DNA of 64,000 nt, from positions 32,001-96,000 of the IMG/VR virus record IMGVR_UViG_3300042862_000066, one strand, 5' to 3'. Numbering within the stretch: the stretch's first letter is position 1; the number at the start of each line of letters is the position of its first letter. Position numbers and translations under genes: made by a program. The notes beneath the pieces were generated by a model. It saw only the letters and a program-made list of their open reading frames with translations, made no database searches and was not told the origin of the DNA. Of this stretch, positions 1 through 64,000 are shown piece after piece. Source of the stretch: a virus.

Positions 1-1956
1 TCTATACTCTGCTACCTTAGTATCTTTAGCAGAAACTTTAGCAGACTTTGCAATTATTGCATTTATCTCACCAGTCTTACCTGTAAAGATTGCTGTCTCT
101 CGTGGTGATAATGTCTCTTTATTAATTACTTTATTAGCAATAATATCTAAGATAATATCAGATACGATATTCTTATCTACAAATTTTGTGTAGTCTTTAT
201 CGCTAATGATATCCTTGCTTTCAACAATAACTTTAGCAGTATCAGCATTGATTGGTGCTACCTTAAAATAAGGATTATACTGTTTAACTTTACCCTCAAC
301 ATCTAAGTCTACTTTTACTGTAGCAAAACTTTCTAAGTACTCCGAGTAAGGAACATTTGTGATAGATGCTTTGTCACCAGTAATGGTAAACATAGATACC
401 ATACCATTAGCGCTAGCCTTAGCAGTGTCTATTACATATTCTCTTCCACGTCCTTTTGCATTAGTCTTAAAAGCTGCCGTAAGTTCTTCTCTTGATTTTG
501 CTGTATTAGAAAGGTTTAGTTTTTCTCCTTGGTATTTAACAAAAAACTCTCCAGTTGAACTGTCGACACCGTAGCTAATATCTTTAACAGAACTTAATAC
601 GTAAGTACCTATTATCTTTTTCTTATCGGCATTAGTAATAATCTCCCCTGCAGTGTCAGTATCTACATCAAGAATAAGGCTTACGATATTATTAACTAGC
701 TCGTCACTAAGACTTTTATTTATGATTGGTACGGGAGTATTAGTTTCATTAGGGGTAACGTATATACCACCAAATGAATTTTTAGAAACTGCTCCCGGAG
801 CAAAGAAACTAAAGTTTAAGTTCTGCTTTCCAAAGTAGCTTCCGCTATAAGGAATAGGCTTAGCATCAATGTCACTTATTGCACCAAAGCTACCAAAGTC
901 TATAGAGTTAATGATCTTGTTTCCTTTAGCGCCTCTGATATAATCATAGGCTGATTCTAGGAAATCAAAACCTTGTCTTAAATATTCTCTAGCCTCATCT
1001 ACAGACATGTTAAAGTTCTTAGCAATCTCTTGGGGATTCTGAGTATTAGTTACTCTGTCCACGTCTGCGGCGCCATCCTTAGTTTTACTAGGAAGATATC
1101 GGCTATTATAATAAACTACTTTACCGTCTTCTGCTACTTCATACTTATCATTAAGTCTAACAATATTTCCTTGTTTATCTGTAAGAGCATATACAAAAGC
1201 ATTCTTGTAATCCTCAATTATATAATCAGTATCTACTCCAGACTTAATTACTGATGCTACATGAGGATAGGTATCATTTACATCTATCTCGTTGTATCGC
1301 ATCAGAGTAAGGAATAAACCTCCGTCTACTCCTTTGTAGGGAACACCTTGCTCAGGAGTTTTAGCTTCTCCTGCCAGTAGTTTACTTAATACGTCTTTTG
1401 TAAAGTTTGTATAGAACTTCATTCTTGGGTCAGAACCATTTTCTTCTTTACCCTCAAGAAGTTCCTGTATAGAAGTACTTAACGGACTGTCCGGTTTTCT
1501 TGTTCTACCATATACAGTATTAGATGAACCTAATGCTAAAGAAGTTTGAACCTTGTCAATCTGATCTTGAATAGTAAGTTCTTCTTTAGTCTTAGCTAAT
1601 TCTACCGCAGGATTAGTATCTACTCCTAGGAAGGCAGCAGTTTCATCAAAGCCGTCTTTATCATCAGCTACTAGTCTAGCTAGTCCTCCCACCTCTCTTA
1701 TATCTAAACCAAGGTCTTCAAGTTCTGCAAACTTTTCTTCTACGCCCCATAGTTGTTTTATGAAAGGTATAGACATGCGAGCATAGTCGATTGCTGAGTT
1801 CTGATTATTTGTAAGACCGTATACACGGTTATACATATCATTCAGATACGTCTTTAGATCAAATGGAGTTTTATTTTCCACATAAGTCAAAAGATCCTTC
1901 GCAATTTTAGTACGAAGGATCCTTAATTGTTTATCGCTAAGAGTACAAGTAATCAT
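1..1956 (-). CDS. Giant virion cargo protein, N-terminal 652 aa (runs off window); possibly the virion RNA polymerase polypeptide or its neighbour
   Basis: Not in the ORF track because no stop lies in the window. ATG at 1956-1954 overlaps the TAA of the 1887-aa gene (TAATG). Reads MITCTLSDKQLRILRTKIAKDLL... open to position 1. Position after the other cargo genes fits crAss-like synteny; no catalytic motif seen in the visible part. Confidence 0.7.
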   Translation of the reverse strand, partial: MITCTLSDKQLRILRTKIAKDLLTYVENKTPFDLKTYLNDMYNRVYGLTNNQNSAIDYARMSIPFIKQLWGVEEKFAELEDLGLDIREVGGLARLVADDKDGFDETAAFLGVDTNPAVELAKTKEELTIQDQIDKVQTSLALGSSNTVYGRTRKPDSPLSTSIQELLEGKEENGSDPRMKFYTNFTKDVLSKLLAGEAKTPEQGVPYKGVDGGLFLTLMRYNEIDVNDTYPHVASVIKSGVDTDYIIEDYKNAFVYALTDKQGNIVRLNDKYEVAEDGKVVYYNSRYLPSKTKDGAADVDRVTNTQNPQEIAKNFNMSVDEAREYLRQGFDFLESAYDYIRGAKGNKIINSIDFGSFGAISDIDAKPIPYSGSYFGKQNLNFSFFAPGAVSKNSFGGIYVTPNETNTPVPIINKSLSDELVNNIVSLILDVDTDTAGEIITNADKKKIIGTYVLSSVKDISYGVDSSTGEFFVKYQGEKLNLSNTAKSREELTAAFKTNAKGRGREYVIDTAKASANGMVSMFTITGDKASITNVPYSEYLESFATVKVDLDVEGKVKQYNPYFKVAPINADTAKVIVESKDIISDKDYTKFVDKNIVSDIILDIIANKVINKETLSPRETAIFTGKTGEINAIIAKSAKVSAKDTKVAEYR

Positions 1957-4900
1957 TATTCGCAGCCTAAAGAGTTATCAAATTCGTCGTCAATTTCTTT
2001 CTGGTCAGCAGCCTTAGCTTTTTCTAAGTCTGCATTAATTGCATCGACCCCATTTACATCTACAGCGTTACTAACATTAGTATTAGAGTTCTCTACTTCA
2101 TCTGGAGTTACGGTTACCCCTGTTGGGATATTTTCCGCATTCTGTCTGTACATATACTCTACACCGTTTTTAAGATCAGTTGGGTTCAATATCATAGTTT
2201 CTTCTGAATTAAGCGGTTTAATTCTAATAGTATTGTCTGAGGTATTCTTTCCGAGTACTTGTACAATACCACTTCTACCGTATTTTTTTCTGTCTTTCAT
2301 TACCAGCAAGTCGTTCTTGCCTACTTCTTCAAAGGTAGGAATTTTTGAGGACAATTCCTGCATTTTTTTATTCATAAGTTTGGTAAAGTCCTCGATAGAT
2401 AGACCCTCATCCTCTGCCATTAAGTTGGTAGTATTGTTACGGATATCTTCAAGTTCTTCCAAAGTTGTGGCGTCCTCAATGCTTTGTTTAACCTTACCTT
2501 TTATTCTTTCTTTTACTGTATAAGTTTTGGCCTTACCTGTAAGTACATCACCAACTTGTTCAGTAATTTCAAACATCTCGATGTTTTTACTAACCTTTGC
2601 TTTCTTAGCACCTAATTCGTAAGATCTAATATTAGCTACAGCTTTTTTACCTAAGGCCTCTTCAATGACATCATCATTTTTATTTATGAGAATCATGTCA
2701 GCATTCTTGGCAAATCGTCCTGATGTTGTAATAACCGTGTTACCAGCATCAGCGGCTGCTTGCATTCTAGTAAGAGTCTCTGCGTAAACCTCAGCTGCTT
2801 TTTTACTATCTGACTTAAATAAACTAAATAGAACGTCGCCTAGATTTTTATCTCCTACAGCAATACCGTTGTCTGCTAATACCTCTTTAAAGATATCATC
2901 TGTGTTTATTACATCTTCTCCTAAAGCACTGACATCCATATTGTTATGGACGGTGGTATAGATAATCTTACCCTTAAACTTACTTTTTACTTTGCTCTTA
3001 GGCTTATTTCCTTTCTTATGTGCATCTATAGCAGCCATAGCCTGTTCTTCAGTATCAAGATATTCAGCTATGATCTCTCCGTCTTTGATAACATTATATG
3101 TATCATCGTTGTAAAGATAAACTGTGTATCCATCTACTTCTTTTTGTTCTTTTACAGCACTTGGATCAACAGTAACAGGTGCTCCAGTCAAACCATTTCT
3201 TTTATTATAGTTAGCTATAACTCTTGCTGCTCTTGGTTCACGTTTAATATAACGAGATATATCACTGTCAGGAATAATTGGTTTATTATTAGCAATCTGT
3301 TCCTGGTTAAATAGCTTAAGATCAGCTCTAAGAATTGTTTGCAAATCCTTAGGCATTTCATTCATAGGGGTATCTACTGTAATAGCTTGTCCACCTGCAG
3401 TAGTTGTAGGTGTAATTACATTAGACTCTCCTTTTGAAAGTATAGGATTACCTTGGAACTTATTAGATATGATACCAACTGCCTCATCTAAAGCACTATT
3501 ACTAGAAACTTTTTTAAATCCTAGAAGCTTACCTAAGAATTTTCTGATCTTGTCTACAAGCTCTGTCCAAAGATTCTCATTGGTTTTTTCATACGGGATA
3601 GCATTTAAAGCATTCTGTGCCAATGGGTTAGTCAGGGCCTCGGCCATAAACTTCTCAGGACTTGCGAGCATTGTATTAAATACAGCAACGTCATTAGGGT
3701 CTGTTAAAGAATCTTTGTTTGCTTCTCTAAATGTAATCGCAGCATCCATTAATCCTTTAATAGCTTTTGAGAAAGCTGGGTCTGATAACCCTTCTTCTGT
3801 CATCTTCTGGATCAACGGATTTAATACAGAGTATTCAAATGCAACTTGGATGTCTCCAAAGTCTGATGCTGAGTAACGTAAGTCTACGATTATTCCATCA
3901 TTCTTAGAATAACTAAATGCGATAGGCTGAGTTGTAGAGATTTCCATCTCCTCCTCAGGTTTAACAAACGTAAGCATTCTACGGGCTAATGCTCTTGCTG
4001 CAGGCTTACCGTATCTGTTCGCTATAATATAATCTAGTACGTCAGATGTTTTAACCATCTGAGACTTAAGCTTAGGATCTAATCCTAGGCCTTTCATTAA
4101 ATCTCGTAAAGATCGTTTGTCGTTCTTTGATTTAAAATCATATGCTCTAACAAAAGACTCGGCGCCCTCTTCTGCAATTACTTTACCCGCTAGGTTAAAT
4201 CCATTCTCTTCTTCAAAGTCTTCTAGGAAGTCAAGGATCTCTTTATATCTAGGGCTATTTGTTTCGATAGGTTTTTTAGTCGCAGCATCATAAAATGTAG
4301 ATGGTACTCTTTCGCCGCGCATCAAAGCGTCTATTTCATCAGGCATAAAGAATACGTTAAACTTTTCGTACATCTCACGGATAAGGTCATTAACCTTCAT
4401 TCTGTTTTCAAACTCGCTAAGAGACTCCTGTAATTTTTTAGCAGCAATCTGATGAGCTGCTCTAGCAGCACCACTAAACTTTTTAGCCGACTCTGAAAAA
4501 TACATAGGATCATTAAGAAGGTTAACCATCATACTAGCAGCTTTTGAATCTACATCAAGCTCTAGATAATCTTCTAGCATACCGTATACTCTGTCTATGT
4601 CTGTAGCAAGAAGAGGCTTTCCTCCTTTTGCTGAAGCAGCGGCAAGAACCTTTAAGTAGTTTTCTAAGTCACCTCGCATTTCTTTTTTAAAGTAATCTAC
4701 GTGACGAGATGCCGCGTCAGACTCCTCAAAATTTAATTCAGTTTGTCTTGTAGCTCCTATTATAGTTAAAGACTTAGAGTTAACACTTACTTCTTTTGTT
4801 TTAGTATTACCTTTTGCATCAGTATATTGAATAACAACCTTGTTATTCTTTTTGCTAATAATCTTACCATTAATAGGTTTACCAGCTTTACCTTTATAAC

Positions 4901-7619
4901 TAACTGTTGCACCTACATCTAACTTCTCAACTGTTTCAACAGTATCTCTAATCTCAGTTGCTGTCTCAGGATTAACTGCAGCTTTTCTAGCTTTCTGCAC
5001 TTCTAAAGAATGGTTAATCATACTATTCTTTAAACGATTTAAAGCATCAAAGGCTTGTTGCTTTTGCTCACCAATAGCCTGTTGTTTAGCATCACCTTGT
5101 TTGAAGATGGCTATTTCCCCCTGTAAAGATTCTAGTTCGGCGTCTAGCTGTCCTTCATTAAATATGCTACTAATTCTACCGGCTGTAACTTTTGATAAGA
5201 TTGGATCCTCAGCTATAGTATTTAAAATACCTCCCATTCTACTCTGAGATCTATCAAATGTATATTCGTTATAGATAGCTTGTTTCCTTGCTTCTTCAAA
5301 ACCAATATAATCTATTCTCTCATCTATATCATCAGCGTCAACGCTAAATGGATTATTAATGCTAGAATATTTTTCATGACGCTCTTTAATCTGAGTAGCT
5401 TTATCTAATACAGCATCTAAACGTCCTCTTACATCTTTATTAAATTCATCTTTATTTCCTGACTCGGATGTATAGTTAAATGCTTCAGCAAGTTCTTCAT
5501 CGCTCATTCCTTGGTAATCCTCAATCTGATTTGTAAACAGATCGGCGTATCCCTTATTAATAAGCATTGATACGTGAGAGAATATAGAATCTTGTACAGC
5601 GTCTCCGTGTTCTTTCTTATCTCCGTTGTCTTCAGCGCGATCCATAATCTGAGAGAAATCCTTCTGCGCTTTAATATTGGCGTAGATAGGATCAAATGTT
5701 TTAGTAGGATCTGCCGCAAGATCATTTAAGAAAGTAGTAATCTTAGTTCTTTGTTCTTCTTTTTCTTCTCTCTGTCTTTGATATTGCTCAGGATTCTTAT
5801 ACTTATCGTACATATTTTTAGCGGCCTGAGGAGCTGCCTCAAATGCTAAAGACTGAGGACCTTGTACCAATCCTCCCATTAAGAAACCAGAGAAGAAAGT
5901 CTCAGCACCTTTTGCAGATAGCTGGCTTTTAAATCCTTCATTTAATGAGTCCATGAAGAAAGCAGTTCCTGCTCTTTCTGGACTAGCATATGTATCAAGG
6001 TAGTAGTTTGTCATTGCTTCAGATACGCCTTCTTGATAACTTTCTTGAAGACCCTCTGCAAGATTAGCTGACATATATCTTAAACCATTCTTAGCAAGAT
6101 TCTGAGGTCTAAACTGATTAACGGTATGCTTTAGATATTTTTTACTAAACCAACTTCTAGGATTAGAGGTGTCAATAAATCCTGCATATTTGCCACCGGC
6201 CTTCTTAGAAAAATTCTCAACCATCTTACCTAAGTTACCAGTTGGAATATTTCTAAAAGCTTTAAATCCTCCTAATGCTTTTTCGAATACAATTTTGTTA
6301 GAGAAAAATATAGCCGGGGCATTTGCTAGAGTAGTTTGTACACCAGCAGCTTTAGCTTGTTTAGCAATATCCTCGGCATCTTGTCCTATAGGAGCTTTAC
6401 CATTTTTAGTAATGTACTCTTGAATCAATTTATCTTGAACACCGTTTTGAACCATACCGCCCTCTAATCTAGATTCAGCTAGAGTCGTGTTCATCATTCT
6501 AAGGTCTCTATAGAAGCCGCCAAATGTTTTAGATACCTTGGCAAATTCGCCCATCTTATCAAAACCGTTTGCCCCAGTAGAAATGTTTTTTAATACATCT
6601 ACTGTATTATCAAGAGGATTCAAGAAGTTTCCTACTCCTCCCCAGAATTTTCTAGCGCTACTTATATTATTAAGACTATTACTTGCTGTACTCATAGTGC
6701 GGCCAGCATCTGTAACGTTCAATCCTGCACGAGTAATATCAGCTGCATTTTCAGCAGCCTTCATTCCTCCAAATAGTCCTTTAACAGCTTTTGTAAAACG
6801 ACCAGCATTTACTGCGGTTCTCCCAGCGGCTGCAGCATCAGATACAGGATTTAATCCTCCTTGTAATGCTGCCGCTCCCCATAGAGCTATTTCTTCTGCG
6901 GCTATCTCTCCGATTACTCCAAACGTATATGCAGAGTTTGCATATAGGTTAGTAGCAAATCCTCCAAATCCTTTTCTACTAGAGTTAGCAATAGACATTG
7001 CCTCTTCCATTTCTCTAGCATACTTAGTATCGCCAGCAGTATTTAAACTAAATAAGTCATCCCAGTTACCGAAGGTTTGTTTAAAACCCATTCCTGCTAG
7101 AGTACCCCATTGACTAGAGGCCCTTTTAAAGTCGTCCCATGCTGTACTATTTTGATTATAGTAAGCCTCATTATCTATATAGGGATTCCAACCAAGTTGC
7201 TTAAACTTTGGATGGTTATAATATCTATCAAAGTTATGTTCTTTTCCTGCACCGCTTGATATACCCCATACCTTTGCTGATTCTACAGCAGTAGGTTTAG
7301 CAACAGCTCCAGGACGGTAGGTGTTAGATACTAATTGATTCATTAAATCAATAGTACCATTCCCTTTACTACTAGGACCTTTAAAAGATGCTTGACCTGA
7401 TCTATAGGGATCATAACTATTTGGCCCCAAGTTTTTAGGAATACCGTTTGGTATCATGTTCCCAATACTGGAACTTCCCATTATCTCATCTACCCCTTGT
7501 TTTATCCTAGGTAGATCCTGATCCATTCTAGCCTTAGTCTGACTAAGTAATGTTAAGTACTGATCAATAGGATCTCCCTTTGGAGGAGTTGCGGTCATCA
7601 TATCAGCGGCTGATCTCAT
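1956..7619 (-). CDS. Giant cargo/ejection protein (1887 aa)
   Basis: Gly/Ala-rich N-terminal region with hydrophobic stretches (IALWGAAALQGG, FFSGFLMGGLV), E-x-x-Q-E motif (EGLQESYQE), long helical middle, KOW/SH3-like segments and degenerate zincin-like C-terminal part. Located in the crAss-like cargo block. Confidence 0.75.
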   Translation of the reverse strand: MRSAADMMTATPPKGDPIDQYLTLLSQTKARMDQDLPRIKQGVDEIMGSSSIGNMIPNGIPKNLGPNSYDPYRSGQASFKGPSSKGNGTIDLMNQLVSNTYRPGAVAKPTAVESAKVWGISSGAGKEHNFDRYYNHPKFKQLGWNPYIDNEAYYNQNSTAWDDFKRASSQWGTLAGMGFKQTFGNWDDLFSLNTAGDTKYAREMEEAMSIANSSRKGFGGFATNLYANSAYTFGVIGEIAAEEIALWGAAALQGGLNPVSDAAAAGRTAVNAGRFTKAVKGLFGGMKAAENAADITRAGLNVTDAGRTMSTASNSLNNISSARKFWGGVGNFLNPLDNTVDVLKNISTGANGFDKMGEFAKVSKTFGGFYRDLRMMNTTLAESRLEGGMVQNGVQDKLIQEYITKNGKAPIGQDAEDIAKQAKAAGVQTTLANAPAIFFSNKIVFEKALGGFKAFRNIPTGNLGKMVENFSKKAGGKYAGFIDTSNPRSWFSKKYLKHTVNQFRPQNLAKNGLRYMSANLAEGLQESYQEGVSEAMTNYYLDTYASPERAGTAFFMDSLNEGFKSQLSAKGAETFFSGFLMGGLVQGPQSLAFEAAPQAAKNMYDKYKNPEQYQRQREEKEEQRTKITTFLNDLAADPTKTFDPIYANIKAQKDFSQIMDRAEDNGDKKEHGDAVQDSIFSHVSMLINKGYADLFTNQIEDYQGMSDEELAEAFNYTSESGNKDEFNKDVRGRLDAVLDKATQIKERHEKYSSINNPFSVDADDIDERIDYIGFEEARKQAIYNEYTFDRSQSRMGGILNTIAEDPILSKVTAGRISSIFNEGQLDAELESLQGEIAIFKQGDAKQQAIGEQKQQAFDALNRLKNSMINHSLEVQKARKAAVNPETATEIRDTVETVEKLDVGATVSYKGKAGKPINGKIISKKNNKVVIQYTDAKGNTKTKEVSVNSKSLTIIGATRQTELNFEESDAASRHVDYFKKEMRGDLENYLKVLAAASAKGGKPLLATDIDRVYGMLEDYLELDVDSKAASMMVNLLNDPMYFSESAKKFSGAARAAHQIAAKKLQESLSEFENRMKVNDLIREMYEKFNVFFMPDEIDALMRGERVPSTFYDAATKKPIETNSPRYKEILDFLEDFEEENGFNLAGKVIAEEGAESFVRAYDFKSKNDKRSLRDLMKGLGLDPKLKSQMVKTSDVLDYIIANRYGKPAARALARRMLTFVKPEEEMEISTTQPIAFSYSKNDGIIVDLRYSASDFGDIQVAFEYSVLNPLIQKMTEEGLSDPAFSKAIKGLMDAAITFREANKDSLTDPNDVAVFNTMLASPEKFMAEALTNPLAQNALNAIPYEKTNENLWTELVDKIRKFLGKLLGFKKVSSNSALDEAVGIISNKFQGNPILSKGESNVITPTTTAGGQAITVDTPMNEMPKDLQTILRADLKLFNQEQIANNKPIIPDSDISRYIKREPRAARVIANYNKRNGLTGAPVTVDPSAVKEQKEVDGYTVYLYNDDTYNVIKDGEIIAEYLDTEEQAMAAIDAHKKGNKPKSKVKSKFKGKIIYTTVHNNMDVSALGEDVINTDDIFKEVLADNGIAVGDKNLGDVLFSLFKSDSKKAAEVYAETLTRMQAAADAGNTVITTSGRFAKNADMILINKNDDVIEEALGKKAVANIRSYELGAKKAKVSKNIEMFEITEQVGDVLTGKAKTYTVKERIKGKVKQSIEDATTLEELEDIRNNTTNLMAEDEGLSIEDFTKLMNKKMQELSSKIPTFEEVGKNDLLVMKDRKKYGRSGIVQVLGKNTSDNTIRIKPLNSEETMILNPTDLKNGVEYMYRQNAENIPTGVTVTPDEVENSNTNVSNAVDVNGVDAINADLEKAKAADQKEIDDEFDNSLGCE

Positions 7620-10600
7620 TGATTTTCAAGTAATTGATTAGCATCGTACACTTTATTACCACTGTTTGCCGAAGCAGATTGTAAGAATCTTTGGTTAGCC
7701 ATTGATAAACCTGAGAACATCTCGTTATAAGTATTACTTAATGCATTAATATCTTCATAGGTTGTTCCAAATATAGGCTGTTGTACCAGTTGACCTGCAG
7801 CATTAAATGCTTTTGCCATACCCGTATAACTATATCCACCCGTAGCATTTTTAGCAAACTGAATATTACCTCCGTACTGGTTATAGTTATTAAGCTCTAA
7901 TCCTCCATTATCTACTAAAAATTCTTCTTTAGTTTGTTGCATAGATAAGAATCCTACTGACTTAACCTTATCGGCATCCATGAAGAATGTAATCTCTGGG
8001 GACTGTCCTGCTGCTACTTTGGCTGCAAGATCCCAAGTTGCTCCATGAAGATCATCTGTACCTTTATTCTCATTGATAAAACTCCTACTTGGTTTCCAAG
8101 TCATAGCTACTTTAGTAGCATCATTTGCTGCAAGAGCATGCATGGTAAATTGGCCAGAAGGTCTATTAGGATTTTGATCAGGCTTACCCCCATAATTTAA
8201 CATTGCTGTTTGCATCATGAAGTTTAAAGCATTTTGTGCTGACCCGTCATTTTCTAAGTTAGCATAGTCACCAGCAGTAATATCAAAACCATTTCCATAT
8301 ACAAACTTACTACCTTGCTGATTTCTGAAAGATTCAGATTGCATAGCAGGTAACATATCTTTTGTATAAGCATCCATTGCAATAGAGAATGAATTTGTAT
8401 TATAAGCGGCTGGATCAAAATTATATGTAGCGGCTTCTCCAAAATACTTGTTTAGTCCTCCTAATAAGCTAGGATCGCTAAATGCCTTAATCTCTAGGCC
8501 TGATGTATTATTCTTTGACAGTGTTTCATATGCCTCAGTTAAGTCTTCATACTTATCTATAGCATCTTCTCGCATATCAGCAATACGATCTTCCTCTGAT
8601 ATACTAAAGGTGTCGGCTCTTTGATAACCACCTTGTTCAGTTCTAGGATAATACTGTTCATCGTTTTTATGAGCCTCAATGTAATCAGTAAGGTATTCAT
8701 CTTCTGTTTTTGCTCTACCGAAATCACTAGTAAAATACTGTCCAGAATGCCAAGAATCGACATTAGAAATTCCTGAAATTTGCGATGCAATTTTCTGATT
8801 ATTTTCTTTTTGAATAGCTGTATACTTATCTAGCACAGCAATGTTACTAAGCATCTCCCCGTTATTAGCATCAATTCTATTTTGAATTTGTACTAATGAC
8901 GGATTATTTTTATCTATACCATTAAATCCATTATGTAATGCTAAGTTAATTCTATCGTTTACTTTTAGATAGTAGTCATTATGGTTAGGATCTGTTGTAT
9001 TTTTTAGACCGTCTGCATAAAGTTCATACTCTCCTTTGTCATTCTTTTTAACAAGTCCTCCTTTATAAACTTTCTCTGTTTTAGGGACAACTTTTTCCAC
9101 AGTTGGTGCAAGCCAGTTTGCAAGTTGCATCATCTTCTGGTCTCTCCATGATATTCCTGACCCCTCGATTACACTTTTATTATAGGTTGTTAGATCTACA
9201 TCAGCTAAAGGATTATACCAAGCTGGTGCTTCAACATTTTCGTAAGTAGTTTTATCTTCTTCAGTATATAATCCTAGAGTAGAATTAATCTCCTGCTCTA
9301 TTAATGTTTTTTCTTCTGGAGTTGCAGCATTCTTTAATCTAGCATTTTGAATAGCCAGATACTGATCCATGTTATTCTGAGCATAAGAGGTATTGGCCGT
9401 GAATAAGTTATTTAATTTACCTGCATTCTGTTGACTAATATTTGTATCTCCCGATACATTACCCGGTCCAGGAATTTTTGTAAGAATTCCTTGGTTAAAC
9501 ATGTCTGATAACCATCCTGCTCCTGATCCAGATCCGGGTACGGTATTTCCACCGTTCTCATACATCTTACCAGCGATATCCATTATCTTTAATGTCTTAT
9601 CATTATCGAATCGTATACCTTCTTCTATTACTCTATATCTATGATTAGTAGCAGCTAAAGCGTATTGATCCACTTCTGAATCTACTTTCATTTTTGACAT
9701 AGCATAATCCCTAGCAGTAGTAGTAACTAGACCATCCATTAGGAAATAAGTCATTGCGTTATCTACTCGGTATCTTAAACCTTGGCGGTCCATAGCATCA
9801 AAGTCTATAGCATCTGTTTGGCTTAAAACCTCATCATTTTTTTCTGTTACCGCATCTATAACCTGTTCATCCTTAACTACTTGTCTATACATTTCCACAA
9901 TGTCTTTATCCAAGTCTGGATCTACTCCCTCAGTCTGAATTTTTTTCTCAAGAACTTTTTTAGTAGTCTTTGTCTTATCTTTAGTCTCAGTATCTGTTTG
10001 ATTCTGGGCTCTATAAAATGTATTAATCTCGTCAACCTTTGTTTTAAGATATTCTGTTTCTGCTGCCATTTCATCTCCACCAAACTTTTCAGCATTAGTC
10101 TTCATATAGTTCTTACGATCTACATAAGCTTGTGCGCTGTACATATCTTTTATTCTAGGATCATTTACAATAAGACTGCTAAAGACATTTTGTAATGTAG
10201 GAATAGATTGTGGACCATTGGTAGTCTTAATAATATATCCCCCTTGCTTAGATAAAGTTTCAGGATTAAGATCATTAGCCTTAGCAAACTCAAATAGATC
10301 CTTAGTAGCGTTTACGAATGGCGAATACTTAGGAGCAGCAAAGTTTAAAGAGTCCTCGTCAGATGACTTAGCAAAATCTTCCGCTTGGTAATCCAAAGCT
10401 CTATCGCCAACATCCCATGCTGTAACACCTTTATCTTTTGGATTAGGGTTATTACGTAAACGATCAGCCTTTGACTTCTCTCCTCTATATCGCTTTGTAA
10501 AAGACATGTCAGCTCTAAAGTAATCATTATCTATTAGAGGCTGAAATAACTTAGATGCCGTCTGTACGTTTTCTGGTAAAGATAAATCGACGCCTGATAG

Positions 10601-10831
10601 ACGCTTTATCTCATTATCTAACCCCGTAAAGAATTCATTACGACGTTCGATGTTAGGTTCCCGCATCAAGTCAGAATTTAACAACTTGCCATATACGGAG
10701 CTGATTTTATTATAACCAGCTTCATACTGACCTTGCTTCGTTTCCAAAGCTTTTTGAAAGAAGTTAAAGTCCGGCTGAAAAGGCTGGATCTGAGGGATGT
10801 AATCTGTTAGTCCTTGTATGTACGTTGCCAT
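7616..10831 (-). CDS. Internal virion (cargo) protein (1071 aa)
   Basis: N-terminus MATYIQGLTDYIPQIQPFQPDFNFF...KQGQYE resembles crAss-like cargo N-termini; ATGA overlap with next gene. Confidence 0.7.
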   Translation of the reverse strand: MATYIQGLTDYIPQIQPFQPDFNFFQKALETKQGQYEAGYNKISSVYGKLLNSDLMREPNIERRNEFFTGLDNEIKRLSGVDLSLPENVQTASKLFQPLIDNDYFRADMSFTKRYRGEKSKADRLRNNPNPKDKGVTAWDVGDRALDYQAEDFAKSSDEDSLNFAAPKYSPFVNATKDLFEFAKANDLNPETLSKQGGYIIKTTNGPQSIPTLQNVFSSLIVNDPRIKDMYSAQAYVDRKNYMKTNAEKFGGDEMAAETEYLKTKVDEINTFYRAQNQTDTETKDKTKTTKKVLEKKIQTEGVDPDLDKDIVEMYRQVVKDEQVIDAVTEKNDEVLSQTDAIDFDAMDRQGLRYRVDNAMTYFLMDGLVTTTARDYAMSKMKVDSEVDQYALAATNHRYRVIEEGIRFDNDKTLKIMDIAGKMYENGGNTVPGSGSGAGWLSDMFNQGILTKIPGPGNVSGDTNISQQNAGKLNNLFTANTSYAQNNMDQYLAIQNARLKNAATPEEKTLIEQEINSTLGLYTEEDKTTYENVEAPAWYNPLADVDLTTYNKSVIEGSGISWRDQKMMQLANWLAPTVEKVVPKTEKVYKGGLVKKNDKGEYELYADGLKNTTDPNHNDYYLKVNDRINLALHNGFNGIDKNNPSLVQIQNRIDANNGEMLSNIAVLDKYTAIQKENNQKIASQISGISNVDSWHSGQYFTSDFGRAKTEDEYLTDYIEAHKNDEQYYPRTEQGGYQRADTFSISEEDRIADMREDAIDKYEDLTEAYETLSKNNTSGLEIKAFSDPSLLGGLNKYFGEAATYNFDPAAYNTNSFSIAMDAYTKDMLPAMQSESFRNQQGSKFVYGNGFDITAGDYANLENDGSAQNALNFMMQTAMLNYGGKPDQNPNRPSGQFTMHALAANDATKVAMTWKPSRSFINENKGTDDLHGATWDLAAKVAAGQSPEITFFMDADKVKSVGFLSMQQTKEEFLVDNGGLELNNYNQYGGNIQFAKNATGGYSYTGMAKAFNAAGQLVQQPIFGTTYEDINALSNTYNEMFSGLSMANQRFLQSASANSGNKVYDANQLLENQ

Positions 10832-10863
10832 ATCTTATTGTAAAAATACGAAAAAAAATCTTT

Positions 10864-10894
10864 AAAGTTTAATAAACTTTTTAAGTTTAAATTT
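10864..10894. promoter_or_regulatory. Palindromic operator-like site AAAGTTTA-A-TAAACTTT plus AAGTTTAAATTT
   Basis: Perfect 8-bp inverted repeat upstream of the 1071-aa gene; same half-site as 44824 and 53110. Confidence 0.5.
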
Positions 10895-13817
10895 AAAATG
10901 CTCCCACTAAGTAACTATACGGAATAGGTCCTCCCTTCTTCTGATAATAGTTAGGATTCTCTCCTGCTGCATAAGTTGCCGGATTTCCTGCCGCTGGTGC
11001 TGCCTCATTATAAGCATTAAAGTAAGCTTGGTTTTGAGGATCCAGCATTGGTTTAGATTTTCCTTTTGTCCAAACTGCAGCTGCTGCGCCTGGATCTATA
11101 TCAGGATTATCTCTCATGAATTGAGCAAATGCTTCAGCATCACTTGCCACGCTATTTGCGTTTTCGTTAGCTATAACATCTCTTCCTTTTATGAAATCCA
11201 TATCTCCTCCTGATGCAGGATCAATATGGTAATTAGGATACATAGCGTTTAGCACCTGAGTTTTTGATCTATTAGTGTAAGCATCTGAAAGAGCTTCTGT
11301 CCATTTTGCACCAGCGTCTCTCTTCGCATTATCGTAGTTTTGATTAAGTGTATTAACCTGGTCAACGTAAGTTTGAATATTTTGTTTATTCATAGCCTGT
11401 GATTTGTTCATTATATCGGCAACCTTATATGAATACTCGTTAGCAGTATTAACATTAAGACCGTTATAACGTCCCATAGTTTGACCTATAATCTCTGCAA
11501 GCTTTCCTTGAGTTTCGGAAGCTCTTGCCCCCAAAGCTTGAGTAGATCCAGATACAGCTCTTGCCACATCCATTGCTCCTCTTGCGGCAGAGACATTAGC
11601 ATAGTTTTCTTGCTCAGGATTGTAGTATGTAACATTCGGTAAAGTCGGCGACATTGTTTGCAATGACGGATAATACTTATTAATGTTAAAGTAATTCTGT
11701 GCGGCATTCGCATTACGAAGTCTGTCCTGTAACCAGAATGGTGTATACTGGTCTCCTTTAACATAGTCAGGAGATTTTGGTTGTTTTATAGTTGGATCAA
11801 GTAATCTTGACTCTTCTGTTTCCGTAGGGTTTAGCGGATCAACTTTTCTCTCAAAAGTAAAAGCATCAGCATGCTCTAATCCTAATTTTTTGTCGTCGCT
11901 TAATCCTGGACGAAATTCTCCGGGATTAAAGAAGTTTTCTACTGCGTCAACATAGTTAAGGTTAGTTACAACGTTACCGTCTTTATCTTTAATTTCTCTA
12001 GCTGTCTTAACTCTTTTATTTCCTTGAATAAAAGCTTCTGTGTATAACTGGTCAGGCTTTGAGATATTAGCTTTGATATGTGAATCATTTATATCCATGC
12101 CCAAAGAGTAGAACATATTCTTTCTATTCGCTGTTTTACCATCAACATCCCCTACGGTTACTTCAGGAAGTGCTTCCCATTGTTCAGGAGTACCATTTGG
12201 ATTGCGAGCTTTCCAGAAACGATATTCATAAAATGATGGGTCAGTATAACCAAAAAAACCGCCTCCAGATTTTTGTCGAGACACTTGATATTTAGGTTCA
12301 TCTGGTACGCCTAATACATCTGACTCTGCTCCATAAGATAAAAACTTAGTTAAGAAATCTTTCTCAGCCGTAGTCATTTTACCACGAGCTTCAGACTTTA
12401 TATCCCAACCAGGATTGTACGTATTATCATTATCTTTCCACTTCTCAGCATGATAAACAGCCGCCTTAGCATCCTCTAATTTTTTTAGTATTGCTTCAGC
12501 CTTTATTTTATCTTCTTCAAGATTTCCAGTATAGTTTGTTTTACCTGACTTAGTAGTAGAAATAGGTTTAGTTTGATCATATGATGAGACCTTGTAATAC
12601 TTACCGTCTTCCTCATAGACATCTCCAGAATTCACGGCCTTGTCTTTAGATACAATTTTAGTATTAGCATCTACCGCAGGCTTCACTACTTTCTTTACAA
12701 TATATTTTTTACCGTTCTTTACAACGATACTCTCTCCTTCTTTTAATTCTACAGTAGGCTCTGTTGTTGTAGTAGGACCGTATTGTACAAAGTCTTTAAT
12801 TTTTGTTCCATAACCATCTACATAATAAACGGCACCATTAGCATCAGTTCTTACAAATATACCAGAGTTAGGATCAGGACGATTAGGATTACTTTGATCT
12901 AAACTACTAGGTTGATTTATTACTTCACTTAAAAGTTTTTTATACACATCATCATAGTATGCTCTTTCTCCATCGCGTTGAGCTCTTCTTTCTGCTTTTC
13001 TTTGCTTTCTAGGATTATCATATACCATATCATTAGGATCTGGTTCTCCTGTAGTTCCGCCCGGGGCATATTGTCTTAGATGACTCATCTGTCCTCCTCG
13101 TCTAGCCATAGGCATTTGAGGGGGCATCATTTCTTCTTGTTGACTAGCCATAGCTCCTTGCTGCATTGCCATCATCTCTTCCTCTGGAGCAGAAGGCATA
13201 CCTTGCTGAGGTTGCTGAGGTTGTTCCGGTTGTAAATCAGTCGGCATAAATATACTAGGATCTAACTGATACTTTGCTAGATACGGCATTGCAACTGTAG
13301 GAAGTCCTCCAGGAAAACCTTTCATTGATTCTTGAATCAATGCTAATTTAGCTAACTTAACATTATAGTTCGCTATAACTTGTTCGGCCGTACTTACTTG
13401 TAAAGCATCTGAGTTAGCATCAATTAATATCTTACGGTATGTATTTATATCATACTTCTTTGCTATCTCTGCTGGAGTATATCCTCCTTTCTTCTCAGGC
13501 ATTCCGAATTCTGCAAGTTGTACAGGATCTTTAATTCTCATTGATCTAGTATCACTAAAGATAAATGATTCTGCCGGAATAGCTAAAGGTACACCTCCTT
13601 CAAAGTGACGTTTACCTTTAATATTATAGTGTGCTGGTCCACCTTGCTTATTAGGGATAAGAACGGTCTCTCCTCCTTCTGCTTCAAGGTTAGCAACTTT
13701 CCTAGGAACACCACTTAAATATTTGCGAATATCAAGGGGCTTTTTACCTAAAGTGTTTGGGATATACTGCGGAGCCATTTGGTTCCCAGTACGTATGTTA
13801 TTATTGTTACCGTACAT
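10893..13817 (-). CDS. Cargo protein, crAss cargo-1-like (974 aa)
   Basis: N-terminal ANLEAEGGETV...GKRHFEGGVPL...FIFSD motif typical of crAss-like internal proteins, Q/M/P low-complexity linker, C-terminal YQKKGG. Confidence 0.65.
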   Translation of the reverse strand: MYGNNNNIRTGNQMAPQYIPNTLGKKPLDIRKYLSGVPRKVANLEAEGGETVLIPNKQGGPAHYNIKGKRHFEGGVPLAIPAESFIFSDTRSMRIKDPVQLAEFGMPEKKGGYTPAEIAKKYDINTYRKILIDANSDALQVSTAEQVIANYNVKLAKLALIQESMKGFPGGLPTVAMPYLAKYQLDPSIFMPTDLQPEQPQQPQQGMPSAPEEEMMAMQQGAMASQQEEMMPPQMPMARRGGQMSHLRQYAPGGTTGEPDPNDMVYDNPRKQRKAERRAQRDGERAYYDDVYKKLLSEVINQPSSLDQSNPNRPDPNSGIFVRTDANGAVYYVDGYGTKIKDFVQYGPTTTTEPTVELKEGESIVVKNGKKYIVKKVVKPAVDANTKIVSKDKAVNSGDVYEEDGKYYKVSSYDQTKPISTTKSGKTNYTGNLEEDKIKAEAILKKLEDAKAAVYHAEKWKDNDNTYNPGWDIKSEARGKMTTAEKDFLTKFLSYGAESDVLGVPDEPKYQVSRQKSGGGFFGYTDPSFYEYRFWKARNPNGTPEQWEALPEVTVGDVDGKTANRKNMFYSLGMDINDSHIKANISKPDQLYTEAFIQGNKRVKTAREIKDKDGNVVTNLNYVDAVENFFNPGEFRPGLSDDKKLGLEHADAFTFERKVDPLNPTETEESRLLDPTIKQPKSPDYVKGDQYTPFWLQDRLRNANAAQNYFNINKYYPSLQTMSPTLPNVTYYNPEQENYANVSAARGAMDVARAVSGSTQALGARASETQGKLAEIIGQTMGRYNGLNVNTANEYSYKVADIMNKSQAMNKQNIQTYVDQVNTLNQNYDNAKRDAGAKWTEALSDAYTNRSKTQVLNAMYPNYHIDPASGGDMDFIKGRDVIANENANSVASDAEAFAQFMRDNPDIDPGAAAAVWTKGKSKPMLDPQNQAYFNAYNEAAPAAGNPATYAAGENPNYYQKKGGPIPYSYLVGAF

Positions 13818-13819
13818 AT

Positions 13820-16729
13820 TTATAGATATGAAAGTTTACCGCCTCTTTTTAAAATATCGTTTATCTGTTCTTCTGTCAAATATACTTCATCTCCTTCCTT
13901 CATGCTATCTAACATACTTCCTCCCATTTGAGCATAGCCTGTATTGAATACAGGAATACCGCTTCCGTCTCCGATCATACGTTTACCACTATTAATTATG
14001 TCGTTACCATAGAATGACGGAGCTGTATTAAATACATTTGAAGCTTGGGACGCCTCGCTGAGTTTTCTTGCATTAGCCACTCTTTCATCTTGATTAAAAA
14101 AAGCAGTAGCAGCAGACATGTTTCGCATCATCTTATTAAAGCTAGGCTTTTTCTTTGTCTTTGATTTCTGCTTTACGTTAAATGGATTTTCAACAAACCA
14201 TATATTAGGATCATCTGACTTATCGTACTCTGTACCCTTATCTAAAACATCTATTCTTTGTTGATCGGTCATTGGGGCAGAACTTGGAAACTCTAATGGT
14301 TTTCCTGTAGTAGGGTCATAAATTATTCCATCTTCCTCTTCTTCAGCCATGTCTGTAAAACTAAACGGTCCCCCCGGTCCAAACATAGGTATCATAGTAC
14401 CACCGTGTTTTTTCTTAAGCTCCGTAGTCCCATACTTTTGCTCATTAATTGCAATAAGCCTATTAATATAATCATCCGTCTTACTAGGATCTGAATTATC
14501 AAAGGTATTCCAGTTATTAGTAGTATTGTCTACTCTTGCTGCCCAACCCGGATATCTTACACTAATGTTTCCATTTTTTCTCTCTAAGCGGCTATATGAT
14601 AATTTACGTTGATCTCCGTATGCTGAATTAAATGCTTCCGGGTCATCATTATATTGCTGAGTAATTAAAGCTTGTGTTGCAGGGTCATTCCAAAGTCTAT
14701 CTATCTCAGCTTTATTATCTCTTAAAGCAACTCTAAGATTTGCATTAGATTTTTGAATAGGTCTTCCATTTTTATCTACACCAGTCTTCTCCATTCCTAA
14801 AAACATCCCATCAGCTCCCTCAACTCCTGCGGCATACATTAAGTCTAGTCTTGGATCCATTGATGTATTAACTACAGCATCTTTTACATGCATCCTAAGA
14901 GCCGTCGGAAGTTTAGAAGTTTGATCTAAGATCTTTTGTTTTTCTTTTGCTTCTTCTGCAGTAACGGTCTTACTTGGAGTAGTAAACGCATCTCCTTTTT
15001 TTATATTAGCAAAGTAATCGTTTATAGTAGCATTCGTGTAACTAGGTAGTCCTGCAGGCTTATAGTTTCTCCAGTCATTAGGATCAGTTGAAGAAGTAGT
15101 ACTCTTATTATTCCCTTTAGCTGCTGATGCAGTTGCTGCGGCGCTTGCTGCAGTAGTAGATACAACAGCATTTAATGTTGGATCCCAAGTGTATCCTGGA
15201 GGTAATTGATTTCCTGAAGGATCTACATTAGGTTGTGGCTGCGGTTGTGATTGTGATTGTGATAACACAGTTGTTGGATTAGGTCCTACGTTAGCCGCAC
15301 CTGGTACACCTGGTACATTAGGATATTCAGGAGATCCAGGGATATACTGAGATTGGAAAGGAGCTTCTTGCGAATCTGTACGCCTAGGTCCGGATTGATC
15401 TATTTCCATATTACCTGGAAAATCTTGCCATCCTCCACTAGGTGGAAAATAGTCTGTATCTTGGCCAGGACGGAATGTATAGTCTTCTGCCGCTTTAACA
15501 CCTGGACTAACTATTCTTGGATCGTTAGGATCCGGTTGAGGCCCAGTAGTTTTATTTTGTGTAGTTGATCCAGGAACTGTTGTTGATCCAGGAACTGTTG
15601 TTGATCCTGGAGCAGTCCCATTATTATTGCTAGCATACGGATCACCAGATAGTTTACCGTACTGCCATGTAGTAATATTTCTCTTGAAAGGACCCCAACC
15701 TTTTTCTTCAATAATAGGTGGACCTAATAATTTAGTATCTAGGTAAGTACCTTTTTGCATAGCTTGAGCAAAGTCTTTTGTAAGTCTATTACGATTTCTG
15801 TAATCGAATCTAGTACCTTCCTCTTTCTTTGCTTCAGCAGCTTCGAACATACGGCCATCAGGCCCAATAGCATAAAGCTTACCGTTGATCATCTGTGTTC
15901 TAAAACCGTCTTTCTTATCTTCTTTATTAACACCAGTTCCTGTATTATTAGCAGTAGCATTAGCATATGCTTCTTTAGCCTCTTTTGATTTAGTAGGATC
16001 TCCGTTTAACAACATATCTGGGCCACCACCAATAGTAGTAGTGCTTGGGTTCTCATCCCCTACATATTTGTCTAGTCCTCCGCCATAGCCCATCTCTCCG
16101 TAAGTGTAGTTCTCATAGACCGGATTCTTCTGTTTAAATATATCGGCCATGCCCGTTCTGAACTTACTCTTGATATCAGTATAGGTATCAGGAATACCAT
16201 TCTTTTTATTATAGGCAGCTTCACGATCAATTAAAGATGTTCTTTGACCAAAGTCTTTAAATGCATTTTTTACGTCTCCTATTTTATTCTTAGCAAACAT
16301 TTCTAAGTTGCCGGCATCATAAAGACTACTTCCGTAATCAGGACGTTGGTTAACATTCATACCGTATCCGGCCTGAACCATTTCCTCATCTGTATATTCT
16401 CTCTCCTCGTTCTCTCCCTGTGATTCTCTCATTACCTCTTTTAACAGATTCTTCTGAGCAGTTTCCTGAATGGTCTTAATAAAAGTGTTAACCCTATTAG
16501 TATAGAAACTTTGGTCGCCTTCATCCATATCTGTGTCACCACCTTCTGCTAGGATTGGATATTTACCTCCATAATAATGTTCAAACTCCTGCATAGTTTT
16601 CATATCAACACCGTTTAAATCTGCACCGGTTTGATATTCAGGAAGTTGACCAGGCATAGCTTGGGTATAACCTACAGGGCCACCGCCATTGAATCGAAGA
16701 AAAAGTCTAGATAATTTTTCGTTTTTCAT
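13820..16729 (-). CDS. Low-complexity internal virion protein (969 aa)
   Basis: P/G/T-rich, many xxGG motifs, C-terminal EGDEVYLTEEQINDILKRGGKLSYL; lies between muzzle and cargo genes. Confidence 0.6.
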   Translation of the reverse strand: MKNEKLSRLFLRFNGGGPVGYTQAMPGQLPEYQTGADLNGVDMKTMQEFEHYYGGKYPILAEGGDTDMDEGDQSFYTNRVNTFIKTIQETAQKNLLKEVMRESQGENEEREYTDEEMVQAGYGMNVNQRPDYGSSLYDAGNLEMFAKNKIGDVKNAFKDFGQRTSLIDREAAYNKKNGIPDTYTDIKSKFRTGMADIFKQKNPVYENYTYGEMGYGGGLDKYVGDENPSTTTIGGGPDMLLNGDPTKSKEAKEAYANATANNTGTGVNKEDKKDGFRTQMINGKLYAIGPDGRMFEAAEAKKEEGTRFDYRNRNRLTKDFAQAMQKGTYLDTKLLGPPIIEEKGWGPFKRNITTWQYGKLSGDPYASNNNGTAPGSTTVPGSTTVPGSTTQNKTTGPQPDPNDPRIVSPGVKAAEDYTFRPGQDTDYFPPSGGWQDFPGNMEIDQSGPRRTDSQEAPFQSQYIPGSPEYPNVPGVPGAANVGPNPTTVLSQSQSQPQPQPNVDPSGNQLPPGYTWDPTLNAVVSTTAASAAATASAAKGNNKSTTSSTDPNDWRNYKPAGLPSYTNATINDYFANIKKGDAFTTPSKTVTAEEAKEKQKILDQTSKLPTALRMHVKDAVVNTSMDPRLDLMYAAGVEGADGMFLGMEKTGVDKNGRPIQKSNANLRVALRDNKAEIDRLWNDPATQALITQQYNDDPEAFNSAYGDQRKLSYSRLERKNGNISVRYPGWAARVDNTTNNWNTFDNSDPSKTDDYINRLIAINEQKYGTTELKKKHGGTMIPMFGPGGPFSFTDMAEEEEDGIIYDPTTGKPLEFPSSAPMTDQQRIDVLDKGTEYDKSDDPNIWFVENPFNVKQKSKTKKKPSFNKMMRNMSAATAFFNQDERVANARKLSEASQASNVFNTAPSFYGNDIINSGKRMIGDGSGIPVFNTGYAQMGGSMLDSMKEGDEVYLTEEQINDILKRGGKLSYL
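15564..15611. repeat. 18-bp tandem repeat (~2.7 copies) encoding PGSTTV
   Basis: gttgatccaggaactgtt x2 followed by gttgatcctgga. Confidence 0.9.
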
Positions 16730-16769
16730 AAGCTGCTAAGATAAGCATTATATTATAAGATACTGATTT

Positions 16770-18116
16770 TTACTTGTTTTTCCAATTGTTAGGTAGCGAG
16801 TCTATCTTTACTCGCTTTAAGGATCCTCCATATTTTTCTTGCATTAAACCTAACCTTTTTATTTGATCATAAAACTTACTGTAAGATCCAGGATCGGTCA
16901 TTGTCTTAAATCTTTCTCCAGTAAGTTCATATCTATCTGTTGCCCCTTGTGGTCCAACATATTGACCCGAAACTATCATTGGTATATCTACATCTCCTTC
17001 ATCATAACCTACAGTAGCTTTATATTCTGTAGCTCCTGTGCCCATACCTAAGTTAGGTCTTCTAGGATCAGGTAGTATTTCACCAGTCCTAGGATTTCTT
17101 GGTTGATTATACTCAGGTAAGGTATATATATTTTGTTCTTTAAGCGGTAATCCAAATGGCATATCCCCGCCTTCTTGTTTCTTTGGTTTTAAGCCAATTG
17201 CTCCTGTAAATGTATTATAAGCAGATTTAGCAAAACCCTGAGAGTCTTCTGCAGCAGCTGTGTTATATGCATTTGTACCAATACCGTAATATTTTCCAAT
17301 TTGCTTAGCGCCTGTCTGCCAAGGCCCAAAACCAGAAAATGTTTTAATTCCGGTTGATGCAATATTTCCTAAACCCGCAGCCAACTGATCTGTGTTCCCT
17401 GTTCTATTATAGTCTTTAAAACTTTTAATTGTTTCAGGAACAACTTTATTTCCAAAATCATAAGCGCCTTTTGCTCTTAGTGCTCCAGACACTTCCGGTA
17501 TTGCTTCAAAAGCTGCACTAGTTTCTCCAAGAGTAGTAGCAGCTGCCCCTAATGATGAAAGAGCTACAGGGGCCATAAAGGCCGCTTCAAAAATAGGAAC
17601 ACTAGGAAGACCTGCAGGATCCATATCTGACACGCTTCTGTTCTTGTAGTATTCTATCTCCTGCCTGTTTTTTTCTTCTCTTTGCGCTTTAAGTGCAGCG
17701 TTCTCATTTGCAATACCAGCGTTTACTTTTGTAGGACCTACGCTTGATTTCTCATAAGCAGGATTGGGTTGTCCTGCTGTAGCCCTTTGTTGTCTTACTT
17801 CCTGGGGTACAGATACGGGAGCATTAGGTTTACTAGCTGCAATATTTCTTTGAACATTCTGTAGCTGTGGGGCTGCTAGTTGTGGGCCTTGCGGTATAGA
17901 AGCGTCAGGTTGGTATCCAAAACCAGGTCTTGGATTTTTTCCCCAGTTTGATTTTTGGTAATCAGCAACAGAGTTCCATCCCATAGCTTGGGCTCTTTTA
18001 TTAAGCTCAAGGTTTTCTGCATAACTTTTACTAGTATCATAGCTAGTATCAAAATTTTGATTAAGCCCGTACTGTGCTTTAGGTAAAGATAATATCTTAA
18101 CTTTTTTATAAGCCAT
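16770..18116 (-). CDS. Probable internal virion protein (448 aa from MAYKKVK)
   Basis: ORF track 16770..18134; ATG at 18116 overlapping the upstream gene end is more likely. KxVKIxSLP motif at both termini; KKQEGG and EKYGG motifs. Confidence 0.6.
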   Translation of the reverse strand: MAYKKVKILSLPKAQYGLNQNFDTSYDTSKSYAENLELNKRAQAMGWNSVADYQKSNWGKNPRPGFGYQPDASIPQGPQLAAPQLQNVQRNIAASKPNAPVSVPQEVRQQRATAGQPNPAYEKSSVGPTKVNAGIANENAALKAQREEKNRQEIEYYKNRSVSDMDPAGLPSVPIFEAAFMAPVALSSLGAAATTLGETSAAFEAIPEVSGALRAKGAYDFGNKVVPETIKSFKDYNRTGNTDQLAAGLGNIASTGIKTFSGFGPWQTGAKQIGKYYGIGTNAYNTAAAEDSQGFAKSAYNTFTGAIGLKPKKQEGGDMPFGLPLKEQNIYTLPEYNQPRNPRTGEILPDPRRPNLGMGTGATEYKATVGYDEGDVDIPMIVSGQYVGPQGATDRYELTGERFKTMTDPGSYSKFYDQIKRLGLMQEKYGGSLKRVKIDSLPNNWKNK

Positions 18117-21100
18117 ATGCCTTTGTATAATCAAACGGTATGTATCCTAGGAATGGTTTTTCATTGTAACTTACTTCTCCACCATATTTCTTTTTAGCAA
18201 CAACCGGAGCATCTGTTAATTTTTTAATACCCCACTGCGGAAGCATAATCTGACCATTAGCATCTATGTATGGAAACTTATCTTCAAATTGTAAGTTAAC
18301 TCCTGTTTTCTTTTGGAAGTTATTAAGTTTATTATTTATAAGCTTAAGTATTTCTTCATTATTTGCTCCAGCTTTACTCATATAACCATAACTATTCATG
18401 GGTTGAAAGCCTAAGAAAGCGGGCTCTAATTTTCCGGCATTATCTGGATTTTTAATAGTCTTCATTATATAGTCCATTTGTACAACATATGAATTATGAC
18501 TTGTACTTGTGGAACCTGTAATAACATCACCTGCCTTACCATTAGCTAAATAAGAGTCTAAGCTTCTTGTTACACTTTCTAGCATCTTTCGCTCATTAGT
18601 AAAATTCTTGGCAAAAAGAGCAGGGGTGGCTTGCTGATAGTTATTGGTAACAGCTTGTTCAGTAGATGGTCTATACTGAGGACTCGAATTAAGATCAACA
18701 ATTCCTTGTTTATTTCTTTTTACGGCGCCCTTAAATTGTGCTTCAGTTAATGGTGTAACAAACTCATCTCGTCGAGCTGCCCTTCTTCCAGCTCTAACTT
18801 CATCTGTAACTTTACCTAAAAACTTATCTAGAGTACCTTCTTTAGGAACCTCTCCATACTTACCAAAAACTTTTTCATATCGTGAAGCATCATTTGTTAA
18901 CTGATAACCATATTGATTAGCATTAATAAGCATATCAAATGGATTATCTGATTCATTTAACATGTGAGCAAAGCTGTCTATACGATCCTGCTCACTAAGG
19001 TAAGCGTCTCCCTGTATATTTGCCGTTATATCGTTATAGCCCTCTTTAAGTAATTTTGTATCTTTTTTAGATAAGTTAAAATCCTTAGCTACATTATCAA
19101 GTATAACATTTACATCTGGTGGGTTTGCTATACTACCCATGCTACCAGGAGCCTGACGAGTAGTAGGATTTCTTGACCATCCTGCTAGGGGTTTTGCTGG
19201 CATCGACCCGTCTAAAGCAGCAGCATGCGCCCTACGAAAAGCTTCTTCTTTTGATAGACCTTGATCAGCCATTAATTTTTCTGCTGCACGATCTATATTT
19301 AATTCCAAACTTTTTGTTTGAGCAGCATTATATCCATTTCTTGCTGCACTTATTTTAGCGGACTCATTTGCATTTTTTGGCATTTTAGTTATTGATTCAA
19401 AACCGGATGCCGTTCGTCTACCATCCATTCTGGTATAACCCCCTCTATCAAGAGCATTCCTTACTTCATATAATGCTTGCCTAGGATCGGCTCCGCTCAT
19501 AATAGCACTATCGTAAAGTGCCTGAATGTTATCATTTACTGCGGCTTTTTCACGAGATGATAATCCAATATTATTTGCATGGTCACCAAAAAAAGTTTTT
19601 ACCTCATCTAAATCGTTAAAGCTAGCAGGTATTGGCTTATTAGGCCTAACAGCATTGCCACTTGGACCACGTGTAAAATTTACACTTGATGGCATATCTT
19701 CTGGCGCCACGACACCAGTAAAGTCTCTAGGTCCTTCAGCTTGAAAACCAGCAGGTAAATCTCCACCAGCATAGTTTGGTAAAGTTTGTATTTCTTTTGA
19801 GGGTTGTTCTGCGATAGCGGCTACAGAACTGGGAGCACCATGTTGTGTTTCAAGTTGATTTAACACTAAAGCTCTATCTTGAGCATCTAAGTTTTTCCAG
19901 TTTGTTCCCTGATTAGTAAGTTCATCCGTTATTTGCTGACGAACAGTTTCAGGATAAGCTGCAAATCTTGCATCTTGTTCAGCTAAAGGTTTTAGATCAT
20001 TTAAAAATTCTGCTTTAGTTTTTGACGTATATCCAACATTAGCATTTGCATTATTTAATAACTGTCTTATTTGATCATCAGGTAGATTACTATTAAGTAC
20101 AGCATCGTACATATCCTGATACGTCCTACCTTTATAATCAAAGGCACCACCAATAGTATTTGTTGAAGCAGCTCTTGCTGTAACATTTGGATCAATATCA
20201 TTAAAGGCTTGATATCCTGGAACAGCATCCCTTGCAAAAATTCCTGCTTTTGATTCTAGAAAAGATCCTGTTTTGTTTAATAGTCCTGTAGCGGTTCTTG
20301 TTCCTATCTCAGTACCAGCTTGAATAAAAGGTTTTGCTGCCCGAACCCCTTTTATTGCTTGTTTGCCTATCCCCATTCCAACTAAGTTTAAAGGATCTAT
20401 TATAGCATTTCCAAATTCATCAAGAACAATATCTCTTCCCCCTGTGTAATCAATAGGGGATGCTCCAGAAAAACCTCTACCGCTACCTTCTGTGATCATG
20501 CCTTTAAGACCTTCTGCTGGAATAGTTACCATGCCTAAAGCGTCTAATATTCCAGCATTTTTTGCCTCTTCTTCAGATAGTTGTTCTGGAAAAAGATTAG
20601 GCACCTGAGGACGCATATCCTCAGGTAATGCCCGCATAGCTAGTCCCGCTGGTGAAAGTAAACCAGTTGTAGCAGAACTTAATAAACCTTGAGCACCTGC
20701 TGCCCATTTATTAGCAGCAACTTCTCCGCTAAACTTTTTTGATTGTTGTAATGTAGCTAATTCACCTGGACTAAAACTGGCTAACCACTCCTGTCTACTT
20801 CTATCTCCTTGAGGATTTTCTCCTAAAATCTTCATGGCAATATAATCAGTCTTAGCATTTTGGTAATTAGTTTTTCTATTATTATAACCCCAACCCTCTC
20901 CTGTATAAGGATTAGTAGCAGTTTTACCAATGCCTAATAAACTACCAAGAAACTTTTCCGTTACAGGTGAATTAGGATCTGTACCGTCTTCCCAGTTATT
21001 TGGATCAGGATTTTGAGTCATAAATTCTCTAGCATATTTAGTACCCCTGTTTGGGGCACCTACTGCATTTACCTGAGGCATTCGGTATGCTATGTTATTC

Positions 21101-21933
21101 ATAGGAAAGCTCGAAGATATGTTTCCGTTCTCCCTATTAAATTCATCAGGATTATAGTTTATATATCCTCTAAAATCTTGATTACGATTAGTATTACTAA
21201 TATCCGCTTGATAGGTATTTGATTCTGAAAACTCAGGTAAAGGCATCCATTGATTTGGTGCCCCTACCACAGGAGTCTGATACGCATAAGGTACTCCAGT
21301 AAGGGGGATCATAGGTGGATCAGTTGGTACTGTACTTGGATCAGTATCACCTTGAAAGATTCTAAGGCTACCACCGTTACGCATTTTTCTGTGGTTATCA
21401 ATAAGTCTTTGAATAACCGTAGGGTCTGTAATTTTTCCGTTCATTTTATTTAAGGGCATTTCTAATACATAATTTCCATCAAACTGGTGATCTTCTCCAG
21501 GTTGCATTCTTACAAGGCCACCGCCTTGATATCTAGATAAAAGTTGTTGATATGTTTTATCATCTGGTGCTGGTATTCTTTTTTCAAAAGTAGAACTCCC
21601 ATTTGATGTAAGTCTTTGCCAATCATCTAATGCTCTTTGTTCATTAGTTAATTCTGTAGGCCACTTAACTCCTGTACTTTTACCAGAGCTTGTATCAAAA
21701 CCTCTAGCCATTATATTCTGATTAGTCATTGGTATTTCATATACTGAATCACCAGGGAATTTATATTCTTGACCAGGCATCATCATTTGTTGATTACCCT
21801 GATCGTCTATACCAAATACAGGATAGGGCACATCCTGCATTGTTATACGTCCATTTGCATTAGGTATAATAGTTTCCTGACCCGGATATTTCCATTGTCC
21901 ATATTTAGACACAATAGGTTTCTTTTTAGTCAT
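18106..21933 (-). CDS. Large internal virion protein (1275 aa)
   Basis: N-terminal GQWKYPG...ITMQDVPYPV.G.D...MMPGQEYKFPG..VYEIPM module, G/A-rich hydrophobic middle, C-terminal KKKYGG. Confidence 0.6.
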   Translation of the reverse strand: MTKKKPIVSKYGQWKYPGQETIIPNANGRITMQDVPYPVFGIDDQGNQQMMMPGQEYKFPGDSVYEIPMTNQNIMARGFDTSSGKSTGVKWPTELTNEQRALDDWQRLTSNGSSTFEKRIPAPDDKTYQQLLSRYQGGGLVRMQPGEDHQFDGNYVLEMPLNKMNGKITDPTVIQRLIDNHRKMRNGGSLRIFQGDTDPSTVPTDPPMIPLTGVPYAYQTPVVGAPNQWMPLPEFSESNTYQADISNTNRNQDFRGYINYNPDEFNRENGNISSSFPMNNIAYRMPQVNAVGAPNRGTKYAREFMTQNPDPNNWEDGTDPNSPVTEKFLGSLLGIGKTATNPYTGEGWGYNNRKTNYQNAKTDYIAMKILGENPQGDRSRQEWLASFSPGELATLQQSKKFSGEVAANKWAAGAQGLLSSATTGLLSPAGLAMRALPEDMRPQVPNLFPEQLSEEEAKNAGILDALGMVTIPAEGLKGMITEGSGRGFSGASPIDYTGGRDIVLDEFGNAIIDPLNLVGMGIGKQAIKGVRAAKPFIQAGTEIGTRTATGLLNKTGSFLESKAGIFARDAVPGYQAFNDIDPNVTARAASTNTIGGAFDYKGRTYQDMYDAVLNSNLPDDQIRQLLNNANANVGYTSKTKAEFLNDLKPLAEQDARFAAYPETVRQQITDELTNQGTNWKNLDAQDRALVLNQLETQHGAPSSVAAIAEQPSKEIQTLPNYAGGDLPAGFQAEGPRDFTGVVAPEDMPSSVNFTRGPSGNAVRPNKPIPASFNDLDEVKTFFGDHANNIGLSSREKAAVNDNIQALYDSAIMSGADPRQALYEVRNALDRGGYTRMDGRRTASGFESITKMPKNANESAKISAARNGYNAAQTKSLELNIDRAAEKLMADQGLSKEEAFRRAHAAALDGSMPAKPLAGWSRNPTTRQAPGSMGSIANPPDVNVILDNVAKDFNLSKKDTKLLKEGYNDITANIQGDAYLSEQDRIDSFAHMLNESDNPFDMLINANQYGYQLTNDASRYEKVFGKYGEVPKEGTLDKFLGKVTDEVRAGRRAARRDEFVTPLTEAQFKGAVKRNKQGIVDLNSSPQYRPSTEQAVTNNYQQATPALFAKNFTNERKMLESVTRSLDSYLANGKAGDVITGSTSTSHNSYVVQMDYIMKTIKNPDNAGKLEPAFLGFQPMNSYGYMSKAGANNEEILKLINNKLNNFQKKTGVNLQFEDKFPYIDANGQIMLPQWGIKKLTDAPVVAKKKYGGEVSYNEKPFLGYIPFDYTKAYGL

Positions 21934-24900
21934 TATCTTGGTGAGCTAAGCAATTTATTATTAACCACTTTAAGAAGCATCTTTACATTATCGGATACAG
22001 TTCTTATTAACACAATGTGGTTAGCATAGTGTCTGAACTTCTTCCGTTCGAAAGGAGACTTATTTAAGTTAATGTTGTTAGTATTTAATGTACGAATATA
22101 ACCGTTAAGTTCTGTATTCCAAACAGGTTGCTGTACTAAAATTCCTCCAGTTTGAAATTCTCCACGATCTCTTGTGAAGTCCCAGAACTGATTGAATCTA
22201 TACTTCTGCTCTTCTTTAGAATAAAGGATATTAATAATTCCTGTTAAAGTATCTATCTGAGGATAGTTTACGATTACTGGTGCATTGTTTTTTGGACTAA
22301 GATTTAATCTTAGGTTACCGGAAACCTGCTCATTATTATACACGATTGCTTTATCGAAGTTATAATCTAATACTTCATAACGATCTATACCGTCTTGGTC
22401 ATATACGTAGCATTCTAATAGATACTCTATACTTCTTGTAGTTGTTACGGCTTGGCCAGTAGCTGAGATATAATCTATCTCAAATGGATAATCTGCGCCG
22501 TAGTAGTTACAGAACTTAGAAGTGTTATTATAGTGCTTCCATATCTTACCAATTCCGTTATCAGTCTTAGTAGTAAGGAATCCTTTGATATTAGAGATAC
22601 CTAATTCAGGATGCCAGTCGTGGAAAGATAACCAAGCTTTAATTTTAGGATCAAAGCTGATTGTCCAAGATAGGTTATCAAAGTATATGGGATCACCTAA
22701 TTCTATTCTAGCATTATCAAAATAGAATAGCTGATCTTTTGGAGAATAAATTACGCTATTTAACAAATGATCTTTAACCTTGTAATCAGTTTTAGAAAAA
22801 TAAAGAATCTGATTTTCGTTATCAAAAGTTGCCTGACAACCAATACCTACTACAGGGTTTCCTACAAGGTGATAAGTAGGGAATTGTTCTAGTAAGAAAT
22901 AAGTTAGGTATTTAGAAAACCACCACTTCATTCCTAAATCGGAGATCGGTTGCATTCCCTCGGATACTGTAAAGATCTTACCTTGTGAAGAGCTCATCCA
23001 GAATACCCCAGCTGGAGTATTGATTATGGATAGTCTATCTTGGCAAGAACCGTGTTGGAATTCTACATCAGCATTACTTAATGTTTGCAACGGCTGACTA
23101 AATAATCCCCCATCTCCAATAGTAATCTTTGTGCCTGATGTAGTCTGAAGAGTATCAACAGCATTAAACATTAACGGGCTATTCTTTTCTAAAAGGATAA
23201 TTGCACCATTTCGGTTAATAGATTTAAATGCCGTTACTCTACTATCGAAGTCATAATAATTGTTTATCAGGAATATTCTCCAGTAATCTTTTTTATCCTC
23301 AGCACTTGATTGTAGAGAATATATGACTCTAAATGGAAAATATTTATAGCAGCTTTCAGCAGTAAAGGGATCATACGACATGCCTTGCGCTGTTCCAAAA
23401 GATATGTAATTATTCATTGTACGAGATACCCCTAGAGAAATATCGTACTTATAATAGTTTCCGTTCTTAATAATATTCGTATCAAACAATGCTTCGGTAT
23501 CCGTGTAACCATAAGGATCGTAGATCTGTTCTTCCGGTCTATCTCCGTAATCTCTATAGTCAGCATTATATTCAGATTCAACAAAGAAGTCTCTAATACC
23601 AGATTGGAATAAATACATGTACGCACTCCTTACGCCTAATCTAAATCTACCATGTCCTTGAGAGTATCCTGTAGTATAAAAACCAGTTCCTATATTACCA
23701 CCATCTAAATTATAGAAAGCATATGCTCCGATTTTAGTCTGTGTTTGGGACGCATTAACGTTTCCTGGATTAGTAATAGTAATTTGAGAAAATGCAGCAC
23801 CAACTTGTTGGATAAAATCATCGGCTGAGAAACTTTGGAAGTTAGCCCAAAAGCGAGGATAGGTTACCATATACTTTAGAGTATAGTTTATCTCAACCCC
23901 GTCTGGTACATTATATAACCAGTCATAAAAATAAAAGAATGTGTTCTTCTCAGTATATCTGCTAATGTAAGTATCTCCACCAAATATGTCAGGGGTACTT
24001 TGAACAACAACTTGTCCAGCAAGAGATTGCGGAAGAGGCGTTTCACCAAAAAGACCGGATCTAATTAAATGAGAACATCCTGTAGTAATCTGATTGGTCG
24101 ATGCTATCTGACCATACTGGTTTCTAAATCTAACTTTTAAAGCTCCGTGATACGCAGCGCCTGTAGCATAAAACTTACCAGCACTAGGATTATCATTAGT
24201 AATACCTTTATTAACTACACCTGTCTGTGCAAGCTGTACAGATCCAATTGTTTGAACAGATCTATCTACAACTGCTGCGACATTAAGCATTGTTCGACTA
24301 GTGTGAATAGCAACACATCGTGATCTATAGAGATTATTAACACGTTTATCTCCAAGTATTTGAAACTGATTATCTAGATAAGTACTTTGTACTATTCGAC
24401 GACGCGTATTCCCTAGAAGGATTCCGCCCTTTTGAAATTTAAATAGTTTTATCTCAGAACGAGATCGCATAACGTATTCTCTAAAAGGTACAATAGCTCT
24501 AATTAATTCTATAGCTTGTTCTGTTCCTTGTGCCCAGTAGTAACCAAATGCTAAGAATCCACCAGCTGCTTTAAATCCATTAGGAGTATATCTATAATCA
24601 GATAATTCAGTACTGTTATCATACCTAGATCCTGTTCCTCCTACAACACCACTTAAAGTTACGTTTATACCTCCCCACGCCAAAGCTAATGTTGCTAATG
24701 CAGCATCCTGACCACTTACCGCAATACCAGCGTTATTAAATACGCTAGATAGAGCTTGGCTATAAGTAGCAGCTGCAGTAGCTGCTAAAGCACCATTTAT
24801 ACTAGAAGAAACAACGGTAGTCGCACCCGTACCATTTATCCCTGAGTTTTGTGCACCAGGGCTAACTGAAGTGCGAATATCTCTACCTCTCATTGCTCTA

Positions 24901-27164
24901 AAAGCAATACCTAATCCTACAACAGCTCCTATTAATAAAGCCATGTTGGTAAGTAGCTTTTCTTTAGGATGTCCTGGTACTGGCTCAAAGCGACCCTCCA
25001 TATTATAGTTAGAACCTTTTTCACCATAGAATTTTAATTCTACTGCAGATAGATAAGGGTATTCAAAATTAGTATCAGGTGAATGAAATGTATAGTAATC
25101 TCTTTTTAAATAAGTGGGAGGGCCCAGCGACGTAATATTACTACTAGTCTCATCACCTGATACAAGAGTAAAATCAACACTTTGATAGTTACTTACATAG
25201 TTAGGATATAGTATTTCAGTATCGTCTGCCTGATAATTATTAGATGGTCCGCGCTCTTTATATGAACGCATGTTATTTACAATACCTTTTGCAATAACTG
25301 ATTTATTTCCTTGACGAGAAGATCTTAATATCTCGTATCCTACAATACCTGGTATAATTTTACCATCGTTATCTACAGGTGCTTTTATGTTAGAAAACTG
25401 CGCACCTAGTATTCTAATAGCTACAGGAGTAGTTGGTGTAACACCAAGTATAGGACTATCAACTCCATCTATTGATCTAATATGCGAAAAGTTATCGTTA
25501 TTATAAAAATCACCTATGCCACTTCCATCTGAATGGAAAACGTCTGATGGCATCTTGTGATGGCGAATGTTTCTACCACATAAATCATAGGTATAATTAT
25601 TTGCATTAATTGTAAATAATGATGGATTAGATGTAGGATTCCAAACCTCCGGTTTATTGTCAGGATACTTTTCTGTAGATTCCCAGTATCCCATTTTACC
25701 TCTTGCTATTATAGTACCCTGTGTAAGAGAAACAGGATAGTTTGATACAGGTAAGGACAAGGCATTTGATGTAGGGTATGCTGTATTATATACCTCCCAA
25801 ATTTTTGTTTGATAGGTATTATCCTCTTGCCATTCTATATTATCATCTGATGCTGTACCTGCAATAGCCTCTTCCCAGGCAAATGGCGGTCTACCCGGTA
25901 TATGGTATGAGCTAGATTTTTTGCCATCGTTATATACCCATCTAATCCAAAAGGCGTATACCTCATCTCGCATGTAACCTATTATATTACCGCCTTTTTT
26001 ATAGTAGTCAAACGGTTGCTCTGTCATTATCCATTCCGTACCAATTTGATTTGCAAAAGGCTGGTAATTAAAGTCTAACCTATCTGTAGGAGCAACTCTA
26101 ATTAAATAACCGTTGACATCATACATAGCTTCTGACTTTTCATAGCCAGGTGTACGCAATGGGACAGTACCAAGAGGCACTACGTTTAATGTAGGCGCTA
26201 TAAAGTCAACACTTAAACTTGTAGTTCTAGTGCTATAATATCCAATTTCTGTAGCAACTGTTTGTTGATTTGTTGTAGATACAATAACCAATTGAAACTG
26301 CTCAAAATTATCTGTATCTAAATTTGAAAACGTAATGTCTAAAGAGCTTCTTGCGTTACCATGAACAAACAAGGATTGTATTTCTGATGGATTAAAATAA
26401 TCTGTCATTCTTTGCTCATTCAATGAATAAGCTATTACAGCATAATATGACCCGTTTAATAATTGTCCTCCGCCTAAACCCCTACTTATAGATACGCAGG
26501 GTATTGACATAAGTTGACTTAATCTTATTTTATCGCAATCTAACTGAAGAGGTAAAAGAGGTTCGCATACTACACAATATGCCCCTCCTCCTGGAGTTGT
26601 ACCATTTGGATCATTTGGAGATGTATTAGTTAACTGACATACATAGGGTACTCCGGGCCAAGGTTCATTATTAAATATATTTGGGGAGGGACCTTCTAAA
26701 GATCCTATGTTCATAACCCGACTAGGATTTAATCCATCGTCCCAATAAAGGTCATAGCTACAGTCAAACTTAGCTTTGGAATCTCCAATTATTAAATTTT
26801 GTCTATTGAATGATAAACATCTATCATTTACAATAGCCGTGTATGTGCAAGAGGGCTGGTGAAATAATCCTATTTCACAATCAGTATCATCGGTAGAGTA
26901 TATTATAAAATAATCTTGGACAACAGGGATGCTACCAATAATCGTATAAGGCGCCTGCGTACAAAATTCATTTGCCGGCTCATTACCTAGTAGACCAATG
27001 TCTCCAGACTTACTGTTATTTGCAGCATTCCTTGCATGATTCCACGTTCCTTCTGGAGCAAAACTAACATCGTAGTCTTTAACCATTCCTTTGTTAAAGG
27101 AGTTAGTCGTAGAATCAGATGATTGCTGAGAAGGGTTATTACTAGCTTGTTGTTTTTTAGCCAT
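21933..27164 (-). CDS. Tail muzzle / stabilization protein (1743 aa)
   Basis: Starts TNSFNKGMVKD...WNHARNA, contains GYMRDEVYAFWIRW and SWTISFDPKIKAWLSFHDWHP, the hallmark segments of the crAss-like muzzle; follows ring-protein genes. Confidence 0.85.
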   Translation of the reverse strand: MAKKQQASNNPSQQSSDSTTNSFNKGMVKDYDVSFAPEGTWNHARNAANNSKSGDIGLLGNEPANEFCTQAPYTIIGSIPVVQDYFIIYSTDDTDCEIGLFHQPSCTYTAIVNDRCLSFNRQNLIIGDSKAKFDCSYDLYWDDGLNPSRVMNIGSLEGPSPNIFNNEPWPGVPYVCQLTNTSPNDPNGTTPGGGAYCVVCEPLLPLQLDCDKIRLSQLMSIPCVSISRGLGGGQLLNGSYYAVIAYSLNEQRMTDYFNPSEIQSLFVHGNARSSLDITFSNLDTDNFEQFQLVIVSTTNQQTVATEIGYYSTRTTSLSVDFIAPTLNVVPLGTVPLRTPGYEKSEAMYDVNGYLIRVAPTDRLDFNYQPFANQIGTEWIMTEQPFDYYKKGGNIIGYMRDEVYAFWIRWVYNDGKKSSSYHIPGRPPFAWEEAIAGTASDDNIEWQEDNTYQTKIWEVYNTAYPTSNALSLPVSNYPVSLTQGTIIARGKMGYWESTEKYPDNKPEVWNPTSNPSLFTINANNYTYDLCGRNIRHHKMPSDVFHSDGSGIGDFYNNDNFSHIRSIDGVDSPILGVTPTTPVAIRILGAQFSNIKAPVDNDGKIIPGIVGYEILRSSRQGNKSVIAKGIVNNMRSYKERGPSNNYQADDTEILYPNYVSNYQSVDFTLVSGDETSSNITSLGPPTYLKRDYYTFHSPDTNFEYPYLSAVELKFYGEKGSNYNMEGRFEPVPGHPKEKLLTNMALLIGAVVGLGIAFRAMRGRDIRTSVSPGAQNSGINGTGATTVVSSSINGALAATAAATYSQALSSVFNNAGIAVSGQDAALATLALAWGGINVTLSGVVGGTGSRYDNSTELSDYRYTPNGFKAAGGFLAFGYYWAQGTEQAIELIRAIVPFREYVMRSRSEIKLFKFQKGGILLGNTRRRIVQSTYLDNQFQILGDKRVNNLYRSRCVAIHTSRTMLNVAAVVDRSVQTIGSVQLAQTGVVNKGITNDNPSAGKFYATGAAYHGALKVRFRNQYGQIASTNQITTGCSHLIRSGLFGETPLPQSLAGQVVVQSTPDIFGGDTYISRYTEKNTFFYFYDWLYNVPDGVEINYTLKYMVTYPRFWANFQSFSADDFIQQVGAAFSQITITNPGNVNASQTQTKIGAYAFYNLDGGNIGTGFYTTGYSQGHGRFRLGVRSAYMYLFQSGIRDFFVESEYNADYRDYGDRPEEQIYDPYGYTDTEALFDTNIIKNGNYYKYDISLGVSRTMNNYISFGTAQGMSYDPFTAESCYKYFPFRVIYSLQSSAEDKKDYWRIFLINNYYDFDSRVTAFKSINRNGAIILLEKNSPLMFNAVDTLQTTSGTKITIGDGGLFSQPLQTLSNADVEFQHGSCQDRLSIINTPAGVFWMSSSQGKIFTVSEGMQPISDLGMKWWFSKYLTYFLLEQFPTYHLVGNPVVGIGCQATFDNENQILYFSKTDYKVKDHLLNSVIYSPKDQLFYFDNARIELGDPIYFDNLSWTISFDPKIKAWLSFHDWHPELGISNIKGFLTTKTDNGIGKIWKHYNNTSKFCNYYGADYPFEIDYISATGQAVTTTRSIEYLLECYVYDQDGIDRYEVLDYNFDKAIVYNNEQVSGNLRLNLSPKNNAPVIVNYPQIDTLTGIINILYSKEEQKYRFNQFWDFTRDRGEFQTGGILVQQPVWNTELNGYIRTLNTNNINLNKSPFERKKFRHYANHIVLIRTVSDNVKMLLKVVNNKLLSSPR

Positions 27165-27166
27165 GA

Positions 27167-28120
27167 TTAAACACCGTTATTTACTCTTAGGTTACTCATT
27201 GGACTAGGATATGACTTAAACATATCATAGTACTTACCATACATTGCTTTACGATTCATAGTCCATACCTTTTCCATCTCAGAGAAATTAGGAGTATTAA
27301 CTACAGAGAGGGCATTATTTCTTGCTCCGCGATATTCCTGAGCAACCAATTGAATTTGATTAGCTACATTTACCCCGTCCATCATTAAGTTTTCAAGTAT
27401 ACGTTTCTTCAATCCGTATTCATAATACTCGTTAAGATAAGGATGATCAGGAACCATTAAATGTCCATCAGCATCCTCTAAAGTTCCCTGGTAGTTTATA
27501 TAAATTTTAGCTTCATCTGTACACTGATTATTACCATCAGTACTTCTACGGTCATGATGATCACGCGTATTAAGATAAAGCCAACCGTCTTTAATATAAG
27601 CTTCATCTCTTGCCATAGACTGAAGATTTGGACAATCGCAATCTATAAATTGTGAGTTTCTAAATCTAATCGGAGCAAATGTTTTATATGTTCTAGTCTG
27701 ATTATTAATTACTTGAATCAACTGATACTCCGTACCACATTGTGTTAAGCATACTGGTTGGGACGGTAAGGATACGTCTGAACAATAGTTAGCCTCTACC
27801 CAGGGTCTCCATTCTGGAGTAACATCTTGAATATTAGTACCTTGCGGCATACTTACGTTCTCTGTGTATTCTCCGCATATCAATGCGAAGTTCATTACAA
27901 AGAAATCATCCGGTAAACGAACGCGACCTTTTTCTACGTATAATAATCTTTCTTTAGTCATGTATATACGTAGACCAAGATCATAATTGATACGTGTAGC
28001 TACTTTAAGTAACTGCGAAGGATCTACGCTTCCATCGGTAACTAAACTTTTTAAATCAAGCTTGACATCTTCAAGTAGTGATTCAAAAGTTCTATATTTA
28101 AGAGTATAATTATAGTTCAT
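27167..28120 (-). CDS. Tail ring/tubular protein
   Basis: KERLLYVEKGRVRLPDDF, YIKDGWLYLN, IYINYQG...DGHLMVPDHP motifs; directly upstream of the muzzle as in crAss-like phages. Confidence 0.75.
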   Translation of the reverse strand: MNYNYTLKYRTFESLLEDVKLDLKSLVTDGSVDPSQLLKVATRINYDLGLRIYMTKERLLYVEKGRVRLPDDFFVMNFALICGEYTENVSMPQGTNIQDVTPEWRPWVEANYCSDVSLPSQPVCLTQCGTEYQLIQVINNQTRTYKTFAPIRFRNSQFIDCDCPNLQSMARDEAYIKDGWLYLNTRDHHDRRSTDGNNQCTDEAKIYINYQGTLEDADGHLMVPDHPYLNEYYEYGLKKRILENLMMDGVNVANQIQLVAQEYRGARNNALSVVNTPNFSEMEKVWTMNRKAMYGKYYDMFKSYPSPMSNLRVNNGV

Positions 28121-28785
28121 GATCTAAGCGGGGATTGTTTATCTGAAATAAATTGATCTTGAGGTATCTGAAGAGACTTAAAGAAGTCAGCAACAACCTG
28201 TTGTTCTATCTCTGCAAAAAGCTCAGGAGGTACTCCTAGTAATTCGTCTTGACGTTGCATACAAGGATCCTCACAAGAGAATCCCATAACGCCTGCATCA
28301 AATATTCCCTCTACTGATAATCCTTCCCATTCAACATTTGGAATATAGATATAGTTATCCATAAGCCAGAAGTAAGTGTTTTTGTTATACCTAAAAGCAG
28401 ATGTCTTACTCATACTATTGTATAAGGATGGAGTTGTCCGATAAGCCTCTGTAAATCCATCCATAGATGTTACTGTACGTAATAGCGGGCCTTGGGGTCC
28501 TTCCATTACATTAGGTATTCTAGTTTGTGTACGTTTAATTGTACAGCCGGATTTAGGTTCACAGCATGCTTCTACTTTGTCTACATCAATTAGCGGTATA
28601 CACGGTAAGCGTTTAAACATACTGGAGAATTTTGTTCCCGTTCCCTGGTTACTTTGACGCTTAATGTATACGCTAGCGTACTTCATTATAAGGCTATAGA
28701 TAACACGGTCTGTAACAAAGTCATCCATGTCTACAGCCTTAATAATGTTTCTAACTCGAGATACTGCTTCTCCTACTGTTTTCAT
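28117..28785 (-). CDS. Tail ring protein
   Basis: DDFVTDRVIYSL, CIPLIDVD, YFWLMDNYIY, VEGIFD motifs; syntenic with crAss ring proteins. Confidence 0.7.
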   Translation of the reverse strand: MKTVGEAVSRVRNIIKAVDMDDFVTDRVIYSLIMKYASVYIKRQSNQGTGTKFSSMFKRLPCIPLIDVDKVEACCEPKSGCTIKRTQTRIPNVMEGPQGPLLRTVTSMDGFTEAYRTTPSLYNSMSKTSAFRYNKNTYFWLMDNYIYIPNVEWEGLSVEGIFDAGVMGFSCEDPCMQRQDELLGVPPELFAEIEQQVVADFFKSLQIPQDQFISDKQSPLRS

Positions 28786-28787
28786 AA

Positions 28788-29375
28788 TTAATCTATTAGA
28801 TCAAATTCGTTATATTCTTTTAACTTTTCTTTTGTCTGCCTAACTATTCGATTCTTCATACTTGCCTTATCAAATAGCTTTGATACAGTAAACATCTTAT
28901 CTATTACTATAAACTTCTTCCAGTTATCTCTGAACTCTTTAGTAACAGCCCGTTTAAAATATCGGTTAGCAGTAAATCCCCACAGAACTCTATCTCTTAG
29001 TTTATATCGAGACTGGTAGTTACTATAGAATATCTTACTAATGTAACCATCTGTATCCCAGTTCTTATGGGTAACTTTAACGCCATACTTAATTGACTTA
29101 CCATAATCCACGTTTTCTTTAGTAGGTTGCTGACAAGCACCTATAAATAGATAACCTAGATTTTCTGGTAACTCTATACCATCTCTGTTTTCAATTGTTT
29201 CTCTCCAAAGCTTTTCGTTAAAAGCCTTTACTATTTTTTTAGTTAACGCGTGGTCAACATCTTTATGTTCTGGATACTTAGCTTTAAAGTCTTTAAGATA
29301 CTGTTTAGTAATTAACTTAACTTTTGGTGCTCTATATCTTGGGGCATTTAGGTCTGGTTTTTTGAAGTTCTGCAT
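28788..29375 (-). CDS. HU/IHF-like DNA-binding protein of the tail module
   Basis: Basic; KKIVKAFNEKLW...GIELPENLGYLFI matches the HU/IHF helix-strand pattern; conserved position in crAss-like phages. Confidence 0.7.
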   Translation of the reverse strand: MQNFKKPDLNAPRYRAPKVKLITKQYLKDFKAKYPEHKDVDHALTKKIVKAFNEKLWRETIENRDGIELPENLGYLFIGACQQPTKENVDYGKSIKYGVKVTHKNWDTDGYISKIFYSNYQSRYKLRDRVLWGFTANRYFKRAVTKEFRDNWKKFIVIDKMFTVSKLFDKASMKNRIVRQTKEKLKEYNEFDLID

Positions 29376-29439
29376 ACGCCTTAGTACAATTTACGAAATT
29401 TATTCTAGCTTTAAAAGTAATACATCATTGAATACTAAA

Positions 29440-29447
29440 CAAATATA
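29440..29447 (-). promoter_or_regulatory. Bacteroidota sigma -7 element TATATTTG
   Basis: caaatata on + strand, just downstream of a terminator and upstream of the IHF-like gene. Confidence 0.5.
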
Positions 29448-29450
29448 GTG

Positions 29451-29478
29451 AAAAACCCCCAAGCCATTGCCTGAGGGT
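29451..29478 (-). terminator. Intrinsic terminator
   Basis: ACCCTCAGGC-AATG-GCTTGGGGGT-TTTT on the minus strand. Confidence 0.7.
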
Positions 29479-29488
29479 CTCTCTTGTT

Positions 29489-29518
29489 TAGTCACGCTAA
29501 ACCAACAAACGTGGACTA
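29489..29518 (-). ncRNA. Candidate 3'-UTR hairpin/sRNA with loop UUUGUUGGUUUAG
   Basis: UAGUCCACG-loop-CGUGACUA starting at the TAG of the 188-aa gene and followed by a terminator; loop complementary to AAACCAA leaders. Confidence 0.35.
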
Positions 29519-30082
29519 TAATGCCGGTAGTGTCTTTATAATTATAATAGCGCTGGTAGAACTTGCTCCAGCATCTATACAATTTGTTCTTACTTGAAAA
29601 TAATAATTAGTATTAGGAGTTAACAAACTAAGGGTATAACTATTAGTAGTTAGGTTAGCCGTAGATGTCCATATCCCAGGAATAGTTCCGTAATCTACAT
29701 TATAATAATCAGCTCCAGTAAGTTCCCAGGTAAGTATGATAGCTGTAGTACCTACATAACTAGGATGCACGTTGATAGGTGGCAAACAGTCAAGGTCTAC
29801 ACTTTGTACAGACATAGCCTGATAAGCATTTTCTAATGATGCTCCTGCTGGTAATGCGGGATAATTATCACCGCCTGCAAACCAATTACCAAACTGATAT
29901 ATAGAATATAGAGAACTATGTTTTACACAGGTGTCTATAATAGTCTCAAAGCACGGAGTTGGATCCGGGCAAGTTATATCAGGGGGACATGTAAAGACAG
30001 CAGCAGTTGTAAGGGGTAAATCCTTACAACTGCATTTGTTAGTTGATGATACGGTATTAGAACCGCAAGTTGTGCAAGCCAT
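29516..30082 (-). CDS. Cys-rich tail appendage protein with C-terminal FN3 domain
   Basis: CxxC-rich N-terminus; VGTTAIILTW...YNVDY...LTPNTNYYFQVRTNC is a classic FN3 signature. Confidence 0.75.
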   Translation of the reverse strand: MACTTCGSNTVSSTNKCSCKDLPLTTAAVFTCPPDITCPDPTPCFETIIDTCVKHSSLYSIYQFGNWFAGGDNYPALPAGASLENAYQAMSVQSVDLDCLPPINVHPSYVGTTAIILTWELTGADYYNVDYGTIPGIWTSTANLTTNSYTLSLLTPNTNYYFQVRTNCIDAGASSTSAIIIIKTLPAL

Positions 30083-30094
30083 ATTTTTAATTTA

Positions 30095-31573
30095 TTAAGC
30101 TGTCTCTACTGATTGATAAGCGCAGTCTTTTATAAGACCGCCTATAATAACTCTTACTCTAACTTGATAAGTAGTACTTGCTATAAGTCCAGATAACGTT
30201 CCTGTTATAGCACCTACTGCTGGGTTTACAATAGTAGCTGTTGTTACTACAGCCGTTAGACCATTGTTCCAACATTCTACAATATATGTTACACCGCCTG
30301 CGATAGCATTAGCAAAGCTAAAGTCTATATAGTCAAAAGGTGCGCCTACAGCATAGCTCATAGCTGGACAAGTATCATTGTTTTCTACTCCTACTGTTAA
30401 GCACTTATTACATGTAAGGTCTCCGTCAGAAGCACATACATCTAGTTTAACTGTGTAGTCTGTGAATAAACTTAGTAGGGTAGTTGAAAGATCAATATTT
30501 TGAGTAGCTCCTCCAAGATTAGGGATTACTGAAATTTGCTCAGTATATGTTAGACCGAATGCATCAGTAATTGTAATAAACATACCGCTTGCAAAACAGT
30601 CTACAAAAGATCCGGCAGATCCAGTAAATGCTACTTCTATATTAGGGCTAGTAAATTGAGCATCCATTACTATTTGAACATCATCACAACTTGTATTACA
30701 ACAGTTTGTAACTACGCTTTGTAGAGCAGAACGCATGTCGCATAATGTAACCCATAGGTTATTTACAGCTGCTGACATAGTATTAACATCTCCTGCGTTT
30801 ATCCAACCTGGTAAGCCGGTCATTGCTATTGTAGGATTGCTTAAGGTTGGCGATGCATCAAGATTAACACATTGCTGTCCAATAGCTGATGTAATTGCTA
30901 CAGGATTCCCGGTAGCCGTTTGTAAAGCACAGAAATCTGCTTCAAGAGCTTCTACAAACTCTACTATAGGAATATTACTACTACCTGTTAGTACGCATGT
31001 CCCAGAAGCAATAATAAGTTGATCCTTAACAGATTTAACTAGACCCCCTGCTGGAAATACAACCTGCGCGATAGAGTCAATCTCTTTAGTATGCTGAGTA
31101 AGAGTTTTATTTATGGTTACTGTACCTTCTATAATTCCACAAATAGTATTTCCAATTAACGTAGCAAAGTCAGTAACTGAAAGTTGAACAACCATATCCC
31201 CTAAAGGATTAGGAAATTGCAAACATTCAGGAACTGGTACTAAGCAAGCTAATGTAGTAGCGCAATCAGCAGGAGTCATAGATGCGGGAGTACTTTGCAT
31301 AGCGCAAAGCTGATCCAAAATAAATTGGATAATATCTTTAACACTCTCCGGTCTAGGGGAAATAGGAGGAAAACAATCTACGTCAAATCCTGATACTTTT
31401 AAATCATCAAGAAGAGTACATAACTGTACAGCCATCTTATAAGTTACATCGGAAATGCTATCTCCTTTGCATAAGTTAATGCAGGAGATGTCTGGTCCTT
31501 GCCAGGTAACACAGTTACTTGATAACGGTGTACAGCCTCTCTGTGTATTTGTAGGTTCTAGTGGAAGTGCCAT
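30095..31573 (-). CDS. Cys-rich tail fibre-like protein with C-terminal FN3-like domain (492 aa)
   Basis: CTPLSSNCVTWQGPDISCINLCKGDSISDV N-terminal motif, helical xxLC segments, GLIASTTYQVRVR at the C-terminus. Confidence 0.7.
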   Translation of the reverse strand: MALPLEPTNTQRGCTPLSSNCVTWQGPDISCINLCKGDSISDVTYKMAVQLCTLLDDLKVSGFDVDCFPPISPRPESVKDIIQFILDQLCAMQSTPASMTPADCATTLACLVPVPECLQFPNPLGDMVVQLSVTDFATLIGNTICGIIEGTVTINKTLTQHTKEIDSIAQVVFPAGGLVKSVKDQLIIASGTCVLTGSSNIPIVEFVEALEADFCALQTATGNPVAITSAIGQQCVNLDASPTLSNPTIAMTGLPGWINAGDVNTMSAAVNNLWVTLCDMRSALQSVVTNCCNTSCDDVQIVMDAQFTSPNIEVAFTGSAGSFVDCFASGMFITITDAFGLTYTEQISVIPNLGGATQNIDLSTTLLSLFTDYTVKLDVCASDGDLTCNKCLTVGVENNDTCPAMSYAVGAPFDYIDFSFANAIAGGVTYIVECWNNGLTAVVTTATIVNPAVGAITGTLSGLIASTTYQVRVRVIIGGLIKDCAYQSVETA

Positions 31574-31610
31574 ATATATAATTTACTGTTTTTTTATCTA
31601 TTATCAAAAT

Positions 31611-32765
31611 TTATCCTCCGCATAATAAGCATGGCAAAACACCATCTTCTAAAACTATACTTGTAATATTTGCTGAGGTCATAGTATATGTTTGAAAAGT
31701 AGGATCGGAACCAGCAACTATTGTAAATCCAATTGCCCATAAACAATTACCATTATAATTAAATACGTATCCAGAAAAAGGATCCAGGCTATCTAAAATA
31801 TTATAATCAAGTACCAGATTAAATTGAGGACAAAGATTAGCACCTCCGCTAGGGGCACTTCCATCTAAACATGTTGTACAACCAAATGTACCTGGAGCAT
31901 CACCGTAGGCTCCTACTGTAAATGTGTATGTTACGGGAGGAACTGGGGGTATAAAAGGATTGCCTGAAGGTTCTGGGCATACCACTGGAGTAACTGGTGT
32001 TGTTATTATACATGCTGTTGGATCCGTCATTACTGAATAATCAGATTGCTCTTTCTTAATCCAAAGTTTATCTAAGTCTATTGTATCACAACAGTTACCA
32101 TATCCGTTTTTAAGACCAAGGAATAACTTGTAATATCCGTTAGCAAATTTGATATTAGCATTAATATCACATGCTCCTTGTGTAAACTGATAGAATAATC
32201 TAGGGGATAGTGGGGTTGTTTCAGAATAAGGTAACGGTAATGTCTCAGGGGAGCTTCCGGGTACTGGGAAAGGATCTGGTGATGGAGGATAAGATTCTCC
32301 TAAACAACAGGTGCAACCATCGATACCAAAGGCATTTAAAAATGTTACCGTTTCAGTAGCGGCAAGAGCAACTATAGTTACTTCCCAGCATCCGGGATAT
32401 TCTTCAATAGTTATAACGGATCCATCATAGATAGGATCAATACCGTCAACAATTAACGTGCTTGCATCTTGACAATTTGTTAATTGTATACCTTCTACAG
32501 GACAGCCTGCTGTTCCAAAAGTAACAGTAATAATACTTAGGGCAATGCTATTAAGGCAATTTGTTCCATAATCTGGACAACTACTGAGACAGCAAATTGA
32601 ATCAGCTATCCATGTTCCTGGTAATGACGGACTTGTTGTTGAAAAATTATTACCTAGTTCGCTAACCCATGTGTTATAAGTAGTGGCAAATTCTGGACCA
32701 GTATTAATCCATACTATAGTACCTGTTTCACAATTAATTGCTTTTAAGCAGCAGCTTTGAATCAT
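31611..32765 (-). CDS. Cys-rich tail-associated (hub-like) protein
   Basis: Likely start MIQSCC at 32765, just after the upstream stop; shares L-x-x-C...EYPxCW repeats with the 946-aa protein; Pro-rich linkers. Confidence 0.55.
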   Translation of the reverse strand: MIQSCCLKAINCETGTIVWINTGPEFATTYNTWVSELGNNFSTTSPSLPGTWIADSICCLSSCPDYGTNCLNSIALSIITVTFGTAGCPVEGIQLTNCQDASTLIVDGIDPIYDGSVITIEEYPGCWEVTIVALAATETVTFLNAFGIDGCTCCLGESYPPSPDPFPVPGSSPETLPLPYSETTPLSPRLFYQFTQGACDINANIKFANGYYKLFLGLKNGYGNCCDTIDLDKLWIKKEQSDYSVMTDPTACIITTPVTPVVCPEPSGNPFIPPVPPVTYTFTVGAYGDAPGTFGCTTCLDGSAPSGGANLCPQFNLVLDYNILDSLDPFSGYVFNYNGNCLWAIGFTIVAGSDPTFQTYTMTSANITSIVLEDGVLPCLLCGG

Positions 32766-32767
32766 AA

Positions 32768-35608
32768 TTAGCAGAGATAAGATAAACAGGTTGGACAATC
32801 GTTATAAGCTACGTCTACAGTTACTACTACTTGTGGTAAGAATGTAAATGTTTCTTCTATAGTAAAGCATATGTCAGGATATTCTACAAATGTTAGTATA
32901 GGCAAACCTTGATTTATACCGCCAGTTAGATATGATGACAAATCTGTAGTAGTTTGCAATAGCGGTGTAGTCTCTCCGCACTTAATTAAATTATAATAAG
33001 GGTCAACTTCCTCAACTTCGTTACAGTCTATGCAGTCTGCGTATGCCGTAATTTGGTCAACAGTGACATTTAAGGTAGTAGAACTTGTGCATGCATTATT
33101 TAAGGATACATATAGGCATGCTGCAACGCCTTCAATAAAAATATACTGGTCTATAAACTGAGCCATAAAATCGTTATCCTGGCCGGTAGTATTTACAGAG
33201 GCATATATAGTATTATCAGCACAGTTAATTAAGTCGTAGCAACAAGTATTAAATGGTGTTGATGATACGCAGTTACAGTAGTATACTAACGTTGTTGGGT
33301 CCTGTATTATTTGACAAGGATTATTACATGTTAGAGCCGATTGTGAAATATTACAAACTAATGATGCTGATATAGATAGTCCTATTCCGGCATAAGAACT
33401 AGGGATAAGATCTGTTTGATAATAATCAGGTAAACCGGAAACGGCATTACTAGGAAATTTATCTGATGATGTATAACTACCTTGCCAACTTGGGCATTCT
33501 CCGGGACTTAAAAGAAACGGTACATCTAGTGCTCCATTATCTTTGTTAGAGTCAATATTAGTTCCAAAAATAGAAGAAGTATCTAAATAGCAAGGAGTTA
33601 CTGCATCAGTAGGGTCTATTCCAACAAATGCGGTTTTGGTAATATTTTGTTCTATGGTTAGGCCGGTAACTAATAATGTTATATCTGTAGCTCCGGCGGG
33701 GGCTCCAGTAGATGTAATAGCTGTACCCGCCTTAATTTCCTGAGCTAAGTCCATTGTGGCAATATAGTCAGCAAGACGTCTATCCTGGTATGTGGCCTGA
33801 ATAACACTATTGATATCATCTAGGCCAAATGTTCCACATACGGCAAGTCCCGGAGTTGCCCCAAACGTTGTTATAATAGAAGGTAAGGTTACGCCGTAAT
33901 TGCTTAATAAGGTATTAGGATCAATGTAATTTGGCCATCCGTCTGTTACAAATAATATTTTTTTATTTGCGGTAGGTCGGCTATTAACCCCCCACACCAC
34001 ATCGTAGCCCCTACCTAAACCGGCAAAGCTATTTGTAAAAAGAAAACCTAGTGTATTAACTATTCCGTATGAATCTACAGGACTAGAGAAAATAGGGGTA
34101 CCCATGCTATTAATTGCAGCTTTAAGCAATCCTGGATTAGATACAGTACCCGCTGGAGAGTTATTGGCTCCTCCTGCTTCCCATGCTGTAGGACCAAAAT
34201 TTAAACTAACTCCTCCAACTGGCGTAAATTGATCAACTGCAAATAATACTATACCTACTCGTATCTCTCCAGAAGTAATTCTTCCTAAGCTGTTCGCAAG
34301 AGTATTTAAATTACCGTTTGCATCATAACCCATCTCTAGTCCATCGACAATACCTCGAATCATGTTCTTATACTCCGGCATTTCTGTGTCGCTAATCGAC
34401 CCTGATATATCTATAACTATTGCTACATCAGTATCACAACCTGCCGGATCTGTTCCCTCACAATTGCCGGTTACCGGATTATATACTAGTCCCTCTGGAC
34501 ACATAGGTGTATTAGTAATACATTGTTGAGATGTTTCATCCCAAGAGAAGCCTGGTTCGCATCCACAACCTTCTATTATTTTAGTAGTCCATAAAGAATA
34601 TCCGGGAGAATTAAATGGCCAATATACTGTAGAAGATGTTGTTACAATAGATGTGTTTGCGCTAGTAGCTTTATAAACAAGACCTAGTGCTGCAGCTCCT
34701 TTGTCATATGTAAAGAATCCTTCTGTTTCAGAATAGAAACTTGCACCAAACATGTTCCTGGCATCATCACCAATAAGTTGTCCGGGAAATACTTCTGACC
34801 AAGATAGCCCTAAATCCGAACTGTATAGTATTGGACCATTCCCTCCTAATGCCCATAAGTGAGAATTAACATCTAATTCACTAAGGTTTATATTATACAT
34901 TGTTAAAGTAGTATACTTTAGAGGGGGCGTATAATAATCAGGATCAGTCCATGTATATACAACAGAAAAACTTACTCCTCCGTTTGTACTTCTATATATT
35001 CTTTTGTCAGTTGTAGCAACTATAAGTTGTTGATCTTGGCTCATAAGTAAGCCTGATACAACCTCGCCAGCGGCAAGAACTACACCTCCGTTTAAATATG
35101 TCCAGTTAGCTCCCCCATCTGTTGTTTTAGCAATTGCTCCACCGTGACCTAAAATACCAAAGTTTAGAGATGCAAAATATATACTTAGAGCTATATTACC
35201 AAATGCTGGATTTAGGCCTGTTGTTGTAGAGGTGTAAGTAAGACCGCCATCTGTAGATTTTATAACACCTGGTAAAAGTCCCGCAGTGCTACCTGCTATA
35301 TATATGCCTGCCGGATATAAAGGATCACCAGGAATTATTCCTTCTGGAATAGATATTTGGTAAGCGTTAGTCATACTACCGATAGGAGGGGTTACTTGCG
35401 TAATCGTTGCTCCAGCATCTGTAGTATATCCAATATAGTTTACGCCGCACATAATAGCGTAATCCGGATACTGGTAAAATTTATCTGTCTTAACATCATA
35501 AAGATCTACTAATGTAAAACCAGTATAATCTGTCCAGGCTTCAGTAGAATGGTTATAAACTCTGAAAAGACCCGTATTTCCTGTTAAGTATGTTTTACCG
35601 AAAGCCAT
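32768..35608 (-). CDS. Mosaic adhesin-like protein: Asp-box beta-propeller + Cys-rich repeats + VWA domain + Cys-rich C-terminal repeats (946 aa)
   Basis: Asp-box/BNR repeats (KSTDGGLTY, KTTDGGANW, RSTNGGVSF, YSSDLGLSW), CEPGFSWD..C / CPEGLVYN..C, VWA MIDAS DVAIVIDISGS ... ILFVTDGWPN. Confidence 0.8.
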   Translation of the reverse strand: MAFGKTYLTGNTGLFRVYNHSTEAWTDYTGFTLVDLYDVKTDKFYQYPDYAIMCGVNYIGYTTDAGATITQVTPPIGSMTNAYQISIPEGIIPGDPLYPAGIYIAGSTAGLLPGVIKSTDGGLTYTSTTTGLNPAFGNIALSIYFASLNFGILGHGGAIAKTTDGGANWTYLNGGVVLAAGEVVSGLLMSQDQQLIVATTDKRIYRSTNGGVSFSVVYTWTDPDYYTPPLKYTTLTMYNINLSELDVNSHLWALGGNGPILYSSDLGLSWSEVFPGQLIGDDARNMFGASFYSETEGFFTYDKGAAALGLVYKATSANTSIVTTSSTVYWPFNSPGYSLWTTKIIEGCGCEPGFSWDETSQQCITNTPMCPEGLVYNPVTGNCEGTDPAGCDTDVAIVIDISGSISDTEMPEYKNMIRGIVDGLEMGYDANGNLNTLANSLGRITSGEIRVGIVLFAVDQFTPVGGVSLNFGPTAWEAGGANNSPAGTVSNPGLLKAAINSMGTPIFSSPVDSYGIVNTLGFLFTNSFAGLGRGYDVVWGVNSRPTANKKILFVTDGWPNYIDPNTLLSNYGVTLPSIITTFGATPGLAVCGTFGLDDINSVIQATYQDRRLADYIATMDLAQEIKAGTAITSTGAPAGATDITLLVTGLTIEQNITKTAFVGIDPTDAVTPCYLDTSSIFGTNIDSNKDNGALDVPFLLSPGECPSWQGSYTSSDKFPSNAVSGLPDYYQTDLIPSSYAGIGLSISASLVCNISQSALTCNNPCQIIQDPTTLVYYCNCVSSTPFNTCCYDLINCADNTIYASVNTTGQDNDFMAQFIDQYIFIEGVAACLYVSLNNACTSSTTLNVTVDQITAYADCIDCNEVEEVDPYYNLIKCGETTPLLQTTTDLSSYLTGGINQGLPILTFVEYPDICFTIEETFTFLPQVVVTVDVAYNDCPTCLSYLC

Positions 35609-35611
35609 TTG

Positions 35612-35758
35612 TTAAGTTGTTTGTGGCAAAGCTGGTCTTGGAGCCGGCTTAGCCTGTAATTGTTTAATACAGTTTGTACATCCTTGTTTTCCTTCAGGTG
35701 TTACTCTTTTCTGACATCCACAGGACATCATATTTCCGCAGTTTGAACATTTTGCCAT
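35612..35758 (-). CDS. 48-aa Cys-rich (Zn-binding-like) microprotein, missing from ORF track
   Basis: MAKCSNCGNMMSCGCQKRVTPEGKQGCTNCIKQLQAKPAPRPALPQTT*; fills the gap exactly; AAAACCAA leader. Confidence 0.75.
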   Translation of the reverse strand: MAKCSNCGNMMSCGCQKRVTPEGKQGCTNCIKQLQAKPAPRPALPQTT

Positions 35759-35785
35759 TGAAGTAATATATTGGTTTTTAACTAA

Positions 35786-36358
35786 TTAGCAATTTCCACA
35801 GCCGCAGCTACAAGCTAATTTATTTAGTCTTGTAAGCACATAATTATAAATAGCCATACCCTGTGACGGAGAATGGCAATATTCTACTTTAGCTTTAGCT
35901 GCCTTAAGCATAGTAGTAAGAAGTTGTACTTCTTGTAGTTTCGCTTTAATAGGAGCCTGTGGCTCGCAGTTTGGCACATCTAGGCAACATAGGAGCTCGT
36001 TGATTTTATTCATCGCCTCCGTAGTTCTTAGATGATTATATTCTACATAGACAAATTGGTGTGGAGCTACGCTATATCTAATAACATAAACCCCATCTAC
36101 AACATTATTTCTGTAACTATCACAGTTAGTAGTTTGTGTATCTAATCCGCAAGCTGTAATATTAACATCAAAGCTGCTTGTCGTACTAACTGTACCCAGG
36201 TCTTCAAATACTGAAGCCGTAGTAAATCCAGGACAAGTTATCTCTAATCGAGGACATTCAATAGGTACGTTAATATTATACGTACTTGTATCTACTATAC
36301 GAATTACGCATGTAGTTAACGTATCTGGAATATCTAAAGATAATAAGTGTTGTGCCAT
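35786..36358 (-). CDS. Tail hub-like structural protein
   Basis: IRIVDTSTY...LEITCPGF...DGVYVIRYSVAP motif characteristic of the conserved crAss-like gene downstream of the auxiliary capsid gene. Confidence 0.65.
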   Translation of the reverse strand: MAQHLLSLDIPDTLTTCVIRIVDTSTYNINVPIECPRLEITCPGFTTASVFEDLGTVSTTSSFDVNITACGLDTQTTNCDSYRNNVVDGVYVIRYSVAPHQFVYVEYNHLRTTEAMNKINELLCCLDVPNCEPQAPIKAKLQEVQLLTTMLKAAKAKVEYCHSPSQGMAIYNYVLTRLNKLACSCGCGNC

Positions 36359-36370
36359 AGTACTAAGTTA

Positions 36371-36378
36371 CAAAGATA
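36371..36378 (-). promoter_or_regulatory. Bacteroidota -7 element TATCTTTG
   Basis: caaagata 12 nt upstream of the ATG at 36358, just past a terminator. Confidence 0.55.
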
Positions 36379-36390
36379 TAGTGTAAAAAT

Positions 36391-36427
36391 AAAAAAGGGA
36401 GAGAGTTTTTTTGCTCCCTCCCTTTTT
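36391..36427. terminator. Intrinsic terminator (bidirectional shape) after the auxiliary capsid gene
   Basis: aaaaaagggagagag-N7-ctccctccctttt. Confidence 0.8.
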
Positions 36428-36444
36428 ACAAGTTTTAGTTAAGA

Positions 36445-38010
36445 TTAACGAGGGTCAAACTCAGCAGGTACTGGAGTACAAACTTCTGGACAAGCGTATG
36501 TTGTCAAAGTAGTACAGCCGCTACCTGCGTTGCTCAACCAAGCTTCAACAAAGCCTTCAAATGCTACGTTGTAGTTAGTAGTTGCAGACAATACACTTGT
36601 TGCATCTAATGCTACAGTTATAGGTGCTGTTGCACTACCTAAAGTAATTGTGAATACTGTAGTACTTACTACTTCATAGATGTAAGCATTAGCAACGATA
36701 GTACCCGTTCCACCTGTTAAAGTAACAACCATACCTGGTAACAAACCTGCTGTAGAAGCTACAGTGATTGTACCATAAGCTGGAATAGCACCTGCAGCAG
36801 CAGTACTTGTAGAAGCAGCTGTTGAATCAATACCTGCAACAACATTATCTTCAGTTACAACAATTTGCAACAAGTACTGATCATTATCAAATGTTCCAGA
36901 AGGATTATTGAAACGTGGTACGTTATGTTGAATATAGTAGCTAGTATAGAAAGCATTACGATTAATTGCATCATACACGTCTGTACCGTTAGTGATCTCA
37001 CGAATACGCAAGTCTTGTCCGGTATAGAAAGGCTGTTGCATGTATGCTTCAGTTAAGATAAGCTGACGTATAACATTTTCACCTGTTCCTTTTAACTGAA
37101 TTGGTTGACAAATATCATTCTCACAAAGACCTGTGAAAGCACAAGGGTCTCCGTTAAGATCTACCTCAGAAGCAAAAAGCTTAACTGGCTCTAAGAAAGC
37201 AATGATAGAATCATTAGGATAGAAAGTACAATCTTGGAAACGAGTATCAGCATAAGCTCCAGTGATAATCAAACCAGCAAGAGTAGTCTCATCTGTTCCT
37301 GGAGGGAATGCAGCACCTTCCAAAGTGTAAGGTAACAATGCTTCAGCAGTTGTGCTATCGTCAGTATTAACTGGCTCAAATGCCTGCCAAGTTGTTCCAG
37401 CATCAGTAGAGTAAGTAATTGCTACGTGGATGAACGGATTAATCAAAATACTGTTTAAGAAGTCATAAGCCCATTTAGTGTAAACAATCAAAGGATTTAC
37501 AGCTACTGGAGCAATTGCATCAGCTGGACAACATCCTGTGTAAGCACCAGAAGTGTAATAGCTGTTACGAGTTAAGTAACGTAATGCAGGTGATCCTTTA
37601 ATGTCTAAACGCAAAGAATAAGTCTCTCCGCATAAGAATTCCTTAGCGCAAGATCCTTCATAATTTTCTACGTTAGCACCTACAGTAATCTGTGCTTGTT
37701 GAGCAGGACAAGATTCTACTTTGTAGAAAGATGATACATACTTAGGGTTGATAGTCTTAGACTTTACAGACTCAGAATATCCACCGTGGAATGGACCAAT
37801 TTTGTCATTAGGGTGAATAGAACCTGATACAAGTACCAATGGGCACTTTAAAGCAGTTGATGGATCAAGATCCGTAGGGATAGTCCAAGTTTTAGGATCA
37901 ACAAAAGTAAACTCACCTAGAGTTAAGTCACTTGTTGATAATCCTGGATCAGTTACAAAACCATTGTATCCTACAAAGGTTTTCTGAAAGGCATGATTAA
38001 AATACGACAT
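36445..38010 (-). CDS. Auxiliary capsid protein-like structural protein (521 aa)
   Basis: Highly biased codon usage, own terminator, CGETYSLRLDIKGS and YYIQHNVPRFNNPSGTFDNDQYL motifs; syntenic with the crAss auxiliary capsid gene. Confidence 0.65.
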   Translation of the reverse strand: MSYFNHAFQKTFVGYNGFVTDPGLSTSDLTLGEFTFVDPKTWTIPTDLDPSTALKCPLVLVSGSIHPNDKIGPFHGGYSESVKSKTINPKYVSSFYKVESCPAQQAQITVGANVENYEGSCAKEFLCGETYSLRLDIKGSPALRYLTRNSYYTSGAYTGCCPADAIAPVAVNPLIVYTKWAYDFLNSILINPFIHVAITYSTDAGTTWQAFEPVNTDDSTTAEALLPYTLEGAAFPPGTDETTLAGLIITGAYADTRFQDCTFYPNDSIIAFLEPVKLFASEVDLNGDPCAFTGLCENDICQPIQLKGTGENVIRQLILTEAYMQQPFYTGQDLRIREITNGTDVYDAINRNAFYTSYYIQHNVPRFNNPSGTFDNDQYLLQIVVTEDNVVAGIDSTAASTSTAAAGAIPAYGTITVASTAGLLPGMVVTLTGGTGTIVANAYIYEVVSTTVFTITLGSATAPITVALDATSVLSATTNYNVAFEGFVEAWLSNAGSGCTTLTTYACPEVCTPVPAEFDPR

Positions 38011-38078
38011 GTTTTTTTGTTTTTAAGGGTTATAAATATATAGTTAATATAAGGAAAGTTTCTCAACTCTCCAAATTT

Positions 38079-38672
38079 TTACAAATAATCTTTCATCTCG
38101 TGATCAAGTAAGCGCATTGCTACCTTGTCTGTACCAAAAGAGTTTAACTGGTCTACCCAGTTTTGCATCTTGTTATGCTCTTCAACTTGTTCTTTTAAGT
38201 AAGCTAAAGCAAACTCATATAACATGTAGTCTGCTTTTTTCATAGCGTCTCCAGCCAACTCTTTGATTTGCTTAGTTATAGTAATCTCATGATCATAAGA
38301 CATCTGTATAATCTCAGGAAGACCATTAAAGGTTTGGTTAGGAGAATCTAGTTTTGGAGTAAGCGGTTGTACCCCCATAGATAATAAGTAGGTTCTTGCT
38401 AAGTCTGAATGGGACATTTCCTCATTAGAGTATTTACGCCATAGTTTAGCGGCATTAACATAACCGTTATTATCTAACCACATTGACATAGCCAAGTATA
38501 TTCTGCCCGAGTATTCCTCTTGTTGTACACGGTAGTTTAGATACTCTACGCAGTCATCTGATAAAAGTATATTCTTACCTTTAGTAGATGGTGCTTTCTT
38601 TATAGTAGATGCGGTAGGACTAGTAATACCTACTACTTCTCGTTTCAATAAATTTCTCGGTTGTTCCGCCAT
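38079..38672 (-). CDS. ftnA: Non-heme ferritin
   Basis: LNYRVQQEEYSGRIYLAMSMWL, EEMSH, HEITIT, LKEQVEEH: complete Ftn ferroxidase pattern (E, Y, EExxH, E, QxxE). Confidence 0.9.
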   Translation of the reverse strand: MAEQPRNLLKREVVGITSPTASTIKKAPSTKGKNILLSDDCVEYLNYRVQQEEYSGRIYLAMSMWLDNNGYVNAAKLWRKYSNEEMSHSDLARTYLLSMGVQPLTPKLDSPNQTFNGLPEIIQMSYDHEITITKQIKELAGDAMKKADYMLYEFALAYLKEQVEEHNKMQNWVDQLNSFGTDKVAMRLLDHEMKDYL

Positions 38673-38684
38673 TATTCCTAGTTA

Positions 38685-39392
38685 TTATGTGTTTTCTTCT
38701 CCAGATGTTTTAGCAATAGAATATTGATTCATAGATTCAATATCTCCTGCAAGTACTTGTACTGTTTCATCTACAAGTATTTCAATGATGTTATCCGCAA
38801 ATTCGCAAATAATATCATCAGTCGATACTTGTAGGGTATATGGGTCTGTGCAGCCATTGATTTGAATCAGAACTGGATTTCTATAATACATCAGATAGCA
38901 GTTGACAACTTCAAAATCATTGTCATTATATATACGTACTTTATCTCCTACAAGAGTACAGAAGGTTTCTCCCCATTCAAAGCTAGGTTTACGTAAGTAA
39001 TCCTGTAAGTAAACGGGAACGTTCTGTTCTTCAGCAAGATAAGTAACAGTCATGCTTTGCGGATCTTCGCAACATCCTTTTCTAGCATTAGCGTCAATAC
39101 GTTTAAACTGTAAATAATCTTCCGGAAGAAGCTCAGTTTCTTGGTATAGATGTTTGGGATAAAGCTCTACTAAAACTTCTTTTAATAAATTCTGAAGATC
39201 ATCTACTTTACGAGTAGATTGTTCATCTCCTTGTTTTTCAGCGTTTAATCCAATTAGTTGGCGACGGACCCATTGTATCTGGGCTTTATTAAAGGCCTCT
39301 ACAATTTGCCAGCATTCGAAGTTATCGTAATCATTGCTGGCAAGCTTATTAAGTCGTTGCTTAATCTTAAGCTGTAGAGTAGTATTGTTCAT
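38685..39392 (-). CDS. Head-tail ring/adaptor protein
   Basis: NKAQIQWV...EQSTRKVDDLQNL...LPEDYL...YLMYYRNP motifs of crAss-like ring proteins. Confidence 0.75.
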   Translation of the reverse strand: MNNTTLQLKIKQRLNKLASNDYDNFECWQIVEAFNKAQIQWVRRQLIGLNAEKQGDEQSTRKVDDLQNLLKEVLVELYPKHLYQETELLPEDYLQFKRIDANARKGCCEDPQSMTVTYLAEEQNVPVYLQDYLRKPSFEWGETFCTLVGDKVRIYNDNDFEVVNCYLMYYRNPVLIQINGCTDPYTLQVSTDDIICEFADNIIEILVDETVQVLAGDIESMNQYSIAKTSGEENT

Positions 39393-39395
39393 TAT

Positions 39396-39635
39396 TTACC
39401 AATTGTTATGTTTTTTATAACATCTACTAGGGCCACTACCACTACGTTTTTTATGAGCTTTGTAGTTATAACCTTTTCCTTTTTTAGGCCAATCCCCAGA
39501 TTCAGAAGATTCGGAAGATTCAGAAATAGTACCCATACCAGATACCGGCTCCTCCTTTGTATACATATTACTTGTATCTACAAAGTTCCCACCTAAATCC
39601 ATGTAACCTATTTTTTTAGAATTTTTGTTAATCAT
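39396..39635 (-). CDS. Small basic protein (79 aa)
   Basis: ORF tightly packed in the operon; YMDLGG motif; K-rich C-terminus. Confidence 0.6.
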   Translation of the reverse strand: MINKNSKKIGYMDLGGNFVDTSNMYTKEEPVSGMGTISESSESSESGDWPKKGKGYNYKAHKKRSGSGPSRCYKKHNNW

Positions 39636-39643
39636 GGTATTTA

Positions 39644-39844
39644 TTATCCTTTAACTTTTTTCAAGTTTGGGTTTGCCTTTTTAGCAGCAGAAGACGCCTT
39701 ACGAGCAGCAGAAGCTAATATAGCTCCAGCAGCTGCTTTAGATACGCCCTGCTTTTTTGCAATACTTGACTGTACTGCTTTAAATCCTGGATGGCTTCCT
39801 CCTTTCTTGTAGGATCCGCCACATTTTGCACAACCTTTCATCAT
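39644..39844 (-). CDS. Small K/A-rich basic protein (66 aa)
   Basis: YKKGGSHPGFKAVQSSIAKKQGVSKAAAGAILASAARKAS; histone-H1-like composition. Confidence 0.75.
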   Translation of the reverse strand: MMKGCAKCGGSYKKGGSHPGFKAVQSSIAKKQGVSKAAAGAILASAARKASSAAKKANPNLKKVKG

Positions 39845-39856
39845 AGTACTATAGTT

Positions 39857-40096
39857 TTAACATTTCCATTTTCTAAGCGCTAACGTTTTTCTTGTAGGCT
39901 CGCCGTTAGGTTTCTTTGCAGGTCCCTTTACTCCAGACATTCTAGCACAAAAGGATTTCTTTCTAGAGCCACCTTCTGGTTGTGGAGCTTTTAAATTTCC
40001 ACCAGTTTCTCTATTGTAAGAAGCACGCCCTTTAGCATTAAGTCCTCCACTTGGAGACTTACCTTCTTTTCTTTGCCATGCTGGACTCTTAGCCAT
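39857..40096 (-). CDS. Small basic protein (79 aa, DUF6321-like)
   Basis: True start MAKSPAWQRKEGK at 40096; GGLNAKGRASY...RKKSFCARM...ALRKWKC is a widespread phage motif (family label from memory). Confidence 0.75.
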   Translation of the reverse strand: MAKSPAWQRKEGKSPSGGLNAKGRASYNRETGGNLKAPQPEGGSRKKSFCARMSGVKGPAKKPNGEPTRKTLALRKWKC

Positions 40097-40097
40097 G

Positions 40098-40247
40098 TTA
40101 TTTCTTTTTAGCAGTCTTAGCCGACTGGGTAAAATCTTTTTTACTAGGGGCACCTTTTGCTCCCACCTTGCGCATCTTCTCACCTGAGCCTGCAGCTATG
40201 CGAGCTCTCTTAGCGTGAATATTAGCGTATAATCCTTGCTTAGCCAT
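40098..40247 (-). CDS. 49-aa basic microprotein, missing from ORF track
   Basis: MAKQGLYANIHAKRERIAAGSGEKMRKVGAKGAPSKKDFTQSAKTAKKK*; 1-nt gaps to both neighbours. Confidence 0.8.
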   Translation of the reverse strand: MAKQGLYANIHAKRARIAAGSGEKMRKVGAKGAPSKKDFTQSAKTAKKK

Positions 40248-40248
40248 G

Positions 40249-40467
40249 TTATTTTCCTTTAGCTACGTTACCTAACATTTTAATCTGCTCTTGAGCAAAT
40301 TTCTTTACATCAGTCATCATCTTAGGATTGCTACGAATTTCTTCTGCACGACGTAAAGTATTCATAGCTGATTCAATTTCCCATTTACGCATCTCCGCTT
40401 TATTTGGAGAAGAAATGCTTATTGAAGCAGTTGACTTTTTAGGGGTAGCTACTTTTTTTGCTGCCAT
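40249..40467 (-). CDS. Small basic protein (72 aa)
   Basis: Start MAAKKVATPKK at 40467; KWEIESAMNTLRRAEEIR helix. Confidence 0.75.
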   Translation of the reverse strand: MAAKKVATPKKSTASISISSPNKAEMRKWEIESAMNTLRRAEEIRSNPKMMTDVKKFAQEQIKMLGNVAKGK

Positions 40468-40468
40468 A

Positions 40469-40591
40469 TTATTTCTTTTTAGGGAGTTCAACTAAGCCAC
40501 ATTTAGAAGTCCCTCCCCCTGCAAATTTAGGAGGAGAGGCCTTCTTATAATGGATTAAATTTTTAGCTTCCTTACTAGTAAGGATAGCCAT
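40469..40591 (-). CDS. 40-aa basic microprotein, missing from ORF track
   Basis: MAILTSKEAKNLIHYKKASPPKFAGGGTSKCGLVELPKKK*; TAATG overlap upstream, 1-nt gap downstream. Confidence 0.65.
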   Translation of the reverse strand: MAILTSKEAKNLIHYKKASPPKFAGGGTSKCGLVELPKKK

Positions 40592-40779
40592 TAACGTCCT
40601 GGTTTAGGTTGTGGTTTATTAACCCCACCTGATGATGTACCTTTAGACTTCTTTGTAGCAGCTGGACTAGCATTTACTTTACCAGAAGACTTACCAGCAG
40701 AATTTTTAATAGCATTAAATACTGCCATGTTGTTAGGATTGGATTTTCCACCAATACCTTTTGCACCTGAATTTTTCAT
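40591..40779 (-). CDS. Small basic disordered protein (62 aa)
   Basis: K/S/G-rich ORF in the operon, AT-rich leader. Confidence 0.65.
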   Translation of the reverse strand: MKNSGAKGIGGKSNPNNMAVFNAIKNSAGKSSGKVNASPAATKKSKGTSSGGVNKPQPKPGR

Positions 40780-40806
40780 TTCTTTAAGTATTTATATATA
40801 AGATAG

Positions 40807-41826
40807 TTATTGATTCCAATATTTCTCTACTTTTTTTAGCAAATCTACTAAAACGTCTTCGTGAAGAGGATTATTTAGATACTCTACAGCATCTGCTTGA
40901 TTACGTCCAATAAGAATGTTCTTATCAGCAGTATATACAAATCCATCAGCTTTCGTTACAATAAATTTATAAAAGGTAGCGTCCTTAACAAGTGCTTTTA
41001 ACTTAAGTACTTCCATACCTAGGTTAGCAGAGTCTAAGAACATTTGTGCAGCACGGTTAGCATTCTTTTCAGAACCTTGACCACTAATGAAATTATCCAT
41101 GTTATCGTAAACAACATCATTAGGTGTACTCTTTCTATACTGCGCGCTAGCTGTATCTACAATTTTAGCAATGTAAAGAAGTTTGTTTGTATTCTTATCA
41201 AACAGTTTCTGTAATTCAGAAAGAGCTTTATTACGTAACTTCTTACTTTCTGTTTTAGTAGAAACAGTTTCAACGTGTCTGTCTAAGAAGAACTTAGGAA
41301 CAGGCATCTTTGATCTAGCATCATCGTAGCTTTTAGCTATGATACTAAAACCTCCAGCATTAATAGCGTAAAGTTTTACCAAGTCATAAGGATCTTTTGG
41401 ATCCAAGTAAATTGGCTCATTTCCAGCTTTAATTTCGATCTTTGACCAAAAGGCATCATTATCTGGTCTAAGTAATTTTATTTTATTCCAGAATTCTTTA
41501 TCATCAGGATCAACTACGTTAGCAGCTAATTCTTTTTCAAGCTCTGCTACTACTGCTCTGATTTCACGAATTGTAGCTTCTCTTGTTTCAGCATCAGGAA
41601 TGTTTTTAATCTCCGGAGCAAATTCATTAAGTCCTGTTACATATCTCTTGATTCCGTTGAATTCAAGACAGGCTAGTTGTTCCATATGCTTGACTCCTTC
41701 GTAAAGAGACATGCCATATTTCTCTAACCCCATGTTACTAATTCGATCATCGAAGTAGGGTTTAATTGCGATAGGACTTCTTTTAGTTTCAGAATACCTC
41801 TCGACTTTTGTAAATGCTGTTGTCAT
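40807..41826 (-). CDS. Conserved crAss-like protein downstream of MCP (339 aa)
   Basis: YVTGLNE, FWSKIEIK...YLDPKDPYDL motifs; conserved post-MCP position. Confidence 0.7.
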   Translation of the reverse strand: MTTAFTKVERYSETKRSPIAIKPYFDDRISNMGLEKYGMSLYEGVKHMEQLACLEFNGIKRYVTGLNEFAPEIKNIPDAETREATIREIRAVVAELEKELAANVVDPDDKEFWNKIKLLRPDNDAFWSKIEIKAGNEPIYLDPKDPYDLVKLYAINAGGFSIIAKSYDDARSKMPVPKFFLDRHVETVSTKTESKKLRNKALSELQKLFDKNTNKLLYIAKIVDTASAQYRKSTPNDVVYDNMDNFISGQGSEKNANRAAQMFLDSANLGMEVLKLKALVKDATFYKFIVTKADGFVYTADKNILIGRNQADAVEYLNNPLHEDVLVDLLKKVEKYWNQ

Positions 41827-41864
41827 TTAGTTGGTTTTTATTAATTGGTTTTTGTAAAGGTAGT

Positions 41865-41899
41865 AAAAAAGGGGGAGATTTTAGCCTCCCCCCGTTTTT
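41865..41899 (-). terminator. Intrinsic terminator after MCP
   Basis: GGGGGGAGG-CTAAAA-TCTCCCCC-TTTTTT on the minus strand. Confidence 0.85.
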
Positions 41900-41914
41900 A
41901 CAGATTATTTAAGA

Positions 41915-43534
41915 TTAGAATGATCCGCCAGTAACTGGGTTACGCATAACGATTTTCAATACTTTGGTCGGGTCTTTAACCCAGATCGCAGGCATGTTTT
42001 GCGTCATGTATACACGGTATCCGTTGAATTGTCCAGAAGACGCGAAGCCTTGGCTACGTCCCATGTAATCCATAGTTCCGTTTTGGTACCACCATTTCAA
42101 TTGGTTATCCCAGTTAAGTTTCAACAAGAAGATATTATCGTTAGTGTTATCGGTAATATCAAAGATGATGAAGCTATAAGAAGACAATGGGAAACCATCA
42201 ATGATTGGGTTCTCAATATCGTTAGTATGTAAGTTATCGAACGCCGGGTTCAACACGAACTTAACGTTAGCCAAGAATGGGATAACATAAGAAGTGTAAG
42301 CGAATCCGAAGTTCAAGTCCATACCTTTACCAGTGATTGCTCCGATGTCAGCAGCTTGGATCAACAATCCTGAAGACATAGCCTCACGTGCGATTGCTGC
42401 ATTAACCATACGCATACCTGCCATACCTGTTTGTACGATAAGCTGACGCTTAGGATCTGGACCTTGGAAGTCAACCTTACCAGCGTAGAAGTTGTACAAT
42501 TCAGAACGGAACAAATCTAAGTTGAAACCAGCCTTGTTGTATACGCGCTTGAACGAGTTGTCCAATTGCTTCCAAAGACCGACAGATAAACGGATATCAT
42601 CTGGACCGTCTTGACGAACGCGTCCACCTTGTCCCCACATTAAGTAGGTTTCGATATCGCTAGCTACTTTGCTCAAGTGAGCTGCTTCCATAGTAGTTAA
42701 GAAAGTACGAGATAATGAACCATTACCCATAGCGCGCTTAACATAATCCTTACCCATGCGAGAAACCATAGTATCTAGGTTAGCTACAGATGGATCCATA
42801 TTCTTGTCAAAGTTACGCCAGATCTCAGTAACAGGTACAGTACCGTCAGCATTCATTCCGCCTTTGATCATAAGATCAGCGCGAGAAGATACAGAATAGT
42901 GTACGTGTGCTTCAGCTCCTCCTACGAAGTTGTAGAATTCACGGAAACCGGTTTGTGTAGTAATGTCAGAGAAACGCTCTCCGTATTCTCCACGAGCAGA
43001 ACCTTTACGGAAGATTTTAGTACCTGGAGCAAGATAGTCAGTTGATAACGCAAAAGAGCTATCATTGTTAACTAACTGTACCGTGTACAAGAAACCATCT
43101 CCTAAAGGAATGATATCGTCTACAGTAATGTACATCTCAGCACCGTTGTACTTGTCATAAGTGATGATATCACCATGTCCAAATTCGCGACGTGAAATTT
43201 TAATTTTGAACGTTTGTCCGTCAGTACCTACTGATTCAGCACCATTCAATTCTACATCATCAACAATGTAAGGAAGATCTAATACAACCGGCGTTTGCCA
43301 TTTGTACTCTCCTCTTGCGTTGTCGACATTAATTACGTTCTTTCCACCAAAGCTAGACATTTGGTACAAAGGCATTTCTACCTTTTGTGCCATTGCCCAA
43401 AGATCTACTGGTCCTAAATCCATAGGTTCAGAGTTCTTGAGCATGTTAACCAAGTGGTAAGAATCTACGTGTGAACTAGCGGCGTAGTTGGTATCTCGTA
43501 GAAATATACCATTGTTTAAAACTGGAGTTGACAT
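41915..43534 (-). CDS. Major capsid protein (539 aa)
   Basis: Strongest codon bias in the window; GSARGEYGE, ETYLMWG, GLWKQL, IWVKDPTKVLKI C-terminus; follows portal and scaffold. Confidence 0.9.
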   Translation of the reverse strand: MSTPVLNNGIFLRDTNYAASSHVDSYHLVNMLKNSEPMDLGPVDLWAMAQKVEMPLYQMSSFGGKNVINVDNARGEYKWQTPVVLDLPYIVDDVELNGAESVGTDGQTFKIKISRREFGHGDIITYDKYNGAEMYITVDDIIPLGDGFLYTVQLVNNDSSFALSTDYLAPGTKIFRKGSARGEYGERFSDITTQTGFREFYNFVGGAEAHVHYSVSSRADLMIKGGMNADGTVPVTEIWRNFDKNMDPSVANLDTMVSRMGKDYVKRAMGNGSLSRTFLTTMEAAHLSKVASDIETYLMWGQGGRVRQDGPDDIRLSVGLWKQLDNSFKRVYNKAGFNLDLFRSELYNFYAGKVDFQGPDPKRQLIVQTGMAGMRMVNAAIAREAMSSGLLIQAADIGAITGKGMDLNFGFAYTSYVIPFLANVKFVLNPAFDNLHTNDIENPIIDGFPLSSYSFIIFDITDNTNDNIFLLKLNWDNQLKWWYQNGTMDYMGRSQGFASSGQFNGYRVYMTQNMPAIWVKDPTKVLKIVMRNPVTGGSF

Positions 43535-43560
43535 GTTTATTTATTTAAGGGTTAATTTTA

Positions 43561-44775
43561 TTATCGTTTAAAGAAGTTCCCATTTCTAGGTATCTTTCTT
43601 TGTGTTGTTTCTTCTTTTTCTACAACTGGAGAACTTGTAGCTAGCTTAGCTTGTTCCGTCTTAAGCTGGCGCACTGTTTTCTCCACTTGTGCTGTTTTAC
43701 CTTGTTCCTTTACTTTCGATTCATATCCTTCTTCGTCAGCAAGTAACCAAAGTACTTTAGCAATTTTATTATAGTTAGGCTCAACATACTGGTACTTTTC
43801 TAATAGGTGTCCTAATAGATTAGTTTGCTTACCTGATATAGACGGATAACTAGGTTGTACTAGTCCAGTATAAATCATATTCTGCGTACGCTTGTCTAAC
43901 TTAATTCCGTTAAGGTCTGCTGCTGCTACTGTATTATATACATTTTGCATATAAGCTTCAGAAGCTGCATGTTGTTGTCTCTTCATTTGTTCTTGCTTAG
44001 CAAGTTTCTGAACTACAACTGACTCTTGCATCTTATCCAACTTTGGCTTAAACTTATTAGCTTTTGATTGCAAATCTCCACGGTCTCTCCAACCGTCAAT
44101 CTCTTCTTCAATATCCTCCGCTGTACCAAAGTTAGTTGCACGTAAATATTCACGTACAATTTGTTCTTGGTCTCTCTCAGATGTTGGATCTAATTCACGA
44201 ACTTCTTCAGCTTGTGCGAGGACTTTAAATAATCCTTTTAGATCCTGGCCTCCATCAGCTACATATTTAGCAGCATACTGAAGTTCTTCTGGAAGAGATT
44301 CGAAAAACTCTACCGGAGTCTCTTGTCTTACTTTGTTCTCAATTTCTGCAAAGTTTGCATCCATAAGTTCTTCGTAATCCTTAAGAGTATAATCCTCCAT
44401 AGGTTTGTCGTCCTCAAACGGAACTAACTTACCCGCATCTATAAGCTTATTAATTAGTTCAGCCATTCCGCTCTTGTCTACTTTAGGTCTTCCAGATTTC
44501 GGCTTATCATCAGCCTCTTCTTTTTTTCTAAAGTCTCCATCCGGATCAACTTCTCCAATTACATCATCTATAGATGCAGTTTCTTTTTCGTCGCCTTCGT
44601 TTTCATCGTCGGGCTTGTCAATAAAACTGAGGTCTAATTTAGCTGAACTAAACACGTTCGGCTTTTTCTCCTCTTCTGGTAGCATAACGTTTTCTGCTCC
44701 CGGGGTTCCTAGAATCTCATCTAGGTTCATCTCTACTTGTTCAATAGAGGTAGTTTCTGTATTCTGTGTAGACAT
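43561..44775 (-). CDS. Scaffold-like acidic protein (404 aa)
   Basis: Very acidic N-terminus, helical C-terminus, located between portal and MCP. Confidence 0.75.
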   Translation of the reverse strand: MSTQNTETTSIEQVEMNLDEILGTPGAENVMLPEEEKKPNVFSSAKLDLSFIDKPDDENEGDEKETASIDDVIGEVDPDGDFRKKEEADDKPKSGRPKVDKSGMAELINKLIDAGKLVPFEDDKPMEDYTLKDYEELMDANFAEIENKVRQETPVEFFESLPEELQYAAKYVADGGQDLKGLFKVLAQAEEVRELDPTSERDQEQIVREYLRATNFGTAEDIEEEIDGWRDRGDLQSKANKFKPKLDKMQESVVVQKLAKQEQMKRQQHAASEAYMQNVYNTVAAADLNGIKLDKRTQNMIYTGLVQPSYPSISGKQTNLLGHLLEKYQYVEPNYNKIAKVLWLLADEEGYESKVKEQGKTAQVEKTVRQLKTEQAKLATSSPVVEKEETTQRKIPRNGNFFKR

Positions 44776-44814
44776 ATGGTTGGTTTTTTAAATTCTCTAC
44801 AATATTAATATACG

Positions 44815-44833
44815 CAAATCTATAGTTTAAACT
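44815..44833 (-). promoter_or_regulatory. -7 element TAGATTTG (44815-44822) abutting palindrome AGTTTAAACT (44824-44833)
   Basis: Upstream of the scaffold-MCP unit. Confidence 0.55.
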
Positions 44834-44882
44834 TTAAAAATTAGGGAGTTAAAAAAAATATAGTTGACTTTATAGCAAAAGC

Positions 44883-47633
44883 CTACTTTTTCTTATTTTT
44901 ATCAGCCGTTTTCTTATCAAATTTATTCTTATTTTCTCTAGCAATGTCTAGTTGAGTCTGCGCAATATCTCTTTGAGTATTAAGTTTTTGTTCTTCTATA
45001 CTCATTTTATCACGATGCTCTGACATCCTAGAGACTTCTTTTTCTCTTTGAAGGTTGATATTATCGTTCTGTTCTTGAGTACGGTTAATTTCTTTAAGGG
45101 CATCTTGGTAATCGCTCTGTTGATTCTGATTAATATCTACAGTCGCTCCAAAACCAGCAGATCTAATCTGAGCTTCGTATATGCGATTCTGTCTATCTTT
45201 CTCATTTTCAGTAGCTTCGAATTCCATCTTCTGACGAGCCTCTTCAGATTTAGCCTGAATCATTTGTTCTTGCATCTGCTGCTGTTGCTGCATCTCTTGC
45301 TGACGCTGTTGCTGAGCTTTAGCTTCAGTCTTCTTAAGTATTTGCGTAACATCAGGAATTGAATCAGCCATGAGAATATTACCCAAATCATAAATGGAAG
45401 CACCAGAAGTGTTATTAGAAACAGCCATTTGTTTAAGCTGATCCAAAACGGCACGATGATTAGCTTTAGTAGTACAAAAAACATTAAGGTCTCTAAGAAG
45501 AAGGTCAGTGCCATTAATCTCGAAATTTTTTCTTTCATCTGCTGTAGTAATATATTGTAGGCGGACCGACGGTTTAGTAGAATTATAGTATTGAGCTAGA
45601 TCCGTACGCATCGTATGTACGCGAGGCATCAAGTAATCGCAGTGCTGAATAAAATAAGTTTCAGTCTGAGCATAAGATGCATTCATGGATTGTTCAATAC
45701 CTGTAGCTGTCTGCTGACCTATTTGCTGACCCATACGTTGTGGAGTAATACCGATTACTTCAAAGGCCTGTTGTTTAAAGTATTGTCCTAACTGAATACG
45801 AGACATCAAACGATTAGTTTGTTCTAGATCCAGTTTTTGGTAATGCTGAAACGCTAAGGCATTCTCGGTATTAGTAATTGTGGTATCTAATGGAAGCATT
45901 TGGAAGTTCTTCATAGCCACGTATGCTTTGGCTAAGTTGTTCTTTCCCCAATCTTCTCCTAACGAATGACGAGGTAAGGCATTCTGATCCAGTAAGATAA
46001 CTGTTCCTAGTTCATCTACAAGTATATCTGCAATCTGATTATTTACAATATTGTATCCAATCTGAAACGGTTTCATTAAGTCTACTAAAGATGTAGATCT
46101 TGTATTACGGTCTGAAAATACAGAACCTTCTACAGGAAGTTTACATCCATATAAGCTATCATCTCCTTTAAACTGGAATTTCATACATCCAATTTGGTTC
46201 TGATTAATACCTAAGTAAATAGGATTAATACCGCCAGGATTATTGGTTCCCCAATATGTTGGATGGTTAGGTCCTATCTTAACTCCTCCCCATACTTCGT
46301 TAATCCAGATCCAGTCAATATGTTCTCCAAATAACAAGTTATCCTTAGACTTATTTTTAAATAGGTCTGTATTATAAAGAGGTTTGTCTGTAACCTTATA
46401 TGATTCATCTATAAGATCTGTAACAACCGATCCCATATCATCAATCTTAGTTAAATGGCCTACCTTACGCTGCGACTTCCAGTAAACTGTCGTTACACGA
46501 AGTAAGTTAGTCATACCCATATCAAACCAGTCCTCGCTATCTGAAAGAATCCAGTTAACAATGTCTCCTCCGCGTAGAGTATTATCCCACATCGAAGTAT
46601 ACTGACGGTACCCTAAAGAAGGCATGTTAGTATTCCAATCATGAGATTTAGTACCATCATAGTAAGTACCATCGTTTTGATAACCCTGAATAGGGTAACC
46701 GGCAGAACGTACAGGATAGATTTGCTCTAATGTTTCCATTTGCTGTTCCGTCATTAACCATCCATAACGGTCAATAACATCGGCTACCGTCATCATATCG
46801 TACTTACCTACCCACTGACCTTGTGATATATAACGAGCATCTGGGGATTTATGGTAGAATGTTAAAACAGGATTCCATAATTCTAAGTCATAATCATCTT
46901 CCATCATGCGGAAATGCCAGAACTCTCTGTCTGTAATAAGCATATCGCGGAAACCACGCTCTTCTAATTCATCTAATTTAAAACGTTCTACGTCTACCTG
47001 ATGCTGATGTGAGGCCCACTGCTCTACTAATGACTTATAAGATTTAGTAAAGAAGTCTTGAATTTCTGGCAAGGACTTAATACTTTCTGGAGATAATGCC
47101 TGTTGGTATTCTTCCGATTCAACATCTACACCATCCTCAGCAAGTCTCATCATTAACTGTTGCTCTGCAGCGCTAGTAAGAGATTCTTCAATTTGACTTC
47201 TTTTAAGCTCCATCATTTCATTATAAGACGTCTCATCAACTGACTTATATGTAATAGCACTAGAACGTTTTGCAAATTCTGCTACAAGAGTATTGATAAC
47301 ATTTGGAATAATAGGATAGAACTTAAGTTCTAATGCTGATGCATCTTCCTTAGTAAGCGTTTCAATTAGATCTGCATACTCGTTATCTTCTTCTATGATA
47401 TAGTCACCTTTATCTATAATACCTTTTGCAAGTTTATAGTTCTTCATTAGGCGACGAGCATTACGACGTACGTGTTGTAACCCTTTCCATTCTAACCAGT
47501 CTAAGTTCCAAGCTGCCCAGTCTGTATCCTTTTCACTTCTGGGAATAAACTGGATAGGCTGGTTAAGAGTACCCATTTTATTGTACTCTACTTTGGCCCC
47601 AGCCTTTAACTGCATTGCGTTATATATCTGCAT
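44883..47633 (-). CDS. Portal protein (916 aa)
   Basis: FYPIIPNVINTLVAEFAKR, WINEVWGGVKIG, SLVDLMKPFQ..YNIVNNQI, GITPQRMGQ, Q-rich barrel; directly after TerL. Confidence 0.92.
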   Translation of the reverse strand: MQIYNAMQLKAGAKVEYNKMGTLNQPIQFIPRSEKDTDWAAWNLDWLEWKGLQHVRRNARRLMKNYKLAKGIIDKGDYIIEEDNEYADLIETLTKEDASALELKFYPIIPNVINTLVAEFAKRSSAITYKSVDETSYNEMMELKRSQIEESLTSAAEQQLMMRLAEDGVDVESEEYQQALSPESIKSLPEIQDFFTKSYKSLVEQWASHQHQVDVERFKLDELEERGFRDMLITDREFWHFRMMEDDYDLELWNPVLTFYHKSPDARYISQGQWVGKYDMMTVADVIDRYGWLMTEQQMETLEQIYPVRSAGYPIQGYQNDGTYYDGTKSHDWNTNMPSLGYRQYTSMWDNTLRGGDIVNWILSDSEDWFDMGMTNLLRVTTVYWKSQRKVGHLTKIDDMGSVVTDLIDESYKVTDKPLYNTDLFKNKSKDNLLFGEHIDWIWINEVWGGVKIGPNHPTYWGTNNPGGINPIYLGINQNQIGCMKFQFKGDDSLYGCKLPVEGSVFSDRNTRSTSLVDLMKPFQIGYNIVNNQIADILVDELGTVILLDQNALPRHSLGEDWGKNNLAKAYVAMKNFQMLPLDTTITNTENALAFQHYQKLDLEQTNRLMSRIQLGQYFKQQAFEVIGITPQRMGQQIGQQTATGIEQSMNASYAQTETYFIQHCDYLMPRVHTMRTDLAQYYNSTKPSVRLQYITTADERKNFEINGTDLLLRDLNVFCTTKANHRAVLDQLKQMAVSNNTSGASIYDLGNILMADSIPDVTQILKKTEAKAQQQRQQEMQQQQQMQEQMIQAKSEEARQKMEFEATENEKDRQNRIYEAQIRSAGFGATVDINQNQQSDYQDALKEINRTQEQNDNINLQREKEVSRMSEHRDKMSIEEQKLNTQRDIAQTQLDIARENKNKFDKKTADKNKKK

Positions 47634-47634
47634 A

Positions 47635-49848
47635 TTATCTTATGTTTCTAAATGGATTTTTAGGTAACTTCATACCTTCAAATTTATGACCCCCTCCGCC
47701 GATATGACGAAAAGGGCTCATATTTAATTTACTGAATTTATTGGTGCTTTCCAAGTTTTTTGATGCTGCTGTTTCCTCAAAACGTTTTTTATAACCCCTA
47801 TTAGCTTGCTGTACTTTAGCAAAAGCCACTAAAGCTGCAAACGATACTAGCCTATCGACGTTAACTCCTTCTCTATATGCCATCATTTCTCTAAGTAACA
47901 TAATGTCCGGAATACGTTCTATACCAAAGATTGTCTTAACAACTTTACCATCTTCTAAAGTTATTTGATCAAGCTCTTGTCTAACAAATTCAATTGCATA
48001 ACTTATCATATGACTTTTAAACAAGGTACCTGTATTACGCCAACCGTATTCTTGGAATACATTAGCATTAGCTCCTATATCTTTTAAGAATAGAATCTGT
48101 TGTCTCGGCACTAGATACTTCTGCTTCTTGCGGTTAATCATATGAGTAATAAACTGCGGAATATTGTTTTCCACAATAGTCCAGGCATTATACCATTCTA
48201 TGATAAGCTCTAGTCTCTCGTGTGTCTTATTAATATCATCGAAGCGGCCACACCAAGCTGCTACTATTTTATCATTTTCTATAAAGGTCTGAACACTATC
48301 TACATCTTTCTTAGTTACTTCTACGGATGTTTTATATACATATATTGCGCACAGAGAATCAGATGTAGTAGTTTTACCTTCTCCCACGGGATCGACAGAG
48401 GCGTAATACATTCCAAACTCTGGATTTTCTACTGGCCTATCCCATACTACAAGGCATCCTGTTTTATCCTCAGTGTTTTTTGTAATAGGGAACTCTCTAA
48501 TAGGTAACTTATTACTAGCTGCTACTGCTGGATCACCCTTTTCGTTTCTATAAATATCTAGACGTTCCTCAGCATATTCTTTATCTTCAATACGTCGAGT
48601 TTGTGCTGTAATAAGATGACCTGGAAATACCGATACAGATCTAAAGTCAAATGCTTCTTTAATAGTTCTAGGGTGCTGAGATATACGAAGCTGAAACTCC
48701 TGGGGATCTAATTCAGATTTCCATTGTAAAAATTGTTCATCTAAAGCAACCAGCGCTTCTTCTACTTTAGAATTACCGAAGGTGTCTATAAAAGGAGGCA
48801 TGGACCATTGCTCTGGAATAAATAGTCCGGTCATTCCTCTCGCGCCTGTTTCGTCTAGCAATGTGGATTCAACGGCATAGATATCATTTCCTTCCGGTCT
48901 AGTGATCATTTTCTTTAAAGGTTCACATTGAGATAAATCTCCGACAGATCCTGCAGCAATAAACATTCCCGTAGTCATGAATCCTGATTTCATAGCAGGG
49001 CGGATGTACTCAAATGTTGTATCCATCTTAGGAGCAATACCAGCTTCCTCGTGGAAGAAGTATTTACACGGTCCCCCTACACCATTGGTAGGATCTTTCT
49101 CAAAGGACATTCCTTGCATAACTCCTTTAAGCCCTACCTCAGACTTACGTCTATTTATTCCAGATACTGTTTCAATCTTCTGCTGCCACATCATAACCTT
49201 GTTAGGGTTCATAGGACGGTACCATGCAGTATGCTGATTTAGAAATGCTTCATATTCATTTAAGAATTTCCAAGTACCTTTCTCATTGATGTAGTCCTTA
49301 AGACTTGCCCCCATCTTAAGGGTAACCCCTTCTTCAAACCAGATTTGATTAAGTAACTTACCAGCGTGATAATATGATGAAGCAATCTGACGTTTCTTTA
49401 GAATAGCTACGTGTCTATAATGCAATTCTGCTAAGCATTCATAGAGAGCCATGTGATACTGAGCATCTCTGACATCAGCAAAACCAAACTTCTGAATCTC
49501 CTTATTAAAAATAGGTAAGAAGTTTAACCACATATAATAATCACGTGGTATGTACCAGACGTCATCACCATCTTTATAAATAGCTCCTACACGACATTTA
49601 TTCTTCTGGTCATTCCAGTACATAATAAAGTCTTTAGTTCCTTGAGGGGATGCGCAATAAAAACCACGTTCGTTAAATAGACGGGCCTGTTCGTTAAACT
49701 TAAGACTAGTCTCGGTAAAGTTATATTTACCTGGTTCTTTAAAAATCGATAATACAAAATCCTTGAAGTTGTCCCTAGTATCAAAAATAGATACTGTCCA
49801 CACTCCCTTTTCATAAGTAGGAATTTGTATGTCGTTGGTTTTCAGCAT
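47635..49848 (-). CDS. terL: Terminase large subunit (737 aa)
   Basis: Walker A-like LKKRQIASSY, Walker B FFHEEAG, coupling motif AGSVG, nuclease YYASVDPV and C-terminal NVDRLVS. Confidence 0.93.
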   Translation of the reverse strand: MLKTNDIQIPTYEKGVWTVSIFDTRDNFKDFVLSIFKEPGKYNFTETSLKFNEQARLFNERGFYCASPQGTKDFIMYWNDQKNKCRVGAIYKDGDDVWYIPRDYYMWLNFLPIFNKEIQKFGFADVRDAQYHMALYECLAELHYRHVAILKKRQIASSYYHAGKLLNQIWFEEGVTLKMGASLKDYINEKGTWKFLNEYEAFLNQHTAWYRPMNPNKVMMWQQKIETVSGINRRKSEVGLKGVMQGMSFEKDPTNGVGGPCKYFFHEEAGIAPKMDTTFEYIRPAMKSGFMTTGMFIAAGSVGDLSQCEPLKKMITRPEGNDIYAVESTLLDETGARGMTGLFIPEQWSMPPFIDTFGNSKVEEALVALDEQFLQWKSELDPQEFQLRISQHPRTIKEAFDFRSVSVFPGHLITAQTRRIEDKEYAEERLDIYRNEKGDPAVAASNKLPIREFPITKNTEDKTGCLVVWDRPVENPEFGMYYASVDPVGEGKTTTSDSLCAIYVYKTSVEVTKKDVDSVQTFIENDKIVAAWCGRFDDINKTHERLELIIEWYNAWTIVENNIPQFITHMINRKKQKYLVPRQQILFLKDIGANANVFQEYGWRNTGTLFKSHMISYAIEFVRQELDQITLEDGKVVKTIFGIERIPDIMLLREMMAYREGVNVDRLVSFAALVAFAKVQQANRGYKKRFEETAASKNLESTNKFSKLNMSPFRHIGGGGHKFEGMKLPKNPFRNIR

Positions 49849-49853
49849 GTTAT

Positions 49854-50372
49854 TTACATTTGGTCATACGCAAGACCCGCTCCTCCGCGAACGTGACTTG
49901 TCTGTTCTTCCTGAAGATCTTTATATGCCCCTTTATAACTCTCTCGTATTTGTTGGTACTTTGATGCAGCATTTACAAGTGCTGTAATATTACCGTCTCT
50001 TCCGTCAGTTATCTGGGTTTTCTCCATATAGGTCGCAAGATTATCTAGCATTTTCTTAATACCGTTATAAGCTCGTGACGTTGGTGTTTCATATAATTTC
50101 TTACAAAACTGTAATGCTCCGGGAATATTATCATCCTCCGGACTAAAGTCTGCTTCAATTTCAGCTAAGATAATCTCTTCTTTGTGAACATCTTCGATAT
50201 AAAAGAAAGGATTTAGATCAGGATTGGGGCAAGTCATATAGAATAAGTACTCGTAAATCTTTAAGTGCTGATCCGGATACTTATCCATAATATTTTTTAA
50301 CGTACTTAACGTATAGCAGTGTTCTGTAGGAATCACTTTGTGATTCTGTATATCAAATAGTTTAACAATCAT
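49854..50372 (-). CDS. Conserved protein upstream of TerL (terminase small subunit candidate)
   Basis: Helical; ETPTSRAY...LQEEQTSHVRGG C-terminus; position immediately 5' of TerL. Confidence 0.5.
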   Translation of the reverse strand: MIVKLFDIQNHKVIPTEHCYTLSTLKNIMDKYPDQHLKIYEYLFYMTCPNPDLNPFFYIEDVHKEEIILAEIEADFSPEDDNIPGALQFCKKLYETPTSRAYNGIKKMLDNLATYMEKTQITDGRDGNITALVNAASKYQQIRESYKGAYKDLQEEQTSHVRGGAGLAYDQM

Positions 50373-50988
50373 TTTTATCTATGTTATAGTAGAAACTATC
50401 AGTTTCTTCTGTAATCCATCTATTAGATACACTTTCTACAGATGGTAAAATTGTATCTACTTTTATTTCTTTTGGATCTACAGGAAACGGTTTAGTTACC
50501 CAATTGCTATCTCTCCAAAATATTCTATTATTTGGCTGACAAAGTAAATAACCATCATCTGCAATAAGTATATGACCAGCTTTGTAATCGCTAGGTTCAT
50601 CTGAATAAGGGTTATTATACCAGTCAATGGTAAATAGGTAGGTTGCCCAAATAAAACTTTTGTCTTTAAGTATAACTTGACATTTCTTTTCTTTAAGGTG
50701 TTCGTAGGTAGTAACACTTACATTCTCAGAGAAACAATCCCATAATTGTTTCATGTGAAAAGGTATATCAGTAAGGGGTTCTTTTAAGTATATCTCAGAT
50801 ATGGGTACTCGCGATCTTACCATACCGTAATCTGTCATTATGTGAAAAGTAAGTATCTTACTTGTAATAGATTGAATACCAAAAGCATACGCATTATGGT
50901 ATACGTTATCATCTTCAGATTTTTTAGTAAAGTAAGATGCCTTTACTAAACACTTAAAAGACGGTATATTTTCGTTAAGCTTAGGCAT
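50362..50988 (-). CDS. Conserved phage protein of unknown function (208 aa)
   Basis: LNENIP...QLWDCFS...YLFTIDW...QPNNRIFWRD pattern that I recall from aquatic phages. Confidence 0.65.
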   Translation of the reverse strand: MPKLNENIPSFKCLVKASYFTKKSEDDNVYHNAYAFGIQSITSKILTFHIMTDYGMVRSRVPISEIYLKEPLTDIPFHMKQLWDCFSENVSVTTYEHLKEKKCQVILKDKSFIWATYLFTIDWYNNPYSDEPSDYKAGHILIADDGYLLCQPNNRIFWRDSNWVTKPFPVDPKEIKVDTILPSVESVSNRWITEETDSFYYNIDKNDC

Positions 50989-51796
50989 TTTCTTTTAGCA
51001 TGTTAATCACATTAATGACTTCCTCTTTTAAATAAGGTACATCATATTGTACAATTTTATCTACTACAGGCTCACCAAATTCATCGTATAGTACGACTCT
51101 ATTATCATACGCATCTCTACCGGCCTCTTTAAATACTATATGTTCGATAATCATTTTTCCCGCGCGCATGCGAGGATTATGTTTAAGAATCATATACATG
51201 TACAAGCTTAGCTGTAATGCATAATGATTAAGATTGCAATCATCCAAGTGACTGACAGGATCAAGCATTCTATCAGTAATTCCTTCCCAGTTTGTGTAAC
51301 CCGAAGTTTTAATTTCTTTATTAGTCTTGTAATCATAAATATTTACTATGCTCTTTATTATTTCTACTCTATCGGCTTGACCACATAATCCAGCGCTTTT
51401 AAGATAAACCATATGCTCCGGATAGATACCGTCAACAAGTTTTTGCTCAGGAGCTTTTTTAATTCCATCTATTTCAACGGGTTTAAAAATAGGAATAGTA
51501 GAGCCATCTTGTTCTATGGTATCACAAGACGTATATGCAGCCTCTCTTTGGTTATGATACCAAGTACCGAGGTTCATAGCTTTTTGTGATTCATTCTTCC
51601 ATGCTTCTTTAATATCCTCAGGAGACATACCGAACCATTTGCTTTTTTTCTTCTTAGACGAACCGAGAGCTATAGCATCTGCATCAAAAGCTTTTTTAAG
51701 CTTAGATATAATACCTGTTACACTAGTCCATGTAATGTTCTCACTAGGATCAATGCTTATGTAACTATGAGTATCAGCTTTAAATACTATCGCCAT
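50981..51796 (-). CDS. PD-(D/E)XK exonuclease-like protein
   Basis: SVTGII, GTWYH, E..V, GQADRV, IYDYKT, YALQLSLY motifs. Confidence 0.85.
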   Translation of the reverse strand: MAIVFKADTHSYISIDPSENITWTSVTGIISKLKKAFDADAIALGSSKKKKSKWFGMSPEDIKEAWKNESQKAMNLGTWYHNQREAAYTSCDTIEQDGSTIPIFKPVEIDGIKKAPEQKLVDGIYPEHMVYLKSAGLCGQADRVEIIKSIVNIYDYKTNKEIKTSGYTNWEGITDRMLDPVSHLDDCNLNHYALQLSLYMYMILKHNPRMRAGKMIIEHIVFKEAGRDAYDNRVVLYDEFGEPVVDKIVQYDVPYLKEEVINVINMLKENA

Positions 51797-52112
51797 TGTT
51801 TCCTAGTTTAGCATTTAATACATCCTCTTCTTCCTCAGTCATTACAGCAAACCATTGACCCTTAGGGCATTCTGATGACATGCTACGAATCTTATACTTA
51901 AGGGCGCAGCCGCAGTCGCTACAGCAAGGCTGCGTACCCGGCACTAGACATTTATCGCCTACCAAATCTATTAGTGGGCAGTTGTTACATATCTCATTAC
52001 GCCAGTATGCAATCTTCTCTATTTTTTTGCGAGTAAAATAGTAGTTAAAAACTCCTTCAAGAATGAGCCATTTAGTGCTCCAAACCGTCTTGATCTTTTC
52101 TAAGATTTTCAT
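51780..52112 (-). CDS. Zn-finger protein
   Basis: RNEICNNCP...CSDCGCALKYKIRS...CPKGQW. Confidence 0.75.
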   Translation of the reverse strand: MKILEKIKTVWSTKWLILEGVFNYYFTRKKIEKIAYWRNEICNNCPLIDLVGDKCLVPGTQPCCSDCGCALKYKIRSMSSECPKGQWFAVMTEEEEDVLNAKLGNNGDSI

Positions 52113-52476
52113 TTTTAGTTGCTTTAAATTGGTGCTTTAAACTTAACTGATCTTCAAGCTTTTGCTTTAAGGAGTAGAATCGTTTTAAACGTTGTTGAGC
52201 GGTATTATAAAATTGAAATTTTTTTAAGTTGGCAGGATTGATAATTCTAACGTAGTCTTCATTCTTTTGTATTTCTCTATGAAGGCATTTACTTTTTGTA
52301 TAGAATACTCCTAGATTCTCCACGTCTATAACGGGTTCATCCATTGATTCTAAATATTTTCTAACGTTGCTCCAGTAATACGAAACAATATCAGAAACTT
52401 GTGATTCTGGTAGACCTAGCTCTTCAGCTACATCTTTATACAGGTTGTTGGACTTCTTTGGGCTCAACGTGTACAA
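52072..52476 (-). CDS. HU/IHF-like DNA-binding protein
   Basis: LYKDVAEELGLPESQVSDIV...IDVENLGVFY; start may be the TTG at 52467. Confidence 0.75.
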   Translation of the reverse strand: MYTLSPKKSNNLYKDVAEELGLPESQVSDIVSYYWSNVRKYLESMDEPVIDVENLGVFYTKSKCLHREIQKNEDYVRIINPANLKKFQFYNTAQQRLKRFYSLKQKLEDQLSLKHQFKATKNENLRKDQDGLEH

Positions 52477-52819
52477 ATTTATAATCCAGCAAAATATTAC
52501 CTGTGATCTGTATCTTTAGGTCATCGCTTAAAGATATCTTCTTCTTACTCTTTCCATTCTTAATCACTAAGCTTTTCTTTTCAGCTTTAGTAATCGCATT
52601 ACGAACCGATTGGCTGCTACCAAAAATCTTGTTCTTAGTAGCAGCGTCACAGAATTCCGTAAGTTCTTTCTCTCCTGATAGAGCTAAGAAAGTAAGACAG
52701 CTTAAGTCCTGATCAGATACATTTAGCGCCTTTAAATGGCAATGTACAGCTAGTTGGAACTTGACAATACTCCACAAGTCCATTCTAACTGTTTTTCGTA
52801 CCTGATTTACTACAGCCAT
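52436..52819 (-). CDS. Winged-helix DNA-binding protein
   Basis: VSDQDLSCLTFLA...SSQSVRNAITKAEKKSLVIK...KKISL fits a wHTH recognition helix and wing. Confidence 0.6.
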   Translation of the reverse strand: MAVVNQVRKTVRMDLWSIVKFQLAVHCHLKALNVSDQDLSCLTFLALSGEKELTEFCDAATKNKIFGSSQSVRNAITKAEKKSLVIKNGKSKKKISLSDDLKIQITGNILLDYKFVHVEPKEVQQPV

Positions 52820-53073
52820 TATTTCTCTTTCTTAAGAGTTCGTGGAGCAGTAGGTTCTTTAGGACCTTCAGCTGGTGATTCAGGAGCAGGAGCTAAAATC
52901 TGAGCAGCGCGCATCTGTGCTACTAAAGCACGTAGACGTTGTTCTTCGATATCAGCAATTAGGGTTTCGTACTTTAACTGTACGATTAACATTTCAGATT
53001 GTTCAGCAAATGATGCGATCAATTCTTGTTTTTTAGCAGCCATTTCTTCTGCTGAAACTTGTTGGTTTTCCAT
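52819..53073 (-). CDS. Small coiled-coil protein (84 aa from MENQQ)
   Basis: ATG at 53073 lies downstream of the promoter at 53096; the track's longer start overlaps the promoter and terminator. Confidence 0.7.
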   Translation of the reverse strand: MENQQVSAEEMAAKKQELIASFAEQSEMLIVQLKYETLIADIEEQRLRALVAQMRAAQILAPAPESPAEGPKEPTAPRTLKKEK

Positions 53074-53095
53074 GTCTAACTTATTTAGGTTTAGA

Positions 53096-53125
53096 CAAAT
53101 ATATGTAAAAAGTTTAAACTTACAA
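53096..53125 (-). promoter_or_regulatory. Bacteroidota promoter TTG-N19-TATATTTG with palindrome AAGTTTAAACTT in the spacer
   Basis: caaatata 53096-53103, caa 53123-53125, palindrome 53110-53121. Confidence 0.7.
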
Positions 53126-53134
53126 CATTTAAAC

Positions 53135-53180
53135 AAAAAAAAGACCCGCTAGCAGATCTTACGGTATGCTAGGCGGGTAC
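53135..53180 (-). terminator. Intrinsic terminator with extended stem
   Basis: ACCCGC-C-TAGCA-(TACCGTAAGATC)-TGCTA-GCGGGT-C-T8. Confidence 0.75.
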
Positions 53181-53194
53181 CTAATACTTAAGAG

Positions 53195-53548
53195 TTAAGC
53201 TCGTTTACCGTCTTCTTCTCTCTTAGCCTTTATATATCCTGTTAACTCTGCAATGTTAGTACTCAACTGAGTCATGTGCGTAGTAAGGTTATCCATCTTT
53301 AGATCAAGCTTCTCGTGAGCAGCTTTCTGATCTTCTTTAAGTATTTCCATTCTATTATAGATGCTTGTTTCTTTGGCCATAAGATCTGTTTCTAGGGAGT
53401 CCATGTCACTTGCGAGTTTATCTACTTTCCCTTTCAACTTCCCTAGTTCCTGCTTAAGAGCATAATATGCTGATAAACCTGCACCTATTGTCATCACTAT
53501 CCAGATAACATCTTTAGTGGTAAATACCCACGCTTCTGCTGATCCCAT
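53195..53548 (-). CDS. Single-TM coiled-coil membrane protein (holin-like candidate)
   Basis: N-terminal hydrophobic VIWIVMTIGAGLSAYYAL followed by a heptad coiled coil. Confidence 0.5.
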   Translation of the reverse strand: MGSAEAWVFTTKDVIWIVMTIGAGLSAYYALKQELGKLKGKVDKLASDMDSLETDLMAKETSIYNRMEILKEDQKAAHEKLDLKMDNLTTHMTQLSTNIAELTGYIKAKREEDGKRA

Positions 53549-54099
53549 TATAATTTCTTTAGAGGGTTGATAATGGCTGGTCCTATAGAAAGTGTTGTTC
53601 CTACATTATTTAATGTTGCAGCAAAAATAATATATATCGGTTGCGTAATATCAAAAATAGTCGAGTTCGTATATCCACCAGGTAATGTTGCTGTTGAAGT
53701 ATTTTGCACATTAGTATTACTTGTAATACGAGTCATAGCATTAGCCGCACCCCCTGATGTAGAATTAATACCAAAGGCATAAGCTGTGGTACCGCTTGAA
53801 GCTGCGGCACTTAGTCCACCACCTAATTGAATAGGACTACCTGATAAATTAGTAGTATTGTTCATATAAACCAGCATGCTTGTAGCACCTGTTCCCGCAT
53901 AGTTTATAGCTGCTTCTACACTTCCAAAATCTTTATTTCCTACATTCCAATAATTACCAATCGTTAACGTATTAGCAGGTATAGTTAAAATCTTTACAAT
54001 AGTTTGGGCTACTGTTCCTGTAAAAGCTACGAATGCTGTGTTAGATACGGCAGCTATAGGTAACTGATTAATAGATGGTATTTGTATTTGCGTACTCAT
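53548..54099 (-). CDS. Beta-rich structural/fibre-tip-like protein (183 aa)
   Basis: T/S/G/N-rich; ILTIPANTL and FDITQPIYIIF motifs. Confidence 0.5.
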   Translation of the reverse strand: MSTQIQIPSINQLPIAAVSNTAFVAFTGTVAQTIVKILTIPANTLTIGNYWNVGNKDFGSVEAAINYAGTGATSMLVYMNNTTNLSGSPIQLGGGLSAAASSGTTAYAFGINSTSGGAANAMTRITSNTNVQNTSTATLPGGYTNSTIFDITQPIYIIFAATLNNVGTTLSIGPAIINPLKKL

Positions 54100-54101
54100 A
54101 A

Positions 54102-55043
54102 TTATGCAAGTGTTATAATTATTAACTCAGCTCCCGCAGTTGTGGTACTATAAGTTATTGCAGCTAAGGTATTGTTAATAGCGCCTGCATCAAAATTTAA
54201 TGATTCACCTGGCTTAAGGGTAATACCACCAACTGTTGCATCAGCGGTTCCTACACTAGCAAACGATGCTGAATATTTACCTGCAGTTATAGTACCCGAT
54301 GTACCAGTAGGTCTAAGGAATGCAGGAGTTCTTTGAACACCTGCTTGATCACTAGCAAGGGCAACTGATATAGAGTTAGCCATTGTCTGCTGACCCTCAT
54401 TAGGTAATGAAGATATTGCTACAGAGGGTAATGATGATACCGCTACGGTGCCGTCTACAGTAATAGAACCTCCACCATCTGAAATATTAACGTGTCCACT
54501 TGCATTTACCTCAATAGTTTGCTGAATTCCACCAGCTGTAACACCTGCTACAAGAAAAGAATTTGGAGGTGCTGTAACCCCATCTGTTCCTACACAATTA
54601 TCTATAAGTTGAACACTAGTTTCAATATCAGTAAGAATAGCATTACCTGCTTGAATAGCTCCTAATATAAGTGCTAATACAGCAGAAGGATCTGCATATA
54701 CTAAACATCCTGGAGTAGCTGCCCCTGGAGGAACTACAGGTGTTGTACTACCTGGTAGATAGTATGTAATCGGACCCCAGGTAGATGTATCAGGATTCCA
54801 TATCCTTACCTCTAAATATACCGTATCACTATTACAAGTATCTACTGTAAATTTAGCTTCATACTCTGTACTAGCTTGAAGTGTAGTAAGTATTGATGAA
54901 AGTATAAATTCTACATCATCGGTATTAGCATCAATAATTTTAAGTTGATCACAAGTACATTGAAGTCCTTGTAATACTTTTAACTCGTAGTTAAAGTTAG
55001 AGCCTTTATCTCCTTCTTTTGGGTTTCCGTTTCCTAGTGACAT
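54102..55043 (-). CDS. Head-fibre-like structural protein (313 aa)
   Basis: N-terminal GDKGSNFNYELKVLQGLQ, ISDGGGSITVDGTV and GQQTMANSISVALASDQ fibre-shaft motifs, beta-rich tip. Confidence 0.55.
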   Translation of the reverse strand: MSLGNGNPKEGDKGSNFNYELKVLQGLQCTCDQLKIIDANTDDVEFILSSILTTLQASTEYEAKFTVDTCNSDTVYLEVRIWNPDTSTWGPITYYLPGSTTPVVPPGAATPGCLVYADPSAVLALILGAIQAGNAILTDIETSVQLIDNCVGTDGVTAPPNSFLVAGVTAGGIQQTIEVNASGHVNISDGGGSITVDGTVAVSSLPSVAISSLPNEGQQTMANSISVALASDQAGVQRTPAFLRPTGTSGTITAGKYSASFASVGTADATVGGITLKPGESLNFDAGAINNTLAAITYSTTTAGAELIIITLA

Positions 55044-55057
55044 AGTTTTATAATTTT

Positions 55058-55240
55058 TTAAGCTTCTCTTGAAGCATCTTGAGGATTTGCATAAAGATTT
55101 AACTTTGCCCGTGTATCAGGCTCTACCTTATCCTGATAACAAGTTGGTTTATTTCCAGGTTTAGGAGTACTGCATCCTGCAGATTTCATACCAGGTACAC
55201 TGTTATAATATTCTTCTAATGATCCTTTTCTTAATGACAT
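55058..55240 (-). CDS. Hypothetical protein (60 aa)
   Basis: ORF fills the operon gap with an AT-rich leader. Confidence 0.55.
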   Translation of the reverse strand: MSLRKGSLEEYYNSVPGMKSAGCSTPKPGNKPTCYQDKVEPDTRAKLNLYANPQDASREA

Positions 55241-55254
55241 ATGTTTAAGTTTTA

Positions 55255-55905
55255 TTAGTTAAAGTAAGCTAGTGTTTGGTCAGACATAAACTCAATATCT
55301 ATGTATGCTATGCCTACCCAAGATGCTCCAGCAGTTGCTACAATGGATACAAAGTAGTCATCAAGACCTGCTATTGTATTATCCAGTACAATCGTTGCAA
55401 ATGTAAGTGGTATAGCTGCTCCTGTACTTGCGTTTTTTACTAAAGCGTTTACTGTAAACTTACCAGATACTCCATTATATGTAGTTACGCCAAGAGCGCC
55501 AATCACACTAGCATCATTAATTAATCTAAGTCTAGTATCTCCTGATATTACACCAATTAGGTATGAATAAGATGATTGACCTATCCCATTAAAGTTTACA
55601 ATACCACCTAATTTATAAGTGTTAAGTAGGTCACCATTATCAGTTGTAATAGTATCAGGTAACTGTATAAAATCACTTTCTGCTTCTGGATCTAATATAC
55701 CCGTTACATAGTTCATTTGAGTACCTGGAGCAGGTACTATAGATGCAGCAAAATCTTCTACGGTCATACCATAAGACTGGTACTTGTCTCCGCGTTTAGC
55801 GTAAGATACATTGTTACCAAGAATTACAAGATCTTGTGTAGGATCTTGTACTGTAGTTTTTACTAGTTTGTTTTTGAGTAGGTATACCCAGTTTAATATA
55901 TCCAT
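55255..55905 (-). CDS. MDILNW-family virion appendage protein 3
   Basis: N-terminal ~55 aa shared with the two upstream paralogs. Confidence 0.65.
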   Translation of the reverse strand: MDILNWVYLLKNKLVKTTVQDPTQDLVILGNNVSYAKRGDKYQSYGMTVEDFAASIVPAPGTQMNYVTGILDPEAESDFIQLPDTITTDNGDLLNTYKLGGIVNFNGIGQSSYSYLIGVISGDTRLRLINDASVIGALGVTTYNGVSGKFTVNALVKNASTGAAIPLTFATIVLDNTIAGLDDYFVSIVATAGASWVGIAYIDIEFMSDQTLAYFN

Positions 55906-55906
55906 G

Positions 55907-56458
55907 TTAGTTATTTATTGTGTAAAGTTCATAATAAACGTACAAATCACCATCCCAGTTATTAACCCCAGCTATTGTAGGATTAGCGTTATAAAGATTA
56001 AACTCTAATCCGTTTGAAACTCCTGTAGCAATTAAATGAGGGATAACATTATCAGTTATAGTGTTTTTGTAATACACTGAGTATTGTACATATACGTTAT
56101 CTCTGTTAGTTATAGTAAGGTCTAGATCTGGATTATCAATCAAGAAAGAAACTGAACTAGCATAAGCTGCACCAGGAGTTAAAGGAGCAGATGTTCCCAT
56201 ATTGGCAATATCAATAATACCACGGGCAGTAGTTACTGTTACAACGCTAGTAGCTGCAATATCTAACTCATAGTGAGCCGTATTAGCAATGAGACCTGCT
56301 TCAATAAAATCTTGTGTAGGCATTGCATAAGATTGATACTTATCTCCCCGCTTTTGGAAGGATACATCAGCACCAAGCACTAGTAAGTCTTGTGGACTAT
56401 CTAGTGTGGTTCTGATTAAGTTTTGTTTCTTTATGCCTAGCCAGTTAAGGATGTCCAT
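55907..56458 (-). CDS. MDILNW-family virion appendage protein 2
   Basis: MDILNWLGIKKQNLIRTT...KRGDKYQSYAM. Confidence 0.65.
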   Translation of the reverse strand: MDILNWLGIKKQNLIRTTLDSPQDLLVLGADVSFQKRGDKYQSYAMPTQDFIEAGLIANTAHYELDIAATSVVTVTTARGIIDIANMGTSAPLTPGAAYASSVSFLIDNPDLDLTITNRDNVYVQYSVYYKNTITDNVIPHLIATGVSNGLEFNLYNANPTIAGVNNWDGDLYVYYELYTINN

Positions 56459-56467
56459 ATTAGTCTA

Positions 56468-57406
56468 TTAAGATGGGTAAACTCGAATTTCTAGGTTCAT
56501 ACCGTTAGTACCCATTATTCCATTTGTAAGGGATCCGGAACTATTGTAAACATTTAACCATACTTGAGAACCATCAAAAACAGATGATACATAACCAGCA
56601 CTAGCACCACCTAAGTTTCCATCATTTCCTTTAGTTGCAAATACTACAATTCTATGGTTAGGAATTCCAACGTAACTAGGATTAAATAGAAGAAATTGTC
56701 CAGGATTAAACGTAGAAATTGTCCAAGTACCTGCAGTTGTGTTTTCTTTTACTGTTACTGTAGGTGTAGCGCTCCCTACCTGAAAAACACGAGCTATATA
56801 AACAAGTGCGGATCCTGCTCCTCCTGGTGTTCCTTGAGGAATACCTAAGTTCAAAGTTTGAATAGGGGATGATCCAGTAATAGTTGCCGTAGCACTAGAA
56901 CCTGCTGCTAATGTAGTTACACTTCCTATAGATAATACGTTACTTGGACCAGAAGCACCAGTTGGGCCTTGTAATCCAGTAGCACCTGTAGCTCCAGTAG
57001 CTCCTTGTGCAGCAAGTAATGCCCATTTTGTAGGATCCGCTGAAGGTACAGTAGCGGTAGGACCTACGTTAGCAATACAGAACCATGATGCTCCACCGTA
57101 ACCTACTGCGTCATCTATTACATAAGTTCCTGAGGCAGACCATGCTCCTTGCCAGTTTAATCCGGCAGGACCCACAGGACCGGGTGCACCAGCAGCACCA
57201 GCTACACCAGCAACTCCTTGAGGACCGGTAGGACCAGCGGGTAAGGTTGCAGCAAAATCATTAATTTCCATTGCGTAGTTTTGATAAATATCGCCACGCT
57301 TATTAGCACCTACTTTAGCACCAAAGATCATTAAGTCTTTGTTGTTATCAATAGTAGTACGTACAAATTTGTTTTTAGCTAGATATAGCCAGTTTAGAAT
57401 GTCCAT
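56468..57406 (-). CDS. MDILNW-family fibre protein with collagen-like repeats
   Basis: Gly-X-Y runs (GPTGPQGVAGVAGAAGAPGPVGP; GATGATGATGLQGPTG), WQGAW..TY..DAV.Y module, TLNLGIPQG. Confidence 0.75.
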   Translation of the reverse strand: MDILNWLYLAKNKFVRTTIDNNKDLMIFGAKVGANKRGDIYQNYAMEINDFAATLPAGPTGPQGVAGVAGAAGAPGPVGPAGLNWQGAWSASGTYVIDDAVGYGGASWFCIANVGPTATVPSADPTKWALLAAQGATGATGATGLQGPTGASGPSNVLSIGSVTTLAAGSSATATITGSSPIQTLNLGIPQGTPGGAGSALVYIARVFQVGSATPTVTVKENTTAGTWTISTFNPGQFLLFNPSYVGIPNHRIVVFATKGNDGNLGGASAGYVSSVFDGSQVWLNVYNSSGSLTNGIMGTNGMNLEIRVYPS

Positions 57407-57498
57407 GATTAGATTAGATTAATGGATTAGTATATAGTATAATATAAGAAGTATCTGTAGGATAACCAAATTATTCTTTTGGCTCTTCATATTGTTGT

Positions 57499-57735
57499 TT
57501 ATTTGTTATAAATTGTGAAGGCCGTACCTGGGTCTGTTTCAAGCAAAGATATAAAATATTCTAGCTTAGAAACGTCTTGAAAATCTTTTATCATTATGGC
57601 ATGTTCAGGAAGGCCTCGGACAAATGATCCGTCCTCAGCCTGCTCATCTGATAAGATAAACATTGTGGAGTTAGTATCAACATTAGTGATTACCCAATCT
57701 CCGTTTTCAATTTGGTTGTAACTATAGTTTATCAT
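57499..57735 (-). CDS. Small acidic protein (78 aa)
   Basis: ATGA overlap with the fibre-like gene upstream; possible fibre partner. Confidence 0.55.
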   Translation of the reverse strand: MINYSYNQIENGDWVITNVDTNSTMFILSDEQAEDGSFVRGLPEHAIMIKDFQDVSKLEYFISLLETDPGTAFTIYNK

Positions 57736-58412
57736 ATTGCATATTTAAAACTTCCTGTTGACAATGTTCCACTAGAGGTAGCTCCAGCTACAAAAGGATT
57801 GCTAGCTACTACTGTAAGTCTTTGGTTAGTTGTAAAACTAACTGTTGCCGAGTTATCTGTATATGTTCCAGCAGCTGATCCGGCCGCAATTGTGACAACT
57901 GGTCCAAATGTACTTGTATCTGTATTAGCTATTTTTACATATACTGTAGATGTTGGGGCAACTTGAGCTGCACGTAAAATTACAACTAAAGTTGAGGCAG
58001 TCCCTGCTGGCATTGGGTATCCTGGAAGGAAAGCATTGGCAGCTGACCCATATTGTGTAGATACTGTTGCAGGTGATACAGGAGTTCCCCCTAAATACAC
58101 CCCGTAAAACAATGATACGTTAGGGACTGCAAAGCTATTCATGTTAAATACATAAACAGTTGAGCTTGATGCTGTGTATTGAGGAACATTAAGAGTGGCT
58201 CCAACTAAAGTAGCAGCACCACTGGTTCCAGTTGTAGTTAATGTAATTGCATTTTGTTTAGCATTAAGAGCAGTTTGTAAATCTGTTTGTAAAGCTAGAG
58301 TACCTGTAATACTACCCCAGGCTACTGATGTGGGGGAAGATACAATAAGATCATATATCTCCTGAAGTCTTTCAAGAGTAAGATTCTCAAACCTATTGTT
58401 AATAGTAGCCAT
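57732..58412 (-). CDS. Fibre-like structural protein (226 aa)
   Basis: WGSITGTLALQTDLQTALNAKQ and LTTTGTSGAATLVGATLNVPQY fibre-shaft motifs. Confidence 0.7.
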   Translation of the reverse strand: MATINNRFENLTLERLQEIYDLIVSSPTSVAWGSITGTLALQTDLQTALNAKQNAITLTTTGTSGAATLVGATLNVPQYTASSSTVYVFNMNSFAVPNVSLFYGVYLGGTPVSPATVSTQYGSAANAFLPGYPMPAGTASTLVVILRAAQVAPTSTVYVKIANTDTSTFGPVVTIAAGSAAGTYTDNSATVSFTTNQRLTVVASNPFVAGATSSGTLSTGSFKYAI

Positions 58413-58414
58413 TA

Positions 58415-58474
58415 CTATATAGCTTGTTTAATCTTCTGTAATAGTTCTAATACCATTAATTGAAACTTGCTCAT
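58415..58474 (-). CDS. 19-aa minigene MSKFQLMVLELLQKIKQAI
   Basis: ATG overlaps the upstream TAA (TAATG); ends TAG TAA with the TAA overlapping the next ATG; resembles N-termini of the 226-aa and 313-aa proteins. Confidence 0.55.
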   Translation of the reverse strand: MSKFQLMVLELLQKIKQAI

Positions 58475-58917
58475 TAGATCTGTACAAATGTGTTAGTTAC
58501 GTACCAGCTATCTATATTAGTAGGATTAGCCATTAGCGTAGCAGCCCCAAGATCTCCAGGTACCGCAGTAGATGGTGATACAAGTAATATACTAGCGTAA
58601 GCACCTTCATCAATTTGAGCAGCTGTAGATGGTACTATATTAACATCATCATCAGATGTATTCTTTACAGTAATAGTCTGACCAAGTAAACTATTTACAC
58701 TTGGTAAATAGAAAGTAAATGTACCTCCTGTGGTAGGACCTACTATATTAAAGTAAGTAACGTAACTACCTAAGGTAGCACAACTTAGAGTATAAGTAGT
58801 AATACCTTCAGCAAAGGGATTTATAGTAATTACTAGTGGAGCACCTGTAGGTCTTGGTTCCGGATCAGGTATTCTAAATATATTCTCCGCAAAAAAGTTG
58901 TTAGGAGGTATTGCCAT
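58474..58917 (-). CDS. Beta-rich structural protein (147 aa)
   Basis: TFYLPSVNSLLGQTITVKN...QIDEG...SWYV resembles phage fibre/decoration beta domains. Confidence 0.55.
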   Translation of the reverse strand: MAIPPNNFFAENIFRIPDPEPRPTGAPLVITINPFAEGITTYTLSCATLGSYVTYFNIVGPTTGGTFTFYLPSVNSLLGQTITVKNTSDDDVNIVPSTAAQIDEGAYASILLVSPSTAVPGDLGAATLMANPTNIDSWYVTNTFVQI

Positions 58918-59207
58918 TACTTAAGTCTTTTATTAGTTCCTTTTCCATTACGAGCGCGGTTAGTAGAGGAAGATTCCTTTACTAGTTTTCCGGCTTTGGT
59001 ATGAGACATGTCTTTACCATCTTTATTTCCGTATGTCTTAGCTTTGCGATTAGCGCTATTTAAATTTTCACGGTAGTTAACTCTACTAGGATCAGAATGA
59101 TACTCCTTGTTATAGGCGTTCTTCTTAGCCCGAGAATCTGGGTTAGCAGCAAAGTACTTTGCAGACTTAGACTTACCTGTGGATTTTCCAGCTAGACTAT
59201 TTCTCAT
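58917..59207 (-). CDS. Small basic HNH-like protein
   Basis: DGKDMSH...ESSSTNRARNG is a truncated HNH-type signature. Confidence 0.55.
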   Translation of the reverse strand: MRNSLAGKSTGKSKSAKYFAANPDSRAKKNAYNKEYHSDPSRVNYRENLNSANRKAKTYGNKDGKDMSHTKAGKLVKESSSTNRARNGKGTNKRLK

Positions 59208-59211
59208 ATAT

Positions 59212-59242
59212 CAAAGATACAATAATTTTAGTGGCAGCACAA
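59212..59242 (-). promoter_or_regulatory. Promoter TTG-N20-TATCTTTG, 4 nt from the ATG (near-leaderless)
   Basis: caaagata 59212-59219; caa 59240-59242. Confidence 0.55.
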
Positions 59243-59316
59243 AAAAAAGTAGGGCCTACATTACGAGCGCGATTCTATCCCAAGATAAAAAGCGTTTGGA
59301 GTAACGTAGACCCTAT
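59241..59316 (-). terminator. Unusually long hairpin + U8 after groES
   Basis: 15-bp basal stem with two G-U pairs only on the minus strand, inner hairpin, then 8 U. Confidence 0.7.
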
Positions 59317-59331
59317 TAGTTAAGGTACTTC

Positions 59332-59622
59332 TTAGTAGACGATTGCTACAGCATGGTCTAGGACCATCATGTAGTCAACTCCATCTAAGCGAACTAATTC
59401 AGCATTAGCTAACATGCTCGCGTTAATGTAAACCTCATCGGTAGGTTTGATATCTACAACCTCGGAGCCAACTGCAAATACAGTAAGGCGAGTCCATTTG
59501 GTCATAATCTCTTTATCTAACTCTGCCTGAACCTCAGGGGTAATCTCGATAAGGGACTTTGTTTCAGATACCGGCTTGGTAACTAAGATGCGTTTACCGC
59601 GTAATTCTTTAAATGCTGACAT
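59332..59622 (-). CDS. groES: Co-chaperonin GroES-like protein
   Basis: LRGKRILV...TKSLIEI (mobile loop)...TVFAVGSEV.DIKPTDEVY...LDGVDYMMVLDHAVAIV. Confidence 0.8.
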   Translation of the reverse strand: MSAFKELRGKRILVTKPVSETKSLIEITPEVQAELDKEIMTKWTRLTVFAVGSEVVDIKPTDEVYINASMLANAELVRLDGVDYMMVLDHAVAIVY

Positions 59623-59644
59623 ATGTTTATTGGTTTAGCTGTGA

Positions 59645-59674
59645 CAAATATATACAAGAATTTGTTACGGGCAA
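59645..59674 (-). promoter_or_regulatory. groES promoter TTG-N19-TATATTTG overlapped by GTGACAA-N14-TTGTTAC
   Basis: caaatata 59645-59652, caa 59672-59674. Confidence 0.65.
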
Positions 59675-59865
59675 GAATTTTTTTTATGCTCCCGCCATTC
59701 CATATAGAATCCAATAGCTACTATAAGGTTCATACCTATAGAAGAAAGTATCTCTACTAGATCATCATAGACATTAATACTAAGGTGGATGTGCCCAACT
59801 GTCCAGAAAGGAATAGCTAGGTTAGAGGATATCCACCTTAGGGTATAGGTAATAAACTGTAGCAT
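59665..59865 (-). CDS. Small membrane protein (66 aa from MLQFIT)
   Basis: Two hydrophobic segments; ATG 7 nt downstream of TATATTTG at 59873-59880. Confidence 0.6.
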   Translation of the reverse strand: MLQFITYTLRWISSNLAIPFWTVGHIHLSINVYDDLVEILSSIGMNLIVAIGFYMEWREHKKNSCP

Positions 59866-59868
59866 CTC

Positions 59869-60540
59869 GTAACAAATATAGCGTAAAATTGTTACCACAC
59901 TATAGTATGATATAACAGTCAAAACCCCTAGTTTTTCTGGTTAATGCATAGTATAACATACTTTAATGTGGTTTATAGGGAACAAAAAACCTGGTTCTTA
60001 TACCCTCTAAGGGATGTTATCATGTGTAGAGAGTATGTCCCGTACCTTCCCGGGTACGTTTCATAGTATAGATGTCAGGATAAACCTGGCACCATTGATA
60101 TGAGATAGATGTTATAAACCACATCTGTCACAAATATGTTAAACTTTTGTGACAAGCTTGATGGGTACTGGAGGGGTACTTGTACGGTTACTTGTGCGGT
60201 ACTTAGTCGCAAGTATAGTAGACTTTTGCGACAGCTATAGTAGAAAATAATCTACAGAATGAGGCTTATAGTGGAAAATAATCCCCAAGGGGTATGCGCT
60301 AATCCGCCATTACTGGAAAATTCTAGGAGTATTGGCGAACTATAGAATGCCAAACTCCGTAACAAAACATGGACAAACTCGGAAGTTCCCCGAATTACCC
60401 CCTATAATTTTGCATGAATTTTTCCAGAAATTACATGCTCCGGCATATAAGAATACCATATACCCCATATCTATACGTAGGGACATATAAGAATGTCAAG
60501 TTTATTGCACAAAAAACTGGACATCCCTACCTAGGGACAA
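59869..60540. repeat. Dense array of heterogeneous 14-33-bp imperfect palindromes and short direct repeats
   Basis: Elements at 59869, 59941, 60041, 60073, 60126, 60206, 60240, 60305, 60412, 60493 and 60524 (see findings). Confidence 0.75.
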
Positions 60541-60710
60541 CATATCCCCAGGGGGAACTAGACAATTCACCTACCCCCGGTAGTAAGGTTCACTGGGATA
60601 CCCCCGGGGGAGAATGGAGGTAGGGGATTTATACCGTAAGAGAGGGGGTAAGGGATCCCTATTGAAAAATCCCCCAGCTTCAAAGCCAAAGGGGGCTACC
60701 CCCCTTGATT
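60540..60710. other. G/C-homopolymer palindrome block at the strand switch (terminus/pac or origin candidate)
   Basis: TCCCCAGGGGGA, CCCCCGGGGG, AGGGATCCCT, AAGGGGGCTACCCCCCTT in an AT-rich genome. Confidence 0.4.
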
Positions 60711-60729
60711 CTAAAAGACTTTGCTAAAA

Positions 60730-60751
60730 CAGTTCTCTCACATTTTATTTT
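60730..60751 (+). promoter_or_regulatory. Early-promoter-like 22-bp motif, copy 1
   Basis: CAGTTCTCTCACATTTTATTTT; ungapped match to 62338, 62433 and 63259. Confidence 0.6.
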
Positions 60752-60823
60752 ATCGTGGTAGAAAAAAAAAGCATCGGGGATGCCCATCTCTGATGGGAAT
60801 AACTAACTTAATACATTAACATC

Positions 60824-61237
60824 GTGAACAACACCATCCTTCCTGGCTTCGGCCACAAGCAAACTGTGATCAACAACCTAGTGATTGACAGTACTACTAT
60901 TAGAACGGCCTATAAGAGCCCTCTATACTATGCGTATGACCATATGATTCACTACGGTATAATGCCTGCGCATACGATGAAGCAGATGACTGCTAACCGT
61001 AAGACGTATAAGAACTACGTGATATTCGGTTGGGCAACTACGGATACAACAGTAGCAGGTAAAGTACGTGATGCAGTATTAGATGCGAAAGCAATGATAT
61101 TGGATATGGAATCTGCAAAGATTAAGATGCGTAACCCTAACTACGAACCAATCTGGTTGTCTATGGCGAAGCATCGCGAAGCAGTGCAAGAGCGTAAGAA
61201 TCGAGAGATGCTTAACAACGACGACTTGCCATTCTAA
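60824..61237 (+). CDS. Hypothetical early protein ending in SSB-like tail DDLPF
   Basis: GTG start after an AT-rich leader; C-terminus MLNNDDLPF. Confidence 0.7.
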   Translation: MNNTILPGFGHKQTVINNLVIDSTTIRTAYKSPLYYAYDHMIHYGIMPAHTMKQMTANRKTYKNYVIFGWATTDTTVAGKVRDAVLDAKAMILDMESAKIKMRNPNYEPIWLSMAKHREAVQERKNREMLNNDDLPF

Positions 61238-61249
61238 CTAACTGACAGG

Positions 61250-61283
61250 AAAGGGGCGTTATGCCCTTTTCTTTTTTAATTAA
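61250..61283 (+). terminator. Repeated hairpin-U6-AATTAA element, copy 1
   Basis: GAAAGGGGCG-TTA-TGCCCTTTTC-TTTTTT-AATTAA. Confidence 0.7.
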
Positions 61284-61298
61284 CTAATCTTAAATCCT

Positions 61299-61508
61299 AT
61301 GAAAAAAGCAGTAATGAACGATGCGGTATTCATCGCACTAATGGTATGTAATGCCTTATCAGTAACTCTTATGTATCTGTGCTTAACAGATGATAAGATA
61401 AACGAAGAGGGCCGTTGGTTCACAGCGGGTATCGGAGCAGTAACCTTCCTAATGACATGGGCCCTAGTATGGGTAGACAGAAAGGAGGCGAACGATGAAA
61501 AACGATAA
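61299..61508 (+). CDS. Small two-TM membrane protein
   Basis: Two hydrophobic segments. Confidence 0.65.
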   Translation: MKKAVMNDAVFIALMVCNALSVTLMYLCLTDDKINEEGRWFTAGIGAVTFLMTWALVWVDRKEANDEKR

Positions 61509-61611
61509 GATAGACAAAGTACTAGACCAGGTTTCCCCATTCGTTTGGGGAACCTATGGTATAGTAATGGTAATCTTTATCGTGAAGGTAATCGTATGGT
61601 TATGTAGATAA
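61495..61611 (+). CDS. 38-aa single-TM microprotein, missing from ORF track
   Basis: MKNDKIDKVLDQVSPFVWGTYGIVMVIFIVKVIVWLCR*; preceded by AAAGGAGG (61481-61488). Confidence 0.6.
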   Translation: MKNDKIDKVLDQVSPFVWGTYGIVMVIFIVKVIVWLCR

Positions 61612-61618
61612 CTAATGA

Positions 61619-61651
61619 GAAGGGGGCAATGCCCTCTTCTTTTTTAATTAA
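61619..61651 (+). terminator. Repeated hairpin-U6-AATTAA element, copy 2
   Basis: GAAGGGGGC-AAT-GCCCTCTTC-TTTTTT-AATTAA. Confidence 0.7.
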
Positions 61652-61659
61652 TAACACTT

Positions 61660-61881
61660 ATGAAAAACTTATTGAAATTCTTTAAAGCGATTACTATCAC
61701 TAGCGTAATCTACATGACCATCGTAACGGTTCCAGCATTAATCGGTTGCCTCTTCACGAGAAGCTTCTCTACATATGACAGTTGTATGGAAGCACCTGAT
61801 TACATGGCAGGAATGTCGTTCGTATCTCTAATAGGTATAATAGCCTTTTGGTTATATGATGCAGAAAGTAGAAACAACTAA
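61660..61881 (+). CDS. Small two-TM membrane protein
   Basis: Two hydrophobic segments. Confidence 0.65.
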   Translation: MKNLLKFFKAITITSVIYMTIVTVPALIGCLFTRSFSTYDSCMEAPDYMAGMSFVSLIGIIAFWLYDAESRNN

Positions 61882-61889
61882 TAACGCTT

Positions 61890-62003
61890 ATGATAACACT
61901 AATGGTATTACCTAACTTCAAGGGGAGTCTTGGAGATTGGATTAAAGCAACGATAACATGTCTAGCATTAGATGCTATATACATCGTTCCTATGTGCTTA
62001 TAA
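61890..62003 (+). CDS. 37-aa hydrophobic microprotein, missing from ORF track
   Basis: MITLMVLPNFKGSLGDWIKATITCLALDAIYIVPMCL*; fills the gap up to the next hairpin. Confidence 0.55.
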   Translation: MITLMVLPNFKGSLGDWIKATITCLALDAIYIVPMCL

Positions 62004-62006
62004 GAA

Positions 62007-62039
62007 GAGAGGGGTAATGCCCCTTTCTTTTTTAATTAA
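62007..62039 (+). terminator. Repeated hairpin-U6-AATTAA element, copy 3
   Basis: GAGAGGGGT-AAT-GCCCCTTTC-TTTTTT-AATTAA. Confidence 0.7.
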
Positions 62040-62051
62040 ATTTATAACATT

Positions 62052-62270
62052 ATGAACGAACAGAGAATCCTCATCACAGAAGATGAAGCCTTAGGGCAGA
62101 ACACAACCTTATCAGAATTGGTAAAGGCTAAGGAAGCAGAAGGTTATGTAGTCAGTCATGACTATATGCATGAAGCAGTAGGAAAGGTAGTCGTTATGAA
62201 GCATAAGTCCTTTATGGATAAACAGCTAACACATCGAGACTATGTAGAGAAAGCAAAACGTGGTTGGTAA
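62052..62270 (+). CDS. Hypothetical protein (72 aa)
   Basis: ORF with AT-rich leader followed by a terminator. Confidence 0.65.
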   Translation: MNEQRILITEDEALGQNTTLSELVKAKEAEGYVVSHDYMHEAVGKVVVMKHKSFMDKQLTHRDYVEKAKRGW

Positions 62271-62284
62271 TTCATAGGTAGAGA

Positions 62285-62314
62285 AGTAACGGGGGAAACC
62301 CTGTTGCTTTTTTT
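62285..62314 (+). terminator. Intrinsic terminator
   Basis: AGTAACGGGG-GAAA-CCCTGTTGCT-TTTTTT. Confidence 0.8.
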
Positions 62315-62337
62315 CGTGACATAAAACTATCAAAGAG

Positions 62338-62359
62338 CTGTTCTCTCCCTTCTTATTTT
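62338..62359 (+). promoter_or_regulatory. Early-promoter-like 22-bp motif, copy 2
   Basis: CTGTTCTCTCCCTTCTTATTTT. Confidence 0.55.
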
Positions 62360-62432
62360 GCCCATTCCTCGATTGAATACATAGGTTACTATCATCCGCG
62401 ATTCCTCCTCCTGACTCCTCCTACTACAACGA

Positions 62433-62454
62433 CGGTTTCCTCACATCTTATTTT
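62433..62454 (+). promoter_or_regulatory. Early-promoter-like 22-bp motif, copy 3
   Basis: CGGTTTCCTCACATCTTATTTT followed by TATGCCC. Confidence 0.6.
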
Positions 62455-62509
62455 TATGCCCTTTTCTCATTTAATTAATATTTAACCCTTAAAACATCAA
62501 GAAAACGCT

Positions 62510-62968
62510 ATGAGCACAAACAACCAAACCCTTCGCCTTGAAATCGGATTTAAAGGCCAATTCAGCAGAACTAACGAAGAGACAGGCAAGACCTACAAAA
62601 CTCGCTTCTTCTACGTGATGCCTAACAACGACCCTTTGGCTATCGAGCAGTATAAAGCCGATACAACAAAGTCGGGAAACAACGTAATTGTCGACGACGT
62701 AACGGGATTAGTCCTATTCCGTACAACACGATTCTTCCCTGCGGGTTGCGACGTCATCAGAACCAAGAACGGTGATTGGGTCGCAGACACAGACATCGTT
62801 GACGAGATCGAAGCGTTAACCAAGCGCTATCCGTCACAAGCCGAGAAATTGCAGAAGAAACTTGACGAGAAAGTCGAGAGAATCGGACGTAAGATAAAGG
62901 CGCTGAAAGGAACCGAAGAATCCGTAGAAACGACGGAAGAATCGGTAGACGTGGACCCATTCGCATAA
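62510..62968 (+). CDS. Hypothetical early protein, paralog A (acidic tail DVDPFA)
   Basis: Aligns by eye with 63357..63779 (TGK..F.Y.VM, YK, D..G..LF, T.NG.VADT). Confidence 0.75.
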   Translation: MSTNNQTLRLEIGFKGQFSRTNEETGKTYKTRFFYVMPNNDPLAIEQYKADTTKSGNNVIVDDVTGLVLFRTTRFFPAGCDVIRTKNGDWVADTDIVDEIEALTKRYPSQAEKLQKKLDEKVERIGRKIKALKGTEESVETTEESVDVDPFA

Positions 62969-62983
62969 TCACTAACTAAATCT

Positions 62984-63024
62984 GAAAACATTACGGCTAA
63001 CCCCGTGATGTTTTCTTTTTTTTT
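62984..63024 (+). terminator. Intrinsic terminator
   Basis: GAAAACATTACGG-CTAACC-CCGTGATGTTTTC-T9. Confidence 0.8.
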
Positions 63025-63258
63025 CCTCGACAAGACCAATAGTGTACCACGAGTCCTGTCATTAACCTTGTCCTAAACTGTTATCTTAACTTTATTAACC
63101 GATGCACAGACTTGTCAACGCTATTGAACTTGATTTACTATCATCACAACTCTAGGTTCTCCTCCTACCGCCGCAATTGATCGAGAAATCCTACCGGACT
63201 GGTCACTATTGGCCATCGATGAAATACCAGTATTAACGGGAAATCTTAATCTTATCTC

Positions 63259-63280
63259 CTGTTATCGCACTCCTTATTTT
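63259..63280 (+). promoter_or_regulatory. Early-promoter-like 22-bp motif, copy 4
   Basis: CTGTTATCGCACTCCTTATTTT followed by TATGCCC. Confidence 0.6.
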
Positions 63281-63356
63281 TATGCCCATCTCTTATCTAA
63301 TGCATTCCTTCCAAGTTATGCACGATAAATCATTATTAATCTTTAATTTTTAACAA

Positions 63357-63779
63357 ATGAACATTAGTTTCAGCAACAGCTACCCTAAGCGTAGCGCAAA
63401 GACAGGTAAATTGGTAGACGTATTCGTATACCACGTTATGGGCACTGCCCTAGAGTTGGCCGACTATAAAAAGGCAAAGGGCGAGCAGTATCGCGAGGAC
63501 CAAGATTCAGGACAGCCATTGTTCTATTCTGTTAACTATGTAGGCGAGAACTGCCCACTAATCATTACTACTAACGGTAATGTAGTAGCAGATACCAGTA
63601 TGATGCGCAAGGCTAACAACCTTATCGCTAGTAATTCGTTCTTAAAGGACGAAGTTTCACGTTTAATCGTGGAGCAACTAGGTCTTACCCGTATGGGCGG
63701 AGCAAGTTCTACAGTAAACAGTACTGCGACAGCGCAAGTAACTGAATCTGAGGACGTTGACCCGTTTAAGGAGGACTAA
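63357..63779 (+). CDS. Hypothetical early protein, paralog B (acidic tail EDVDPFKED)
   Basis: Paralog of 62510..62968. Confidence 0.75.
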   Translation: MNISFSNSYPKRSAKTGKLVDVFVYHVMGTALELADYKKAKGEQYREDQDSGQPLFYSVNYVGENCPLIITTNGNVVADTSMMRKANNLIASNSFLKDEVSRLIVEQLGLTRMGGASSTVNSTATAQVTESEDVDPFKED

Positions 63780-63964
63780 TTAGAGAGGCAGAGAAGGGGA
63801 CAGGCAGTCATTGTCTGTTCCCTAACCTCTTGATTATCAGTAGAAATGGCATATAGATGATGGAAGGATATAGCAATCAGGGGTGGTCGTTAACTATTCT
63901 TACTATCATCGCCATTCTCTACCTAATCAGTTTTATTTATTTATTCTTTAACACTTATACCCTT

Positions 63965-64000
63965 ATGGAAAAGAAGAATTGGATTTACATTTGTCATTAT
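63965..64000 (+). CDS. Start of next gene (partial, MEKKNWIYICHY...)
   Basis: ATG after an AT-rich leader; open to the window end. Confidence 0.4.
   Translation, partial: MEKKNWIYICHY

Follow-up and report, generated by a model that had tools for sequence, protein, structure and literature searches.

Host repressors can control phage genes, as LexA can through the SOS box. Phage phiTE reportedly neutralizes ToxN with pseudo-ToxI repeats, and anti-CRISPR promoters controlled by Aca are said to be strong accessory-gene promoters overlapped by inverted repeats for the repressor. The AbiE-type systems, type IV toxin-antitoxin modules of abortive infection, are widespread in Bacteroidota, and both their sensing of infection and the response of phages to them are poorly understood. 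According to PMC7319586, the AbiEi proteins of Streptococcus agalactiae and Mycobacterium tuberculosis (Rv2827c) act as monomers on inverted repeats that overlap their own promoter, which is thereby autorepressed. Here, we analyzed a window of 64,000 nucleotides, corresponding to positions 32,001–96,000 of the virus record IMGVR_UViG_3300042862_000066; all coordinates are those of the window unless given as genome positions. An earlier note on this DNA had interpreted 59869–60540 as a non-coding array of mutually unrelated, operator-sized palindromes and a candidate decoy for host regulators or defense proteins.

Genomic context and coding content of the region

The 119,397-bp genome is that of a crAss-like phage from lake water/freshwater. 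The minus-strand block to the left of the region contains the portal, terminase, and capsid genes (PHROGs), and the plus-strand block to the right contains DnaB, primase, and PolB. The region and the genes at its left edge are as follows.

59623–60823, no strand: strand-switch (divergent) intergenic region, with the structural/late genes running leftward from it and the early genes rightward, from ORF maps
59332–59622, minus strand: 96-aa gene, the first conserved leftward gene, with 55–92% amino acid identity among relatives
59665–59865, minus strand: 66-aa hydrophobic accessory gene in an indel cassette, from its translation and codon periodicity

Searches of Pfam and PHROGs with the 96-aa gene product gave no match; by eye only, it looks like GroES. 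The 66-aa product had no match in Pfam. The variable sites of the 66-aa gene were distributed among the three codon phases as 12/28/18 in the aligned relatives (p = 0.034), which identifies it as a real gene; its block is missing from most relatives and is carried by a minority. In 59866–60730, substitutions showed no 3-periodicity (p = 0.46–0.98), so the description of the array as non-coding was upheld for this stretch, with the real gene adjoining it at 59665–59865 on the minus strand. A tRNA scan of the region found none, an Rfam search of the region gave no family above chance and no match below E 0.87, and BLAST of 59400–61000 against a collection of cultured phages gave no match.

The region was collinear and conserved in sequence across 19 aligned relatives, and the conserved sequence at 60236–60730 (about 600 bp) falls outside the operator-array explanation developed below. 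The earlier note had expected its units to recur in shuffled order in other phages; their order was collinear in all relatives examined, an outcome that the note itself had named as counting against its proposal. The 24 sequencing runs listed comprised 22 of lake-water DNA and 2 of sediment RNA with small shares; contigs cannot show transcription, strand, or ends, and RNA libraries may contain DNA. The contigs of relatives in four runs (X23, X24, X12, and X20) were all short, and their flanks were unlike.

Palindrome content

The palindromes that had been listed were all present, in place or within a base or two. With arms ≥ 6 and a loop ≤ 15, we counted seven perfect inverted repeats in 59869–60540, against a mean of 2.95 (standard deviation 1.74) in dinucleotide shuffles, and 14 of 300 shuffles reached seven. 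With arms ≥ 5, the count was 17 versus 11.6 in shuffles, and 20 of 300 shuffles reached it. Among 672-nt windows over the whole 119-kb genome, the mean was 3.38 and the maximum 10, with 6.0% of the windows matching or exceeding seven. The proposed enrichment in palindromes therefore exists, but is modest. The RNA-folding z-scores of 60000–60450 on both strands were about −1.2 to −2.3, compared with −4 to −5 for nearby terminator hairpins. Given this modest enrichment and the mild folding scores, about half of the listed units are possibly due to chance. There was no common repeat at regular spacing, in agreement with the view that the locus is not a CRISPR.

The palindromes are not all mutually unrelated. 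Those at 60126 and 60206, together with two others at 59869 and 59641, form one family with the pattern GTnnCAA-N11-13-TTGnnAC, in which nn is GA/AA (mixed arms), AA, CA, or CG. The genome contains four such sites (59641, 59869, 60127, and 60206), all within 592 bp, against 0.195 expected from 200 shuffles, for a pattern that was defined post hoc, after the sites had been seen. These four sites (P0–P3), described with reference to the sequence TAnnTTTG, which we take to be the −7 box consensus of Bacteroidota, and a further palindrome (H12) are listed below.

59641–59668, minus strand: P0, 28-bp palindrome with mixed arms GTGAC/GTAAC and a perfect Bacteroidota −7 box
59869–59895, minus strand: P1, 27-bp palindrome of the GTAAC type; its leftward −7 box, at 59880–59873, is perfect
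60127–60153, minus strand: P2, 27-bp palindrome of the GTCAC type; the 9-bp arms are perfect, the −7 box is imperfect, and no ORF follows
60206–60232, minus strand: P3, 27-bp palindrome of the GTCGC type; the −7 box is imperfect, and no ORF follows
60493–60524 (core 60494–60523), no strand: H12, TGTCAAGTTT-N10-AAACTGGACA, unique in the phage genome

The P0 box, TATATTTG (59652–59645), is a perfect −7 sequence located 22 nt upstream of the ATG of the 96-aa gene, with a TTG 19 nt further upstream; the full P0 palindrome is limited to relatives that also have the 66-aa gene. The 66-aa gene has its ATG 7 nt downstream of the P1 box. All 27 distinct relative sequences contained P1 with a leftward box, and the P1 arms were almost invariant in all 19 aligned sequences. 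These two sites (59641 and 59869) look like working promoters of phage genes, which does not agree with the idea that every site is a free decoy. The P2 and P3 boxes have one mismatch each to TAnnTTTG, and a perfect box was missing in 22 of the 27 P2/P3-type sites of relatives. Furthermore, the P2 loop was inverted in two relatives (L004 and L016), and P3 was fused with P2, or inverted, in many. These flips, fusions, and losses of the box fit a symmetric binding site, and equally fit decaying relics. Each relative had one to four P sites and no or one H12 site, with H12 present in 13 of 27 relative sequences. P-type sites also occurred directly before an inserted gene (L021) and before a phrog_6437 gene (L048–L050). 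The arms of P1–P3 and H12 were kept although the neighboring gene of the relatives had diverged to 65–69% nucleotide identity.

Match of the phage sites to abiE operators of Bacteroidota

A search pattern derived from P1, with 24 specified bases, was scanned over 596 Gb of bacterial genomes. It matched 19 bacterial stretches, whereas about 0.02 would be expected by simple arithmetic; 17 of the 19 were in Bacteroidota, and in 15 the start of a DUF6088 gene was within about 20–150 nt. Pfam confirmed DUF6088 and AbiEii at the matched host loci. In an unbiased sample of 301 Bacteroidota genomes, 18 genomes held 19 DUF6088 genes, of which 16 (15 in a first pass) had a 26–28-bp GTnnCA...TGnnAC palindrome ≤ 130 nt upstream. 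The nn of these host palindromes were complementary, being CC, AA, CA, or CG. The strict pattern gave six sites in five host genomes (about 23 Mb) and none for the reversed control; five of the six were at a DUF6088 start, and the sixth was about 240 nt upstream of one.

When a PWM built from 15 unbiased host sites was applied to the phage genome, the top three positions were P1 (25.3 bits), P2 (19.2), and P3 (19.1), all leftward, and the next scored 12.9. The maxima in 30 shuffles had a mean of 13.0 and reached 20.2, i.e., one shuffle scored above P2 and P3, and P1 scored above all of them. The phage sites (19–25 bits) were below most host sites (21.9–36.5 bits). Among the phage sites, P1 was the best match to the host abiE operator-promoters, and P2 had BLAST matches at DUF6088 promoters in four genomes (G165, G101, G246, and G017). 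H12, with the form TGTCnAGTTT-N10-AAACTnGACA, matched a palindrome upstream of a second DUF6088/abiE subfamily, with a 241-aa antitoxin. In a BLAST comparison of the region with 401 genomes, 21 recurrent matches at H12 were examined: 12 were true palindromes, 10 of which were 25–85 nt upstream of a gene for the 241-aa DUF6088 protein, and AbiEii was downstream in both of the two H12-type loci checked.

Host abiE promoters also carry tandem palindromes of different classes, two to four each (L102, L091, L073, and L087). The operator class clustered on the DUF6088 protein tree (8 changes vs. 15.6 in shuffles); since the gene and its operator are co-inherited, this clustering does not prove recognition. 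DUF6088 overlapped with the AbiEi wHTH Pfam models only at E 1e-4 to 1e-5. AbiEii was present in 80 of 201 sampled Bacteroidota genomes. The phage genome, searched at E ≤ 10, contained no DUF6088, AbiEi_4, or AbiEi_3_N, and no DUF6088 was found in five related phage genomes. There is no abiEi-abiEii operon behind the phage sites, and the genes downstream are the 66-aa and 96-aa ORFs.

Judged by sequence, P0–P3 and H12 are the same elements as the abiE operator-promoter palindromes, and GTnnCAAAT-N9-ATTTGnnAC, in which nn is the class, is likely an operator code for uncharacterized DUF6088 antitoxins. Our literature search found no description of such a DUF6088 operator code. With respect to the proposed library of host-operator mimics, three of the 10 listed units (60126, 60206, and 60493) matched abiE operators, and the other listed units had no host match; the operator match extended to 59869, which had not been listed even though it coincides with the start of the proposed array, and to 59641, outside it. 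Our sequence comparisons would thus support the decoy idea in part.

Other elements of the region

The remaining elements are listed below.

60107–60126, no strand: hairpin AGATGT-N8-ACATCT, with the 8-nt loop inverted in some relatives
60163–60204, plus strand: four GGTACTT repeats with 11–12-bp spacing, missing from most relatives
60236–60283, plus strand: two TATAGTrGAAAATAATC repeats, 31 bp apart, conserved in relatives
60305–60337, no strand: palindrome CGCCATTACT-N13-AGTATTGGCG, found in 9 of 19 relatives and without variation among them
60412–60438, no strand: palindrome GCATGAATTT-N6-AAATTACATGC, with inner pairs broken in 7–9 of 17 relatives
60398–60704, no strand: C5/G5 runs and CCCC-N0-3-GGGG palindromes, with 10 of the 62 C5/G5 runs of the genome (both strands), an enrichment of about 16-fold
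60730–60751, plus strand: 22-bp motif, a candidate early promoter, common to three other early intergenic sites (62338, 62433, and 63259) and bounding the conserved sequence of 60236–60730 on the right

With the loop at 60107–60126 inverted, the 12-bp long-range inverted repeat (59966/60113) becomes a direct repeat. The GGTACTT repeats are not a core element because they are missing from most relatives, and the host BLAST matches to this stretch fall in coding repeats. A pattern search of 401 genomes for the 60305 palindrome gave only matches with two to three mismatches, in 52 genomes, and the reversed control was of the same order by eye. A perfect rightward −7 box, TAATTTTG, begins at 60405, directly upstream of the 60412 palindrome, which had two matches in 151 genomes, both within a conserved 397-aa ORF, and hence no host counterpart. 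In the region BLAST, the palindromes at 60041, 60073, and 60240 matched only within ORFs, that of 60073 in a 998-aa ORF; the best match to 60069–60113 was inside the 998-aa ORF and was taken as chance. None of the matches listed in that search fell on the palindromes at 60524 and 59941. Upstream of the 30 best AbiEii loci, we found other palindromes, none like the remaining phage units, with a blastn-short match of only 12 nt. The remaining listed palindromes are thus either chance occurrences or conserved sequence islands, and not RNA hairpins.

All CCCC-N0-3-GGGG sites of the genome fall in the intergenic region. By eye, a direct repeat, CAAACTCSG, occurs twice, and resemblances to a DnaA box cover only six to seven of nine positions, within the 66-aa gene or the ATGTGGTTTATA motif. 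A scan for the sigma-70 consensus was uninformative (4 sites vs. 6.2 expected). Terminator-like sites numbered seven, against an expectation of 1.5; the minus strand has three (60785, 60692, and 60539). The Bacteroidota LexA/SOS operators, given in PMC8565304 as GGA-N5-TCC and CTAA-N5-TTAG, match neither the 27-bp P sites nor H12, and LexA was therefore rejected.

Interpretation and alternative explanations

We consider that the region is, with about an even chance, a conserved non-coding control region whose operator array is recognized by AbiEi proteins of the host. By analogy with the AbiEi proteins of Streptococcus and Mycobacterium, an AbiEi of the matching class, resident in the host, would bind the phage sites. 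P0 and P1 would be promoters for the host RNA polymerase, shut or released by the host antitoxin-repressor. P2, P3, and H12, which keep their arms, mostly lack the −7 box, and are not followed by a gene, may be auxiliary upstream operators, a role modeled on the host abiE promoters with two to four palindromes of different classes. Leftward phage transcription would thereby be tied to the state of several AbiE systems. As the sites match abiE operators and the phage lacks the regulator, the phage may be wired into host defense or may interfere with it. A point against the operator array is that the benefit to the phage of having its genes repressed by a host antitoxin is not obvious. A more tentative possibility, somewhat doubtful in our view, is that, in a lytic phage, a small library of sites copied from several AbiE operators (covering two subfamilies of antitoxin and three or more recognition classes) soaks up host antitoxin-repressors or reads their state, switching phage genes when defense fires. 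If true, the site library would be a DNA-level means of counter-defense or defense-sensing that requires no phage protein.

Several other explanations of the same sites were weighed against the operator array. If the sites were not promoters, replicated phage DNA could act as a decoy or sponge of AbiE operators, titrating AbiEi of several classes and disturbing or disarming AbiE. The gathering of several specificity classes (AA, CA, CG, and the H12 type) in one place, the retention of the P2, P3, and H12 arms with no gene behind them, the lack of a −7 box in 22 of 27 P2/P3-type sites, the free orientation with loops flipped among relatives, and the absence of AbiEi from the phage gene set (and of DUF6088 from five relatives) are all consistent with such a role, and the presence of AbiEii in 80 of 201 Bacteroidota genomes makes selective pressure for a decoy plausible. 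We nevertheless regard it as rather unlikely, because the sites are few in each relative (one to four P and at most one H12), P0 and P1 are positioned as promoters, and the units keep the same order in the relatives. Mixed-class arrays also occur in host abiE promoters, of which the phage arrangement may be a simple copy; moreover, by reasoning, titration of an autorepressor should increase both toxin and antitoxin, and the benefit of a decoy is then not evident. Captured promoter cassettes, acquired by exchange of promoter fragments among phages and mobile elements and involving no regulator, with P0 and P1 serving only as host-type promoters and P2, P3, and H12 being decaying relics, would suit an insertion hot spot such as this one, at which the 66-aa cassette, a 143-aa gene (L021), and a GIY-YIG/HTH homing endonuclease (L039) are found; P sites also travel with gene starts, and the boxes of P2 and P3 are degenerate. 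This explanation seems improbable to us, given that the arms of P1–P3 and H12 outlasted the divergence of the neighboring gene to 65–69%, that nn stays complementary in both arms, whereas relics would lose complementarity, and that the element is not a generic promoter in hosts, all six strict-pattern sites (five genomes) being at abiE loci.

The region might also serve as a replication origin and/or a packaging region, with the repeats as initiator or terminase sites, a function that could coexist with an operator array. A predicted origin of crAssphage lies at the corresponding strand-switch location (10.1101/2024.03.20.585998), and in the present phage the cumulative GC skew is lowest near genome position 88 kb and highest near 11 kb, although GC skew here tracks transcription direction and is therefore confounded as an origin signal. 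The phased direct repeats (GGTACTT four times, TATAGTrGAAAATAATC twice, and CAAACTCSG twice, the last by eye) and the cluster of C5/G5 runs point the same way, but the GGTACTT repeats are missing from most relatives and no initiator gene was recognized in the phage. In four related records flagged for terminal repeats, the region occurs at various internal positions, which gives no support for physical ends at this locus. We give this explanation only a small chance. It is very improbable that the region encodes a multi-hairpin or long non-coding RNA resembling the early intergenic transcripts of phi14:2, for which 10.1101/2020.03.07.982082 describes a pair of long intergenic regions with high transcription, close to the beginning of the early region. 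The folding z-scores are mildly negative, as would be expected of such an RNA, but in 19 sequences and 91 pairs, double changes occurred at three pairs versus 4.0 in shuffles, the covariation score was 0.029 versus 0.030, and stem substitutions mostly broke pairs. In addition, loops are inverted between relatives, and an Rfam match is absent. With neither base-pair covariation nor codon periodicity in the 19 relatives, the region is neither hairpin RNA nor coding.

If the operator array is what it appears to be, abiE operators that lack their regulator in a phage would form a concrete, testable link between crAss-like phages and host defense. This raises the questions of whether a host antitoxin sits on the phage DNA, and whether the phage genes are repressed or the antitoxin-repressor is drained. 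If the sites are merely captured promoters, the finding would be a modest note on the exchange of promoters between mobile elements and phages.

Comparison with known systems

The phage sites share with the pseudo-ToxI of phiTE, as reported, that a non-coding phage element copies an antitoxin-side component of an abortive-infection TA system; the phiTE element is a tandem-repeat RNA that mimics the antitoxin, whereas the sites described here are DNA that would copy the binding site of the antitoxin. In the Aca-controlled promoters, the repressor is phage-encoded, whereas the sole candidate binder here is host-encoded. As in LexA-controlled phages, the site of a host repressor would lie on phage promoters, but the candidate regulator in this case is a protein of a defense system. 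The early non-coding RNAs of phi14:2 and the predicted crAssphage origin occupy the same kind of place, a long ORF-free stretch near the boundary of the early region. The phage sites also resemble the abiE promoters, which, according to PMC7319586, likewise have spaced inverted repeats overlapping the promoter, several of them in tandem; the repeats of the known abiE promoters are 23 bp long in that account, compared with units of 27–31 bp here. The phage differs in having no abiEi or abiEii behind its sites, and the candidate binder in Bacteroidota would be the DUF6088 family. In the Bacteroidota loci found here, the antitoxin gene follows immediately after the palindromes, and it is the sequences of these palindromes that the phage sites match.

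Genomic setting of the palindromic region

The virus record is 119,397 bp long, the window being its bases 32001–96000, and its gene-block layout is crAss-like. Its DNA was present in lake-water metagenome runs, with at least half of the sampled words found in 16 of the 24 runs listed. The relevant features are as follows (positions in the window unless marked genome):

genome 12.4–91.6 kb, minus strand: long block with portal, large terminase and major head protein PHROGs, and giant ORFs
60824, round the record end, to genome 12.3 kb, plus strand: block with DnaB-like helicase, DnaG-like primase, family-B polymerase and PD-(D/E)XK nuclease
59623–60823: 1.2-kb divergent gap containing the palindromic region
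59332–59622, minus strand: 96-aa gene
59665–59865, minus strand: 66-aa hydrophobic gene, ATG at 59865, directly left of the region
59641, 59869, 60127 and 60206: GTnnCAA-type palindromes P0, P1, P2 and P3
60236 and 60267: conserved direct repeats TATAGTrGAAAATAATC
60494–60523: palindrome of a second type, H12

Codon periodicity was absent across 59866–60730, in agreement with the non-coding nature proposed in the earlier note. The 66-aa gene, which looks unannotated, is a 206-bp indel cassette between the right arm of P0 and the left arm of P1; its variable sites by codon phase were 12/28/18, with third positions in excess, and no Pfam match was found. The 96-aa protein had no match in Pfam or PHROGs; by eye, its N-terminal LRGKRILV motif and mobile-loop-like middle give it a possible likeness to GroES/Cpn10. 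A strongly structured stretch directly after this gene (59250–59330, minus strand, z −5.35 on that strand) is probably its terminator, in which case the gene would be a single-gene unit. Three terminator-like hairpins also lie on the minus strand of the region. On the plus strand, a motif approximating CnGTTnTCnCnCnTnTTATTTT followed by ATGCCC occurs at 60730, 62338, 62433 and 63259, ahead of early ORFs; it is unlike the TAnnTTTG promoters described below and may serve either as an early promoter or as one for a virion RNA polymerase.

Palindrome content and conservation among relatives

All of the palindromes originally listed were found in the sequence. The claimed richness holds as an excess over shuffled sequence, but a small one: seven perfect inverted repeats (arms ≥ 6, loop ≤ 15) were counted, compared with 2.95 in dinucleotide shuffles, 14 of 300 shuffles were equal or better, and 6% of equal-sized windows across the same genome hold as many. 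Folding energies were 1–2 sd below shuffles on both strands, whereas nearby true terminator hairpins reached −4 to −5. Nor are the units mutually unrelated, as had been supposed, because a repeat search found P2 and P3 to be copies of each other at 79% identity, in which changes in one arm are matched in the other. The pattern GTnRCAA-N11-17-TTGYnAC, which was defined post hoc, has exactly four members in the genome, P0–P3, against 0.195 expected. Ten of the genome's 62 C5/G5 runs fall at 60398–60704 (0.3 kb, a 16-fold cluster), as does every CCCC-N0-3-GGGG palindrome of the genome; this stretch is retained in relatives in varied form.

Approximately 30 related contigs were collected from viral and freshwater metagenome collections by protein-anchored and pattern searches. 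The units had been expected to recur in shuffled order, but their order was identical in every relative with enough sequence. Certain blocks were wholly present or absent (the 66-aa gene, carried by some relatives only, 60047–60097, 60158–60205, 60284–60348 and 60524–60573), and occasional insertions were found. One is a 143-aa gene with an HEAMH (HExxH-like) motif, no Pfam match and its own P-type palindrome in front (contig L021:2493–2924, plus strand); another, beside two adjacent P-type palindromes, encodes a GIY-YIG plus HTH_3 protein that looks like a homing endonuclease (contig L039:2660–3226, minus strand).

The non-coding core was 73–86% identical to the window over aligned columns, which exceeded the identity of the 96-aa gene DNA (65–77%) in 10 of 13 relatives and fell below it in three (L011–L013). 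Across 19 sequences and 91 proposed pairs, pairing was retained in 89.3% of cells versus 88.8% in shuffles, and three pairs had double changes versus 4.0; stem substitutions were mostly pair-breaking, the 60412 stem having broken pairs in 9 of 17 sequences. In some relatives (L004, L016, L011–L014 and L023–L028), the loops of 60107–60126 and of P3 (60206–60232) were exactly inverted with the arms retained, which is a flip-flop between short inverted repeats. The proposed 12-bp long-range inverted repeat (59966/60113) becomes a direct repeat through this inversion. With pairing at the level of shuffles, stems broken and loops inverted, the region is conserved as a DNA sequence and not as an RNA structure, in line with the earlier view that the sites fit double-stranded DNA better than RNA stems.

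Host counterparts of the palindromes

A P1-derived pattern of 24 specified bases was scanned over 185,579 species, one genome each, and gave 19 matching stretches, 17 of them titled Bacteroidota. In 15 of the 19, a DUF6088 gene started approximately 20–150 nt from the palindrome; Pfam assigned DUF6088 and weak AbiEi wHTH matches to the adjoining proteins, and the next gene was AbiEii. One of the two other matches, L077, is a contig binned in a Chthoniobacter MAG; it carries the P1 context with neighbouring phage genes and appears to come from a related phage that ended up in a bacterial bin.

As a pattern-independent check, DUF6088 itself was searched in 301 Bacteroidota genomes, yielding 19 genes in 18 genomes. 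A 26–28-bp GTnnCA...TGnnAC palindrome lay ≤ 130 nt upstream of 16 of these 19 genes (15 in a first pass), with nn complementary between the arms (CC, AA, CA or CG). The strict pattern had six sites across five host genomes, versus none in the reversed control; five were at a DUF6088 start and the sixth 240 nt upstream of one. A weight matrix was built from 15 host sites of this unbiased set, leaving nn masked. Its top three sites in the phage genome were P1, P2 and P3, all leftward with complementary nn, the best of 30 shuffles scoring in the same range as P2 and P3. On the DUF6088 protein tree, operator class changed 8 times versus 15.6 in shuffles, a result that linked inheritance would also give.

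Host abiE loci often carry two to four tandem palindromes of different classes (GTCAC, GTCGC and GTAAC), for example L102 (genome G172), L091, L073, L087, L089 and L076/L086. The proximal palindromes of the two DUF6088 genes in G172 differ in class, and the mixed-class arrays suggest cross-talk between AbiE paralogues. Of 201 sampled Bacteroidota genomes, 80 carried genes for the AbiEii nucleotidyltransferase toxin, often several each; antitoxin genes of other subfamilies upstream of AbiEii have their own, different palindromes. In two Rikenellaceae loci (L075 and L078), a GTAAC-type palindrome lies beside a divergent tyrosine-integrase gene, with DUF6088 on the other side in L078, so the operator-promoter also occurs on integrative elements.

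BLAST of 59866–60730 against 401 Bacteroidota genomes gave recurrent matches at 60485–60530, and 12 of the 21 examined were the palindrome TGTC[C/A]AGTTT-N10-AAACT[G/T]GACA. It lay 25–85 nt upstream of a 241-aa DUF6088 protein (Pfam, E 1e-9 to 1e-13) in 10 of the 12, with AbiEii next in both loci checked. H12 is the only such site in the phage genome and was present in 13 of 27 relative sequences. The proposed match to host operators applies to the P sites and H12, but not to the palindromes at 60305 and 60412, which had no counterpart in the genome samples searched.

Putative leftward promoters and possible functions

On the minus strand, perfect matches to TAnnTTTG, the Bacteroidota −7 consensus, occur in P0, 22 nt before the ATG of the 96-aa gene, and in P1, 7 nt before that of the 66-aa gene. 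P-type palindromes also directly precede the inserted gene of L021 and a phrog_6437 gene in relatives L048–L050. All 27 distinct relative sequences had a GTAAC-type site whose box was perfect and pointed leftward. The GTCAC/GTCGC-type sites lacked a perfect box in 22 of 27, with the arms still complementary; five had one, three of them rightward. Six-frame searches of the phage for DUF6088, AbiEi_4 and AbiEi_3_N found none at E ≤ 10, and DUF6088 was absent from the five related phage genomes searched, four of which are rated complete.

The locus may titrate the antitoxin-repressor, as the earlier note proposed for host regulators; a limited literature search on operator titration by phage genomes found nothing on the topic by title, which does not prove the idea unpublished. 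It may also consist of captured promoters with no regulatory outcome. A replication origin could share the region: the GC skew turns nearby, and the corresponding site of crAssphage has a predicted origin. Transcription direction, however, confounds the skew, and neither an initiator nor a conserved iteron set was found. We favour regulation of phage genes, in which host AbiEi proteins would, judging from the sequence, be able to occupy the leftward promoters and auxiliary operators of the phage.

In S. agalactiae and M. tuberculosis, AbiEi antitoxins bind inverted repeats overlapping their own promoter and repress it; the repeats of the mycobacterial promoter number four and are graded in affinity (PMC7319586). 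The Bacteroidota palindromes would, by analogy, be operators of DUF6088 antitoxins, with nn as the recognition class. The H12...P3-P2...P1-gene layout of the phage resembles a host abiE regulatory region in which phage genes replace abiE, and from this likeness and the AbiEi analogy we read the locus as putative leftward promoters with auxiliary operators.
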